A stretch of 64,000 bases of DNA, taken from assembly GCA_025558095.1 (NCBI GenBank), contig JAIVFI010000007.1:806001-870000 (forward strand), in the 5' to 3' direction. The translations under genes were made by a program, and so were the position numbers. Numbering within the stretch: the first letter of the stretch is position 1; each line of letters starts with the position of its first letter. The notes below the pieces were generated by a model, which was not told where the DNA came from, did no database searches, and was given only the letters and a program-made list of their open reading frames with translations. This stretch comes from Hyaloraphidium curvatum SAG 235-1. Its lineage: Eukaryota; Fungi; Monoblepharomycota. This document shows positions 1 through 64,000 of the stretch, piece by piece.

Positions 1-3000
1 ACCTGCCCGGCTGGTCCGGCATGTTCCACCGGATGGAGACACACCCCTCCGAGGCGCCCGCCGGCACCAGGGTGATCTTCATGGAGTACGTCGCCGTCCA
101 GTCGATCATGCAGCGCTCGTCGATGGAGGCTCTAGCCCGGCACTCGGGCTGGAACCCCGATTGGCAGCCCTTCGGGGAGTGGCTCGCCCAGGCCGACCCC
201 ATCCGGCCCAAGAAGCAGCTCAACTCGGTGCAGCACGCCAGCGCGGTGGCATACCTCGACCAGAGCTCGGAGCGGCGCGAGGCGCTCGAGAACGAGATCG
301 AGACGTCGCTGCTCCAGGCCATCGGCAGCAAGGGGCTGCCCCCGGCGCTGCCCTACGGTCCCGCCGCGGCCGCTGCTGCCGCCACCGACTCTGCCGCCTC
401 GAACCCCCCCCTCGCCGCCGCCTCCCCCGCTACCGCCTCTGCCGCCGCCCCACTCCCCCGCCCCAAGCTCCAGATGTACACCTGCATCGACGACCGGGAA
501 TGCTCCCTCCGCCGGCACGTCGAGGCCGAGGACCCCGGCGCGATCCAGACCTTCGGCGTTGCCGGCTTCTTCGGCGTTCCCATCCGGTACCGCCCCGCCG
601 ACGGCCGCGACGAGATGGTGCTCGCCCCCGAGGGCCAGAACCCCAACGCGGAGCTGGTCGAGGGCGAGGAGCGCAGCCACGAGGGCGAGGTGCGCGCGTA
701 CAACCGCAGGCGCAGGGTGGTGGCCTGGTTCGCGCAGGCGTGGGAGCGCATGTCCTTCTCGCCGTCGGGGTCGCTGGTGCTCTCGGCGTTCGCGCCCTTC
801 TCGCTGGCCAGGCTGGTGCTGACGGGCTACTCGCCCGACACCAAGCAGAAGGTCCGCGATTGGTTCAACCGCACCTTTTTGCCCAAGCCGCATACGGACT
901 TTGACCTGCCCTTCACCGCGGACCGCGCCGCCGCGCTGCTCGCGCGCACCTTCAAGAGCATGGGCGCCGACCGCCGCTGGGCTCCGCTGGTGCTGGTCCT
1001 CGGCCACGGCGCCTCGTCGGTCAACAACCCCTACGCGGCGGCGTACAACTGCGGCGCGTGCGGCGGGCGCGAGGGCGGGCCCAACGCGAGGGTGTTTGCC
1101 CGCATGGCCAACGACCCCGCGGTGCGGGCGCACCTCAGGGACGCGCACGGGATCCCGGTGCCGGACGACACGGTGTTCGTCGGCGGGGCGCACAACACGA
1201 CGGTGGACACGGTCGAGTACTTCGACGAGGACGACATCCCCGCCTCGCACGCGGCCGCATTTGCCGAGGTCAAGGGGATCGTCGGCCGCGCGCTGGGCGA
1301 GAACGCGCTGGAGCGGTGCCACCGCTTCCTGCTGGCAAAGAACATCACCACGCCCGAGGCCGCCCTGCGGCACGTGTGGACCCGCTCGATCGACCCCGCG
1401 GAGGTGCGGCCCGAGCTCAACCATGCTTCCAACGCCGCGGTGGTGGTGGGGAGGAGGGACCTGACCAAGGGGAGCTTCTTTGACCGGCGCGTGTTCCTGC
1501 CTTCGTACGACCCCGGGGCGGATGACGCGGCGGGAACCAACCTCGAGGGCGTGCTCGCGCCGGCGCTGATCGTCTGCTCCGGGATCAACCTCGAGTACCT
1601 CTTCTCCACCATCTCGGCGGACCGGCACGGATCGGGCACCAAGACCCCGCTGAACGTGGTCGGCAACATCGCCGTGCTCCAGGGCACCTCGGGCGACCTC
1701 CGCACCGGCCTCCCCAGCCAGATGACCGAGATGCACGCGCCCGTGCGGGCCCTCTTCGTCGTGGACGCGCCGACGGCCCGGGTGGAGGCGGTCCTGGGGC
1801 GGCGCGAGGAGCTCCGCCGGCTGGTGCACAACGAGTGGGTGCGCCTCGTGGTCCGCGACCCCGACACGGGGGTGTTCTACCGGTACCACGATGGCGCCTA
1901 CTCCGAGGCCTCGGAGCACCTCGCCGCCCCTCCGGTGCCGCTGCGGACGCGGTACCAGATCCAGCGCGAGTACGGGCTCCGCGTCGCCCGCCGCGAGGCG
2001 CTCATGTACAACGCCTCGGTGGCGGGGATGGCGGCCGCGACGGTGCTGCCGATCTGGCTGTGGGGCCCGGTGGCGATGAACCCGTACGGGATGGCGGTCG
2101 CAGCGTGCGCGGCGCTGCTGTCGTTCCCCGTGCTCGCGTTTTCGAAGAGGTACCTGCACGGGGAGTTCATGTTCGGGCGGTTCGCGTCGCTGTCGGCGGC
2201 GCTGCTGCTGGGGTTCAACATGGTGGCCACGGCGCCGAGCTTGGAGCACACCATGCTCGGGTGGAGCCTGTTCGGGTTTGCTTCGACCTTCCTCATCGGC
2301 TCGTACAACGACCGGCCCACGGTGCGCAACAACGCGACCTTCGCCTTTGCCGCCTACCGCATTTCGGACTTTGCGCTGCTGACGGCGGCCACTTTTGCCG
2401 CGACCGGACACCAGAACCTTGCCGTGGTCTCGGCGGGCCTGCTCGTGGCCGCGCTGTGGAAGAGCAGCCAGTTCCCGCTCACGGGCCTGTTCGTGCGGTC
2501 GATGGAGGGGCCCACGCCGACGAGCGCGCTCGGCTATGCCGGGCTGTCGGCCCACGTCGGCGTCGTGCTGCTCGCGGGAACCATGCCCTACTGGTACCCC
2601 TTCGAGTGGGCGCGGATCACGCTGGCTTCGCTGGGATTGTTTACGGCCGGGTACAGCACGCTGGTGGCCAAGATCCGCTCGGACCGCAAGGGATCCGTGG
2701 CCCGTGCGACGTCGGCGACCCTCGGACTGATCTTCGTCACCCTGGCCGCGGGCTACCCCGCCGTGGCGCTGCTCATGGCGCTCGGCCACGCGGCGTTCCG
2801 GATGATCCAGATCCTGCGCGCGCCCAACGTGATCGCCGACTCGCAGTTCCTCCGCGCCGCCCTCGGCAAGATGCCCTGGCCGCGCGTGGTGCCCGACAGA
2901 CTGTACCGCTTCGTGTGGGCCCTGCGCCGGATCGACAACGACGTGCACCTGCTCAGCGTGCTCAACTGGATCGGCGGGCACCTGCACCTCCCCAGCGCGC

Positions 3001-3431
3001 GCAAGCTGAGCAAGCTGCAGCAGTGGGCGCTGACGGCCGTCGGCGTGGTGATTGCCGGCGCGCCCTTCACCCCGCTATCGCACGGGCTGGAGGAGTGGCT
3101 CATGCACACCCTGCCCGAGCACACGTTCGTGGCGGTGATGGTGATGGTGGCGCACTTTGGCCTCTCGGTGGTGGTCATCCGCTACCTGCTCACGCAGGTG
3201 CTCAGCGCGCGGAGGTTCAGGCGGTCAAGCGCGCTGGCGCTGCCGCAGGCGCTGGCGCAGCAGAAGGTGCCGGCGCCGGGCGCGGTGGCCAAGGCCGGCG
3301 ACATGGTCAGGCCCTCGGCAGGTGCGTTTTCCAGAGGCAGGCGGTTGGGATCATCGACTGATTGGACTTTTGTTCCTGCAGGGCCCGTGAACGGTACTCA
3401 GGTGGTCGACATGACCAAGGCCGCAAAGTGA
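1..3431 (+). CDS. DabA-DabB (MpsB-MpsA-like) fusion: DUF2309 beta-CA-like domain plus NuoL/MrpA-like membrane domain; putative inorganic carbon transporter, 5'-truncated
   Basis: The frame is open to the window edge (LPGWSGM..., itself a DUF2309 motif). DUF2309 motifs: CIDDRECSLRRH, GVAGFFG, LGHGASSVNNPYAAAYNCGACGG, HNTT, RPELNHA, RRVFLPSYD, INLEYLFS, GDLRTGLPSQM. From ~nt 2000 a polytopic domain: SKRYLHGE, YRISD, KSSQFP, SMEGPTPTSA, GHAAFR. Probable in-frame intron 3322-3381 (GTGCGT..CTGAT..CTGCAG). Confidence 0.93.
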   Translation, partial: LPGWSGMFHRMETHPSEAPAGTRVIFMEYVAVQSIMQRSSMEALARHSGWNPDWQPFGEWLAQADPIRPKKQLNSVQHASAVAYLDQSSERREALENEIETSLLQAIGSKGLPPALPYGPAAAAAAATDSAASNPPLAAASPATASAAAPLPRPKLQMYTCIDDRECSLRRHVEAEDPGAIQTFGVAGFFGVPIRYRPADGRDEMVLAPEGQNPNAELVEGEERSHEGEVRAYNRRRRVVAWFAQAWERMSFSPSGSLVLSAFAPFSLARLVLTGYSPDTKQKVRDWFNRTFLPKPHTDFDLPFTADRAAALLARTFKSMGADRRWAPLVLVLGHGASSVNNPYAAAYNCGACGGREGGPNARVFARMANDPAVRAHLRDAHGIPVPDDTVFVGGAHNTTVDTVEYFDEDDIPASHAAAFAEVKGIVGRALGENALERCHRFLLAKNITTPEAALRHVWTRSIDPAEVRPELNHASNAAVVVGRRDLTKGSFFDRRVFLPSYDPGADDAAGTNLEGVLAPALIVCSGINLEYLFSTISADRHGSGTKTPLNVVGNIAVLQGTSGDLRTGLPSQMTEMHAPVRALFVVDAPTARVEAVLGRREELRRLVHNEWVRLVVRDPDTGVFYRYHDGAYSEASEHLAAPPVPLRTRYQIQREYGLRVARREALMYNASVAGMAAATVLPIWLWGPVAMNPYGMAVAACAALLSFPVLAFSKRYLHGEFMFGRFASLSAALLLGFNMVATAPSLEHTMLGWSLFGFASTFLIGSYNDRPTVRNNATFAFAAYRISDFALLTAATFAATGHQNLAVVSAGLLVAALWKSSQFPLTGLFVRSMEGPTPTSALGYAGLSAHVGVVLLAGTMPYWYPFEWARITLASLGLFTAGYSTLVAKIRSDRKGSVARATSATLGLIFVTLAAGYPAVALLMALGHAAFRMIQILRAPNVIADSQFLRAALGKMPWPRVVPDRLYRFVWALRRIDNDVHLLSVLNWIGGHLHLPSARKLSKLQQWALTAVGVVIAGAPFTPLSHGLEEWLMHTLPEHTFVAVMVMVAHFGLSVVVIRYLLTQVLSARRFRRSSALALPQALAQQKVPAPGAVAKAGDMVRPSAGAFSRGRRLGSSTDWTFVPAGPVNGTQVVDMTKAAK

Positions 3432-3758
3432 TCTGACGCAGGATAGACGGACGCTCGAGAACGGTAGACGGAGACGCCAAAGACGGTGACGTAACATGGG
3501 GAAGATGGGCAGACGGTGGCTGATTCTGGTTGCTCGCCACGAGCGATCCATTGAGAGAGACTCTTCTTCAATTGTACATAGACGCGAGTAAAGACACGAC
3601 TTTGACAGATTCGAGGTGTTCGTGGTCAGGCGGAATCCGATCGACATGACCGAAGTGGCGGCGATTGGGTGCGCAATGGCCGGTGGCCGGACCAGCACCC
3701 GTTCAAGCTCTGAATGCCCGCGAGTCGCAAACAGGCACGCTGTCCGCGGAGCCATGCG

Positions 3759-4428
3759 CTAGAGCTTCGCCGCCTGCTTCTTCCTCAGCCGCCCGGTCAG
3801 GTGGTGCGACAGCTCCGTGTCGCTCGTCTGCATCTTGACCTCGTCTGTGCGTTCGCGGAAATCAGCACGATTTCGACGCCGCCGCCCGGCCCAGGAACCC
3901 ACACGTCAGCTCCTCCCCGTCCCACACGTACGTCCGCTCCACCTTGACCACCGGCGCCGCCGTCGGCCCGGTTTTCTCCACGCGGGAATTGGACGCCGGG
4001 AACACCAGCTCGGTCTTGCCGCCCGCGGCCGGCCCGACGCGCCCGAAGTTGAACTCGGCGTTGCCGAGCGGGTTGGCCACCACGAGCTCGATGAAGGGGC
4101 TGCCCTCCCCGAACGAGAAGAGCCGGACAAAGCCGTATTCCGAGTGCTTCGAACGCACGCGTCAAACGGGTGTTGGACGCGGGCCGGCGTGCGGACCGAC
4201 CACCGGCATCGACGGGTCCTCCTTGGACCACGTCTCCTGCGAGTAGGATATGTAGTTCTTGGAGCCGTGGTGCCCGAAGCTGCAGCGCTCCGTGTACTTG
4301 TGCTCAACGCCCGGTTTGGTGGGGTACGAGGCGGTGCCCTCGCCCTCCCAGACGCCGAGGAGGAGCGCGAAGCCGGGCGACGCGCGGGGGAGGAAGTGGT
4401 GGATCGCGGGGGCGCCGGGCGCGGCCAT
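3759..4428 (-). CDS. Nitrobindin/THAP4-like heme-binding beta-barrel protein (DUF1794), 3 exons, PTS1-like C-terminus
   Basis: LLGVWEGEGTASYPT..YTERCSF..YSQETW..HSEYGFVR..ERTY..LTYEVKM..HHLTGRLRK..AKL*. Introns ~4200-4147 and ~3902-3847. Confidence 0.85.
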
Positions 4429-4707
4429 CGCGGAAAACGCGGAGGAAAGGAGGGAGATGGAGGGGTGGAAGGGTTCCGCTGCTCGAGCGGGTGTGTGTCG
4501 GCGAAATCCGCTGGGGCCGAGGAGGAGCTGTGCAAGGGCTTGACGGCCGGGGCTGCAAAAGCATCAGTCTCTTTGGGGCCTTGCTGCCGCAACAAGGTCG
4601 GCCCGATATCTCCGAGTTGGCGGTCGACGCATCGCGACCCAGACAGCGTGCATTAATTGCTGCTGCTGCCAGCGAGGGCTCCCGGCGGTCACACGACGCA
4701 AACGGCA

Positions 4708-5735
4708 ATGGGGGATCTCGTGGACGTCGAGGTGTCCTACGAAGTCTTCGACGCCATGACGGAGATGCAAGTCATCCTCAACAGCCGCTTGCGCGTTCCG
4801 CGCGTGCTCTCGAAATCGCTCCTCGACTCCGCCACGAACGAAAACCTGGGGCCGGAGGGAGAGGCGTTCTCCATGCACAGCCTGTTTTCGCGTTCCTGGG
4901 CGTGCGTCAACTGCCGGCAGGTCGTTTCGGGGCTCAAGCTGGCTGCGGCCGTAGGATGCAAGTTGATGGAACTCGACAAGCAGCTGACCCACACCCGGCT
5001 GAGTTTCCCTTACTGCCGGTTCACGGCGCGCTGCCAAACGGTGGCGTCCAAGCTCCGGGATGACCACATGGAAGGCGTGAAGCTCGCTGCCATTGAGTGG
5101 GGCGCCTGGGATGGCGGGCGGCGAACGATGGAGGTGGACTTGGTCTTCATCGATTATGGTGCGCTCTCGCTCTCCATACCTCGAGCCCAAAATCAAGAAG
5201 GTTCTCGTCAACCCCGCCATGTGGTTTGCCAACGGCAAGAGCGGCGACGTATCGACGGACTACTTGGGCGGCATCGCCAGGCTGGAGCTGCCCAGCGTGT
5301 ACGACGGGAGGAGGCCGTGTTCGGCATGCAAGGCGCCCGACGCGGGACGGTACAAGCGCCACCTCTTCCACGTCTGATCCCTCCACGGCATCGCATTCGC
5401 TTCGCACTGCGGCGCCTTTGCGTGCCGGGATGCCGTGGATAGGGGGTTGGACGCCCTCGTCGCGGCGGCGGCCCCGGCCGCCCAAGGGCTGGGGAAGAGC
5501 CGCCCGAGAAGCAGCTTCTGCATCCGGTGCGGATCGAGCTCGACCAACCCCAAGAAGGACCTACAGAGGCGCGTTCGATTCGGCCCACCCCCCATTCGCC
5601 GATCTCACCCTACCCCGGCCGAGCAGGTGCTCGCGCTGCAAGTAGGTGCACTACTGCTCGGTGCGGTGCCAGCGGGAGCACTGGAACGAGCACAAGGCGT
5701 CCTGCGTGCCGAAGGAGGCCGAGAAGGGGGAGTGA
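4708..5735 (+). pseudogene. Disrupted MYND-type zinc finger gene
   Basis: C-terminal FCIRC..|RCSRCK*VHYCSVRCQREHWNEHKASC is a MYND finger with an in-frame TAG (~5643). A further in-frame TGA lies at 5375-5377, there is an unresolved frame change near 5160-5200, and the intron donor near 5570 is GC rather than GT. Confidence 0.65.
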
Positions 5736-5999
5736 TTGCCGAGTGGCGCGCCTGGAGCGCAGGGGAGTGTTTTCCCGCGTACCGCGGGGCATTCTTGCAG
5801 AGCCGTGTAGACGGAAGCCGTGGTCTCTTGAATCGATAGCAATTGCTGCCTGCACCTCAAGCTGCTCGTTCTAGCTAAGCGCCGAAGGTGATTCGTCGCC
5901 AGCGCCAAACGTTTCGTTCGTTGGCGTTTTGGGACTGGGGCTTTGAGCGGCCACGACCGCTGACGTCACTTCCAACCTTCCATCCAGACGCCACGCGCC

Positions 6000-6563
6000 A
6001 TGGCGGACCTGCACGGCGACGACGACCACGGCGCTGCCGACCCATTCTCCGCCTGGGGCCGCTTCTTCGTCCGCGCGCCCACCGCCACCGCCGCCCGCGC
6101 CGCCCTCGCCGAGCTCCGCGCGCACGACGCCTCGCCGTGGGACGGCGCCGAAGACTGTCCCTCCCGCGGTGCCAGTTTCTCAGACAAGGGCGGAGAGCTG
6201 CTCAAGGACGTCCACGGGGCGCTGTGGATCGCGGTGCCCGGGCCCGGGGGGTCGCACTGCGCCGCGGACTGGCTGGAGGGCAACGGGAGGGCCGGGTGGA
6301 TCTGGGATGAGGGCTACAAGGTCGAGAAGAAGCTGCCCAAGGGGGCCAAGGCCGTGGGGAAGGCGGAAAAGTGGGCGGGGCTCGTCGAGCTCGTGGCGGC
6401 CCAGGAGAAGCGCGCCCACGAGGGGGAGGCGGCTGCCATGGCCGCGTTCCTCAAGGGTGGCACGAAGCGCAAGGAAGCCAGCCCTGCGGATGGTGAATCG
6501 CCCAAGAAGAAGGCTGGGAAGGACGGAAAGAAGAAGGTCGAGGTGGTAGTAATCAAGAAGTGA
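6000..6563 (+). CDS. Hypothetical protein, 187 aa, Lys-rich C-terminus
   Basis: GCCATGG start context, G/C-ending codons, basic NLS-like tail (TKRKE..PKKK). No family recognised. Confidence 0.6.
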   Translation: MADLHGDDDHGAADPFSAWGRFFVRAPTATAARAALAELRAHDASPWDGAEDCPSRGASFSDKGGELLKDVHGALWIAVPGPGGSHCAADWLEGNGRAGWIWDEGYKVEKKLPKGAKAVGKAEKWAGLVELVAAQEKRAHEGEAAAMAAFLKGGTKRKEASPADGESPKKKAGKDGKKKVEVVVIKK

Positions 6564-6830
6564 TTCCCTCAGCCGGGGAATGTCGCGGGCATTCTTGCGG
6601 AGCCGTAGATGGAGCCATTTTGTTGCTAAGGAGGATAGCGAGTCAAAGAAGGCAAGTAGCCGCTGCGGGTCTGCTGGCGGGAGACGAAAGCCCGCGAGTG
6701 AATTGGGGCTGGGGCGCGGGAGCGGCTCCGGGATGCAGTGACGACACCGCGCTGTGCCCGCTGCCACCCGCGCCAACTCGGCGGCAGATTTGCTGAGGTT
6801 CATTGTTCCGCTACCGCAACATGCCGGACG

Positions 6831-6837
6831 ATATAAG
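6831..6837 (+). promoter_or_regulatory. Putative TATA box of the trypsin gene
   Basis: ATATAAG in a GC-rich background, ~85 nt upstream of ATG 6916. Confidence 0.45.
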
Positions 6838-6915
6838 GCGCGGCCGCCCGGGGCCACCGGAGCCCGGCAACGCACAGCAGAACAGACACTCCCCCGAGCA
6901 GCGCCGAAGCGCACA

Positions 6916-8170
6916 ATGCACCTCCGCCGCCTCGCCCTCGTCCTGGCCGCCGCCCTGGCCATCGGCACGGCCGACGCCGCCCCCGTCCGCCGCGATGCGG
7001 AGGCGACCGACCACGCCGAGCGCATCGTCGGCGGCACGCAGGTCGCCGACCGCGCCGCCTACGGCTTCATGGCCGCGCTCCGCAACTCGGCGCTCAAGGC
7101 GCTCTGCGGCGGCACGATGATCGCGCCCAACCTGCTGCTCACGGCCGCGCACTGCGTCGAGAACACGAGGCCGGAGGACTGGACCGCGTCGACCTACAGG
7201 CTCGACAGGAACCTGAGCTCGGCAGAGGAGGGGGGGATCGACTACACCGGCGTCAAGATCTACATCCACCCGAACTACCGGTGGGTGTCTCCGGGTCCCC
7301 TCTCGAGTTTGGATGAGCTGACGTCCGCCTCCCTCCAGCGAGTTGAACAACACCCTCGAATGGGACGCCGCCATCATCGTCCTCTCCCCCCCCAAGAACT
7401 ACGGCACCTTCACCCAGACGTTCATCGCCCTCAACCGCGACCCCTCCGTCCCCGCCGACGACTCGACCGCCCGCGTCATCGGGTGGGGCAAGACCTCCAA
7501 CGACGGCCTCTCCTCGCGCTTCCTGAACCAGGTCGACGTCGGCACCGCCTCCCCGGAAACATGCCAGCGCGTGCTCGGCGGCGCCGCCTTCGGCCACCCC
7601 TCGATGCTTTGCGCCGGCTGGCTGGGCAAGGACTCGTGCAACGGCGACTCGGGCGGGCCGCTCTTCCTCGCCGGCGAGACGCCCGTGCAGGTCGGGATCG
7701 TGTCGTTCGGGACCAACGGGTGCGCGCATCCGGTGGAGTACCTCGGCGTCTACACGAGGGTGAGCAGCGTGGTGTCGTTCGTGGACGCGGTCGCCGACGC
7801 CGAGGGTGCGGGGAAGCCTCCGGCCACGTCGGAGGTGCCTGTGCCGCCGGCGACCACGGACATCCCGGCGCCTTCCCCGACTTCGATCGATGTTCCCACG
7901 GGCACCGTCGACCCGGTGCCCACCGAGACCTGGGGGCAGGAGCCAACCTACACCTACACCTCGGACGCCTCGTACCCGACCGACACCTGGGCGCCCCTGC
8001 CGACCGACTACCCCGCTCCCACGGACACCTGGGATCCCGCGCCGACGGAAGCGCCCTTCCCCACGGACGACCCCGCCCTGCCGACCTGGGACCCCGAGCC
8101 GACCGAGGCCAGCGGCGCGGGGGGGTGGGGCTTCCCGCTGCCGTTCCCGTTCCCGATGCCGGGCAGGTGA
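6916..8170 (+). CDS. Secreted trypsin-like serine protease (S1A) with Pro/Thr-rich C-terminal tail
   Basis: Signal peptide MHLRRLALVLAAALAIGTADA, activation site R|IVGG, LTAAHC, WDAAII, KDSCNGDSGGPL (Asp in S1 pocket). Intron 7281-7338. Confidence 0.95.
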
Positions 8171-8534
8171 TCTCTGGCGGGGCAGGGAACAAAAGGGCGG
8201 ATCGCCCGGTTTTGTATCTTCGATATCCGGTTCACTAGATACCAAGTTGTCGCACGCAGAGGCCCGTCATCCTGATCCGCCGGTGGCCAAAGGATCTCGG
8301 CGATGTGGACCATTCGAAGGAGAATTCATGTACTGTCTTCTCATTGCGGATTAGATCGCAGCACATGAGAAGCTTTTGTTCCGACGGTGGCTTCCGCCGG
8401 CCGGCTGCTCCGCCGCATCGACGTGGCCGGCCGCCGATCCGATCGGGGAGTCTTTGCCGCAAGGGAGCGCACGGCCACCACAACCCTGCGCAAAGCCGAG
8501 CGGCCCCGAGCCCCGGCATATCCCGCACAACACA

Positions 8535-11500
8535 ATGTCCGATAAACAGCGACGCGCGGCGGTCGAGCGCCAGCGCGCCGCGGCGGCGGGGAGGGCGTGG
8601 TGGACGCTTCCGAGCGGCGACGCGGCGGCGGCGTGGAGCACCGGTGGGCCGTCCGCGCGGCGCCGCGCAACTCCGCTTATCTCGACCGCAGATGCCGAGC
8701 GCGGACTGGAGCCGGCGGAGGCGGCGGTGGGTTTCCGAGGCTTGCGGCGGGGTTCCGGGAGCGGGAGAGCGCGCTGGCCGGGGTCGCCGGGAGCGGAGTG
8801 TTGGGATCCCCGGTCTTCCTCGGCCTTCGACCGGTCTCCCGGCCGCCGGCCCCCTTTCTCGCATGCCGCCATGGATTCCAAGACTGACGCCGAGCCCGCC
8901 GCAGAAACGCCTGGCCGAATATGGGGACAACGAGCTGTTCGGCAACACCGGCCCCTCGGCAATCAAGATCCTCCTCTCCAACATCTTCAACGCGATGAAC
9001 GTCGTGCTCAGCATCGCCATGATCATGTCGTTCGTCGTCTACGACTACGTGGGTGGTCCGCATTTCCCCTTCCTCGCCGAAGATAACACCGCCGCACCGC
9101 TCCGCCAGCCCGTCGCGGTGTCGCTGATTATCGTCATGATCATCAACATCTACGTGGGCTACATCCAGGAGTATCGGGGCGAAAAGACCATGGAAGCGCT
9201 CAAGGTGCGCCGCGGCCCGCCCGCGCGCCCTCGGATCTCTCACCTTGCCGCCCCATCCGCAGAGCATGTCGAGCCCCACCGCCCGCGTCCTGCGCCACCG
9301 CGACGTCGAGCACATCCCCACCCGCGAGGTCGTCCCCGGCGACATCGTTTACCTCGAGGAGGGCGACATCTGCCCCGCGGACCTGCGCCTCCTCTCCTCC
9401 GTCAACCTCGAGCTGGACGAGGCCTCGCTCACGGGCGAGTCGCTGCCCGTGTCCAAGAACGCCGAGCTGGTGCTGGACGCCGACATCCCCGTGGGGGACA
9501 GGAAGAACATGGCGTTCATGAACTGCGCCGTGACAAAGGGGCGCGGGCACGGGGTGGTGGTCGGTACCGGGCTGGTCACGGAGATCGGCAAGATCGCGAG
9601 CAGCCTGAGCGCCAGCAAGGCCGACAAGGGGCCGCCGCCAGGGAGGAACAGGGTCGCGTGGTTCCTGGAGGGGCTGCTAGGCTGGCACGAGAAGACGCAG
9701 CTGCAGGTGGGCGCGACTTGGCGCGTTCGCATGCCCGCGGACTGATCCGGGTCCGTGGTGCAGGTCCAGCTCGAGAAGATGATGTACTGGCTGCTCGTCG
9801 TCGCCGCCCTCTTCGGCGTGTTGGTCTTTGCCGTCAACGGCTTCGCCTTCTCGTCGTCGATGCTGCTCTACGCCGTCTCGGTCGGAGTCGCCCTGGTGGG
9901 TCCATTCCCTGTTCTCTCTCCGTTCCCCGCCTGATCCCCGCGATCCAGATCCCCGAGGGCCTCCCTGCCGTGGTCGTCGTCACGATGGCCGCGGGCGTGA
10001 AGCGCATGGCGCGCCAAAAAGCCATCGTGCGCCGGCTCAACGCGCTCGAGGCCCTGGGCCGGGTGACCGACATCTGCAGCGACAAGACGGGCACCCTGAC
10101 CGAGGGCAAGATGGTCTCGACGCGGTTCTGGGTCAGGGGGACGGACTACATCGTCAGCGGCAAGGGGCTGCTGCCCGAGGGCGTCATCATGGAGAGGGAG
10201 GGGGACAGGACGCTGACCAAGGAGGACGTCAAGGACGACGACGCCATGTGTTGGTTCGCATGCCGTTGCCGCGATATCCCAGCTCACCGTGCTATGCAGA
10301 TAAGCTCATGCTCGTCTGCAAGACCTGCATCACCTCGACGCTGTTCAAGGACGACGACGGGGTCTGGAAGTCGATCGGCGACCCGACCGAGGTCGCGCTG
10401 GACGTGCTCGCGCGCAAGGGGCTCGTGGAGGACGACCCGTTCGTCAAGGAGCTGACATTCCTCGGCGAGCATCCGTTCGATCCGACCCTCAAAAGGATGA
10501 CGGTGCGTTTCCTCCCGCCAACCTCCTCTTGAGCCGCCGTTGACGTCATTCGATGCAGGTCGTGTACCTGCACGCGCCGTCCGGTACGGTCTACTTCTTC
10601 TACAAGGGCGCCCTGGAGCGCGTGCTCGAGATCTCCAGCTCGTTCGTCTCCGAGTCGGGCGATGTCCGCGAGATGCACGCCGACGTGGCCGCGGACGCCG
10701 ACGACAAGATGCAGGAGATGGCCGGCGACGCCCTCCGCGTACTCGCGCTGGGCTACCGCGTCGAGAAGCTGCCCGACGCAGCGGACACCAGCAAGCCCGA
10801 GGAGCTGATGAAGGCCGCGGGCTGGGCCGAGCGCGAGGCCGCCGAGCGGGGGGCCACATTCCTCGGCCTCGTCGGGATGTTCGATCCGCCGCGGAGGGAG
10901 ACCAAGCCGGCCGTGGTGATCTGCAGGGAGGCGGGGATCCGCGTTCGGATGGCCACCGGCGATCACCCCAAGACGGCCGAGGCGATCGCCAAGCAGGTCG
11001 AGATCATCGAGCCGGGCGAGCCGGGGCTGGTCATGCCGGCGGCTCAGTTCGACAAGGTGGGATGGATCGTCGAGATCCGTGCTTCGAGGAGCTGACGGCT
11101 TCTCGCGATCGCAGCTCGATGCTGCCGCGGTTGACGCCATGCCCGAGCTGCCCGACGTGCTGGCCAGGTGCTCGCCCATGACCAAAGTGACTCTGGTCGA
11201 AGCCCTTCACCGGCGCGATCGGTTCGTCGTCATGACGGGCGATGGGTCCAACGATGCCCCCGCCATCAAGCAGGCCGACGTCGGGATCGCCATGGGCATG
11301 GGCGGATCGGAGGTCACGAAGCAGGTGGCTGCCATTGTGCTCACGGATGGTGGGCCGCCCGCATTGCTGTCTTGAACGCCGGCTGATCTTTTCCCGCAGA
11401 CAACTTCGAGACCATCGTCAACGCCGTCGCCCAAGGTCGCCGGATCTTTGCCAACATCAGCAAGTTCATCGTGCACCTCCTGTCCTCGAACGTGGCCGAG

Positions 11501-12674
11501 GTCATCGCTCTGGTCGCGGGGCTGGCCTTCAAGGACCGCTTCGGGAACGCGATCTTCCCTCTGTCGCCGATCCAGATTCTCTGGTGGGTTTCCCTTCCCA
11601 CGAGTCTTCGAACTTGTCTCACGTCCAATTGGTCGCTCAGGATTAACATGTTCACGAGCTCGCCCATCGCGCTCGCCCTTGGGATCGAGAAGGCCGACCC
11701 CGACATCATGCTCCGGCCCCCGCGGCTCAAGCACGAGGGCCTCTTCTCCAAGGAGGTCCTGTTCGACACCTTCGTCTACGGCATCGTCATGGGGATCGCG
11801 ACCCTGGGCACCTTCGTCGGGGTGCTCTACTCGATGATCCTGCCCCAGGAGACGGGCGACTGCAACAAGGGCTACACCGAGCCGTCGTGCACGCCCGTGT
11901 TCAAGGCGCGGGGGGCGGCGTTCGTCAACCTGACGTTCTTCCTGCTCATCCACGGGATCAACTGCCGCGACGTTGGTGTTTTGTTCTGAGCTGCCGTGCG
12001 TCATCTCTGACGGGTCCTCCTATTAAGTTCCGCCGCTCGATCTTCAAGATGCGGCTCCTGGAGAACAAGGCCCTGCTGTACATTATCCTCGTCGCCTTTG
12101 TCTTGACCACCGTCACCATCTACATCCCCTGGCTCAATGTTAGGTACGTCGATCCTGCGGGCTTCGGTTCGCTATTTGCTCACCGCGACCCACGTCTAGC
12201 GTGTTCATGCAAGAGCCGCTCACGTGGGAGTTGGGCATGATCGCCGGCTGCCAGCTGGTCTTCCTCGCCCTTTCCGAGCTCTACAAGCTGAGCAAGCGGC
12301 GCATGGCCTTCTGGAACCCCGACGTCAAGGAGGATGGCTACCGTCCCGGCGAGGGCGAGGAGTTCCGGCGCGAGCTCACCACCGAGGGCTTCGTCAAGTA
12401 CCGCACCCGCGTCTGGGGCCTGGGCTACCCGCTGCGGATCCTGTCGCGGATCTCGGTCGCGTCGCGCAACTCGCAGGACCAGGGGCTGCCCCCGCCGCGG
12501 CCGCCGCCGTTCGTCCCGGCCACGATCAACATCGACGACAACGATTCGCTGGCAGGAAGCGAGCGCAACCCGACCTTCTCGCCGAGCATCCGCTTCCAGG
12601 ACGAACTTCCGGATGCGGGCAGCGGCAGGATGCCGACCTTTACGCAGAGCATCCGCTTCGTGGAGGACGTCTGA
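8535..12674 (+). CDS. P-type ATPase, probably ENA-type (P2D) Na+/K+ efflux ATPase, multi-exon
   Basis: [99 protein letters not shown]. Many short GT-AG introns. ENA subtype inferred from motif style. Confidence 0.92.
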
Positions 12675-12965
12675 ATGGGAACTTTGGAGAGCGACAGGGA
12701 GCCGGGATGAGGTTAGGAATTGGCCTTGAGCTTCTGAACACGCAATACATCTTGTGGATTGTCATTGCATCCGAGTGAATTCTTGCTCCCTCACCATTCA
12801 AGGGGCGCATGGTCAAGCACAATCTGGTCCCATCCCTCCAATGAATCCAAAAAATACATATTGACGACAGAGAAGCTCTCCCCGCCGTGCGAAACCATGC
12901 GCCTCCGTTGGGCAAGACAACCCCGGCCGACGGTTGCCTCGCGCCCGATCGCTAAAACAAGCCGT

Positions 12966-14264
12966 CTATGCTCGCTTCGTGACCGTCTTGGTCTTGGTCT
13001 TGGTCGTTGTCTTGGTTTTGAGCACCGTCCTGACGCTGGACACCGTCTTGACGCTGAACACGGTCGTCGGCACGGGCACATAGTACGTCGTTGGCGACGG
13101 CACGGTGAGCGTCGTCGGCACAGTGATCCGGGTTGTGACGACGGCGGTCGAGACAGAGGTGGAGGTGACGAAGGCCAGGTAGGTGGAGACGGAGGTGGAC
13201 ACCGAGACGGTAGTCTTGACCGAAGTGGAGGTGACAGTCACGTCGGGCACCTCCTGTAAGGGTAATGCGATCAGAGGGTTGATCGACGGACGGGGCGGTC
13301 CACGGAACAGGTGGAGGGGAACCCACATCCTGGCACTTCGACTTATCGGTGTAGAGGAACTTGACATTATCCGGGCCGACGAGGACGGGGTCGTAGACGA
13401 CACTGAAGGCCTGGCTGTTCCATGAGATCCTGCAGTAGCCCTGGCCGTCCCCATCTTTCCCATAGGCGGGGAAGTCCATGAATCCGATGATCCAGCGCCA
13501 GTCGGCGCCATTGTTCGGCGGCTGCATGGCACCCCTGATCTTGGCCGCGCAGATGACCCGGTCTAAGCCATCGCTGGACTTGGCGGCGGCGACATAGGAT
13601 CCTGGGGGGAATCGGCCCCCCCAGTCGGCCCAGAACATGGACCCCGCAACGACGGTAGGATCGATGATCTCGAACTGCCCTTCCTCCGCGTAGAAGTTGC
13701 CCCCCGGGGGACCGGGATCGCGGCCTGGCCTCGAGGCTGTGTTTGATAGCGGGTAAGAATAAGCATTGGAAGCCGTTCCGATCGCGTGAGGAACGCACCA
13801 AAGAAGCATCTCGCCGGTATGTTCCGATCCTTCAAGTGGTAATCACTGAGCCATCCCGCGATAGGGCCTTTGTGGCCGCTTGGGGTCGTCACACCGGACG
13901 TCACCCTGCAGGGCATCAACCTCTCGCGGTCACCTATACCCGCATTGAAACAGATGAAGGTGGCCCAGATGTTGCCGCGGAGGTTGGAGATGTCGGAGCA
14001 GCCCGTCGGTCCGAACAGGTCCTTGTGGGATTGCCTATCTTTTGAGTAGGTTACCCATTTCAAGGCCTCCGGGTGGTTCTCGGCGCGGCAGATCGGAGGG
14101 TTGTTGACCACGAGGCCCTGCACGGGACCCGGGAAGGTCGCGATGGCAAGCATCGCGAGGGCCGCGAAGGCTGTCGCGGCGCCACGGGCTGCTGCGCGTG
14201 ATTGCCGGTGGCCGTCGGTGAGCGTCACCCCGGCCGACGTTCCGCGGGACGCACCCGCGGGCAT
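12966..14264 (-). CDS. Secreted Cys-containing protein with DM9-like repeat(s) and Thr/Val/Lys-rich tail, 3 exons
   Basis: Hydrophobic signal (AATAFAALAMLAIATFPGPVQG). WADWGGRFPPGSYVAAAKSSDGLDRVICAA..GYCRISWNSQ resembles DM9. Last exon is TVTSTSVKTT..KTKTTTKTKTKTVTKRA*. Confidence 0.6.
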
Positions 14265-14334
14265 GACGCTTGCTTGCTGCGGGTCGGGCGCCTACGTAGG
14301 AAGCTGCGCAGTGAAGCGATGCCCGAATCGCAAG

Positions 14335-14387
14335 AAGTCAGTCAGTCACGTTCGGCTTGATTGACTGATTTGCTGACTGACTGACTT
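14335..14387. repeat. Inverted (AGTC)n/(GACT)n repeat in a divergent promoter
   Basis: AAGTCAGTCAGTCA ... TGACTGACTGACTT form complementary arms around a ~25-nt spacer. Confidence 0.7.
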
Positions 14388-14870
14388 TCCGAACCATCGT
14401 CCCGCGCGGATCGGCGGACCATCATGAGGGCGAATGCCCCAAGACGAGACGGTGGAAAGAAGCGTATGAAACTTTTCCGCTCCGTTCCAGGGTCGAGAAG
14501 GCGCAATCGCGGTCAATCTGGCGCGAGAAGCGCGGTTGTCCCTCGGCGATCCGATCGGCGAGAGTCAGGCAGTCAGTCAATAACACCCGATTCGGAAACC
14601 AACAGCCTTCATCCATAGAAGAGCACCTCTGTCGTCAGATCATGACTCGAAACTGATTGATGTTTACCTTAGCTTCGGGGAAGATGACGACGGTGAACGT
14701 CCCCCGTATCCAATTGCGTCACGAGTTTCCTCACGAATCGGAGCTGAAATGTCTTCCGGAGGCTCATTCGCCAGTCCAACCGACCTTCTGTTTGGCTGAT
14801 GGCGAGAGCTGCCGGTGCTCCCTTCTGGGCTTCAGTTCTCGCATGGTGGCAAAGGACGGCTCCCTTCTAT

Positions 14871-15554
14871 ATGCCCTCCGCCGCGCGCGTCTTCCTCGTC
14901 GCCGCCATCGCTGCCTCCGTCTCCCGCGCGCCGCTATTCCGCTCCGCCGCCCCGGCCGCCCGCATGGCGTCCTCGCTGCCCCGCGGCGCCGCGTCGCCGG
15001 CAGACGTTCTCGCGTTCTGGTTCCCCGAGCAGCCGCCAACCAAATTCCGCAAAGAGTGGTTCCAAAAGGACGCCGAGTTCGACAAGGCTTGCGCCTCGTT
15101 CGTGCCGACGCTCGATGCCGCTGCCCGGGGCGAACTCGACGCGTGGAGAAAGGAACCGAAGTCCGCGTTGGCGCTCATCATCGTGGCGGATCAATTCCCG
15201 CGCAACGTGTACCGCGGCACCGCCAAGGCCTTTGCGACGGACCCGCTGGCGTTGTCCGTGGCCAGGGAGGTCGTGGAGAAGGGCTGGATGAAGGAGCTCG
15301 TGCCGTACGAGCGGTGGTTCGTCCTTTTGCCGTTCGAGCACTCGGAAAACATAAAGGACCAGGACGAGAGCGTGCGTCTGGCGACGGATCTGGTTGCTGA
15401 CCACGCCGAGTCGGCGCCGGCGCTCCGGTTCGCGGAGCAGCACAGGGAGGTGATTGCGAAGTTCGGGAGGTTCCCGCACCGCAACGACGCGCTGGGGCGG
15501 AAGTGGACGGACGAGGAGCGCAAGTACATTGCCGAGGGCGGGCACGCTTTCTGA
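14871..15554 (+). CDS. DUF924 family protein, possible N-terminal targeting peptide, intronless
   Basis: VLAFWF, WFQKDAEFD, LALIIVADQFPRNVYRG, LPFEHSE, HREVIAKFGRFPHRN. Confidence 0.9.
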   Translation: MPSAARVFLVAAIAASVSRAPLFRSAAPAARMASSLPRGAASPADVLAFWFPEQPPTKFRKEWFQKDAEFDKACASFVPTLDAAARGELDAWRKEPKSALALIIVADQFPRNVYRGTAKAFATDPLALSVAREVVEKGWMKELVPYERWFVLLPFEHSENIKDQDESVRLATDLVADHAESAPALRFAEQHREVIAKFGRFPHRNDALGRKWTDEERKYIAEGGHAF

Positions 15555-15666
15555 TTCTCTTGTTTGGGTTGGGGGAGGATCACACTTGGGAACATGACAG
15601 CTTTGTTCACGACGGGCGATCTACATCGGGCGCGAAAGCGCAACACAACACGAATCCTTCTTCTCT

Positions 15667-17070
15667 CTATAGCTCCTTGCTCTCGCTCCTTGCCGCCCTC
15701 TGGGCGCGATCGCGTTCATCCTCCTCCTCGTCCTCCTCCCCCTCCCGACCGTGCCTGCGCTTCGCGGCGCGGCGATCGGCCTCCGGCCCCTCGTCGTCCG
15801 AATCCGCGAAGAGGTCGGCCGCGGCGCGCTTGGCCGCCGCGGAGGCGGACCCGGACCCCTGCTTGGCCCCGGCCTCGTCCTCCTCCTCCTCTTCGGCGGG
15901 GTCGTACTGCTTCCACAGCACCGGCCTGAGCTCGCGAAACTTGGCCAGGAACGCGGCCCTCTTCGCCTCCGCATCCATATCCTCCCGCTTGCGGAGGGGC
16001 GCCCAGATGTTGGAGACGGCGTTGGAGTAGCGCTTCTTGCGGCGCAGCTGGTGCAGGCGCTGCTTCAGCGTCTCGGGATCGCCGGCGTGGACGCGCTTCA
16101 TCTCGGCCTCGATGAGGAAAGTCGGGCCGTTGGAGGGGGCCACGCGGGCGGGGATGTCGGTGCCGGGGCTGCGGGGCGGTGTCAGCGCAAGAGCACAGGG
16201 GAACGCCGCGAGGGAGACCTACGTCTGCGAAGGAGTGCCGTCGGCAGGGCGCTGGGCAGGCACGGCGGGCTTCTTGGAGGCAGGGGCAGCCGGGTCGGCA
16301 GCCTTGGCGGTGCTGGCGGGCTTGACGACGGCGGAGGCCTGCGCCGGCTGGCCGGGGCGGGGCGTCGGCGTGCTCTCGAACTGCTTGGGCTTGGGGGCCG
16401 CGCCGGCAGCGGGCTCCTTGGGTCTGGGGGCCGTTCCGGAGGCGGGCTCCTTGCCCTTGATCGAGGCGATGGTCGACGGGTGGGGCAGCGGGGAGGGCGA
16501 CCTCTCGCGCTCGAAGCCGGCGGGCCCTGCGTCGGGCGGCGGCGTGGCCGGCGCGGCGTCGGGGATCGCGGGCTGCCCGTTCACGATCCTGGTGATCGCG
16601 GCCAGCTGCTCCCTCACGGCGGCGGTCTCGGCCGTGGCGCGCTCGGCCGCCCGCAGGGCGGCGGCTGAAACGGCCTTCTCGTCGTCGACCTCGGCCCTGA
16701 GCGTGGTCACCGTGGCCTTGAGCTCGGCGTTCTCGGCGGCGAGCCGCGAGTTCTCGGCCTCCTTGGTGGCGAGGATCTGGTGGAACTGTACCCGCGTCGG
16801 CATTCCCGGTCCGCGCGGCAAGCGTGCTGAGGTACCCACCTTGGTCTTGGCAACCCGCAAGGTCTCCTCGACAATCTCGTCGACCTCGCCGCAGCCCTGC
16901 CCGAGGGCGGCCACCATCGGAGCGAGCGGGTTGCCGGCGGGCATGGCAGCGGCGTGGGGAGCCGGCTGGATGGCGTTCATGTGAGCGGGGATGCTGCGGG
17001 AATGCCGGTTGAGAGGCCGTCGCTGCGGGCTGCCTGGGCGGGCGCGGGCTCACCTGTGCGCGCCGTCCAT
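15667..17070 (-). CDS. Micro-exon coiled-coil family, copy 1
   Basis: First exon ATGGACGGCGCGCACAG|GTGAGC. MNAIQP.., coiled coil (KEAENSRLAAENAELK), C-terminal domain GPTFLIEAEMKRVHAGDPETLKQRLHQLR..LWKQYDP, AKRR NLS. Confidence 0.7.
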
Positions 17071-17500
17071 GGTCGGCGTCGACGTGGGCGGGTGCAACGT
17101 TTGGCTAAGTGTTGGAAGTGCGTTCCGTGTGATGGAACGGCGAGAATGGCACGGCACTTTTATGTTCGGATGGCGGAGACTCAGTTCCTGGGAGCTCACA
17201 GAAACTGATCACTGGTCGGCACGTGGGCACGAAACCAATCACACGATGCGGCGAGCGACAGACGCAAGGAGCATGGCAGATTGCTTTTGCTTGCTTCTCA
17301 AAGACTAACCTTTGTCCTCAAGGCGCATTCTGGAAATCGAACGCGCGACAGAGCTCGACGACAGAAACGGCTCCGATCTACGACGGAAGCAGGCCCGCAC
17401 CGGAGCTAGCACGAATAAAACATTGATTGATACTGAGCATGACAAACGATCCGAAAGCAACCACAGTCCTACGATCCGTCCCCGTCCCCGTCTCCGGCCC

Positions 17501-18773
17501 TCACTGGCCCCACTCGAGCTCGTAGGCCAGCGAGTGCCCGATCAGCTCCGAGAACCTGGCCTGCTGCCTGACCGCCAGCCTGCGGCGGACCTGCCCCGGC
17601 ACCAGCGCGTCGAGCACCTTGGCCAGCGAAAGCGGGCGGCCGTCGGGGCCGGCCTGGGCCTGCGTGAGGTCGGCGTCGACGTGCGCGCGGAGCTGGCCCG
17701 AGGTGCGAAGGAGGGCGAGGAGGTCGGCGAACTGGAATGGGAAGGGGGTCAGAGGGAGCTGCGGGAACGGGGCAACGGACGATGCCCACCGCGGAGAGGA
17801 AGTTGTCGTCCCACTGCGACGCCCAGTTGGCGGCGGGCAGGAAGTCGAGCAGGTGCACGAGCTGGTAGTTGAGGTGCGTCCACAGCTCCTCCCCCGTGAG
17901 CGTGATCTCCGCGTTGTCAATCACCCGGTGCATCCTGACGGACCTGAGCCTGCCCGCGTCGGCGGCGCGCGACTGCAGCTCCTCGAGCAGTTTCTTAGTG
18001 TTGACCAGCCGCAGCACCGACGGGAAGGCCTCGATGTGCCGGTACTCGTCCTCGGTGAGCAGGCCCTTGAGCTCGGGCACCTTGTCCACGGTCATTGGGA
18101 AGAAGTTGGTCCCCACGCCCATGATGCTGTGCAGCAGGAGCACGCGCGGCGAGGGCCCGCGGAAGTGGCGCTGGGAGTACTCGAAGCAGAAGCGGAGGTG
18201 GTCCAGGAACCCCCCGTCGGCGTGCTCCATCCGGAAATCGCACCGGTCCCTCATGAAGTCTATCACGTTCTGGTCGGGCCGCAGGACGATCCCCGGCAGC
18301 TTGGCCTCGCCGGGGACCTTGGCCTCGCCGCGGAAGCAGGTCGGGCAGCCGCCGGCGGCGTCGGCGGCGTCCAGGGCCCGCTGCACCTGCTCGGCGGCGC
18401 GGTCGCTCCAGAACAGCTCGACACCCAGGCGGTGCTTGAGCGCCACGCGGGCCGGGAGCGACTCCACCGAGAAGAAGATCGTCTTATCGAGGTCGAAACC
18501 CTCCTGGGGGGCAGCGCGAACGTCGCCGCCGTGGTCCATCGCCTTGCCGAGGGCGAGCTGGGCCTTGCGGCGCACGTCGAGGATACCGAAGGGGATCGAC
18601 GCGTCGCTCAGCGCCGCGATGCTGTCGGCCGACGCGGGAGGGAGGTACGCGGGGCGGGCGGAGGGCTTGCGGCGCCGCAGGAGGCGGGCGGCGGCCGCGG
18701 CGGCGACCAGCACGACGGCCAGCTGGCCGAGACGCGAGGAGCGGAGGGCGGCGAGGAGGTCGGAGAAGGCCAT
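17501..18773 (-). CDS. Conserved hypothetical protein, DUF6817-like His motifs, N-terminal hydrophobic anchor
   Basis: HADGGFLDHL..LLLHSIMGVGTNFFP. Intron 17789-17732 restores the frame to ..YELEWGQ*. Confidence 0.65.
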
Positions 18774-19394
18774 TGCGTTGTGTGACGAGCAGTGAGGGCC
18801 CTGCGTCCAGTGACGGAGAGTGAGCGACCAGGGCCCGGTTTTATGCCTGGCGCGTGGCTGAAGTCGGCAGCGTTCCCGCCCGTCGGCTCACATTCCGACG
18901 CCGGCCGGCATGACGAAATGCTCTCGGAAACCGGCCAAGCGAGTGAGAATGATTTTCGGAAACGGCCGTCCTTCTTTCGGCGTCTTGTCGGGCCAGATTG
19001 CGGGAGGGAGGAATGCCACGTAGACGATTCGGCACCGACACCATTCCCTCTAGGGGTCTAGGGGTGAAGGATCTGCCCAGTGCGAAATATCGGCACGTCG
19101 AAGAGGGGTGGCTGACGGCGACGGCAACCTGGCAGATGCCAGGGCCGACCGAGCGGGAGGCATGGTGACGTGGGGGGCGTCCGGCTCCGGAGCGGCGCAG
19201 AGCTACGTCGCCCTCGCAAAACGGCTTCAAAGACGTAGATTTGCCCCACGATGATGTGCGGCAGCCGCCACTGGGGCCAATCAGCCTGGGTGAGCGCAAG
19301 TTGTCTGTTGTTTGCGCGCCGCGCCCGCGTCCGATCTGACGATCCGCCCGCGCGCTGTTCGGAAGACGCGCGGCCGCCTTCCGCCGCGCAGTCG

Positions 19395-22021
19395 ATGCGC
19401 GTTTCGCGCTTCGGAAGCCTCGTCCAGCAACTTTCACGCGCCGCCGGTGTTCCGCCGGCCCGCGCGCCCGCGCCCCGGCCGGCGCGGACCGTCACGTCGC
19501 CCCGCCCTTTCGCGGCCATCCCGAACCCCGTCTCCACCAAAATCACCCCGTCTCTCCCCGCGATTCGCACGATGTCGTCGTCTTCGTCCGCGGAACCCGC
19601 CTTCACGAACCGGCTGGCCCGGGAAAAGTCGCCCTATCTGCTCCAGCACAAGCACAACCCGGTTGACTGGTATCCGTGGGGCCCGGAAGCGTTCGAGAAG
19701 GCGCAGAAGGAAAACAAACCCATCTTCTTGAGCGTGGGATACTCGACGTGCCACTGGTGGGCATCTTGTCCCCTTTGAGGCCGAACCGCGCTCACCAGTC
19801 CGCTCAAGGTGCCATGTGATGGAGCACGAGAGCTTCGAGAGCCAGATGACGGCGGACATCATGAACCGGCTCTTCGTCAACGTCAAGGTCGACCGCGAGG
19901 AGTTCCCCTCGGTGGACAAGTTTTACATGGCCTTTGTGCAGGCCTCCACGGGCCACGGCGGCTGGCCCATGAGCGTCTTCCTGACCCCGGACCTCAAGCC
20001 CTTCTTCGGGGGCACTTACTTCCCACCCGACGGGCAGGGCTCCTTCACCAAGGTGCTCAACCACATCGCGGGCATGTGGCGCACGGACCGCGACAAGATC
20101 GAGCGCTCTGCCGGCGAGATCCTCGGCTTCCTGTCGCAGAACGGCACGGGTTCCGAGCCGCCCCCCCTGTCGCGCGGGCAGGCCGGCGGGTTCGCCGAGC
20201 GCATGTTCGGGTGGATGGAGCAGGGGTTCGACGCCAAGTGGGGCGGCTTCGGCCGCGCGCCAAAGTTCCCCACGCCGCCGCAAATGGTGTTCCTGGCCAA
20301 GGCCGCGTCGCGCGGGCCGGCGCTGCGGGCCGTGCTGGAGGACGATGCTAAGGTGAAGGCGCTGGCGGAGAGGCTGGAGGTGTCGCCGGGGGACGTGGAG
20401 GAGGAGATCGGGGGGCGGGCGGAGGCGGCGGAGACGGCGCTCGAGATGCTGAGGTTCACGCTGGAGAAGATCGCCGACGGCGGGATCCACGACCACGTCG
20501 GGCACGGCTTCCACCGCTACTCGGTCGACGGCGAGTGGCACGTGCCGCATTTCGAGAAGGTCGGTTCCTTGAGTTCGCTGTGGATGCCCGGGCTAACGGG
20601 ATCCGCAGATGCTGTACGACGAAGGGCAGCTCGCGACGCTGTACGCCCTCACCCACCTCCTCTCCGCCGGCGGCGACCCGCAACCCCCCGAGCACGACTT
20701 TTCCCTCGTCGCCTCCGATATCCTCAAGTACCTCTCCACCAACCTGCTCTCCCCGCTGGGCGCCTTCTTCTGCGCCGAGGACGCCGACTCGCTCCCCACG
20801 GCGGGCGCGTCCAAGAAGCGCGAGGGCGCCTTCTGCGTCTGGACCGAGAAGGAGATCCGCGACGCGCTGGTCAAAGGCGCCGGCATGGGCCTCAAGGAGG
20901 TCGAGGTTTTTGAGCACTACTACGATGTCAAGAGCGGGGGCAACGTGCGGCCGGGGCCAACGGATCCGCACGGCGAGCTGCGCGGGCAGAACGTGCTGCG
21001 GGTGCTCAGGCCCGTGGCCGAGGTCGCGGCCAAGTTCGGCATCCCCGAGGAGGAGGTCCGCGCGATCGTGGCCAAGGGCACCGCGCAGCTGGCCGAGGAG
21101 CGCAAGGCCCGGCCGCCGCCGCACCTGGACGACAAGATCCTCGTGGCGTGGAACGGGCTCGCCATCTCGGGGCTGGCAAAGTGCCATGTGCACCTGGTCC
21201 CCGACCTGGCCAGCTCCGAGTACCTCGAGCGCGCCCTGGCGGCCGCCGACTTTCTCCGCTCCGAGATGTACGACCCCGCGACGCACCAGCTCACCCGCGT
21301 GTACCGCGAGGGCCCCGGCATCTCCCGTGGCGTCGCGGAGGACTACGCCTTCCTGATCCAGGGCCTGCTCGACCTGTACGAGGCCCTCGTGCTGTCCGGC
21401 GGCGACCCCGCCCGCGCGGACGGGTACCTCCTCTGGGCCGCGGACCTGCAGGACCACCTGGACGCCAACTTCTGGGACGGCGCCGGGTGCGGGTACTTCA
21501 CCGGCGCGCGGAACCCGCGGCCGGAGGAGCAGCCGGGGGAGGCGGCGGACTACGTGCTCGTGCGGACCAAGGAGGACCACGACGGCGCGGAGCCGAGCCC
21601 GAGCTCGGTGGGGATGGCGAATCTGGTGCGCCTGGAGGGGATGGTGCCGCTGCGGGCCAAGGAGGCGGGGGGGATGGGGTACGGCGAGCGCGCGGGCAAG
21701 GTGGCGGCGGGGTTCGCGGAGCAGCTGGGCAAGTTCCCGCAGACGATGCCGCAGATGGTGGCCGCGGTCGAGGACTGGCGTTGGGGGCTCGAGAACGTGG
21801 GTGTGCTGAGGCGGTCGTGGGCCGGAAGTCTGACCGCGCCTCGCCCGCAGGTGGTGATCAAGGATGCCTCCAAGGAGGCCCTCGCCGACCTCCGCAGGTC
21901 CAAGGTCCTCGCGCGGACCTTCGTGCTTGCCACCGAGGTCACCAAGAAGTACAACGAGCGGGTGGCCGAGGCCCTGGCGGCCGATCGGAGCGGCGTGTTC
22001 GGCGTCGCCGGCAAGCTCTGA
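19395..22021 (+). CDS. SPATA20/YyaL-like protein (DUF255 thioredoxin domain plus alpha/alpha barrel)
   Basis: [88 protein letters not shown]. Three introns. Arg-rich mitochondrial-type presequence. Confidence 0.93.
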
Positions 22022-22092
22022 AGATTTGACCCAGCGGAAGTCTTGATACGACATCTCTGTCTTGATCTTGAATCGAACGACATCACAGCATA

Positions 22093-23243
22093 TCACATCC
22101 GCGCCTCCAACGAGTCCAATCCCGCCGTTTTGAGCGCCATCCTCGCCTCGACCCCGTCCTCCTCGCCGCAACCCTCCTTCGCCCACCCCACGCCGCCGAG
22201 CCGCTCCATCACCTCCCCCGCGGGCCAATCCCTCCCGTCTTCCGTCCTCCCGCCGGTCCACGGCGTCAGCGTGACCTTGGCCAGGTCCACGGGGTCGTCC
22301 TTGTACGGGGAATCGGGGGGGAAGGCGTCGATGACGTGCGGGCGGTGGCCGGTGGTGATCCGCCGCGCGTAGCAGCGCTGTTTGAGGGCGAGCTGGGTGG
22401 GGGAAATCGTGCCGATGGGGAGCATGCAGACGTAGAGCGTCATGCGGGGGAACGGGTCGGGGAGCGAGCGAGTGGGAAAGGGGGGTTGGTTGCAGTGAAC
22501 CGTCGTCGATTTCCAGCTGTTCGAGGGACGGAGGTCAATCACGCCGACAGCCTGAGAAGCTGGACGACAACCCACAGGAAGAAGGTGCCCGGCGGTCCGC
22601 ACAGCTTGAGCCGTTCCACGCCCGGAGGCAGCGGCCGTCCGTCGCGGAAGCTCTCCGAGAACTCCTTCACGCGGCGTCCCTCCCACGCCGGATCGAAGAG
22701 CCTGTGCGATCCCGCGTACACCACGAGCCCGCCGTCGTCGACTCCCGAAGGATACAGGGCGAGATTGCCCTGAACGACGTCGTGCCGCTCGCGCGAGAAG
22801 CCCTTTTGACGAGGCATGTAGTCGACGTGCGGCCACGACGACGTCTCCTCCTGAGGCTCGCCGAGGGCCCTCAGGAGCTCCGGCGGCCGCATGAAGCCGA
22901 GCCCGTCGAAACCAGTGATCAGCCGCGAGGGGTCGCAACGATTCACGAGCGCGAACAGGGCGCGGACGTCCGGGTGGCACCGAGCGGCCCACGAGCACGC
23001 CGCGTGGCCGCAGCCGTACGAGTGGAAGATTCCCTTGCCTGCCTGTGGGAACCGGTCGGCGGTCCACGTCGCGGGGTCGTGCGTGACGCCGGTGCCTAAA
23101 TCTGCGAGCCAGCAGAAGAACAGTCCGCGCAGGACGGTGACGTCGCCCGCGGGGAGCAGCGAGACGCCCGAGTAGCCATTTTGCTCGAGGTCCGCGAGGA
23201 TCGCGGCGGGCTCCGCGAGCGTGCGGAGCGGAGTTTGGGGCAT
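22093..23243 (-). CDS. Phytanoyl-CoA dioxygenase-like (PhyH) 2OG-Fe(II) oxygenase
   Basis: GIFHSYGCGH, FDG, WPHVD (HxD), VQG, GGLVVYAGSH, LW|..STTVHCN, RMTLYVCM. One intron ~22575-22515. Confidence 0.82.
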
Positions 23244-23662
23244 CTTCGGTGGGAGACAAGCGTCGCGATCGTAGATGGCGCCGTTGCGTCCGTTTCTCCC
23301 TCGATCACGGGGCCGTCCATCGTGGAATCGCTCCCTCCCGCGCCGACGAACGGATTTGCCTGTCAGTTCGAGCGGGCTTCAATCTGGAACCATGGCCGCG
23401 CCGCCGGCGGACACGGGACATGGAACGGGACATGGAACGGCATGAACCGAACGAATGGCAACCGACGACACGTCGTGCCCCATCTGAAGCTCTCTACTGC
23501 TTGCTCATGCCGCCCCACACTTGCGGCCGCCGTCCGCGGACACCGATGCCGAAGCGACATGCCGTCTCCTCCGGTGGACGCTGCCTGGCACGTGGACGCA
23601 ACAACGACGGTCCATCGACATGTTTGGCCCGGAGCTCCTACGCGTGGCAATGCGACTACGGC

Positions 23663-24401
23663 TCAGTTTGCGGCCTTCTTGGCCCTCTTGCGGGGCTGGT
23701 CCCCGGCGGCTCCCCCGCCCGCCGCGCCGTCGGGCACCCCCTCCTCCCCGTCCGCCGTGCCCGCGGCGGACCCGCCCCCGTCGCCGCCGGCCCTCTTGCC
23801 GGCGCGCTCCCCGGGCGTTGCGCCGGCGCCGCCCTGCGTGCGCAGCCGCTGGAGGTGCAGCAGGAGGGTCCTGGGGTCGTCGCCGTGGGCTTCGACGAGC
23901 CCGACGATCCGCCCCGGATCGGGCCGGACGGCGGGCTCGGGCACCGCGGGCTTCCCGGGGCCTCGGATCGGGGGCGGGACCGCGGGCTTCGGGGGGTCGT
24001 TGCCGCGCGCGGCGGCCCGGGCCCGCTTCGCGCCGGCGTCGATGGCGTCGTTGAGCTCGACCCATGCGGTGCGGTGGTTCTCGAGGTTGGACCGCAGGCG
24101 GGCGTTTTCGGCCTGCAGGGCTTGGATCTCGGCCTCCCTGGCTTGGGCGTGTTCCCTGGCGTCCGCGAGGTCGTCCAGGGCGTGCTGCAACGCGGTGCAG
24201 AGGACGGCCTGGCTACTGTGGGCCACTTCCAGCAGTCCCTCGAGCTCCTCGGCCCAGGCCGCCTCGTCGGCGGCCTGCTCAGCGAGCCCCCCGGCCTGCA
24301 CGGCGTTCATCGTGGCGGGGGTGCTGCGGGCCAGGTCGGGTTGAGAGGCGGACGGCGGGCGGGCGCGGGCCGGCACGGGCTCACCTCGGCGCGGCGTCCA
24401 T
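23663..24401 (-). CDS. Micro-exon coiled-coil family, copy 2 (short)
   Basis: ATGGACGCCGCGCCGAG|GTGAGC. MNAVQ.., coiled coil (EAEIQALQAENARLR), AHGDDPRTLLLHLQRLR motif, PRKRAKK NLS. Confidence 0.68.
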
Positions 24402-24704
24402 CCCGGGAGCTGATCTGGCGGGGTCGATGCGCTGCGTGCCGGGGTTGGTTCGTGGCGCTCGATGCCGGCTTCTGCTCGGTGGCCTCGTGACGGTCCGGTC
24501 CCAGCACAAGCGTCCAATCCCTGGGAGCTCCCAGAAACAATCTCGCCGATTATCCGATCGAAACCCATAGCCAGACCACGCGCGCCGGAACGCGGCCGGA
24601 CGGATCCGGGATCCGCTGACAGCATCACACGGACCACCGTGTGTGTCGCGCGGACCGCCGCGCCCGCCCCGCCGGACGCGTCCCTCCGCCCTCCCCCGCG
24701 CGCG

Positions 24705-25398
24705 ATGCGCATCCCCGCTCCCGCCGCCCTCGCCTCCCGGCCCGCCCGCACATCCCCGCGCGCGGGCTACCGCCCCGTCTGCCCGCTCGCCGAGCTGCTC
24801 CCCGGCGGCGCGCGGTGGCGCCCCGAAAGGGGCCTGGGCACGGCGCGGGTGCTGTTCGCGGGGGACGCGTTCTGCGTCGCAGATGAAGAGGGGAAATTTG
24901 CGAGCGAGGCGGAGGGCGAGGGGAGGGCCGAGGTGCTTGTTCTCTCGACGCCGGACGGGCAGCTCTTCGCGCTCTCAAACGTGACCTTCCCTCCCCCGCG
25001 CTCCCCGCTTCCGCTGACCTTTTCCCCCGCCGCAGATATGCCCGCACGCGGGCTACCCCCTCCACGCCTCCTGCTCGCTGACGGACATCGAGGACGGGCT
25101 GTGGGGCAGGGTGCCCGCGGTAAGGTGCGAGCGGCACGGCTGGGCGTTCGACGCGCTGTCCGGGGGGTGCGCGGGCAACCGCAGCGTGATCGATCTTTAT
25201 GGGGTGGAGGTGGACGTGTATTTGCCGGATGGTGGGGCAGGCGGCACCGAGGAGGATGGCGGCGCTGCGGAGGGGGAAGGAGCAGGGGACGGGGCGAAAG
25301 GGGAGGCCTGGGTTTTCGTGGGCCGGGAACCGGTCAACGCCGACGTGCCCGGACGGCGGTCGCGGTTCGGCGGGAGACCGGTGTGGGACGCCGCGTGA
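24705..25398 (+). CDS. Rieske [2Fe-2S] domain protein
   Basis: After intron 24981-25035: LFALSN|ICPHAGYPL..DIEDG..VRCERHGWAFD (CxH...CxxH). Confidence 0.82.
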
Positions 25399-25745
25399 TC
25401 TTCCGCCCGTGGGGGCAGAAGCGCATCGATACCCGAGAAACCGCCCGGTTCCCTCCCCCGCCAGCCGCGTCCTTCCGATACAGGCCGCCCACCCATCGTC
25501 CTTGCCCACGGCTCCGCACCTTCTTCCCCCGCCCGGGTTTCTCGTCCGCAACCGCCGCCCGCCAGGTGGGGTGACTCGGTGCGCGAGAATCCTGCTCCGC
25601 CACACGGGGTTCTCGCGCGCCGACTCATTTCCGCGCCCCGATTCCGCGCCCCGCTAACTGCGCCGCGCGGATCAGCAGGGGCGCCGGCGATGCCGGCGCT
25701 CCCCATCGGACAGACAGGCAGACAGACGGACAGACACAATTAGGC

Positions 25746-26216
25746 ATGGGCACACTGCTCGCGCACTCGCCTTCCCCCGCTTCGCTCCCCCCACCCAACC
25801 GGGCATGCGAACACTACGCCGGCGGCGACCCGCTCGCGTTCTGCTGGGCGTGCGCGTTTCCCTCGCCCCCCCTCCCCTCCCTCCCCTCCCCCGCCCGGAT
25901 GGAACGGAGGGTGCGCTTCCACCCCCGCGTCGAAGTGCGCTGGACGTTCGCACCCGGGGACTACGCGCGGTCGATGTACGCGCCCGACGCCGCCCTCGAG
26001 CATGACGGCGGGGAGGGAGGAGACGGGGACGACGAGGAGGCGACGGTGGTGTCCCCCGCGGAACCGGAGGCCGCGCCAAGGGGTTCGCTGGACAGGGGGT
26101 CGGAGGGGTCGGGGACGCTGCTGGGCACGGACTGCCGCCCCGAAACGGGATTGGAAGATGGTGGGCGTGGGCGATGGGCCCGGGAGTGGCATGCGGGGAC
26201 TGCGGCGACGAAATGA
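25746..26216 (+). CDS. Hypothetical protein with RVxF (PP1-docking-like) motif
   Basis: RRVRFHPRVEVRWTFAPGDYAR resembles the Bni4-type C-terminal motif. The start is uncertain and upstream exons are possible. Confidence 0.45.
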   Translation: MGTLLAHSPSPASLPPPNRACEHYAGGDPLAFCWACAFPSPPLPSLPSPARMERRVRFHPRVEVRWTFAPGDYARSMYAPDAALEHDGGEGGDGDDEEATVVSPAEPEAAPRGSLDRGSEGSGTLLGTDCRPETGLEDGGRGRWAREWHAGTAATK

Positions 26217-26771
26217 CGACAAGGGAGAGCGGCGGCTGGCACATGGGACTTGAGGGGGGAGGAAAGGTCTGTATTGAATGGCAGATTGCATTCTTTCGAC
26301 GGCATGCCATTCACGGATCCTTCCGCGGGGCGCCCGGGTCCCCGGTCTCGCGCCGGTGGTGGAAAGTCAGTCATGAGAAATCGATCCGAAATCAGTCAGT
26401 CAGTCGACCGCAGGCCACCGCGTCACGTCCCCGCACAGGCCGTCCGTCCGTCCGTCCCTGCGCGGAGCTTGCGCCGAGCTCGCTATCATTCCGTGGTGGG
26501 GCGCAGCGGGAGAGCGCTCCCCCGTTTGCCAGCCGTCGGCCCGCCGTTGCTGAACAATCCGTGCAGCATTGTCCGACCGTCCGCCACCCGCGGCCGCAGT
26601 CAAAGCTTCCGGATTCACCCCGCTGGTGCACGAAAAGGAGTCGGAGAATCGGTTCTTGCAATAGGAGAGGAGGTTCGGCCCCTTCCCGCACTTGTGCCGG
26701 GGCCGGCCGGCTGATGTTCCTTGGCCGTTCCTCACCCAGCGTTTTCTTCACCCACACCGGGCCCCACGGCC

Positions 26772-27146
26772 ATGGCCAAGCTCACGAGAACCTGCCACAT
26801 CATCATCTTCCTCCTCGCAATCGTAGCCACGGTCGGCGGGTCCGTGTGCTACGCCCTCGCATCCACCCGCAGCATCCAGACCGTCGGCACCTTCTTCCTC
26901 TCCGCCGGCGCCACGGTGGCGGGGCTGTACGTCATCGGTTTCATCATCTGGAACTGCGCCGCCAAGGAGGAGGACGAGGGGGAGGATCGGGCTGCGCGGG
27001 ACGCGGAAGAGGCCCGCGCCAGGGACGGGGAGGCGGCGGGCGCTGCGGGGAAGGATGGCAAAGGCGGGGCGATCGGGAAGAACCAGGTGGTCGGGGCCGC
27101 GCAGGTGGCGCTGAACATCGGGCAGCTGGTCACGGGGCTGAGCTGA
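26772..27146 (+). CDS. Small membrane protein with two TM helices
   Basis: GCCATGG start. Hydrophobic segments IIIFLLAIVATVGGSVCYAL and FFLSAGATVAGLYVIGFIIW, followed by an acidic tail. Confidence 0.6.
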   Translation: MAKLTRTCHIIIFLLAIVATVGGSVCYALASTRSIQTVGTFFLSAGATVAGLYVIGFIIWNCAAKEEDEGEDRAARDAEEARARDGEAAGAAGKDGKGGAIGKNQVVGAAQVALNIGQLVTGLS

Positions 27147-27189
27147 TGGCGATCCAATTGCACCGAGCCGTCCTCTTGCCGCTCCGATA

Positions 27190-28019
27190 ACAAGCCGGTC
27201 CACGGCGTGCGGTCGATCGCCTGGCAGGATTGCTTGTGCTCCTTCCAATCCTTCCGCTGACATCCGTCCGAGCAGTACCGCACGATCTTACACTTCGAGC
27301 ACGCCATGGCGGGTCCTTTGGCGAGGCACGCGTCGCACCGATCGGGGTTCTCGTTGAGCCCGCGCAGCTCCTCGATCCTCTCGTCGATGCTCCAGTGGCT
27401 CGGCTCTCCCGGCGGCCCGGCGAGCTTCCAGTATGCCGCAACATCCGCCAGCCCATCGCGCCCCGCGAGGAACAGCTCCTTGTCGACCTCGTCCTCCGAG
27501 AGCTTGACCGGGCGTTTCTCCTCCGTAATGCCTTCCAGGCCCGAGACGTGGGCCGCCTCGCCGTAGGCCTCCTCCGGGATCGTGATGCGGTGACGGTGTT
27601 GAAGAGCACCAGCGAGGTGTCGAGCAGCTTGATCGCGCGCGCCTTGTAGGGCAGATGGTCGGCGACGAGCTTCGCGTAGGGCACGCGATCGGCGGCTAGG
27701 ACCTTGGCGAGGAACCGGACGGTGCGGGAGAGCTCCGACACGGCATTCAGCATCTCGTCCCTGCCCCATTCCGACACGGGCTTGCGCAGGACCCGCTGCA
27801 CGCGCGGGCCGAAGGTAGCAGCGCTCGCGATCAGGTCCAGCAGGTCGGGCCGGTTCGCGAGCCGCGAACTCGCGGGCGGGTGATCGGCGCAGCGGTCGAG
27901 GAGATCGACCAGCGCCATGGCGGGCTCCCGCACACGGAGGTAGAACTCCCACGCTCCCGGGTTCTCCGCGGGTACGACGACCACGGGCAGTGGTGAGTCA
28001 CCCTTGGCGTCTGTACCAT
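27190..28019 (-). pseudogene. MYND zinc finger gene with apparent frameshift
   Basis: CDACLAKGPAMACSKCKIVRYCSDGCQRKDWKEHKQSC. The N-terminal frame (..LDTSLVLFNT) switches to ..ITIPEEAYGE near 27590 with no intron-sized gap. No nearby stop follows the MYND finger. Ends are approximate. Confidence 0.6.
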
Positions 28020-28099
28020 TTTCGGGGACCGCGGCCGGTTGACCTGTGCTAGCAACTGCGTTATCGATTCTTCACTCCGGGCTGGCAGAGTGATCGGTC

Positions 28100-28990
28100 C
28101 TTCGAGCTCCCAGAACCGTGATCCTGGTCCCGACGACGACGACGAGTCGTCACGGCGATCCTCCATCACGAGGCACGAACCAACCCCGACACGCAGCGCA
28201 TCGGCCCCGCCCGGATCACCTCCCGACATGGACGGCACGCCTAGGTGAGCCCGCGCCGGCCGGAGCGCCGTGCCGCCGACGGCCTCTCAACCAGTCCCGG
28301 GCAGCATCCCCGCGAACATGAACGCCATGCAGGCCCCGCAAGCCGGCCACAACGGTACCATGGCGCCCGCCGGTTCCCCACCGGAGCCCGCCGCCGTCAT
28401 CGAGCAGTTTGGAGGGGACCAGCGCCGCTCGGTCGACCGCCTCGTCGCCGGCCTAAAGGCGTACTACGAGCCGCAGCTCCGGCAGGCGCGGCAAGCCGAG
28501 ACCGAGGTGGGCGTGCCCGGTTGCGTGTCGGGGAGGGCAAAGAGCTGACCGGGAGCGCGCAGGCACGCCGCAAGCTCGGCGAGGAGGAGTGCCGGTCGAA
28601 GGAGCTCGCCGAGCAGCTGGGCGAGACCCAGCAGATCGCCGCCAACCTCCACATCCAGAACGGGGATCTCAAGAGGGAGAACGACGGGCTCAAGGCCAAG
28701 GTCCGCGACGGCGAGGCCGCTGTCCTCGAGAAAGACGCCAAGATCGAGCGCCTGCTCGCCGAGAACATAAGCCTCCAGACCAAGTACGAGAGCCTCGAGA
28801 ACAGCATCAAAGGCACCTTCGGCCACATGTTCCAAGGCAATCAGGGTGGCAGCGCGGGGTCCGCCGCCGAGCCGGTCACGCCGCGCTCGGAGCCCGCCGC
28901 CGCCGAGGAACGGCGCGCTTCCCCGGCCGCTTCCGAGCCCGGCCCCCCGGAGCAGCGCGCCTCTCCCTCTCTCTCGCCGCCGCCCCCGGC
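28100..28990 (+). repeat. Direct segmental duplication, partner ~36355-37270
   Basis: Promoter, introns and exons are nearly identical between the two, e.g. GGACCAGCGCCGCTCGGTCGACCGCCTCGTCGCCGG and AACCTCCACATCCAGAACGGGGATCTCAAG. Confidence 0.9.
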
Positions 28991-29774
28991 CAGGCCCGTC
29001 GAGCCGGTGCCCAAGCCCGAGGAGGAGCACGGACCGCCGCCGGAGCCCGCCGGCAAGGCCGCGGCCGAGGTCTTTGAGATCCCCGACAGTGACGACGAGG
29101 AACCGCCCTCCAGGTGTGTCCTCCGCCCGCGAACCGCACCCGCACCTGCTGACGGATCCCACAGCGCCGTCAAATCGCCCACGTCGGCCACCCAGGGCGC
29201 CTCCGGCCCCGCCAAGGGCGGCCGCAACAAGGACGGGCCCGTGCGCACCCTGCAGCGCGCCCTCCGCCAACACCACAGGGCCAACGGCGACCCGGCCTCC
29301 GGCTCCCGCTGGGCCGCCGAGGTGAATGGCAACAGCGAGCTGCGCGAGGCCGTGCTGGCGGCGTGGGCGGCGTGCCCGGCGGACACGGAGCTCGGGCGCG
29401 TGGAAAGGGAGGCCAGGTTCCTCGAGGCCGTCAGGGGGGGGCGCGGGTACCTCTGGGAAAGGTACGAGCCCGGGCAGCCGGCGCCGGGCGGACCGGCCGG
29501 CCGCTCCCGGAGGGGTTCGGGCGCGTCGCGGGGCTCGGCCGGCGGGGGACCGGCCAGGAGGCGCAGGTCGGCCGCCGGCACGCGCGACGAAGTCCCCTAC
29601 TGGAGCGACGGGGACGAGCCCGAGGCGGAGGAATCGGGCGAGGAGGAAGCAATGGGGTCGGAGGAGGAGGAGACCGACGACGGCGGCGAGTTTGACCCCG
29701 GCGCCGACTTTGACCCCGAGGAGGTCTGGGCGAGGCCGCGCAAGCGGAAGAGGGAAACGAGCCAGGAGGACTGA
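28228..29774 (+). CDS. Micro-exon coiled-coil family, copy 3
   Basis: ATGGACGGCACGCCTAG|GTGAGC. MNAMQAPQ.., long coiled coil, VFEIPDSDDEE, divergent C-terminal domain ..YLWERYEP, RPRKRKR NLS. Confidence 0.72.
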
Positions 29775-30307
29775 TCCGGCGGTGGGGCAAAAGCAGTGTA
29801 CCCTTTCCCGTGTTTGTCGTGTCAATGTCAAGTGTCGTCGGCGTCGTCGCACGGGGTCCATGTTCGACCTTTCGTTCCGTTTCCATTTTCGTCCCTGCGA
29901 CGAAGGGGCACGCGGCCCAATCCACGTATCTGAAGGAGCTGAGCGCGACGTCGCGCCGAGCTGCGGTTCACGAGCGCGAACGCGCGTGGCGTCTCGGGTG
30001 GCGTGGCAGTCAGAGGTCCGACCGTCTAGTCGGCGCCGCGCGGAATCCTGAGCGAGCTCATCCGAGATCCACATCGCGCCTCTTCCTTTTCAATCTTTTC
30101 CCCGCGCGGTCGCCGCTGCTGCAGCTCCATCTCTGTCGACGACGTCTGGTTTGGCCTCCCGCCCAGCCATGCCAAGGGGTTGTGTGCACTCACCTCCGCC
30201 CGGCTGCTCGCTCCCATCTGAGAACACCCTCTTCCACATCTCCCACCGCGCGACGCAAACGACCCCCGGCACGCCGCACCGCACACACTTGCGCCCCCGC
30301 CCCCACC

Positions 30308-32303
30308 ATGCCCGCCGCCCCCAGGTACGCCGGGAAGCGCCCCGACGCCGCGCCGCGCTGCGAATCTCAGACGGGCCGCCGCCAGCATTCCCGCCGAAAC
30401 GAACGCCGCACAGGGGCCTGAGCCTGCTCCGCAGGTGCCCAGTGGAAACCGCAGCGAGCTCGGCGAGCCCGCCGGGGCGCAGGCGCCCGCAACCGTCCCG
30501 GAACCCCTCGTCCAGATGTACCAGGCCATGAAGCAGGCCGCGGAAGTCGAGGCCAAAGCAGAGGTGCGTTCCCCCGCCTAGTTCCCGGGAGACCGCGCCA
30601 ACCGCGGTGCGCACGCAGGTCGCAGGGGTGCTGGCCGCCAAGGATGCCGAGATCCGGGCCAAGGAACGGGCCGTCGCCGAGAGGGATGCTGCGATGGCCA
30701 GGCTCAAGGAGGAGTCTGACGCCAGGGTCCGCGAAGCGGAGAAGGCCGAAGCCGAGGCCAAGAAGGAGGCCGAGCGCGCCGTCGCAGACAACAAGAGGCT
30801 CGCCGACGAAAAGGCCGAGGTCGAGAGCGCCAAGTCCGCACTCGAGGCCGAGAACTCCAGCCTCAAGGACACCGCCACCGTCATGGTGGGGATCTTCAAC
30901 AGGGCCGCCGAAGATCGCGACGCCGCCAAGGCAAAGACGGAGCGCCTGGAGGCCAGGCTCAGGGCCGAAGCGGCCCGCAGGACCAGGGCGGCGATCAGGG
31001 TCGCACGGGCCGAGGGCGAGCTACTGGCGGCCAAGCAGGAGCTCGCAGGCGGCCCGCCCACGATTTTCAGCGCCAAGGCCCTCGCCACGCCGCCGAACGA
31101 GGCGGCCACCGGCGGGGCGGCGCGGGATGGCGACCGGCCGTCGACGACGCCGCTGGCCTCGACCGCGGCCAAGGGCAAGGGACCCGCCGCGCCGCTCATG
31201 TTGGCGGGTCCGCAGCAGGGCAAGCAGCAGGACGCCACGCCCGCCGGCGCCCCGCCTGCTGGTGCCGGCGCACCACTCCGGCGGGGCCGGGGAGGTGCAG
31301 CGCGACGCCTCCCGCTCGCCCTCGCTGCCGCCGCCGTCCAGCCTCGCGGAATACCGGCCCAAGCCCGCCCAGCCGGCGTCCAGCAAGACAACGGGCACCG
31401 GCAGTGTGAACTTGATCAGCAGCGACGAAGACGAGCCGCGGAACAGGTGAGGTTCCCGCACGCGCACCGACCCACGCCCGCTGACCGACCTCCACTTCGC
31501 GCAGCGTCCGCGGCAGCCTCCCGCCGGCGATCCTGAGCACGCTCGGCATCGCCGGCACCCCGGCGACCGAGACCAACGCCGGCGCCGACGATGCCGCGGC
31601 CCACCCGTCCCAGTCGCACGGCGCCCCGCGGCCCCGCACCACTCTCAAGCTCCCGGCGCGCCTCCAGGGCGGGCCGCCGCAGGCCCAGAGCGCTCCGTGG
31701 CAGCCGCCGCTCTCGAGCAGGGCGCCCGCGTCCATGAACGGCATCGCCCGCCGCATCAAGTGAGTCTGCTGCCAAAACAGATCCACCGGGGCTGACCACC
31801 ATCGCGGCAACAGCCACGGCACGCCGACGGCGCCCAGGCGGTCCTCCTCGGCCGGATCCACGAAGCTCGTCCGGGCCGAGCTGGAGCGGCGATTCCCCGG
31901 CAGCAACATCAGCCTCAGCAGCACCGAGATCAAGAACGCGTGGAACTGGAAGGAGGTCGAGGCGGTGCCGCACGCCGACAAGCCGGCCAAGGTCGTCGAG
32001 CAGCTGCAGAAGCGGCGCCCCGAGATGTTCCCCGCGGCGGCCGCCGACACGGCCGAAGAGGCCGCCGCCGCGCTCGCCGCACTGAGCGCCCCGCCGACCG
32101 CCGCGCGCACGCCGAGCCCGCCGGGCGCCGCCGGCCCGGCCGAACGCGCGTCCGCTAAGAGGATGCGGGAGGAGGCCGCCGGCACCGGCCACCACGTCGA
32201 CTGGAGCGACGAGTCGGGGGACGAGGCCGGGGGAGACGCGCCTACGGGCGGCGACGGAGACGAGGGGGCGCCCCGCAAGAAGACGAAAAATGGCGAAAAC
32301 TGA
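30308..32303 (+). CDS. Micro-exon coiled-coil family, copy 4 (divergent, more exons)
   Basis: ATGCCCGCCGCCCCCAG|GTACGC. LAAKDAEI coiled coil, SVNLISSDEDE, ..KRRPEMFP, VDWSDESGDE, PRKKTK NLS. Confidence 0.62.
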
Positions 32304-32966
32304 TTTCCGGTAGCGGTTCCATTTGTTTGCTGGGGTTTCGGGTCTGTTGTAGTCTGTGAAGTGGCAAGAGACGCCGTTCGTTGCGATTCGTGATGCCAGG
32401 CGGGCAGCATGGCATGGTGCCCGGTCCGGCCATTGATGGCACGCTCGAAACGTTAGGATACCGGAGATGGAGCAATGCCTGTGGAGCAGGTCTCTGGCGA
32501 GGCGGACTGGGGACGCGCGGGACCGGGTCGCCGTTGCGTTAAGGTGCCTCGGGGCCCCGGCCATCTTGGCAAGAGTGGATCCGTGGTGGCGGTTGCCTTT
32601 GCTCTTTGCAATGATGATATCGGCGCTAGAAGATGATGGTATCTTCCCTCCGCATTGCTCCATTGCCGTTCTACAGTTCGGACTCCACCTGGAACGTCTT
32701 TGATGCGGCCAGCTTCTTTGACCATGTTACGAAGTTCAGCACATGACGATGGATACTCGAAGATCAGCATGCGGCAAACACCATGTCGATTGGCATGTCC
32801 TTCCCTGTCCTTCCCACTTCTACATCCGCGTTCTCGTACGTGATGCGCACTTCAACTCGACAGTGAGCTCTTCGCTATAGACGATCGGAGTCCAGCTCGA
32901 AAGATCACCCTGATGCAGCAGCAACATCATGATGCGTCATCAACACGCCCGCGCATCCGAAGCCGC

Positions 32967-33422
32967 TCACTCACCGGCCTTCGGGCGCAGCACGGCGATG
33001 CCGCAGTCCTGGGCAGTGCACCCGCGCTTGCCCGCGTGCATCTGGAAGGCAGCCACGGTGCCGTACGCGCGCCGGCAGATGGCGCACTTGAGGTGGTCGG
33101 CGCGGCAGAAGGCGTGCTTGGCCGCGTTGTCCTTGCGCGGGCGGATGCCGCACACACCGCAGGTGACCGTGCCGTCCGCGTTAGGCGGGAGCAGCACGTC
33201 CCTCTTGTTGGTGCACAGGTCGGCGTGCTTGATGGGAGTGCCGTAGACGGCGACGGACCGTGCCTCTTCGACGGCGTCGACCAGGATGCGCTTGACCTCG
33301 ATCTTCTGCCGCCCCGTGCCCGGGATGCGGACGGCGACGAAGAGCGCGGGCTCGCAGTCGGGGCGCTGGTCGCGCAGCGGGTCGGCCCCGATGCAATCGG
33401 CCCTGGCGCGGGTGGTGTTCAT
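32967..33422 (-). CDS. Small zinc-finger protein with two C2HC-like fingers
   Basis: CGVC..KHAFC and CAIC-x12-HAGKRGC. GTGAGT at the ORF end could be a splice donor, so the 3' end is uncertain. Confidence 0.55.
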   Translation of the reverse strand: MNTTRARADCIGADPLRDQRPDCEPALFVAVRIPGTGRQKIEVKRILVDAVEEARSVAVYGTPIKHADLCTNKRDVLLPPNADGTVTCGVCGIRPRKDNAAKHAFCRADHLKCAICRRAYGTVAAFQMHAGKRGCTAQDCGIAVLRPKAGE

Positions 33423-34262
33423 GGCGGATGTGGGGAGACTGCGACGGGAAGTCAGTCACGACGCTGCACAGCCCCAGTTCGCCCCGCCTTCTCCACAAGG
33501 TGGGCCTCCCGCGCGCTGCCCCGGGGACAAATCACGCCCCACAACCGCAGAGGCCGTGCCGGCGGGTCCGGACGTGTGGATGGGACGCCCGTGCGGCGCG
33601 GCTGGCCGCGGCGCCGTCGCACGGCCTAACGCGGGGACACTCCTTGCCCAGATCATCTTTGCCGGGCGAAAACTCACGTCCAGGGAGCCGCGCAGGTTCC
33701 TCTGCTCGTTGCCTCGAAGCTGTGCGGTGCCGATGGCGGACCTGAAGTGGCGGCAGCCGGGCGGCGGTCCTGGACTGCCAGGTACGAGGCGTGTTAGAAC
33801 TGGGCCCGTAGCGGCGGGGTAAACCCGCCCGTCCCGGGGACCGTCGGCCCCCAGGCTTCACGGCGCGCAACTGACGAGCAGTTTTGGGGTGCAGATGGCG
33901 AGGCACGCACAGTTTTTGGGGCGGGTGAGCCCGGCAGGAAATGAGGTGGTTTGTGCGGGTCGGGCGCCATCACGATTGCACGGCGGTGCATCGCGCTCCA
34001 CCTCCAACGGTCGCACGCCTTGCCAGCGAATCCGCCCCGGTAACCCACCAGCGAGAACATGGCGCCATTTTGGATTTCATATCCGAGGGGGATTCGGCCC
34101 GATGGACTCGTTTTTGCGGTGCGAGGTAAGCTCCATGACGAGTTCGCCCCTGCGAGCTCCCAGGACCGCGCCTACATAATCCCGTCCGCGCGCCCGCCAT
34201 CACGCCGACCACGACAACCGCAATCATCACCGTTGCGCCATCCGCCCGCCCGCAAAGCCGCC

Positions 34263-35381
34263 ATGGATCCCGCGCCCAGGTGAGCCCTACATTCGCCGAC
34301 GCACCGCACGCCTCTCAATCGGCCTCGCCCAGCAACCCTGCCGCGACGCCCGCCGCCCAGCCCCCGGCCCCTGCCCGGAACATGCCCGGAAACGGCACGC
34401 CCGCGCAGACGGTTGCCTCCAGGTAAGCACGCCCGCCTGCCGGCGCCACGGGCCTCCTCCTGACGTTCACGCCCGCAGCGCCCCCGCCCAGCTGAACGCA
34501 GCGCTCACCCCCCAGCAGTCGGCCCAGCCGGCGCCCCGCAACGGCGTCGCCCTGCTTCAGCCCCCCATTGCGGTACCTGCCCCCCCCGAAGGGAGCTGGG
34601 CCGCGCAGGCGTGCGGCCTCATCGCGTGGGGCAGCAACCGGGACGCTGCCGAGGCAGGTGACCCGCCGCGCCGCCAAGACGTGCTGCTGACAAGCGACGG
34701 TCCGCGACGCAGATCCGCCAGCTCAAGGGGACGCTCGCCGCCAAGGAGGCCGAGAACGCAGGGCTCGTGCGCGACCTGGGGCGGGCCAACGCGGCCGCGA
34801 CCGCGGCGAAGAACGACAAGATCAAGGCCGAGGCGAGCAACGTCTCCCTCGAAAGCAAGGTCCGGAAGCTCGAGAGCACGGTCGGCAAGCTCGAGACCAA
34901 GGTCCAGGAAGGCGAGAAGGCAGCCTCCGCCGCCAAGGCCGAGTCCGAGAAGGCCAAGGCCGAGTCCGACAAGGCCAAGGCCGAATTGCACAAGGCCAAC
35001 GTCGAGGCGAGCGAAGCCAAGGCCGAGACCGCCGCCCTGCGCTCCGAGAAGGACGAGCTCCTCAAGCTCCTGGGGCCGCTCGCGGCCGCCTACAACCGCA
35101 TCCAGCGCCGGCCCGCCGCCCTGCCCGCCACCCCGCCCGCGGACCCCGCGACCCCGGCGGCATCCCCCGCGCCTGCCGGACGCGGCGCCGCCACCGCCAC
35201 GCCGGCGAGCGAAGGCGTGCGCACCGCGCTCGAGACGTTCGACCGGCTCCGCGCCGCCCCCAACAAGAGGCCCGCCCAGCTTGCCCGCGTGTCTGGCAGG
35301 GCGGTCGTGTCCGACAGCGAGGACAGCGACGACGAGGGCCCCCGCAAGAAGGCAAACACCGGCGGCGCGGGCAAGAAGTAG
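34263..35381 (+). CDS. Micro-exon coiled-coil family, copy 5
   Basis: ATGGATCCCGCGCCCAG|GTGAGC. LAAKEAENAGL coiled coil with KAESEKA repeats, VVSDSEDSDDE, PRKKAN NLS. Confidence 0.68.
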
Positions 35382-36486
35382 GGAGCTTCTAGGCGGGTTC
35401 GATGTGCCAGGATTCATTCAATTTCGTGTCGTTCCGTGACGTGCGACGAGCATCGCGCCGGGGACGGCCGGCACCCGTCCCGCCCGGCGTTGCCTGTCTT
35501 GTGAATGTCGGCTTCGACGACTCCACGGAGCCATGGTGAGGGGATCGGGGTTCGCCTCCCCGCCACGGCAGGCGTCCATGTCCACGTCCCGTGTCGCGTT
35601 AACTCCTTTCGGGCACGTCCTCTAGGGCACTCCATTCGTTATCCAGTCCAATGCAAGTGTTTGCCAAGGCAAGGACGCCGCGCCGGGCGCGATGTCCCCC
35701 GAAACGCGGCCGAACGGGTCGGCGCCCGGCACACGCGCAGCTTCCGCTCGGCCGACAGGGGCGCGCGGCGAGCGCGAGCTTCCAACGCCATGGCGGATTT
35801 GTGACGGAAAGGGGGGAAGAATGGGACGTCCGTGACGCGACGAGAGCATGAAGTGACGGGGCATGAGGCGAAGATGCCGCGCGAATGAATGGCATGGCGC
35901 ACGGCGTGCCCAATCCATTCGTCTGGCGTCACACGAGACCAACAAATTGGAAGTGCCGTAACTTGCTTGTGGAGTCGATCCTTCGGCTGCTGATAACATG
36001 GGCCTGGCATTGCACTGCCGAAGCCGTTGGACTGACAACGGGCAATAGAAGCCGTGGCGGAGCTTACAAATGGGACATGCACCGCGGGATCAAACCAAAT
36101 CAATTCATTCTCCAATCTTCTAGCACTAGTTTACGTCAGGGCAACGCCCGGGAGCACGGGAGCCCCGACCATACATTGGCCGATCGTTTCCGCGACAACG
36201 TTTCGTGCCCGCGAAGCGAATGTCTGTGGATTCGCCCCCCAGATCGATGATGAAATGCAATGCGTCCCTTGTCGAACGGGAAACACAGCGGATTGGACTG
36301 GTCAATATGGAATGGAGGCATTGAAAAGAATCGCGAGAGCGAGGACCCTTCATCTGCGAGCTCCCAGAACCAACTGTGATCCCAGTCCCGAACGACGACG
36401 ACGAGCCGTCACGACGATCCTCGATCACGAGGCACGGACCAACCCCGGCACGCAGCGCATCGCCCCCGCCCGGATCACCTCCCGAC

Positions 36487-38046
36487 ATGGACGGCACGCC
36501 GAGGTGAGCCCGTGTCGGCCGGAGCGCCGTGCCGCCGACGCCCTCTCAACTGGTCCCGGACAGCATCCCCGTGAACATGAACGCCATGCAGGCCCCACAA
36601 TCCGGTCACGACGGTATCACGACGCCTGCCGGTTCGCCGCCGGAGCCCGCCGCCGTCATCGAGCAGTTCGGAGGGGACCAGCGCCGCTCGGTCGACCGCC
36701 TCGTCGCCGGACTGCGGGCCTACTACGAGCCGCAGCTCCGGCAGGCGCGGCAAAGCGACACCGAGGTGGGTGTGCTCATCTGCGTGTCGGAGAGGGCAAA
36801 GAGCTAACCGCGAGCTCGCAGGCACGCCGCAAGCTCGGCGAGGAGGAGGGCCGGTCGAAGGAGCTCGCCGAGCAGCTGGGCGAGACCCAGCAGGTCGCCG
36901 CGAACCTCCACATCCAGAACGGGGATCTCAAGAAGGAGAACGACGGGCTTAAGGCCAAGGTCCGCGACGGCGAGGCCGCTGCCGTCCAGAAGGAGGCCGA
37001 GATCGAGCGCCTGCTCGCCAAGTACAACCGCCTCCAGACGAAGTACGAGAACCTCGAGAACGGCATCAAGGGCACCTTCGGCCACATCTTCCAGACCAAA
37101 CAGGGTGGTCGCGCGGGTTCCGCCGGCCCCGCCGCCGAACCGGTCACGCCGCGCTCGGAGCCCGCCGGCCGCGAGGAGCTTCGCGCTTCCCCGGCCCCTT
37201 CCGAGCCGGGCGCCCCGGAGCAGCGAGCCTCTCCCTCGCTTTCGCCCCCGCCCCTTGCCAGGCTCGCCGAGCCGCGGCCTGAGAAGGATCAGGATCAGAC
37301 CGCCAGGGCCCCCTTATCCCCCTCAGCCGCAATCGACCTCACGGGCGGAGACGACAACGGCGATGCTCCCGAGGCGTAAGAACGCCGCACAATCCTGCCG
37401 GCCGGCCGAACTGATCCGAAACTGTGACCCCGGCAGCGCCAGCCCGCAGAGTGCCACCCAGTCGCCCGCCAAGTTCGGCCCGACCGAGATCATCGAGGGC
37501 GCAATGAAGGAGGCGCACGCCCACGACCCCGCAACCCTCGAAATCCGGCTCCGTCAGCTCAGGGAAAAGGGGCCCGTGCGCTACGCCATCTGGAACAAGT
37601 GGCGCTTCCTGAAGGACAAGGCCTCGCTCTCCGAGGCCAAGAAGAAGGAGAAGCTCGTTGCCAGGTTCAGGGCCAAGTTTCCCCAGCTCTGGCTACGGTA
37701 CGACCCGTCCACGGAGGCCACGGCGGGCGACAACGAGCTTGCGGCCAGCGAGGCGCTCCAGCGGCGCGGCGTCATGAGCACGGCGGCCGAATCGGCCGAT
37801 GCCGGCGATGCCGATGGCCCCAGCGCCCAAGCCGAGGAGCGTGCCGCCAAGAGGCGCAGGGCGGCGTTCGCCGCAAGGGGCACCGAGATGGTGTACAGCA
37901 GCGACGTCGAGGAGTTCGAGGCCGGGAGGTCGGGCGGGGAGGGGGATAGCGACGGCGAGTTCCTGCCCGCCTGCGAGCAAGGCGAGGAAGACGAGGGGGA
38001 GGAGCGCAGCAAGAGGGCCAGGAGGGAGCCGAGCGACGCGCTCTAG
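36487..38046 (+). CDS. Micro-exon coiled-coil family, copy 6 (mosaic)
   Basis: ATGGACGGCACGCCGAG|GTGAGC. N-terminal half near-identical to copy 3. AIDLTGGDD; C-terminal domain GPTEIIEGAMKEAHAHDPATLEIRLRQLR..FPQLWLRYDP as in copy 7. KRARR NLS. Confidence 0.75.
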
Positions 38047-38511
38047 GTTCCGATTTGTATGGTCCGTCCTTTCATGTCAATCGATGTCGTCGTTCAGGTG
38101 CCGACACGTCCACGAAGACACGGGTCCTCCAGCAATTCCCCGTAACGTCGCGTCCGGGCGACCACGGCTTGTCTATGGCGCGCGTCGCTGGAGTACGAAT
38201 CGAAACCCGCAGCGACGTCGCGTGATTGCGGTTCTCCAGAGATGCTCTCGTCCCGGCGAAATGGAGGACGCGTCCAGCGGAGCCACGTGAATTGAGCAAA
38301 CCGCAGCGAGATTGACTCAAGACTTGACTCAAGGATCCTTTCGAGCTCGTAGACTCAATTCATTCGGGTCTCGGCCCGGTCTGGGTGACTGTTTAGAGAG
38401 CGTCGCGTGGAGAGAATCTGGGGCCCACCTGAATCCCCCTTCAAATCTTCGCCGCCCTCGCGCTCGAATCGCTCTCGAACCCGCCTCCGCTGAGACGTTC
38501 GAGACAATGGG

Positions 38512-39561
38512 ATGACTGCCGTTGTGGGCAAAGTGCGCAGGGTCTCGGACAGGGAGGCGGACCTCGTCGAACGAGCCCGCGCGCAGTTCGAATGCAGCGT
38601 CTGTTTGGAGCCCGCATGGCCGTACAAGGAACCCCGAATCCTGCCATGCTCCCATGTTTTTGACCGCGCATGCATCGAGCGCGTTGTTCGGCACTCGGAG
38701 CAGGGCGGGGCACAGGTGCACGGCTGCCCCGAGTGCATGGAGCGGTTCGCGGGGGCCCAAGTGAAGGTTGGACGGAATCCCTGCGGGTCGAGGACGTGCC
38801 TGACTTGTTCTCCAGGATCTCAGGGAGAACGCTTTCGCCTGGCGGAGTCTGATGAAGCTGCCGGTCGCGTGCCCTCTGGGTTGCCCCTGGGAGGGGGACG
38901 TGGGGGATTTCGACACGCACTTCAACTCGTGCCCGGAGGCTCAGTGCACCACGTGCAGCTCCGCAGTCAAACTGCCGGCCACCATGGAGGTGCGTGGCGC
39001 TCGGTGCGGGATTCGTGGGCGATTTCGACCTGACTGGCACTCGAACTTAGGACCACTATCCTGTCTGCCCCAGGGTGCTCGTTCCGTGAGTTCCTTTTCG
39101 AAGTTCCCCCTGCGGACCGCGTTCCTGCAAGAGCCGGATTGGAGTACCTTGTGCGGGAGAAGTTCTGGGCCGGCCCGTTCCGCTTCACCTTTGGAGCCTT
39201 CATCGGCGGCGGGACCGTGCAGGCCGGCGTCCTCCTGGACGACCAGCGCCTCCGTTGGGCCACGATACGCTTTGCTGCGCTGGCTGTCGACCCGGTCGGC
39301 TCGGGAACTGCCGTGAGGTCGTACCCGATTCTGCTTGGAGACGACCGCAAAATCCAGCCGGTCGTTCTCGCCGCGCTGACGAACGACACCGTCTTCGAGT
39401 TCCGCAACGGGGTCAGATGGCTCAAGGTGGACTTTCGCGTGTTCCTCCAGGACTGGCAGCTGGCGGCAGACGCGCCCACCGAGCATAATCGCGTCGAGTC
39501 GAGGATCCTCTGGCGAAGTGAACTAGTGGAAGCAGGGGACTGGCAGTACGTCCCATTCTAG
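38512..39561 (+). pseudogene. RING/TRAF-like E3 ligase paralog with internal deletion and frameshift
   Basis: RING FECSVCLE..EPRILPCSHVFDRAC..CPEC and CPLGCPWEGDVGDFDTHFNSC are intact. Exon 3 DHYPVCPRVLVP stops at TGA 39087-39089. The C-terminal domain (EFLFEVPP..FWAGPFRF) follows in another frame. Confidence 0.7.
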
Positions 39562-39730
39562 CGTGGCAAGGAAGCGACGAGGGTGGTTCGACTTGGAATG
39601 GCACAGGATCTTTGGTTGGGAAACGCCGATGGATTGTCCATGTCCTTGCAGCGCCTCGCCCCTTTGCCCCCCTCGCCGGCGCCCCGCGCCGCCGGTATCC
39701 CCCGTTTCCCGGTCCTCCCGAGGAACTCCC

Positions 39731-40709
39731 TCACGGCTGCGCCAGCACGATGTCCACCGGCAGCCCCGCGCTCCGCCCGACCTCCCAAAGCGTCGTCAGC
39801 TCGATCTTCTTGACCTCGAACCGCGCCTCCTCCAGCGCCCGCCACGCCCAGATGGGGCGCGCGGACTGCTGCGCCGGGAAGGTCCTCTGTCGATCCACAC
39901 GGTGTCGAATCGATGATCACGATCGAAGGGGAAGGGAACCCACCGCCATCCAGTCCCAGACGGGCCCCATCCCGCCCTGCCCCCCGCCGCCGCTCTCCTT
40001 CCTCGCCAGAGACACCACCACGATCCTCCCCCCCGGCTTGAGCACCCTCCGCACCTCGGAGAGCACCGCAGAAATCTCCTCGGGGGTGAGGAGCTCCAGG
40101 ACAAAGGAGGAGAAGACGGCGTCGAAGGCACCGGGAGGGAAGGAGGGGAGGACGGTCATGGCGTCGCCGATCCTGGAATTCGGGGTCAGGAGCGGTTCGA
40201 GGGAGGGCGAAACGGAAGGCCCACTTGAGGTCGGCGCGTTCCTCGTAGCCGAGCGAGCGGAGCTTCTCGTCGGCGATCTTGGCCATCTGGCCCGAGATGT
40301 CGAGACCGGTGACGCGGCCCGTTTTGCCGACCGCTCTTGCGATCTTCCGGACATTCAATGCGCGGGATTCCACGTCAACGGCGATCAACTGCGCTGCCAT
40401 TCAAGGCCCGCACCTGTATGAGCGCGTTCCCGGTTCCATAGCCGATTTCGAGCACGTGCTCCCCCCTCGCCGGCTCCAGTATATCCACGCCCCTCTCCCG
40501 AATCGGCAGCCGCGTCGCCGTGGACTTGTCATAGGCCAGCCTGGGACCGCGGGGGATCGTGACTGGGGCCCCTGCCAGACGGGGCGGAGCCGGACCCACG
40601 CGAGCGTGTTGAAGAAGGAGCGGACCTCGTCCTGCCGCCCGTTTGGGCCGCCACCCGGAGCGGCGGACGATGGTCGCGGGAGCGAAATGATGGACGCAGC
40701 GCCCGCCAT
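39731..40709 (-). CDS. Class I SAM-dependent methyltransferase (UbiE-like), multi-exon
   Basis: [49 protein letters not shown]. Confidence 0.85.
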
Positions 40710-41271
40710 GATCCGTCCGCGAGGAGTGTGGGTTTGTTGGTTTGTCGCCGGTTAGGGGTTTTGCCTATGCTCCGGAAGTTTAGGCTGGTGCGGAGCCCCC
40801 GCTTGTTGTGGCCTCGCAACCGCCGAAGACGCACACCGCACACCGCGCCGCCGCCGCCGCCCGCCTCGGAGAGCTCCGCGGGCGTCCATTGGGCCGCGTG
40901 CGACGCCGGTGGAACGGCCCCGATCGGCGCCGCGGACGGCCGCGACCGGCGCGTCGGCCAAACAGCAAACAGGCCGCGGCGCATTCTGTTCCGCGGAGGC
41001 CGCACGGAGCGGAGCCGCCGGCGGAAGCCAGCTCTGAGAGTGTTGTTTGAGCGGGGAACTCGGCAGCCGGGGCCCGGGACTGTTTGGCACGGAGGCCCCG
41101 CCGCCGGTGCATGGAGGCCCGGCCGTGACAGCGCCCGCACACCGATCGCCGAGCACGGCCGCCCCTCGCACGGAGCAGCTCGCAGCAGCCGCTCTGCAGC
41201 CAGCGGCGCCGCTTCCCCCGACCCGCCGCCCCCTCCGCCCGGCGCACCGCTCGCCGGCACCCGGCAGCCCG

Positions 41272-43372
41272 ATGAGCGGTAACCGCGCCCGCCCCTCCTC
41301 GTCGGCGACGGACAATTCGCAGCGCTCGCCGCAGAGCGCAGTCGCACCATCGCAGCCCGCCTTCTCCCCCTCGACCGAGACCGCCGTCGCCGCCGCGAAG
41401 CACCAGCGCAGGCGCTCGGCCAACTCGGCCGCGTCGGCAAAGACGACGCAGACTTGGCACACCCTCGAAAACTTCCTGGGAGCGCAGGCCCAGAACGACA
41501 AGCAGAAGGGCTACGCAAGCTCTGTCCGCTCGACCGCAACCGACGGCGCCATCGACGAGGCCGGCGAGTCGGACGTGGAGAGCAAGGGCAGCGGCAACAC
41601 GACCAAGTCAAAGTCCAGCACCGCCTCGTCGGCCACGGCCGTCGCCCTCAACCAGCCCATCATCATCCTGGACGGGAACGGGAACCCGATCCCCCTCGAG
41701 GGGATGGCGGGGAAGGAGGAGCAGAGCATGGGCTCCAGCATGACCTCGAAGGACGGCGAGAACTTCGAGTACCCCCCCGAGCGGGAGTACCGGACCCCGT
41801 TGACCATGTTCCTGATCGGACACTTCTGGATCGTGCACCTGCTCGTCATCTGCGGCATGAGCTGGGTCATGACCTTTTACGTCCCTCAGGTGGGCTTCGT
41901 CGCATGCAGTGCGCACCGCAGCCACCTGATCCTCACCCTCCCCGCCCCTCCACGCAGTTCTACATCGACGATGAGATGTGGAACACCGGGTGCTGGTGGA
42001 AGATTGGCTACCTGCTCCCGCTGCCGTATACCCTCGTCTGCTTCGTCGGCTTGATCCTGCCCTTCCCCATCCCGCGCAAACCCGACGCCGTCATGGAGCG
42101 CATGTTCAAGCAGCGCGAGGTGGACAACCTGTACGTCGTCATCGTCACCAGGGGCTCCAACAAGGAGGCAGGTCGCACGCACCCGGTTCCGCATCCAGCG
42201 CTGACCTCTCGCCGCCCAACCAGGCCGTCTACCGCTCGTACCACTCGATGCTCCACCTCGAGGACGTGCACCCCTCGGTCCGAGTGCACGTGCTCACGGA
42301 CGAGCCCTACAACTACCCGGACATCAACTGCTGGTCCTGCCCCAAGGCGTTCACCTCGGGCAAGTCCAAGTACAAGGCCCGCGCGCTCGAGTGGTACCGC
42401 AAGACGCTGAAGCTCACCGAGCGCGACTGGGTGCTGCATCTCGACGAAGAGAGGTGGGATCGGTGCGCATTTCCGCGCGGATCGCGGCTGACTTGCTTCC
42501 CCAAAGTGTGATCGACGCCTACGGCGTCCGCCGCGTGCTCGAGTTCATCTGGTTCACCAACTTCGACATGGGCCAGGGCCCCATCTTCTACAACCAGCAT
42601 CGCTACTGGACCAACCCGTTCTACACCGTCGGCGACGCCATCCGCGTCGGCGACGACCTGTCGCGGTTCCACCTGCAGTACAACTACTTCCGCCGGCCCT
42701 TCTTCGGCGCGCACGGATCGTTCCTGCTCAACAACGGCAGGGTCGAGAACGAGGTCACGTGGGACCTGGCGTCGCTGACGGAGGACTTTGAGTTCGCCGT
42801 CAACGCGTGGGAGAAGGGGTTCAAGTGCGGCGCGGTGCCCGCGATCATCAGGGAGCAGAGCCCGCAGCGGCTGATCGACTTCCTGAAGCAGAGGCGGCGG
42901 TGGGTCTCCCCTTTGCTCTTTGTTCTCCTCGATCGGCGCTGACCCCGTCCGCGCAGGTGGTACGTCGGCATCCGCCGCCTGCCCCGGTTCCTCCCCAAGC
43001 TCTGGGCCTTCTTCTGGACCCTCGGCACGCTGGCCCTGTACTTCACCGTCGCATCCATCTTCCTCGGCATCTTCATCCCGATGGGCACGCCCCGCTGGCT
43101 CGGTGCGATCAAGGACTTTATCTTCGTCACGTTCGTCTACCTCTACGTCCTCGGTGGGCATCCACTCGCACCTCCGCCACCGACTCGGAGCGCTGACCAT
43201 CCCCGCAGGCGTCTTCATCCAGGACATCGACTACGGCTTCTGGACCATCCGCGCCATCCTGCAGATCCCCGTCGTGATCGTGATCCAGTTCGGCTGCGTG
43301 GTGATGGAGTGCGTGGCCATCATGTACGCGCTCGTGTCGCCGCCGCAGGGCTTCGACATCATCAAGAAGTGA
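41272..43372 (+). CDS. GT2 glycosyltransferase, Egghead/BRE-3-like beta-1,4-mannosyltransferase
   Basis: YKARALEW, WVLHLDEE, GQGPIFY, DAIRVGDD, HGSFLL, LTEDFEFA, EQSP..DFLKQRRRW (QxxRW), flanking TM helices. About five introns. Confidence 0.87.
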
Positions 43373-43469
43373 GGGATCGGCGACGGGGATGCGGGGACTA
43401 GAGATAGAGGGGGCTGTATAGTATGGGAGGTGTACGCACGCAATTGATTCCGAAATCACTCCATGCCGT

Positions 43470-44776
43470 TTATATCTTCGGCTTCGGCGGGCGGAGCCGA
43501 GGGCCGACGACGATCAGTCCGCGGTCCCGCTGTTCCGTGAGCCATTCCCGCATGCCCTTTGGCCGGACTTGGGGCCATCTGTCGCGGGGAGGCTCGGTCA
43601 ACCTGGAGAGGCCAATGCCGACTGCCAAGGCCCTACAGTTTGGTGTCGTTCAGCTTGGGATCGACCCAGTAGTGGTTGAACGCAATGAGCCTGGAGGAAA
43701 CAGGGGTAAGTCGGACCCGGCACGCCCGGCAAGCGAGACCAACCTCTGGTACTGCGGGTACTTGGATCTGTCGTCGACGGGGTGTCCGAGGGGATGCCTC
43801 TCGACCTCCACGGGCACGCCGACGATCTCCTCGAACATGCGGCGCTGCTCGCCCGTCTTCCACGACTCGGTGAAGATGCGGACGGTGCGGTTGCGGGATT
43901 TGGACTGGTCCGGGTCCGAGATCATGGCGGCGATGTAGGCGCCGATCTGTTGCAAGGGGGAGAAGATATCAGGAAGAGCCCTCGAGCAAGGTCAACATGA
44001 CTTACATCGTCCAAAGATATGGACATGACCTCGCCGGCACCGTCGGGTCCCACGTGAACCGAGATGGCTTTCTTGCCATCGAAATACCAGTCCAACGGGG
44101 CATTGCGCCAGATGATGTCGTAGTAGACGCCGGTCACGACGGCGGTGTACTCCAGCCCGCAGCGGATGGCCTCGTCGATGACGGCCCGTTTCCGCTTGCT
44201 TATCCGCCAGATCCGTTCCCGGGGAAGGTTCTCGTCGTCAGGCCCGTCTAATCGTGGCCATCAGTACTTGTAACAGCAGCCACGGAGGCCGGTTTGACCC
44301 ACATTGGGAAGGGAAGAAGCGGGTGACACCGGCTTTTGCCGAAGCCCGAACCAGGTTGATTTCCGAGACCTCGATCGCCTTCGGGTCCACGAGCGACAAT
44401 GCCGAGATGGTGCACTGAATGCCCGCGAGCGAGCCGGCGAGCTTGTCGACGTCCGAGTAGTCGACGGCCGCGTACCGAGCGCCAAGGCCGATGAGCTCGT
44501 CCGCGCACTCCCGCCGGTGTTTAGGCAGCTTCCGAGGCCAACTGTGAGTCAGAGAGATGCTCCTTCGATCAAAACTGATGCCGGCCCCACGTCTTTCAGC
44601 TCTCCCCGCCCTATAATGAGCACCTCCTCGAATGTGCCGGACTCCCGTCGGTTGAGCTCCAGAATCGCCTTTGCGATGTAATAGCCTGTCGTCAGCCCCG
44701 CATTCGGGTCGCCCTTTATCGCTCCTGCAATGCAGACGCGTCTGAGCGGGCCATCGTGTTTCCCTGGGGAGGGCAT
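43470..44776 (-). CDS. NmrA/isoflavone reductase-like NAD(P)-binding protein, multi-exon
   Basis: RVCIAGA..TGYYIAKAI, VDYSDVDKLAGSLAG, NLVRASAKAGVTRFFPSQ, GLEYTAVVTG, ISLDD|IGAYIA, ..WPQVRPKGMREWL..PKI*. Confidence 0.82.
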
Positions 44777-44885
44777 CGCGTGGGAGGCGTTCGCGGAAAG
44801 TTTGCCGCCGGTCGGTCGCAAGAACAGCAATCGAATCTTCTCGCAGCACGAATCTATCTAGATCCCAAATATAGGAACAACGACA

Positions 44886-47311
44886 TCAATAACGAGCCTG
44901 ATCTTCCCAGATTCCGAGCTCTTCGTTCCACCTCATCCCGCCCTTGCGCTTCAGAAACTCGAAAGCCCCGACCGCGACGCCCACCGCCGGCACGAGCCGC
45001 ACGACGCTGGTGCCCCAGCCCTTGTAGAAGCCGAGAAGGCCGTCCCGCTGCCACACCTGCTTCGCGCAGTCCCAGGTGGAGCTGTAGGAGAAGGGATGCA
45101 GCACGGTCTTTTGCGCCATCATCCTGGAGCGGACCAGCTGGAGCGGGTACAGCATGCTCTCGGCCAGCAGCGAGGTCACCATCGTCATGTACTGGAACGG
45201 GAGTTGGTCAGCTCGTGCTTGATCGGAACGGCGGGAAGAGAATACGCACCAGGACTCGCGTCGGGGACGGTGGCACATAAGTGCCCTCCTCGCTCTCGTT
45301 GTCGTCGAAGTACCGGTTCTCCAGCACTTCGTAGGCCGCATCCGAAATGGCTGTAAATGGAGTGAGAAGGGGTGTCCCAAAGGTTGATGACGGAAAAGTT
45401 CACTCACCGACATATGGCACCACTGACGCCAGACTCGCACCGAGGCCGGCATAGAATCCGCGCACCCCTTGGAACTGGTACACCTCCGACGCGGCTTTCC
45501 AAAAGGTATTTGGCCGCGAGCGCGCGCCTCGCGCCTCCAGAAGCCGAGAGAGCCGGGTCTGTACCCGCTTGGCCTCAACAGCAGGATCCACCGACGTCGA
45601 GAAGGATCGAGAGCCTCCGCCGGCTCTGCGGGGCCGATCGCGTCCGGGTCCGTCGCCGTCCTTGCCGACAGGAAACTTCGCCTTGTCGGCCGCCTCGGTC
45701 TTGGGAGCTGCTACTTTGGGCTTCGAGTTCGCGTTCGCCTTGTTCCCGCCATCCGAAGCCTTGGCGTCACCGGGCGGCGGTGGTCCTGCCTCCTTAGCCG
45801 GAGCAGTCTTCTTCACCTCCAAGCTCTTTATGGCCACGTTCTCGCCTTCGACGAGTCTCTCGACACCACTCATCATCCGCGTCCGGATCGTATCGAGCTG
45901 GGAAATGCCCAGTCAGCGGCGTGATGGGTTGACAAGGCGACGAGGGTACTGTACCGGGTGAACAAAGCACTGAGCCACCAGTCCGCTGATCGACGTCGCG
46001 AGAAGCAGGCCTGATCGTGGCAGAGCGTAGTAATCCTCGATGCCTTGACGCTGGGCAATGTGATACCGCGCAAGCCCCAGCGACAACGTCCGAACCGCCG
46101 TCTCCAGCGGTAGCTTCACCAAAGCCGTCGTGTTTCCGCGGAACAAGCCCCGCACCAAGCCTCCGTCCTTTGAAATGTACCGTACGGCTTCCTGAAAGCG
46201 CCGATAAGTCAATGCCCGGCCTTGAGACGTCAAGAGAGATGGCTGCGCTGGCGGTTTCGGCGCCTCGGCTCCAGTCTTTTCGGCAGCAGCAGCCACCCTG
46301 GCCCGGCGCCGTGCACGCCGCTCCCGCCGGCCTCCCGCGTCCACCAACTGCGCGCCTCCCAGCTGCCAGTACACTCTGATCCGATCCAGAGGAGCCGTAA
46401 GAGTCCGGGCAATAGCGGTGCTGGCCATGGCCGCAGCAACGATGCGGCCCTGGAGCTCCTCGGCGCGCGATGCCGATAGGGGCAGATTGATCATGTCCAT
46501 CCCGAAAACCGAGTAGCTGAGCGAGTAGATGTTCTCCTGGTACTTATAGATCTTCAGAAGGCCTTCGGCATCCGCCGTCGCACCGGGTGGAGCAAGGAGG
46601 AAGTGATCACGGAACTCTTGGAAGGTCAGCTGGGCAAGTAGGTGAGCCGTCTCGATGGCGCGCGACGAAATTGCAGCTTACCAGGCCATCTTTGCCTTCC
46701 TTCCCCATGAGGCTGTTGATGAAGGCTTCCTCCTCCAGGAAGCTCAAGTCGAGCTCCTCGCGAAGAGCGTGCCGGAGTTCTTCCTTGGAGACCTTGAAGT
46801 CGCCAGATATAGACGTGGTGTCACCTTCTTCACCATCTGGCCCGCCACTTCCCGAGTCCAGCATGGTGAAAAGGTTCCAGAGTTCCTGCTCCTTTGCCAA
46901 TACGAACGCCTCAAACTCCTCGTAGTCGAGCAGACCTTTGTCCTCGTCTCTATCCGCAAACTCCATTATCTGGGCCGACAATGTCCGTGCCGTGGTACTC
47001 GTCCGTCGCTTCCGCTTTGCCTCGGCCTCGGCCTTCTCGTGGAGCTCCCCGGTATGCCCCTCGTCGTGGGCCAGGTCCGCGACAGACGACCCGCTCCCCA
47101 GTCGCCGAAAGTAGTCCTCCAGCTCCGCAACATCGATCTTGCCGCTCCGATCGCGATCCATGGCATCGAAGAGCCTCTTGATCCGGGCCCGGTCCGACGC
47201 CAGGGAAAGCGATGGCGGCAGGGGGACCTTCGGCACGTCGGGCCGCTCCGGTTCCGGCGGCGCGGGAACAAAATCCGGCCGCACGCGAATGTCGTTCGGC
47301 CTAGGATCCAT
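44886..47311 (-). CDS. Ca2+-binding mitochondrial carrier (SCaMC/Sal1-like ATP-Mg/Pi carrier)
   Basis: EF-hands FDAMDRDRSGKIDVAELE and DRDEDKGLLDYEEF. Carrier repeats TAPLDRIR, GLFRGN, GFYAG, YPLQLVRSRM, GFYKGW. Confidence 0.88.
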
Positions 47312-47703
47312 GGCGAAAGCTGTCCGTCGTCAAGCTCACGCAGGGTCCCCGATGCCGCCAGGGACTCGGGAGGAGACTGCCACGCGAATGGACGCGATGC
47401 GGGTGGCCGACGCAGAAGACGGGGTAACAGTTTCCCAAAGATGCCAAGCGGCGCGTAGAGTCTGTCCAGAATGGTGCGCACTGCGCGTTTGGAGCTCCGA
47501 CCGAATCAGGGACCTGATCGGCGCCCGCTAAGGCGTTCCTCCATCGGCTCTCTAGGCCCCCGCCTTATGATAGCCCCGGAAGAGAGTCCGCACTTTAGCC
47601 GCGCACGCTCACCTCAGTCATCGCTCACACCGTCCGACGACAGTTGGCCGGGAGAAACCGTTGCGGACCGTTGCGACTGTGTATGGGATCCGGAGCCAGC
47701 ACG

Positions 47704-48386
47704 ATGGCCAGCGCAGCTACGAAGGAGAAGGGTGCGCTTCGCCTCGAGCCGGTCCACGGGCGACCTTCTCACGGCCTCTCAAATCGCCCCTCTTGGTCGT
47801 CGTCCTCGGCCGAACACCGCTTTTTGGGCCTCTCGCCTATGTCTCTTCGACCTGGATCTGCTCTTGCCGGCCTGCCGACCGCTTTGTGTCGCCTACGTCT
47901 CGTCGGCCTGGATCTGCCCTTGCCGGCCTTCATTCGAAACAGTCGCCCAGCTCATCAAGGACAACAAGATCATGGTGTTCTCCAAGAGCTACTGCCCGTA
48001 CTGCGATACCGCCAAGTCGACGTTGAACAAGATGGGCCTCGACTACAAGCGGGTCGAGCTCGACGAGATCCGTGGGTCCCCCCGTTCCGGCGCCAGAGGA
48101 ACTTGTACTTAACCACCCTTGGTGCTTCTCTTAGCCGACGGATCCCAGATCCAGGCGTATCTGCAGCAGATCACCGGCCAGCGGACCGTCCCCAACATCT
48201 TTGTCCGCGGTGGGTGTCGCTTTTGGCCTCCAGCGACTTTGGGAGCTGACGTCCGGCATTCTGACCTCAGAACGTCATGTCGGAGGCTGCGACGCAACTC
48301 TGGATGCCGTCCGCCGCGGCACCTTCCAGGCCCTGGTCGACGGCAAGTCGGACGCCGAGAGCGCCTTCAAGCTCGTTAAGCTCTGA
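47704..48386 (+). CDS. Dithiol glutaredoxin
   Basis: MVFSKSYCPYC, VELDE, GQRTVPNIF, HVGGCD. Three introns; the first exon (MASAATKEK) is inferred. Confidence 0.92.
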
Positions 48387-48539
48387 GCTTCGCGGGGGGA
48401 ATCGTTCAACGAACTCCCAAAACCCAACATGTAATCATTTCTTGATGCCATAGATGGATTCGCGTCTAGAAAAGACCGTACGGACAACGCCTCGAACGCC
48501 AAGCAACCACCAAACTCAGAGGCCCACTACCCTGCCTGC

Positions 48540-49924
48540 CTAGAAAGGCGCGTTGTGCCATCGCTCCCCTTCGGTCAAAGCGCCCTCCTTCTTCAGATCC
48601 CGCGTCACGATCGGAGGCTGCCCCGCGGGCACATCCGCCGCCAGGCCCCAGTCCTGTACAAACAGGCGAAAGTCAAGCTTCACCATCCGTTTCCCGTCTC
48701 GCAGCTGGATGAAGGGGTTATCCGCCTGATCGACGATCTTGATGGTCTGTCCTCTGCCATCCGAACCCATGATGGCCGAGTACGAGTTCGGGTTCGTGCG
48801 GGGGCCGGCGGGATTGACGGCGTGCGCGACGAAGCGGATCTTGGCCCAACGGAGGCGCTCGTCGGCAAGGAAGGGGCCTCCGAAGACTTGTCCGTTTTCA
48901 ATCATAACTTCGAGTCGGAAGCGGAAAGGGCCAGCATAGAAATTTCGGAGAGCGATGGCTCTTCTGGCGAGCTGGGCGGCGTCGTTGCTGGGCGGTGGAA
49001 CCTCCACGTAGAACTCGTCGTAGAAGGCGTGGCGCTGGCCCTTGACAGGGAGGGCAACGGGCCGGAGGCTCGCGAGCTCCTTCTCGTGGTTCACGAGCAA
49101 CTCGTTCAGCAGCGCTAGGTGGCGGTCCTTGGCACTCGTCATGTGCCGCTTCATCATGCTGCGCTTGCACTCGAGGGATTCGTAGGTTTGAGCGGCGCAA
49201 GAAAGGTCAAGGTACCGGTTCCTACCTCATGGTCACAGCCTCGTGACTCGCAGGACAGGATTTCGTGGGGACAGACCTCGAAGTGGGCATCCAGCAGGTC
49301 GCGGGTGACTTCGACACTGCACCCCTCGTTGTCGCAGGCAAGAACCGCCTTGGGGCAATCTTCGGCGTGTTCCTGCACGACGTCCCAATGACTCGCTTTT
49401 CAGCAACGTCTCGAAGCCACGTTTTCGGAGACCTACTCACCTCAAGGGTATCGGGTGGCCGGACCACGGCACCACAGTCAGCGCACTTGCCTTTCTCGCA
49501 CGAGTTGAAGTGCGTGTCGAGGTCCCCGACGTCGCCTTCCCAGGAGCACTCCAACGGGCACGGAATCAGAAGGTTCATGAGCGTCCGCCACGCGAACTTG
49601 TCCTCCTGCAGATCCTGCACCGCAAATCAGATCCTTTCCGGCCGAACGCAACGGACGGATCCCGCCCACCTTGATTTGGGTGCGGGAGAAACGCTGGGCG
49701 CACTCGGGGCAACTGTGCACCGCTGTCCCGGCCTGCTCGGCAAGTTGGACCACCCGCTCGAGGCACGCGCGGTCAAAGACATGCGAGCACGGGAGCACGC
49801 GGGGTTCCTTGTAGGGCAGAGATAGTTCCAGACAGATCGCGCACTCGAACTGCTTCCGGCTCTTCTCGAGAAACGCTGTCTCGCGTTCCGGTCGTTTCCG
49901 GACGGAGCCCGCGGCGGTGGGCAT
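48540..49924 (-). CDS. TRAF-like RING E3 ligase (RING, TRAF-type Zn fingers, short coiled coil, MATH-like domain)
   Basis: FECAICLE..EPRVLPCSHVFDRAC..CPEC; CPLECSWEG..HFNSC; EHAEDCPKAVLACDNEGC..HFEVCPHEILSC; MKRHM..HLALL; FYAGPFRFRLEV. Three introns. Confidence 0.8.
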
Positions 49925-50447
49925 GCTGCTACCCGACACGCTTCCGAGGCTCGAGCGCCAATGACGATGCCCCCACGAACGCGGGCCGGTCCGGGAGTTC
50001 GTGAAGTCACGCGGTGATATCTGATGGGCCGCCCCGTCGCCGCGGCACGCCGGCAGCCGGCTCGCGGTGTCCGACATCGGAGCTGGTTCCCTTCCAATCG
50101 CTGATCTCTATACCGAACTGATCTAAAGCACTTTATACATCGCTCATCGTTCACTGCTGCTCCCTGGACGCGCCGCATTGTAAAGTCACGCATTGTAAAG
50201 TCACGGAATGTGCATGGGATGGTCCAGCAAGCTAACGTTCCCACGACATGGAGCCTGACAAAAGGGCCTTTAGACCCGACGTTCACGCTCTGCGAAAGCG
50301 TTTCGGCATTTGTGCCGTGACGGGCCGATGTCACTCGCCATGGGCACGGTCACGGACCTCCGAGCAACCGCCCCAAATGCCTCCTAGACCTCGCGATACG
50401 ACAACGACATTGATTGACACGAAAGCACGAAACATACAAATCGGATC

Positions 50448-51996
50448 TTAGTACTCCCTGCTCGGCTCCCTCCTGGCCCTCTTGCGGCGCTCCTCCCCCT
50501 CGTCTTCCTCGCCATCCTCGCGGGCGGGCAGGAACTCGCCGTCGCTCTCCTCATCCTCGCTCGACTCCTCGACCCCGGGCTCCTCCGCGTCGCTACTGTT
50601 GGCGACTTCGTTGTGCCTCTCCGAGGAGGCCGCCCTGCGCCGCTTGGCCGCACCCGCTCCAGCAGGGTCGCTGGAGGTGTTGGGGGTGCCAGCCGCGGCC
50701 GACGGAGCCGCGGTGCGGATGACGCCGCGCTCCTCGAGAGATTCGCGGGCGGCTCGCTCGCGCTCGGTCTCCTGCGTGTCGGCGGCGGGATCGTACCTCA
50801 GCCAGAGGCCGGGGAACGTGGCCTTGAACCTCGCGATGTAGATCTCCTGCTTCCTCTCGTCGGAGAGCGAGGCGTCACCCCGCAGGAGGCGCCACTTGTT
50901 CGAGATGGCGTTGCGCACAGCACCCCTGGCCCTAAGCTGGCGTAGCCTGACCTTTAGGGTTGCGGGGTCGTTGGCGTGCACCTCCCTCAGGACGCTTTCG
51001 ATGATCTCGGTCGGGCCCCTGGCGAGCGTCTGGGTGGTGCTCTGGGGGCTACCATTGCTGAGGACTGGATCAGTTTCCCTGAGGATGGCGGGCGATCGGG
51101 TACTCAGGGTACTCACGACTGGGCGTCGTCGTCGTCGTCGCCAGTGAGATCCCACACGATGGCGGCCGAGGGGGACCTGCTCTCCCTGGCAGTCTGCTCG
51201 GGCTTGGACCGCGGCTCGGCGAGCTTGGCCGGCGGCGGCAGCGAGGGCGATCGGGAGTCGCGCTGGGCCCGGGCGGCGGGCTCGGAGCTGCGCTCCTCGA
51301 TGACCGGGGGCTCTGAGGGCGCAGGCGAAATGCGCCGCTCCGGGACAACGGGCTCCGCGGGCGGAGTGACCGGCAAGGGAACGAGTGCGTCGACCTGGGC
51401 GGCAGGGTTGCCCTGGAGGAAGCTGTTGAAGCTGGCGGCCGTGGCGGCCATCATGTTGCGGAGGTTGGCGTTCTCGGCCTGCAAGGCGGCCGCTTCGACC
51501 CTGGCCCGGTCGACGTAGGCAGCAGCGGCGTGCTGAGTCTCATGGAGCCGGATCTCGAGCTCGCGGGCCTTGTTCTCGGAGTCGGTGTTGCTGGCGACGA
51601 GCCGGGCGTTCTCCGTGGCGAGCTGGGCGTTCTCCGCTTCCTTGACGGCGAGCTCCCCGCGGAGCCGATGGATCTGCGGGTCGGCATCAGCGTCGGGCTC
51701 CCACACCGGCGGCGGATTGCATTACCTCGGCCACGTCGGCGGGCCTGCCGTGGGCGACGATGTCTTCGGTGCGCTGGAACTGGACGCGGGCCTCGTGGAG
51801 CGCGGCCATAGCGGCGTCGAGCTGGGCCCCGGCGCCCCCGGCGGGCATGAGAGCGGGGCCGTGGGGCGTGTGCTGGACGGGCTGCGGGGGCTGCAGGGCG
51901 TTCATCTCGGCGGGAGTGCTGCGAGGAACGCCGGTTGAGAAGGCTGTCGCCGATGACCTGCCGGCCAACGCTGGCTCACCTGGGGGCGCCGTCCAT
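50448..51996 (-). CDS. Micro-exon coiled-coil family, copy 7
   Basis: ATGGACGGCGCCCCCAG|GTGAGC. MNALQPPQ.., LAVKEAENAQLATENARL, IVWDLTGDDDDD, GPTEIIESVLREVHANDPATLKVRLRQLR..LWLRYDP, RKRARR. Confidence 0.75.
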
Positions 51997-52416
51997 GGTC
52001 GACGTCGACGTGGGCGGATGTGACGTTTTTGCTTGCTTGGCGTAGTTCGCTCCGTGTGATGGCACGGCGACAATGGACGGCGTTTTATCGTCGCGGGACG
52101 GCGGACACTCAGCCTTAGAGCTCACAGAATCCGATCACGCATCATCATCAATCATGCCCCCGATCCACAGCCAGTGCGTTGTCATCCAGCGGGCAGTGGA
52201 TCCCGCTTCCCGCGATGCTGGGACGGCGAATGCCCAGAGCTCGAGCACCGGATGATGTTCGAGAGAGTTCTATGTTCATTGTACATCTGGCTTCTCCCGC
52301 CACTCCCGCAAAAAGCATTCTGTGACGCTTGCAGCCTCAACGTCTATAGCCCCAGGGAAATCCCCATGTGATCGCGACGAGTCCGGCTCGCCGATAACTC
52401 AACGGCCGCCGGCGGC

Positions 52417-53574
52417 TCAGAACAGCCCGGCCATCCTCAACCTGCTCTCAAAGTCCTCGTGGTTGATGTACGCCCCGCAAAGGGTCCTGTCCCCCGTGTA
52501 GGCGTCCCGCCCGTGGAGCACCCTCCAGTTGTCGAACAGCATCGCCTCGCCCGGCGCCAGCACGTGGCGCCACTGGTACTTGCGGTCGTTGGCGCGCAGG
52601 TCGAACTCGCGCAGGGCGGCGTAGAAGGCGATGTGCTCGTCGGCGGGGAGGAGGAAGGGGGCGCGGTCGTAGTTGTTGAACGAGACCTGGATCAGCTGGC
52701 CGTCCGGGCCGTGCCGCAGGATCGGGCGCGAGGCCATGAGGTGCGAGCCGTCGCCGATGTACTGCCCCGGCACGTGCACCGTCGAAAGGGTGCGGTAGTG
52801 CTCCGGGTGTTCACGCTTGATGTCCTCGGCGATCCGGAAGGCGTCCACCATGGTCGACTCGCCGCCCGTGCCCTCGAAGCGGAGGCAGTGGAGGAGCTGC
52901 AGGCCGGGGGCATCGTGCGAGTAGGTGCCGTCGGTGTGGCCGCGGAGCTCGAGGTTGGTGTAGGCCGTGTCGGCCATCGAGTTGTCGGCGGTGAAGGTCC
53001 AGAAGCCGCCAAAGATGGTCTCCCTGATGTATGCCACCTTCTTGACCAGCTCCTCCGTGGCCTCGGCGGTGGGCGGCGTGCCGACGACCAGGGCAAAGCC
53101 GTACTGGGCGACCAGCTGGAGCCACTTGAGCACCCCGGCGTCCGAGGCCATGACCTCGGCGTACGGCACGGTGGGGGCCTTGAACGAGGCGGCGTCCCAC
53201 AGCTGCTTCGGCAGCTCCACGCGGGCGCTGGCCTGCCTCGGCACGCGGAAGCGGCGCAGGAAGGCCAGGGGCAGCCTCGACGGCTTCTCCGGCTGGCCCC
53301 CGGCGGGCGTCTTCCACGCCACCTCGAGCTCCTCGCCGTCCCCGCCGGCGACGACCTTTGCCGCCTCGCCGACGAGGTCCGGCAGCTTCGCGGTGAACAG
53401 CTGGCGCTGGCCGGTGGCGGCGAGGTACGTCTCGGCGTCATGGGCATGGTCCCGAAGCCACACCCATGGGTACTCGGTCGCCACGCCGTCGGACCACGTG
53501 ACGCGGAGCCGGTCGGCCTGCGGCTCGGCGGCCGCGATGGCGGGCTCAGAGGCGGTGGGCGGGTCGGAGGGCAT
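52417..53574 (-). CDS. Trimethyllysine dioxygenase / gamma-butyrobetaine hydroxylase family protein (carnitine biosynthesis), intronless
   Basis: WVWLRDH, IRETIFGGFW, DTAYTNLELRGHTDGTY, PGLQLLHCL, GGESTMVD, FNNYDR, FDNWRVLHGR, LCGAY. Confidence 0.92.
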   Translation of the reverse strand: MPSDPPTASEPAIAAAEPQADRLRVTWSDGVATEYPWVWLRDHAHDAETYLAATGQRQLFTAKLPDLVGEAAKVVAGGDGEELEVAWKTPAGGQPEKPSRLPLAFLRRFRVPRQASARVELPKQLWDAASFKAPTVPYAEVMASDAGVLKWLQLVAQYGFALVVGTPPTAEATEELVKKVAYIRETIFGGFWTFTADNSMADTAYTNLELRGHTDGTYSHDAPGLQLLHCLRFEGTGGESTMVDAFRIAEDIKREHPEHYRTLSTVHVPGQYIGDGSHLMASRPILRHGPDGQLIQVSFNNYDRAPFLLPADEHIAFYAALREFDLRANDRKYQWRHVLAPGEAMLFDNWRVLHGRDAYTGDRTLCGAYINHEDFESRLRMAGLF

Positions 53575-54067
53575 CGTTGCTTCGGTTCGTTGAAAGTTCC
53601 GCCAGCGGCGGCCCCGGATTTATTGGCCGCCGCCGGCACAGCGGTCGGCCGGTCCCTCCATCCGACCTAGCACGGTCAAACCGTTCAAAGGGGGATCCAA
53701 TTGCCGAACAAAGAGGTGAGATTGATGTTCGCCTGACCCGATCGATGATTTCCCGGAGGTCTTTGTCCCAAAGCTTCATGAGCACGCAGTAGAAGAGCTG
53801 ATAATCTGCTCCAAGGCGACGATCATCTCCCGGAGGACAAAATCGACAGGCCACATCAATCATGTAGCTTCACATCACTGACTGAGTAGATTTTGGAGGG
53901 ACGATGCCTCGGAATCTTTGTGAAGCTGGTTGCGACGGCGGCAGCTCGGAGTCGATCGACTTGACCCCCTGCCTCAGGGACCACCCGATCCAAACACGCG
54001 AGCCATTGGCCCGCGAATCCCGCGGTGCGGCCGCCCAATACCCCGCATCTAGAGCGCGGCGGCCACC

Positions 54068-56332
54068 ATGGAGTCCATCGCGGCGTTTGTCCGCGAGGAC
54101 ATTGTCCCAAAGTGAGTGGGAGACGACTTTCGCGACCCTGATCCCCTGACCTCTCCCTCGATGGCAGCGCCTCGGCGGTGTTCCTGCCGCTCGCGCTGCT
54201 CGGGCTCGGCATCCTCCCGCAGAGCGTCAACCCGAAGCCCGAGATCGTCGGCACCGACACGCCGATCCTGCGCCGCAAATCCGCGCTCGACAACGTGCTG
54301 CTCTTCGGCGTGCTGCGGCTCGCCGCCGACGTCGTGTGGCGGTCACCGTCGGCCGTGCGGTCGGGCACGCTGGTCGCGCTGGCCACGGCGGGCGTCGCGT
54401 ACCCGCTGAGGAAGCAGGCCGAGGGCACGCCCCGGTTCGCGCGGCCGAGCAAGGCCTTCGGCACCTTCTGGCTCGCGTTTGCCGCCGTGCAGCTGGCCAG
54501 GGGCTGGGCGGGCGAGTCGTGGGCCGTCAGGGGGATCGGCATCGCGTGGGGGCTGGCGGCGGGGATCCTGGGTGTGCTCGAGGCCGTGGCGATGCCGCGC
54601 GAGGCAATCAAGGTGGGCCGACCGGGCTCCGTGTGCCGTGGATTTGGTCCAATCTTCTCGATTGCAGGACCCGGCGGCGCGGCCCGCGCCTTCCCGCGTC
54701 ATGTCGATGCTGACCGAGAACATGGCGCGGGGACCGTTCCCCGAAGAGTCGGGCATACCGCGGCCAACGATCCAGACGCTCATGTTCTTCGACGAGGGCC
54801 TGCCGTCGCGGGACGAGATGGCGAAGCTCGTCGAGGCCTCGATCCTCAAGTTCTACCGCTTCAAATCCATCCCCGCCCTCGACAGCAAGGGGCGTTGGAT
54901 CTGGCAGGAGGACCCCAACTTCTCGCTCGACGACCACCTCCTGGAGGAGACCGTGCCGGACCTGCCCGCGCTGCACAAGTTCGTCGAATCGCTCTTCGAC
55001 GGCTCCGAGATCGACCCGGACAAGCCCAAGTGGCAGTTCTACCTGGTCAAGTTCGAGGGGACCGACAGGGGGGCGATCGTGATGAACGTGGACCACGTGC
55101 TCGGAGACGGGCTGAGCTTCGTCAGGCTGGCGCTCGAGATGGTCCGGGATGGTTGGTGGCGACCCTTGGCAGCTTCCACCCATCTCATTGCCTTGCCATT
55201 TCCAGAAAAGGGCGACACGATCGACTTTCTCAACCCCGCCGTCGCCTCCAAGGGCAAATCCGGTTCGGCCGCCAAGGACGCCAACGGCAAGAAGCCCACC
55301 AAGATCGTCAAGGGCATCCGCGGCGTCACGGGCGCCCTGTACCTCGGCTACTCCCTCCTCACCAGCCACGTCAAGGCGCTCGCGACGCAGCTCGGGCCGG
55401 GGGACACCAAGACCCTGATCAAGGACGAATACGCGCCCTACAGGTTCAACCAGACCCGGACGACGGTGTACCTGCCCATCATCAGCCTGGAGGCTGTGAA
55501 GAAGATGAAGGCGACGACCAAGGAGGGGTTCTCGGGGTACACAGTCAACGACGTGCTCACGGCCGTCCTCGCCGGTTGGTTTGTTCCACGCTGCCAACGC
55601 GACGCTGCTGATTACCGAACAGGCGCCTTCCGCCGATACCTCCTGTACCGCGAGGACCCCGTCCTCAAGTCGGACGAGTCTTCGAACGTGCAGGTCCGCG
55701 CCCTCCTCCCCTTCTCCTTCCCGCGCAACTTCTCCGACGACGACCTGCACAACCAATGTGGGTCCTCCGCCATCCCCGCTCGATCGACCCTCACCCACCT
55801 TTCCAGGGTGCTTCATCTCCATCCCCCTCCCCGTCGGCCTTGCGACCCCGGCAGAGCGGCTCAAGAGCGTCAACGCGACCATGACGGGGATCAAAAAGTC
55901 GCCGGACCCGCTCGCGTTCATGAACGTGCAGCGCTTGGGCATGGGCGTGCTGCCAAAGGGGCAGGCGGCGCAGGCGGGCCTCGAGTCGATGACCAAGCAC
56001 ACGATGGTGTTCACCAACGTCGGTAGCGGATGCGTGTCGGTCCCCCGACGGCGTTCTGACCCGTGGCCCCGCAGGTGCCGGCGATGCAGGAGTACGTCTA
56101 CCTGGCGGGCAAGAAGGTCACCTCCATCTTCCCCGTCATCAGCAACATCGTGCCCCAGATCTCGGCGCTATCCTACGCCGGCCAGATCACCATCAACATG
56201 GTCGTGGACCCCGAGATCATCGTCGACCACGAGAAGCTGAGCGACTTCTTCATGGAGGAGCTGGTCGAGGCGAAGGACCTCATGCTGGGCGAGGCGGGCA
56301 AGGACGTGGACGTGCTGTTCAAGAAGAACTAA
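54068..56332 (+). CDS. WS/DGAT (wax ester synthase/diacylglycerol acyltransferase) with N-terminal membrane domain
   Basis: DPDKPKWQFYLV, VDHVLGDGLS (HxxxDG), TVNDVL, FTNVP, ISALSYAGQI. Hydrophobic N-terminal exon. About six introns. Confidence 0.87.
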
Positions 56333-56486
56333 TCGAGAGAATGTATTGGGCGCAGAACTGGCCTGCTCTGTTTCAAACAGGAACCCGCAATCTCCGCAAG
56401 AAACTCGATCCAATCTGTCACCTCCTCGAATGAGTTCATACGTAGGCGGAACAGCAGACAACGTACCTCACCAAAGATCCTGCGAA

Positions 56487-57728
56487 TCACTCAAAGGCCA
56501 GAGCCGCCGCGATCATGAACGACGCCTCCTCGGTGATCTCGAGCTGCATCTTGGACATCGAGATGGCGCAGAACTGGCGACCCCACTCGAGCGACTCCTC
56601 CCCCATGAGCACCGTCATCATGCTCTTGATTTTGCCGGTGGCCGGGTTGTAGATGAGGTCGAACTCGGCGCGGACGTTGTCCCAGTCTGGCCGTGGACCG
56701 CGCGGTGAATCCTCGGGTTCGCCAAACGGTCGCGATCACTAACCCTGCCGCCCCTTGAAGCTGGGATTCATCGTCCACGCCGTCGGGTCCATCTTCCACG
56801 ACGAGACGGTCTCGCCGCGGATGTGGTTCGGGGAGGGGGTGACGAGGAAGTCGGTGATCTCGAACTTGTGCGCTTTGGCGATCTCGTCGGTGCGCTGCAT
56901 GGTCTCGATGATGGCATCTGGGAGAAAACGACAGTCAAGGTGCGCCTTGTGGCGATCTAGATTACCTACGCTTCGTCTTGTTGGTCCTGCCGAATCCGAA
57001 GAAGATGGTTTCCTCTGCAATCTGATTCAGCGACCTCGGCGATGTCACGATCGCCGCACCCACCTCCTTCGTCGAAGAGGTCGAGCGTGTCCGCAAAGGC
57101 GATGTTCGCTTTGCTGACGAAGGCCTGCATGAGCTCCTTGGCCTTGTTCAGATCAGCGGGATCGCGGGGGTTCGCGGCCATGCGCGACATGAGCAGCTCC
57201 TTGACGGCGACGTCCTGGAGCTGGTCCCCGGTGACCTCGTTGACGATCTGGAACAGTAATGAGTTGAGGAGCTCCGTCCGAATGCCCGATCAAGGCACCA
57301 ACCCTTTCGACCTGGAGCGCCCCCGTGACGTAGAGCGTCGTGTTGCCGAAGAATTCTGCAAGGGAACACATCACGGATGGCCGAATAGTCGAGCTGGTAC
57401 TCTCACCCTTTCTCCCGTTGCCCATGTCGGCCGTCAGCTTCCCCTTGAATCGCACGCGGTGGGGCATCGGGGGCATCCATTTGCCGACGTCCGTGGCCGG
57501 CTCTCCGATCATCTCCCAGATGGACCCCTGCGGGTAAGCCGCGAGCGAGGCTTCGAAGGCACCGGGGCCGGAGAAGGTGGCAAAAACGTCCCGGACCCCG
57601 AAGTCCGGGCCGATGAGGCCGTCGAACTTGCCCGTGGAGCCGCCCGAGGCATACGCGTTGAAGGCGGAAACGTAGCGACGGGCCAGGTCGACGAGGTCGC
57701 GGGGATCGTCGCGCTCGACAGCAGGCAT
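56487..57728 (-). CDS. Hypothetical protein, possible tandem NTF2/SnoaL-like domains, multi-exon
   Basis: LARRYVSAFN..FDGLIGPDF..FSGP; second unit KELMQAFVSKAN..; last exon DNVRAEFDLIYNPATGKIKSM..AFE*. Canonical short introns. Confidence 0.55.
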
Positions 57729-57873
57729 GGTGTTGGTGTGTGGGTGTTGGCGAATCGATTCGATGAGTCGACGCCGATCGTCGACGCCGCGCTGGCCAAC
57801 AAGCGGCAGAACTGACTGACCCGCAACAACGGCCTCTGCGTTCCTCTCCCGCCAGTTTCTGTCGCGAATAGCA

Positions 57874-59352
57874 ATGCCTGCCGTCAAAAACACTCGCTGG
57901 TGCGGTCTGCCGGGTCGATGGCCTGAAAGTGTCCCCGCCGACGCGTCTTCTCTGTCACCGCAGCCTCTACGTGACCGAGCCCGTGAACCGCGCTCCCGAG
58001 CTCTCGGACTTTAAGATTGTCTCCGAGGATCTCGACATCGACAATGTCGCGAAGGGCTCCGTGGTCACGGAGAACCTCTGTGCGTGTCTTTGAGGCCCGT
58101 TGCTCTTCTGTGCCGTTGACGTTCTTCTGCTCGTGGGCGTCGCCGCGTTGGCCCGGTTCAAGATGTCTCGCTGGATCCCTATCTCCGTGGCCGTATGAGG
58201 CAGGGCGTGAAGAGCTACATCCCGCCTTTCTCGCTCAACGAGCCTTTCGTCTCGCACGCTGTCTCTCGCGTGGCCAAGTCGGGAGCTGACGGCTTCAAGG
58301 AGGGAGACCTGGTCTACCTCATGGGCTCGTGGGAATCGTACACCGTAGGCGCTTTAGTCGTGCTCCTTCCATGGCCGTGTTTGACTCCATTTGGCCAGGT
58401 CCACAAGGATGCCTCCAAGGTGCCCCAGCTGAAGGTGCTGGAGCCGGCAAAGGGCATTCCGCTCAGCTACTACATCGGAGTGCTCGGCATGCCCGGTACG
58501 TTCCCTTGGCGCTTGTCTCCCTGGTGCTGATCTTCTCCGCTCCAGGCATGACTGCGTGGGCCGGCCTCATGGTGCTCGCGCATCCGAAAGCAGGCGAAAC
58601 ACTGTTTGTTTCGGCAGCTTCGGGCGCCGTCGGGCAGGTCGTTGTCCAGTACGGCAAGAAAATGGGCATGAGGGTCGTCGGTTGCGCGGGCAGCGACGAG
58701 AAGTGCGAATGGGTCAAGAAGGAGCTCGGCGCGGACGAGTGTTTGAATGTGCGTGGGCGGTTGGAGCGCTGTGGATTGCCCTTTGACCACCGAACTGCTC
58801 GCAGTACAAGAAGCCTCCCGGGGGAAGCATTGCCGCTGCCGTCAAGGCGGCCTGCCCCAACGGGATCGACGTCAACTTCGAGAACGTCGGCGGCGAGATC
58901 TACGAGGCCGTGCTGGCCAACATGAACAAGGGCGGACGCGTCTCCGTTTGCGGCTGGATCACTGGTCGGTCGCGCAGTTGATCGTGTCATTCGGGTTCTC
59001 ATTGAGTTTCCCAAAGACTACAACAAGAGCTCGATGGGTGGGACGCCGGAGAGGCTCGAGCAGGACCGCGTCGACAAGGATCTCGAGTACTGCCGCTGGT
59101 TTCTCGTTTCGGCGCCCGAGTTCAAGGAGCACGTGGCCGAGCAACAGAAGAAGACCACCGAGTGGATCCTGGACGGTTCGATGAAGGTGAAAGAAGACAT
59201 CCGGGACGGGCTGGAGCAGGCGCCGGCCGCTTTCATCGACATGCTCCAGGGTGAGCTGCACCGAGAGTCCATCGGAGATCTCTTCCTTAACCGCCGAATC
59301 GCACATAGGTGGCAACTTCGGGAAGGCAGTTGTTCGGATCAAGAAGGAGTAG
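57874..59352 (+). CDS. NADP-dependent alkenal/prostaglandin reductase (MDR, PTGR/CurA-like)
   Basis: VSLDPYLRGRM, GVLGMPGMTAWAGL, GETLFVSAASGAVGQ, AGSDEK, CPNGIDVNFENVGG, GNFGKAVV. Confidence 0.93.
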
Positions 59353-59357
59353 AAGCG

Positions 59358-59888
59358 TCAGCTTGCTGGGCGAGCTAATTTTCGCGGTGATTGCCGTTCC
59401 TTCGCCTGTTTCCAAGTCCGGGAACCCTCGTGTTTGAGCAGCCACTCCTTCGCTTCAAGTCCGCCGGCGTAACCGGTCAGGGTGCCGTTGCTCCCCACCA
59501 GACGGTGGCACGGGATGATAATGCTAATGGGATTAGTCGCGTTCGCCCTTCCGACGGCCCTGGCGCTCGCCACGCCGAGCTCCGAGGCCAGCTGGGCATA
59601 GGTCCGTGTCTCCCCCGCTGGGATCTCCCGCAACTTCTCCCAAACGCGTCGCTGGTACGGAGAGCCTTTCGGGGCCAGCTCCAAATTGAATTCTTTCCGC
59701 GTCCCCGCAAAGTACTCCTCCAGCTGCCTCCGTGGTTCGGTCAAGCGCACCGCGTCACGCACGGCGCCGGGGTGCCGCGCGAGTTCCCGCGTCGGATCGC
59801 GCGTGTAGAGGTGCGTGAGCGCTCCGTCGACATTGGCAATAATCAGAATCTCGCCGACTGGCGATTTCAGCGTGTCGTAGAAAGCCAT
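59358..59888 (-). CDS. ogt: Methylated-DNA-protein-cysteine methyltransferase (Ogt/MGMT)
   Basis: SPVGEI, QLEEYFAG, GSPYQRRVW, GETRTY, ARAVGRANATNP, IIPCHR active site, GYAGGL. Intronless. Confidence 0.95.
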   Translation of the reverse strand: MAFYDTLKSPVGEILIIANVDGALTHLYTRDPTRELARHPGAVRDAVRLTEPRRQLEEYFAGTRKEFNLELAPKGSPYQRRVWEKLREIPAGETRTYAQLASELGVASARAVGRANATNPISIIIPCHRLVGSNGTLTGYAGGLEAKEWLLKHEGSRTWKQAKERQSPRKLARPAS

Positions 59889-59946
59889 TCGTTGCTTCGG
59901 CGCGAGATCGCGATCACGGCGTAAACAAGCACCAAAATCATGCCAA

Positions 59947-61329
59947 ATGGAGGCCCATGCGCCTTCCGTAGGGTCTTCCAAAGCCGCCGAAGCTGCGAAC
60001 GAGGACCCATTTATTCACTGGGAAAGCGATGTCTCCGAGAACGAAGGGCTGGCAAGCGGCATCGCGCCCGAGTGCGTCATGACCGAGGCCGAGCTGCCTG
60101 CGGAGCTCGCCAGCACCGCGTCAGAGGACGAAGGAGGACATCGGCCTCTTGACGTGGTGCCGCGTCGTTTGGAATTGCATAAATCAGACGTCCGTGTTGG
60201 TTTCGAAGGAGATAGACTTCCGGACGCCGGGGGAGACACAGATTCCGATGCCTCCGTCCAGGAAGACTCTGGCTCGGACTTTGTCGACGAAGGCAGCCCT
60301 TTGCCAGAGTCATCTCATTCCTCTGACGATGCGGAAAGCGGCTCGGATTTCGAGGAACCGCGGAGGAAGAGACGCAGGACTGTTCAGAAGGCTCGCTCGC
60401 TGCCGAAGTTTCACAAGCTCCCACACGAAACCAGCGGACCGGAGGGAGTTAGCTCAGCGCCAGCAGAGCAGATGTCGGCACGTCCCGCCGTGCAGACACT
60501 ACCTACGCCACCAGCAACGCCTGCTACCGTGAGGACGACAAAACCAAGAACCCGAGAAACACCGCGGGCAGGGGACGGGTGCAAGCACCCCGGCTGCCGG
60601 TATTACCGTCTGTACGGTGATCCCCAGGAGGCAAAGAAGCTGTTTTGCGTGGAGCACAAACGGCCGACCGACGTTCCCATTTATCGGAAGAGCCTTTCCG
60701 AATGTTCGCGGGCAGGGTGCACTGCGATCGGCCCTTATGTCGCGCTGGATGGCTCGGGCCCTGCCTACTGTCGCAAGCACAGGCCGGACAATACGACACA
60801 CGTGAGCAACTTGAAGAAGCTGTGCAAGACGCCGGGCTGCACGTCACGTGCCGACTACGGGAACGACGACAAGCCCGTGGCCTGCATCGCGCACATGGAG
60901 AAGGGCATGGCCTCCTACCGGAGGACGCATCGGCGCACCTGCGCCCACGAGGGATGCCCGACCATCCCGAACTACAACTTTCCTGGCGTAAAGCCACCGC
61001 TCTTTTGTGCCCGGCACGCCAAAGTCGGCATGGTTCACCTTCGAAAGGATCATTGTCAGCACCCTGGCTGCCTCATTAAGCCCTATTATGACTTTCTCGG
61101 GGCAACGAAAGGGAAGTTCTGCAAGGCCCATGCCGAACCTGACATGATCGACGTGATGAGCCGCCTGTGTGAACATCCCGGGTGCGTCAAGGCCGCGTGG
61201 TGGGGACCGCCCGGGAAACGTGTCAAGGGTCTGAAGGGCTCGGCGAAGAGGGTTCGGTGTGGGGAATACAAGCTACCGGGCATGGTAGATTGCACTCGGC
61301 CTGTTCCACACAACGAAGAGTCAGAATGA
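59947..61329 (+). CDS. EsV-1-7 cysteine-rich repeat protein with acidic N-terminus and NLS
   Basis: About six repeats of C-x2-(P/E/A)GC...(F/Y)C-x2-H, e.g. CAHEGCPTIPNYNFPGVKPPLFCARHAKVGM and CQHPGCLIKPYYDFLGATKGKFCKAHAEPDMIDV. RRKRRR NLS. Confidence 0.82.
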   Translation: MEAHAPSVGSSKAAEAANEDPFIHWESDVSENEGLASGIAPECVMTEAELPAELASTASEDEGGHRPLDVVPRRLELHKSDVRVGFEGDRLPDAGGDTDSDASVQEDSGSDFVDEGSPLPESSHSSDDAESGSDFEEPRRKRRRTVQKARSLPKFHKLPHETSGPEGVSSAPAEQMSARPAVQTLPTPPATPATVRTTKPRTRETPRAGDGCKHPGCRYYRLYGDPQEAKKLFCVEHKRPTDVPIYRKSLSECSRAGCTAIGPYVALDGSGPAYCRKHRPDNTTHVSNLKKLCKTPGCTSRADYGNDDKPVACIAHMEKGMASYRRTHRRTCAHEGCPTIPNYNFPGVKPPLFCARHAKVGMVHLRKDHCQHPGCLIKPYYDFLGATKGKFCKAHAEPDMIDVMSRLCEHPGCVKAAWWGPPGKRVKGLKGSAKRVRCGEYKLPGMVDCTRPVPHNEESE

Positions 61330-61383
61330 TGCGCCATGAATCCTATTAAAGGAAGTGCAATTCAAGTTTCGGACTGGCTGTGC

Positions 61384-62568
61384 CTAATGCAGCGCGCACT
61401 CTTCGCGCACCAGATCCAGATAGGTCCGCAGTGTGACTGTTCCCTGCTCTGCAGCCTCCAACCCGGTCCCCTCAAGCGCCGAAAGCTCTGCCGCGATTCG
61501 GTCAAACTTCTTCAGCGCCCGATCGGCTCCGTCGTAGAGCTTCGATGCCGCGGCATAAATGTCCGCCGCAGCGGCGGCGTCGAACTCGCCGACGAAGGCC
61601 AGCGGCTTGAAAACGCCCCGCGAGGGATCCGGCGTCCCCGTGAAGAAGTGCACGTCCTGCGCGTCGGTGCCCGGCCGCGCCAGCAAGCTGACTTGGGCGC
61701 CGTTTGTGCGGAATCCTTCGGACGGCATGCAGATCCCCGATCTGCGGTCGCGGAGGATCGACATCATGTCATTGGGGCCAAAGGCGCCGGAAGATGACGC
61801 CTTGCGGAGGAGGTTCCAACCAGCCGATTCCCGTCCTTGGGTCTTGCGCCCCTTCGGTGGCGGCGGGTCGTCCGAGAAAGCCAGCGCAAAGTCGAGGTCG
61901 TCTTGGCCGTCGAAATACCCTGCAGCGATCGCGTATTCCCGCAAGCCAGCCGAGCAACGCTCGAACTTGGTCCGGATAGAGAGGCAGTTGGATATGTTGC
62001 GGCATCCCGAAGTGACGCGCTCCGCGGCCCACCATTTGCCGGCCGTCTCCAGCACCCAGGCTTCGGATCGGTCGGCGATCAGGAACGAGTTGTGGTAGGT
62101 GAAGCTGCCGCCGCCTTCCTCGCACGCCCCGGCCTGGCCGAACTCTTCGAGCAGCGAGGTGATGCACGACACGGCCTCTTCCGCGGTCCTGCACCTCTCC
62201 GCCGCGAGCCGCACGAGATCCATTCCCAACAGCGCCGGCGGGTCGTCGACTATCGGCTCCTTTGTCCACACAGCTTCGTTGCCAATGACGAGGCCAGCCT
62301 CGTTGGCGGCCATCTCCGCCCCCCACATCCACTTTGGGCGGGACAGCGCGACCGCGAGAGTTGAAGCAGCTTGTGGGATGGAGATATACGTGCACTGCAC
62401 GGTCGATTCGGGCCCGTGCGTCGCGGCCGCGTGGACCTCGACGAGCTGTACTTCGCGGCTCGGGCGGTCCGAGTTCTTGCCAAACACGACCCCTCCATGG
62501 GCGGTGGCCGGCGGCAGGGCGACAAAGGTGTCGCAAGAGCGCGGCGGAGGGCCCCAACGCGTCCGCAT
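61384..62568 (-). CDS. Secernin / peptidase C69 family Ntn-hydrolase
   Basis: SCDTFVALPPAT..FGKNSDRP..EVQ, WMWGAEMAANE, GNEAV, LLGMDLVRL, YHNSFLIAD, ETAG, RNISN. Confidence 0.92.
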   Translation of the reverse strand: MRTRWGPPPRSCDTFVALPPATAHGGVVFGKNSDRPSREVQLVEVHAAATHGPESTVQCTYISIPQAASTLAVALSRPKWMWGAEMAANEAGLVIGNEAVWTKEPIVDDPPALLGMDLVRLAAERCRTAEEAVSCITSLLEEFGQAGACEEGGGSFTYHNSFLIADRSEAWVLETAGKWWAAERVTSGCRNISNCLSIRTKFERCSAGLREYAIAAGYFDGQDDLDFALAFSDDPPPPKGRKTQGRESAGWNLLRKASSSGAFGPNDMMSILRDRRSGICMPSEGFRTNGAQVSLLARPGTDAQDVHFFTGTPDPSRGVFKPLAFVGEFDAAAAADIYAAASKLYDGADRALKKFDRIAAELSALEGTGLEAAEQGTVTLRTYLDLVREECALH

Positions 62569-62732
62569 CGTGGGGAGCGCGGGGCCGGAGTTTCGTGTCG
62601 AGGGAGCACGGCTGGGCCAAGCACGACCTGGACCTTACTCATCACCTGGCAGCGAATACAGCGCTCGGGACGGCCAGCTGTGGCGAAAATGTCCTCAAAA
62701 ACACATCAAGTTCTCTCTCTCGATCGCCCACA

Positions 62733-63993
62733 TTACAGTTTGGCAGCTCCGTTGGCTGGCACGCCCGCGGCACCCGAGGCCTTCATTCTGGCCACCTCCT
62801 CCGCCGAGAATCCGAGTTCGGCGAGGATCTCGTCCGTGTGCTGTCCCAGACCCGGTGCTCTCGTCGGAGCCTTCTTGGTCACCCCGCCGATCTCGACCGG
62901 CGTGCCCACGGTCATCCCCTTGCCTTCCGCAAACGGCCGAATCATTCCGGCCGCGCGGATCTGCTCGTCCGCAACGACATCGTCCAGGGTCGAGATCAGC
63001 CCGTAGGTTATGCCCTCGGCGTCGAATTTCTTCGCCAGCTCGGCGCGGTCGTGCTTTGCGAAGCTCTGGTCCAGGATCGCGATCATTTCGGGCGCGTGGT
63101 CCCTCCGTCCCTCCTTGGTCGAGAACCGCGGGTCCTCGAGGACCTCGGGGCACCCCAGGATCCGGCAGGCCGGAGCAATCAGCTTCTCGTTGAGGATCGA
63201 CAGGTTGATCCAGCGGTTGCAGGCGCAGCGGTAGTTGTTGAACAGGGGCGAGTTGGCCTCGTGCCGCGGCTTGGGGTTGCGGATGTCCCCGTCCTCGAGC
63301 TTGCCCTGGATCAGCGACGAGTTGGACCAGAGTCCATTGGCGAGGAGGGAGGTGGCCACCACACCGCCTTTGCCCGTCCGCTCACGCAGGTAGAGACCGG
63401 TCGCAATCGAGGCATAGAGAGCAAGCGCGGTCGGGTGGTCACCCATCCCGCCGACCGAGGTGGCAGGGGCACCTTCGTAGTCGGGCTTGACGAAGTCCTG
63501 GAGGCCAGACCTGGCCCAATCTTTGTGCGGCGCGTCAGGAGCTTCGGAAGCAGCCGAACAGCTACCAACACTCACAGGCCGTCGCGTCGAAGCCGGGCTT
63601 GTCCTTCTCCGGCCCGATTTCGCCCCAGGCCGAGACGCTAGCATAGATCAGCCGCGGGTTCAGCGCCAGCATCGACTCAGCGTCGATTCCCAGGCGCTTC
63701 CGACTCGGAAAGGGCACGTTGCAGACCAGAATATCGGCCTGCTTGGTCAGCCGCCGGAACGCTTCGCTTCCTTCGGGGCTCTTGAGATCCAGCACCAGGG
63801 ACCGCCTGCTCCGCCCTTCGAGCTCGAACATCCAGGTCTGCCCGTCCGCGAGGATGGTCCGGAACGGGTCTCCTTCGGGGTTCTCCACCTTGACGACGTC
63901 GGCGCCGAAATCAGCGAGGATCGTCGACGCCGACGGTCCCGCGATATAGGTCGCGCAGTCAATGACCTTCAGGCCAGCAAACGGGAGCGACAT
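62733..63993 (-). CDS. CaiB/BaiF family III CoA-transferase, PTS1-like C-terminus
   Basis: GLKVID..IAGP..LADFGADVVKVE..GDPFR, LDLKSPEG, NPRLIYASVSAWG, GFD, GMGD, APGLGQHTDEILAELG..AKL*. One intron ~63574-63520. Confidence 0.93.
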
Positions 63994-64000
63994 CGCGGCG

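What the first reader, a model, noticed from the sequence alone, without database searches (positions are those of the whole stretch)
1..3431. Prokaryotic DAB/MpsAB inorganic-carbon pump encoded as a single fused gene in a eukaryote
Seen: one continuous frame carries a DUF2309/DabA catalytic region with CxD (CIDD, ~483-494), His (LGHG, ~1005) and Cys (NCGACGG, ~1050), followed directly by a NuoL/MrpA-like membrane domain (~2000-3220). All neighbours are intron-containing eukaryotic genes. Known: DabAB (Halothiobacillus) and MpsAB (Staphylococcus) are membrane-potential-coupled vectorial CO2-to-HCO3- systems described from prokaryotes, usually as two genes with the membrane subunit first. Inference: a horizontally acquired operon was fused in A-B order so it can be expressed from a monocistronic eukaryotic mRNA. 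This would give a probably heterotrophic eukaryote an energised bicarbonate-concentrating system, e.g. for anaplerotic or lipid carboxylases. I know of no characterised eukaryotic example.
Basis: partly seen in the sequence, partly recalled or inferred. Interest (0 to 1): 0.95.

Follow-up and report, generated by a model that had tools for sequence, protein, structure and literature searches.

The report
Bacterial CO2 pump family in eukaryotes
A fungus, and about a hundred other single-celled eukaryotes, carry a one-piece version of a bacterial membrane enzyme that uses a proton gradient to turn CO2 into bicarbonate, and its address tags suggest it works in mitochondria (and perhaps in plastids of some marine algae), a setting not reported before in the papers we could search.

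Summary
Window 1-3431 is the 3' part of an intact Hyaloraphidium curvatum gene with two GT-AG introns. It encodes DabA (PF10070, 6e-160; Cys-Asp-Arg/His/Cys zinc site intact) fused to a NuoL-like DabB (PF00361). An upstream exon adds a mitochondrial-presequence-like N-terminus.

It is not a one-off transfer. About 110 DabA-DabB fusions form one eukaryotic clade in both halves (Paulinella, Fabomonas, Amoebophrya, a dinoflagellate, many metagenomic protists). 32 of 53 extended N-termini look mitochondrial; one algal subclade looks plastid-targeted.

The source is the bacterial dabA-dabB-nuoM-like operon ('clade C'), already in A-B order. The fusion dropped DabB helix 1, the beta-hairpin and the NuoM partner. 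This subtype has His where DAB1/DAB2 have a conserved Leu.

Best reading (about 50%): an inner-membrane, proton-motive-force-coupled CO2 hydratase feeding matrix bicarbonate. Main rival: a loosely coupled membrane-anchored carbonic anhydrase.

A second, actinobacterial-type DabB-DabA fusion lies on another contig; the scan's readers noted it earlier. No eukaryotic DAB appeared in the searched literature. Localisation, expression in this fungus and activity are untested.

The parts
1..3321 (+). Rest of exon 2 of the dabA-dabB fusion gene. Exon 2 starts at G000:C7:805318. Exon 1 (C7:805140-805267, presequence-like) and intron 1 (C7:805268-805317) lie before the window.
   Evidence: public model P0001 (1384 aa) uses the same intron
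3..1841 (+). DabA domain (end of the helical N-terminal domain plus both beta-carbonic-anhydrase-like domains)
   Evidence: PF10070 E 6e-160; model best matches beta-CAs 1ddz Z 10.6 and CsoSCA 8thm Z 10.4
483..497 (+). CIDDR: zinc ligand Cys423 and the Asp-Arg dyad (numbering of P0001)
   Evidence: aligned to C351/D353/R355 of DabA2; invariant in 85 eukaryotic and 37 bacterial rows
555..635 (+). Lid: GVAGFFG motif, and LAPEG where bacteria have Cys-Pro (Ala in 74/85 eukaryotes, Cys in 33/37 bacteria)
735..880 (+). Membrane-inserting finger/elbow helices of DabA; no Glu at the DabA2 E444 site
   Evidence: alignment to 9rd0_A, alignment A1, model helices
1005..1067 (+). Zinc ligands His597 and Cys612, and the NNP...CGACGG coupling loop (Asn at the DAB1 D708 site in 80/85 eukaryotes)
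1407..1424 (+). RPELNH: His736 stands where DAB2 has Leu658 and DAB1 Leu825; Leu replaces the Trp of RPEWGL
   Evidence: alignment to 9rd0_A; His in 85/85 eukaryotic and 37/37 clade-C bacterial rows; Leu in most actinobacterial and DAB2-like proteins
1842..1994 (+). End of DabA and polar linker that replaces DabB transmembrane helix 1
   Evidence: alignment A5; the model aligns to NuoL only from NuoL residue about 26
1995..3215 (+). DabB (NuoL/ND5-like) membrane domain, starting at helix 2 and lacking the beta-hairpin. Keeps D1051, K1082, E1097, H1113, D1156, K1158, H1191, R1195. Has Tyr1107 at the DAB1/2 channel His. Lacks the helix-5 Glu (Ser1017, 2265) and the first helix-11 His (Met1187, 2775).
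   Evidence: PF00361; VIA Z about 30, rmsd about 3 A over about 315 residues to NuoL chains; residue counts
3322..3381 (+). Intron 2: 60 nt, GT-AG, in frame, with a CTGAT branch-like site; lies in the unconserved tail
   Evidence: sequence; absent from P0001
3382..3431 (+). Exon 3 and stop codon

Best explanation
A nuclear-encoded, single-chain DAB of a eukaryote-wide but patchy family, imported into mitochondria. SHOWN: domain order, intact zinc site, NuoL-like fold, family, single origin, bacterial source operon type. INFERRED: the Arg-rich, acid-free N-terminus takes the chain into the matrix; DabA sits on the matrix (N) side; the DabB part inserts into the inner membrane from helix 2 onward (loss of helix 1 keeps the topology right for an N-terminal DabA). 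Protons flowing from the intermembrane space through the Lys/Asp/His/Arg chain drive gated, one-way hydration of respiratory CO2 to bicarbonate, as in bacterial DAB1/DAB2. The bicarbonate would serve matrix users such as the presequence-bearing biotin carboxylase on contig C28. In one marine algal subclade the protein appears redirected to the plastid.
For: Pfam and PDB matches; model pLDDT 87, pTM 0.89; folds. Catalytic residues and the DabA-DabB bridge (N813, G823, D1156; equal to DAB1 N901, G911, D277 by spacing, PMC13684180) are near-invariant in the family. Channel residues D1051, K1082, E1097, H1113, K1158, H1191 and R1195 are kept in 101-103 of 103 eukaryotic rows. N-termini: 32/53 eukaryotic extensions pass a crude rule (at least 3 R/K and at most 1 D/E in 30 residues) against 3/39 bacterial ones, Fisher p 1e-7. 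In this gene the first acidic residue of P0001 is at 104. Coupling of bacterial DABs to the proton motive force: PMC13684180, 10.64898/2026.03.13.711513.
Against: The genome has a beta-CA with a presequence-like N-terminus, which would short-circuit a concentrator in the same compartment (argument as in PMC8552792). The eukaryotic clade lost the helix-5 Glu, the first helix-11 His and the NuoM-like partner, and has Tyr at the His that is essential in DAB1/DAB2 (Tyr is shared with clade-C bacteria, for which I found no functional test). The Trp whose mutation uncouples DAB2 is Leu here. No pyruvate carboxylase domain was found. The targeting rule is crude: P0001 as annotated from the second ATG fails it (2 R in 30 residues), and it scored two signal-like N-termini as mitochondrial.
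Confidence: 0.5

Rival explanations
1. An organellar, membrane-anchored but loosely coupled or reversible carbonic anhydrase: the His at the Leu658/Leu825 site restores the canonical beta-CA hydrogen-bond donor, and the membrane part serves as anchor, proton exit or potential sensor rather than as the energy source.
For: His736 is invariant. The papers link the Leu to low basal activity. W656 and C494 changes uncouple DAB1/2, and these sites are Leu and Ala here. Two channel residues and the NuoM-like partner are lost. A presumably mitochondrial beta-CA coexists.
Against: L658Q did not give DAB2 in vitro activity. Seven ionisable channel residues and the interface Asn/Gly/Asp stay conserved across the whole family, more than an anchor needs. 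DAB2 also lacks the helix-5 Glu and is still coupled.
Confidence: 0.22
2. Coupled DAB chemistry, but at another membrane (plasma membrane or other), capturing CO2 for cytosolic carboxylases such as PEP carboxylase and acetyl-CoA carboxylase; this is the first reader's picture.
For: The genome has PEPC and several biotin carboxylases. Alveolate members lack a presequence-like N-terminus. A cytosolic start at a later Met cannot be excluded.
Against: No signal peptide; a presequence-like extension here and in most complete members. The second DAB on C18, which seems to begin directly with membrane helices, fits the secretory route better.
Confidence: 0.12
3. It runs the other way or moves another ion: it uses a CO2/bicarbonate disequilibrium to move H+ or Na+, or acts as a Na+/bicarbonate system as proposed for MpsAB.
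For: The clade-C operons carry extra NuoM-like subunits and often SulP (PMC5700660 proposed energy conversion). The channel differs from DAB1/2. MpsAB was argued to use Na+.
Against: DAB1 and DAB2 data support proton-driven hydration; the eukaryotic form lost the extra subunits.
Confidence: 0.1
4. Contamination, misassembly or a decaying relic.
For: No reads could be laid. Most of the gene is free of introns.
Against: Two spliceosomal introns, host-like GC3, an 890-kb contig with intron-broken neighbours, an intact 1.4k-codon frame, membership of a eukaryote-only clade, transcript-derived homologs in Paulinella and Fabomonas, and both DAB types again together in run SRR26194948.
Confidence: 0.02

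Closest known systems
DAB2 of Halothiobacillus neapolitanus (DabA2/DabB2, PDB 9rd0; 10.64898/2026.03.13.711513)
   Same: Zinc site Cys2-His with Asp-Arg dyad, beta-CA-like core, finger helices, NuoL-like partner without the helix-5 Glu, no third subunit.
   Different: One chain in A-B order; DabB helix 1 and beta-hairpin gone; His for Leu658; Leu for Trp656; no Glu444; Tyr for His260; organelle-type N-terminus; eukaryotic.
DAB1 of Thermocrinis albus / H. neapolitanus (PMC13684180)
   Same: GxAGFFG lid, NNP...CGACGG loop, bridge equivalent to N901/G911/D277, helix-11 His312 and basic residue at Lys316.
   Different: No DabC; E704 and D708 not kept; H229 is Tyr, H308 is Met/Leu, L825 is His, C494 is Ala.
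Bacterial 'clade C' ybcC-nuoL-nuoM(-sulP) operons (PMC5700660); here in Myxococcota, Planctomycetota, Bacteroidota, Acidobacteriota, Methylococcaceae, Nitrosomonas
   Same: A-then-B order, His736, Tyr1107 plus His1113, Arg1195; nearest relatives of both halves (about 40-49% in DabA).
   Different: Bacterial genes are unfused (0 of 81 loci), keep helix 1, the helix-5 Glu and the first helix-11 His, and mostly have NuoM-like partners. I found no functional test of this subtype.
Single-chain actinobacterial DAC (Acidimicrobium ferrooxidans type; PMC6689103)
   Same: Both domains in one polypeptide.
   Different: Opposite order (B-A), RPEWGL Leu type, separate clade. The second H. curvatum gene on contig C18 belongs here; the window's gene does not.
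MpsAB of Staphylococcus aureus (PMC6689103, PMC8552792)
   Same: PF00361 plus PF10070 supplying bicarbonate to a heterotroph.
   Different: Two genes, membrane subunit first, proposed Na+ coupling.
Cyanobacterial NDH-1MS/MS' (Cup) CO2-hydrating complexes
   Same: Vectorial CO2 hydration on a NuoL-like subunit in an energy-transducing membrane.
   Different: Unrelated catalytic subunit and redox-driven within complex I. The loss of helix 1, hairpin and helix-5 Glu argues against docking of this protein into complex I (inference).

Membership tests
DAB/DAC/MpsAB family | PF10070 DabA domain with beta-CA-like fold | tested here: met
DAB/DAC/MpsAB family | Zinc ligands Cys2-His and Asp-Arg dyad | tested here: met
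   C423, D425, R427, H597, C612; zinc binding itself not measured
DAB/DAC/MpsAB family | PF00361 NuoL-like partner linked to DabA | tested here: met
   fused
DAB/DAC/MpsAB family | Conserved ion-translocation residues in DabB | tested here: inconclusive
   D1051, K1082, D1156, K1158, H1191, R1195 kept; H229/H260 site is Tyr (with an invariant His six residues on); H308 site and helix-5 Glu lost
DAB/DAC/MpsAB family | Membrane-potential-dependent accumulation of inorganic carbon; rescue of CA-free E. coli | not testable with these tools
   needs experiment
DAB1 subtype | DabC subunit; strictly conserved NNPYESALDCGACGG and RPEWGL motifs | tested here: not met
   motifs differ; no DabC gene seen next to the fusion (neighbours identified; not searched genome-wide)
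DAB2 subtype | Leu658, finger Glu444, His260, dabB-dabA order | tested here: not met
Actinobacterial single-chain DAC | DabB-DabA order and membership of that clade | tested here: not met
   (met by the C18 gene instead)
Clade C (ybcC upstream of nuoL homolog) | A-B order and phylogenetic placement of both halves | tested here: met
   shared His736 and Tyr1107/His1113. Identity with the paper's clade C rests on gene order and neighbours, not on its tree.
Clade C (ybcC upstream of nuoL homolog) | NuoM-like and SulP genes alongside | tested here: not met
   the only PF00361 matches in the nuclear assembly are the two DABs; SulP-family genes exist but are unlinked
Mitochondrial matrix/inner-membrane proteins | Cleavable N-terminal presequence and import | tested here: inconclusive
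   composition only; no targeting predictor or experiment available

The most novel reading that the evidence does not exclude
An old eukaryotic gene family, possibly dating to near the last eukaryotic common ancestor and lost in animals, plants and most fungi, encodes a mitochondrial proton-driven one-way carbonic anhydrase of an untested DAB subtype. Abundant marine algae have redirected it to the plastid as an unrecognised part of their CO2-concentrating mechanism (in one alga it lies head-to-head with an iota-type carbonic anhydrase gene).
Probability: 0.3. Interest if true: 0.92.

Novelty: new variant of a known kind. Interest (0 to 1): 0.78.

Why it matters
DAB pumps are described as bacterial and archaeal (10.1101/476713, PMC10880623, PMC13684180). 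A single-origin eukaryotic family with organelle-type N-termini would add an energised CO2-to-bicarbonate step to mitochondrial biology and possibly to algal carbon concentration. It also offers natural tests of open mechanistic questions: a DAB with His at the 'strictly conserved' Leu, Tyr at the 'essential' channel His, and no Glu444. A compact, nuclear-encoded, one-chain, organelle-addressed DAB is what attempts to raise bicarbonate in plant chloroplasts lack (background: PMC8438413, listed, not read). That one fungus holds two DABs of independent origin points to real selection on inorganic-carbon supply in a heterotroph.

Tried and rejected

Fused A-B genes in prokaryotes: a single-query GTDB scan found nothing; an alignment scan kept the best 80 of at least 595 loci, none fused. 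The ESM Atlas clusters nearest by features were bacterial fusions, none recorded as eukaryotic.

Mitochondrial (alphaproteobacterial) origin: no named alphaproteobacterium among the 80 nearest genomes (three unclassified 'Pseudomonadota' MAGs aside); the donor is unresolved beyond environmental operon L020.

Displaced nad5: rejected; the DabB half groups with clade-C DabB and shares its Tyr/His signature (no nad5 was included in the tree).

Conserved linkage to iota-CA: seen in one alga, not in a second.

Naming hosts of environmental copies through neighbours or accessions failed.

Literature: ten searches on DUF2309, PF10070, COG3002, DabA, MpsAB and related terms gave no eukaryotic DAB (among them). 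Subscription journals are mostly missing from the library.

Pyruvate carboxylase (PF02436) and alpha-CA were not found in the genome; absence is not proven.

I built no joined gene model. Homolog searches used exon 2 by reference; the whole public protein P0001, as returned, went to alignments, the NCBIfam scan and the Atlas search.
Full report
OBSERVATION. Frame 3 of the window is open from base 3 to the stop at 3429-3431. Pfam finds DabA over codons 1-613 (E 6e-160) and Proton_antipo_M over 746-946 (E 2e-10). The best solved relative is DabA2 of Halothiobacillus (9rd0_A, E 6e-57), whose C351, D353, R355, H524 and C539 align with CIDDR at 483-497, His at 1005 and Cys at 1050. The window is G000:C7:806001-870000 of a 31.9-Mb, 55-contig assembly. 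A protein from the same assembly is named Hyaloraphidium curvatum by NCBI, a non-photosynthetic early-diverging fungus (own knowledge).

GENE STRUCTURE. The gene begins upstream. An ATG at C7:805140 opens 42 codons with five Arg and no acidic residue. A 50-nt GT-AG intron follows, then exon 2 with a Cys/His/Gly-rich stretch and the start of DabA. The public model P0001 uses this intron, starts nine codons later, and also removes a 60-nt in-frame intron at window 3322-3381. Neighbours are intron-broken genes, and GC3 matches the host. I built no joined model; homolog searches used exon 2 by reference, and P0001 was used only as returned by the tool.

A EUKARYOTIC FAMILY. A search with the membrane half returned about 100 proteins of 800-1500 residues with both domains, 41-66% identical; a search from an algal-type member added a few more. 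Named members are Paulinella chromatophora (transcript), P. micropora, Fabomonas tropica (transcript), Amoebophrya sp. A25 and MMETSP0359 (a dinoflagellate, from memory). All ten A-B members whose contigs were inspected sit among eukaryotic-type or unannotated genes, none in a bacterial operon (Las1, mitochondrial carriers, RCC1-HECT, Ints3, DENN, BCS1). DabA-core, DabB-half and whole-protein trees each recover the fusions as one clade (SH-aLRT 97-99), sister to one unfused environmental bacterial operon, L020. Within it the two Paulinella group together (94), the alveolates group together (99), and Hyaloraphidium falls with Fabomonas (99). This is compatible with old vertical descent and many losses, but Rhizaria and alveolates do not group, so paralogy or eukaryote-to-eukaryote transfer is not excluded. 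The trees are quick searches without bootstrap; bacterial DabA and DabB were concatenated in the script. Prokaryote-style gene calling in the databases hides intron-rich copies, so the count is a lower bound.

BACTERIAL SOURCE AND HOW THE FUSION WAS MADE. The nearest GTDB loci are from Myxococcota, Planctomycetota, Bacteroidota, Acidobacteriota, Methylococcaceae and Nitrosomonadaceae. In 70 of 71 loci with a partner in view, dabB follows dabA, often with abutting or overlapping stop and start; none is fused. One or two NuoM-like genes and sometimes SulP follow. This matches 'clade C' of PMC5700660. So the A-B order was inherited. The alignment shows bacterial DabB helix 1 replaced by a polar linker and the beta-hairpin deleted, and the model aligns to NuoL only from residue about 26 (Z about 30, rmsd about 3 A). 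NuoL helix 1 runs from outside to inside (own knowledge), so dropping it is what lets a soluble N-side DabA lead into helix 2. The helix-5 Glu, present in 58/59 bacterial DabB, survives in 2/103 eukaryotic rows. That Glu faces NuoM in complex I (own knowledge), which fits the loss of the NuoM-like partner: the nuclear assembly has no PF00361 gene besides the two DABs.

CATALYTIC AND CHANNEL RESIDUES. The model is confident (pLDDT 87, pTM 0.89), and the DabA core alone matches beta-carbonic anhydrases best (1ddz Z 10.6, CsoSCA 8thm Z 10.4). Zinc ligands, dyad, lid Gly motif, coupling-loop Asn and the N813/G823/D1156 bridge are conserved (DAB1 equivalents in PMC13684180, assigned by spacing). 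Differences from the tested DABs: His736 replaces the Leu that both structure papers call conserved (85/85 eukaryotic, 37/37 clade-C rows); Leu replaces Trp656; the lid Cys is Ala; Tyr1107 replaces the essential His229/260, with an invariant His six residues later (shared with 59/59 bacteria); the first helix-11 His is lost in eukaryotes only; there is no Glu444. D1051, K1082, E1097, H1113, K1158, H1191 and R1195 are kept in at least 101 of 103 rows. The protein is thus a DAB, but neither DAB1 nor DAB2.

WHERE IT WORKS. Of 53 eukaryotic members with an N-terminal extension, 32 pass a crude presequence rule, against 3 of 39 bacterial extensions (p 1e-7). Related sequences are not independent, and some starts are mis-called. 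A well-supported marine subclade (P0090, P0091, P0092, P0096, P0169) instead has a hydrophobic signal followed by a Phe/Tyr/His-started, Arg/Ser/Pro-rich stretch, as in complex-plastid targeting (interpretation from own knowledge). In one such alga, seen on 55 contigs including Tara samples, the gene lies head-to-head with a metal-independent (iota-type) carbonic anhydrase gene; a second algal locus lacks this neighbour. Alveolate members lack an obvious presequence.

MECHANISM. Most likely (0.5): import into mitochondria, DabA in the matrix, and proton entry through the DabB part gating one-way hydration of respiratory CO2, by analogy with the models in PMC13684180 and 10.64898/2026.03.13.711513. 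A biotin carboxylase with a presequence-like N-terminus on C28 is a candidate user. Against this, a beta-CA on C17 also has a presequence-like N-terminus, and a reversible CA would drain a concentrator unless the two are expressed apart (cf. PMC8552792). The main rival (0.22) is a loosely coupled membrane CA, favoured by His736 and the lost residues, and opposed by the conserved channel and by the inactive L658Q mutant of DAB2. Another membrane (0.12), another ion or direction (0.10) and artefact (0.02) follow.

SECOND DAB. Contig C18 (about 695,500-700,200) holds an intron-broken DabB-DabA fusion, only about 32% identical over the DabA core. Its nearest named relatives are actinobacterial single-chain proteins, and it groups with them. 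Run SRR26194948 holds relatives of both genes. These are two independent acquisitions.

NOVELTY. Ten literature searches gave no eukaryotic DAB; the reviews and structure papers read place the family in Bacteria and Archaea only. The library lacks most subscription journals, and database annotations of these proteins exist without comment. Verdict: a new variant of a known kind, namely an apparently undescribed eukaryotic, organelle-addressed family from an untested DAB subtype. Interest 0.78.

Noticed in passing
L010:1500-6200 (G000:C18 about 695,500-700,200): Second, independent DAB: an intron-broken DabB-DabA fusion of actinobacterial type; no presequence seen.
   Followed up: partly
L115:6434-7555 (marine alga, Tara): Iota-type (metal-independent) carbonic anhydrase gene head-to-head with the plastid-like DAB fusion; a GAPDH gene without a targeting extension lies on the other side.
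   Followed up: partly
L017:966-2084 and L013:9456-9602: A mitochondrial carrier gene (in L017 it resembles the phosphate carrier, by eye) lies head-to-head with the DAB fusion in two related eukaryotic contigs.
   Followed up: no
L127, L129, L130, L131 (G000:C4, C12, C7, C38): Four biotin carboxylase genes whose N-termini carry PTS2-like nonapeptides (R-L/V/I-x5-H/Q-L), suggesting peroxisomal carboxylases.
   Followed up: no
L124 (G000:C34:59,600-63,300): Intron-containing PEP carboxylase gene in a fungal genome, while no pyruvate carboxylase domain (PF02436) was detected.
   Followed up: partly
L112, L113, L114 (G000:C17, C5, C44): Three beta-carbonic anhydrase loci; the C17 one has a presequence-like N-terminus.
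   Followed up: partly
L008:5370-5490 (before the window): Cys/His/Gly-rich stretch between presequence and DabA; His-rich stretches occur here in 6 of 38 long-extension members.
   Followed up: partly
P0124, P0515, P0517: Alveolate members are divergent, lack presequence-like N-termini, and the two dinoflagellate-type ones have lost the Tyr and His of the helix-8 motif.
   Followed up: no
L022-L101: Clade-C bacterial DAB operons (dabA-dabB-nuoM-like, one or two copies, sometimes SulP) with His at the Leu658 site; no functional study found.
   Followed up: partly
window 14799-15554: Intronless DUF924 ('bacterial protein of unknown function') gene with an N-terminal extension.
   Followed up: no
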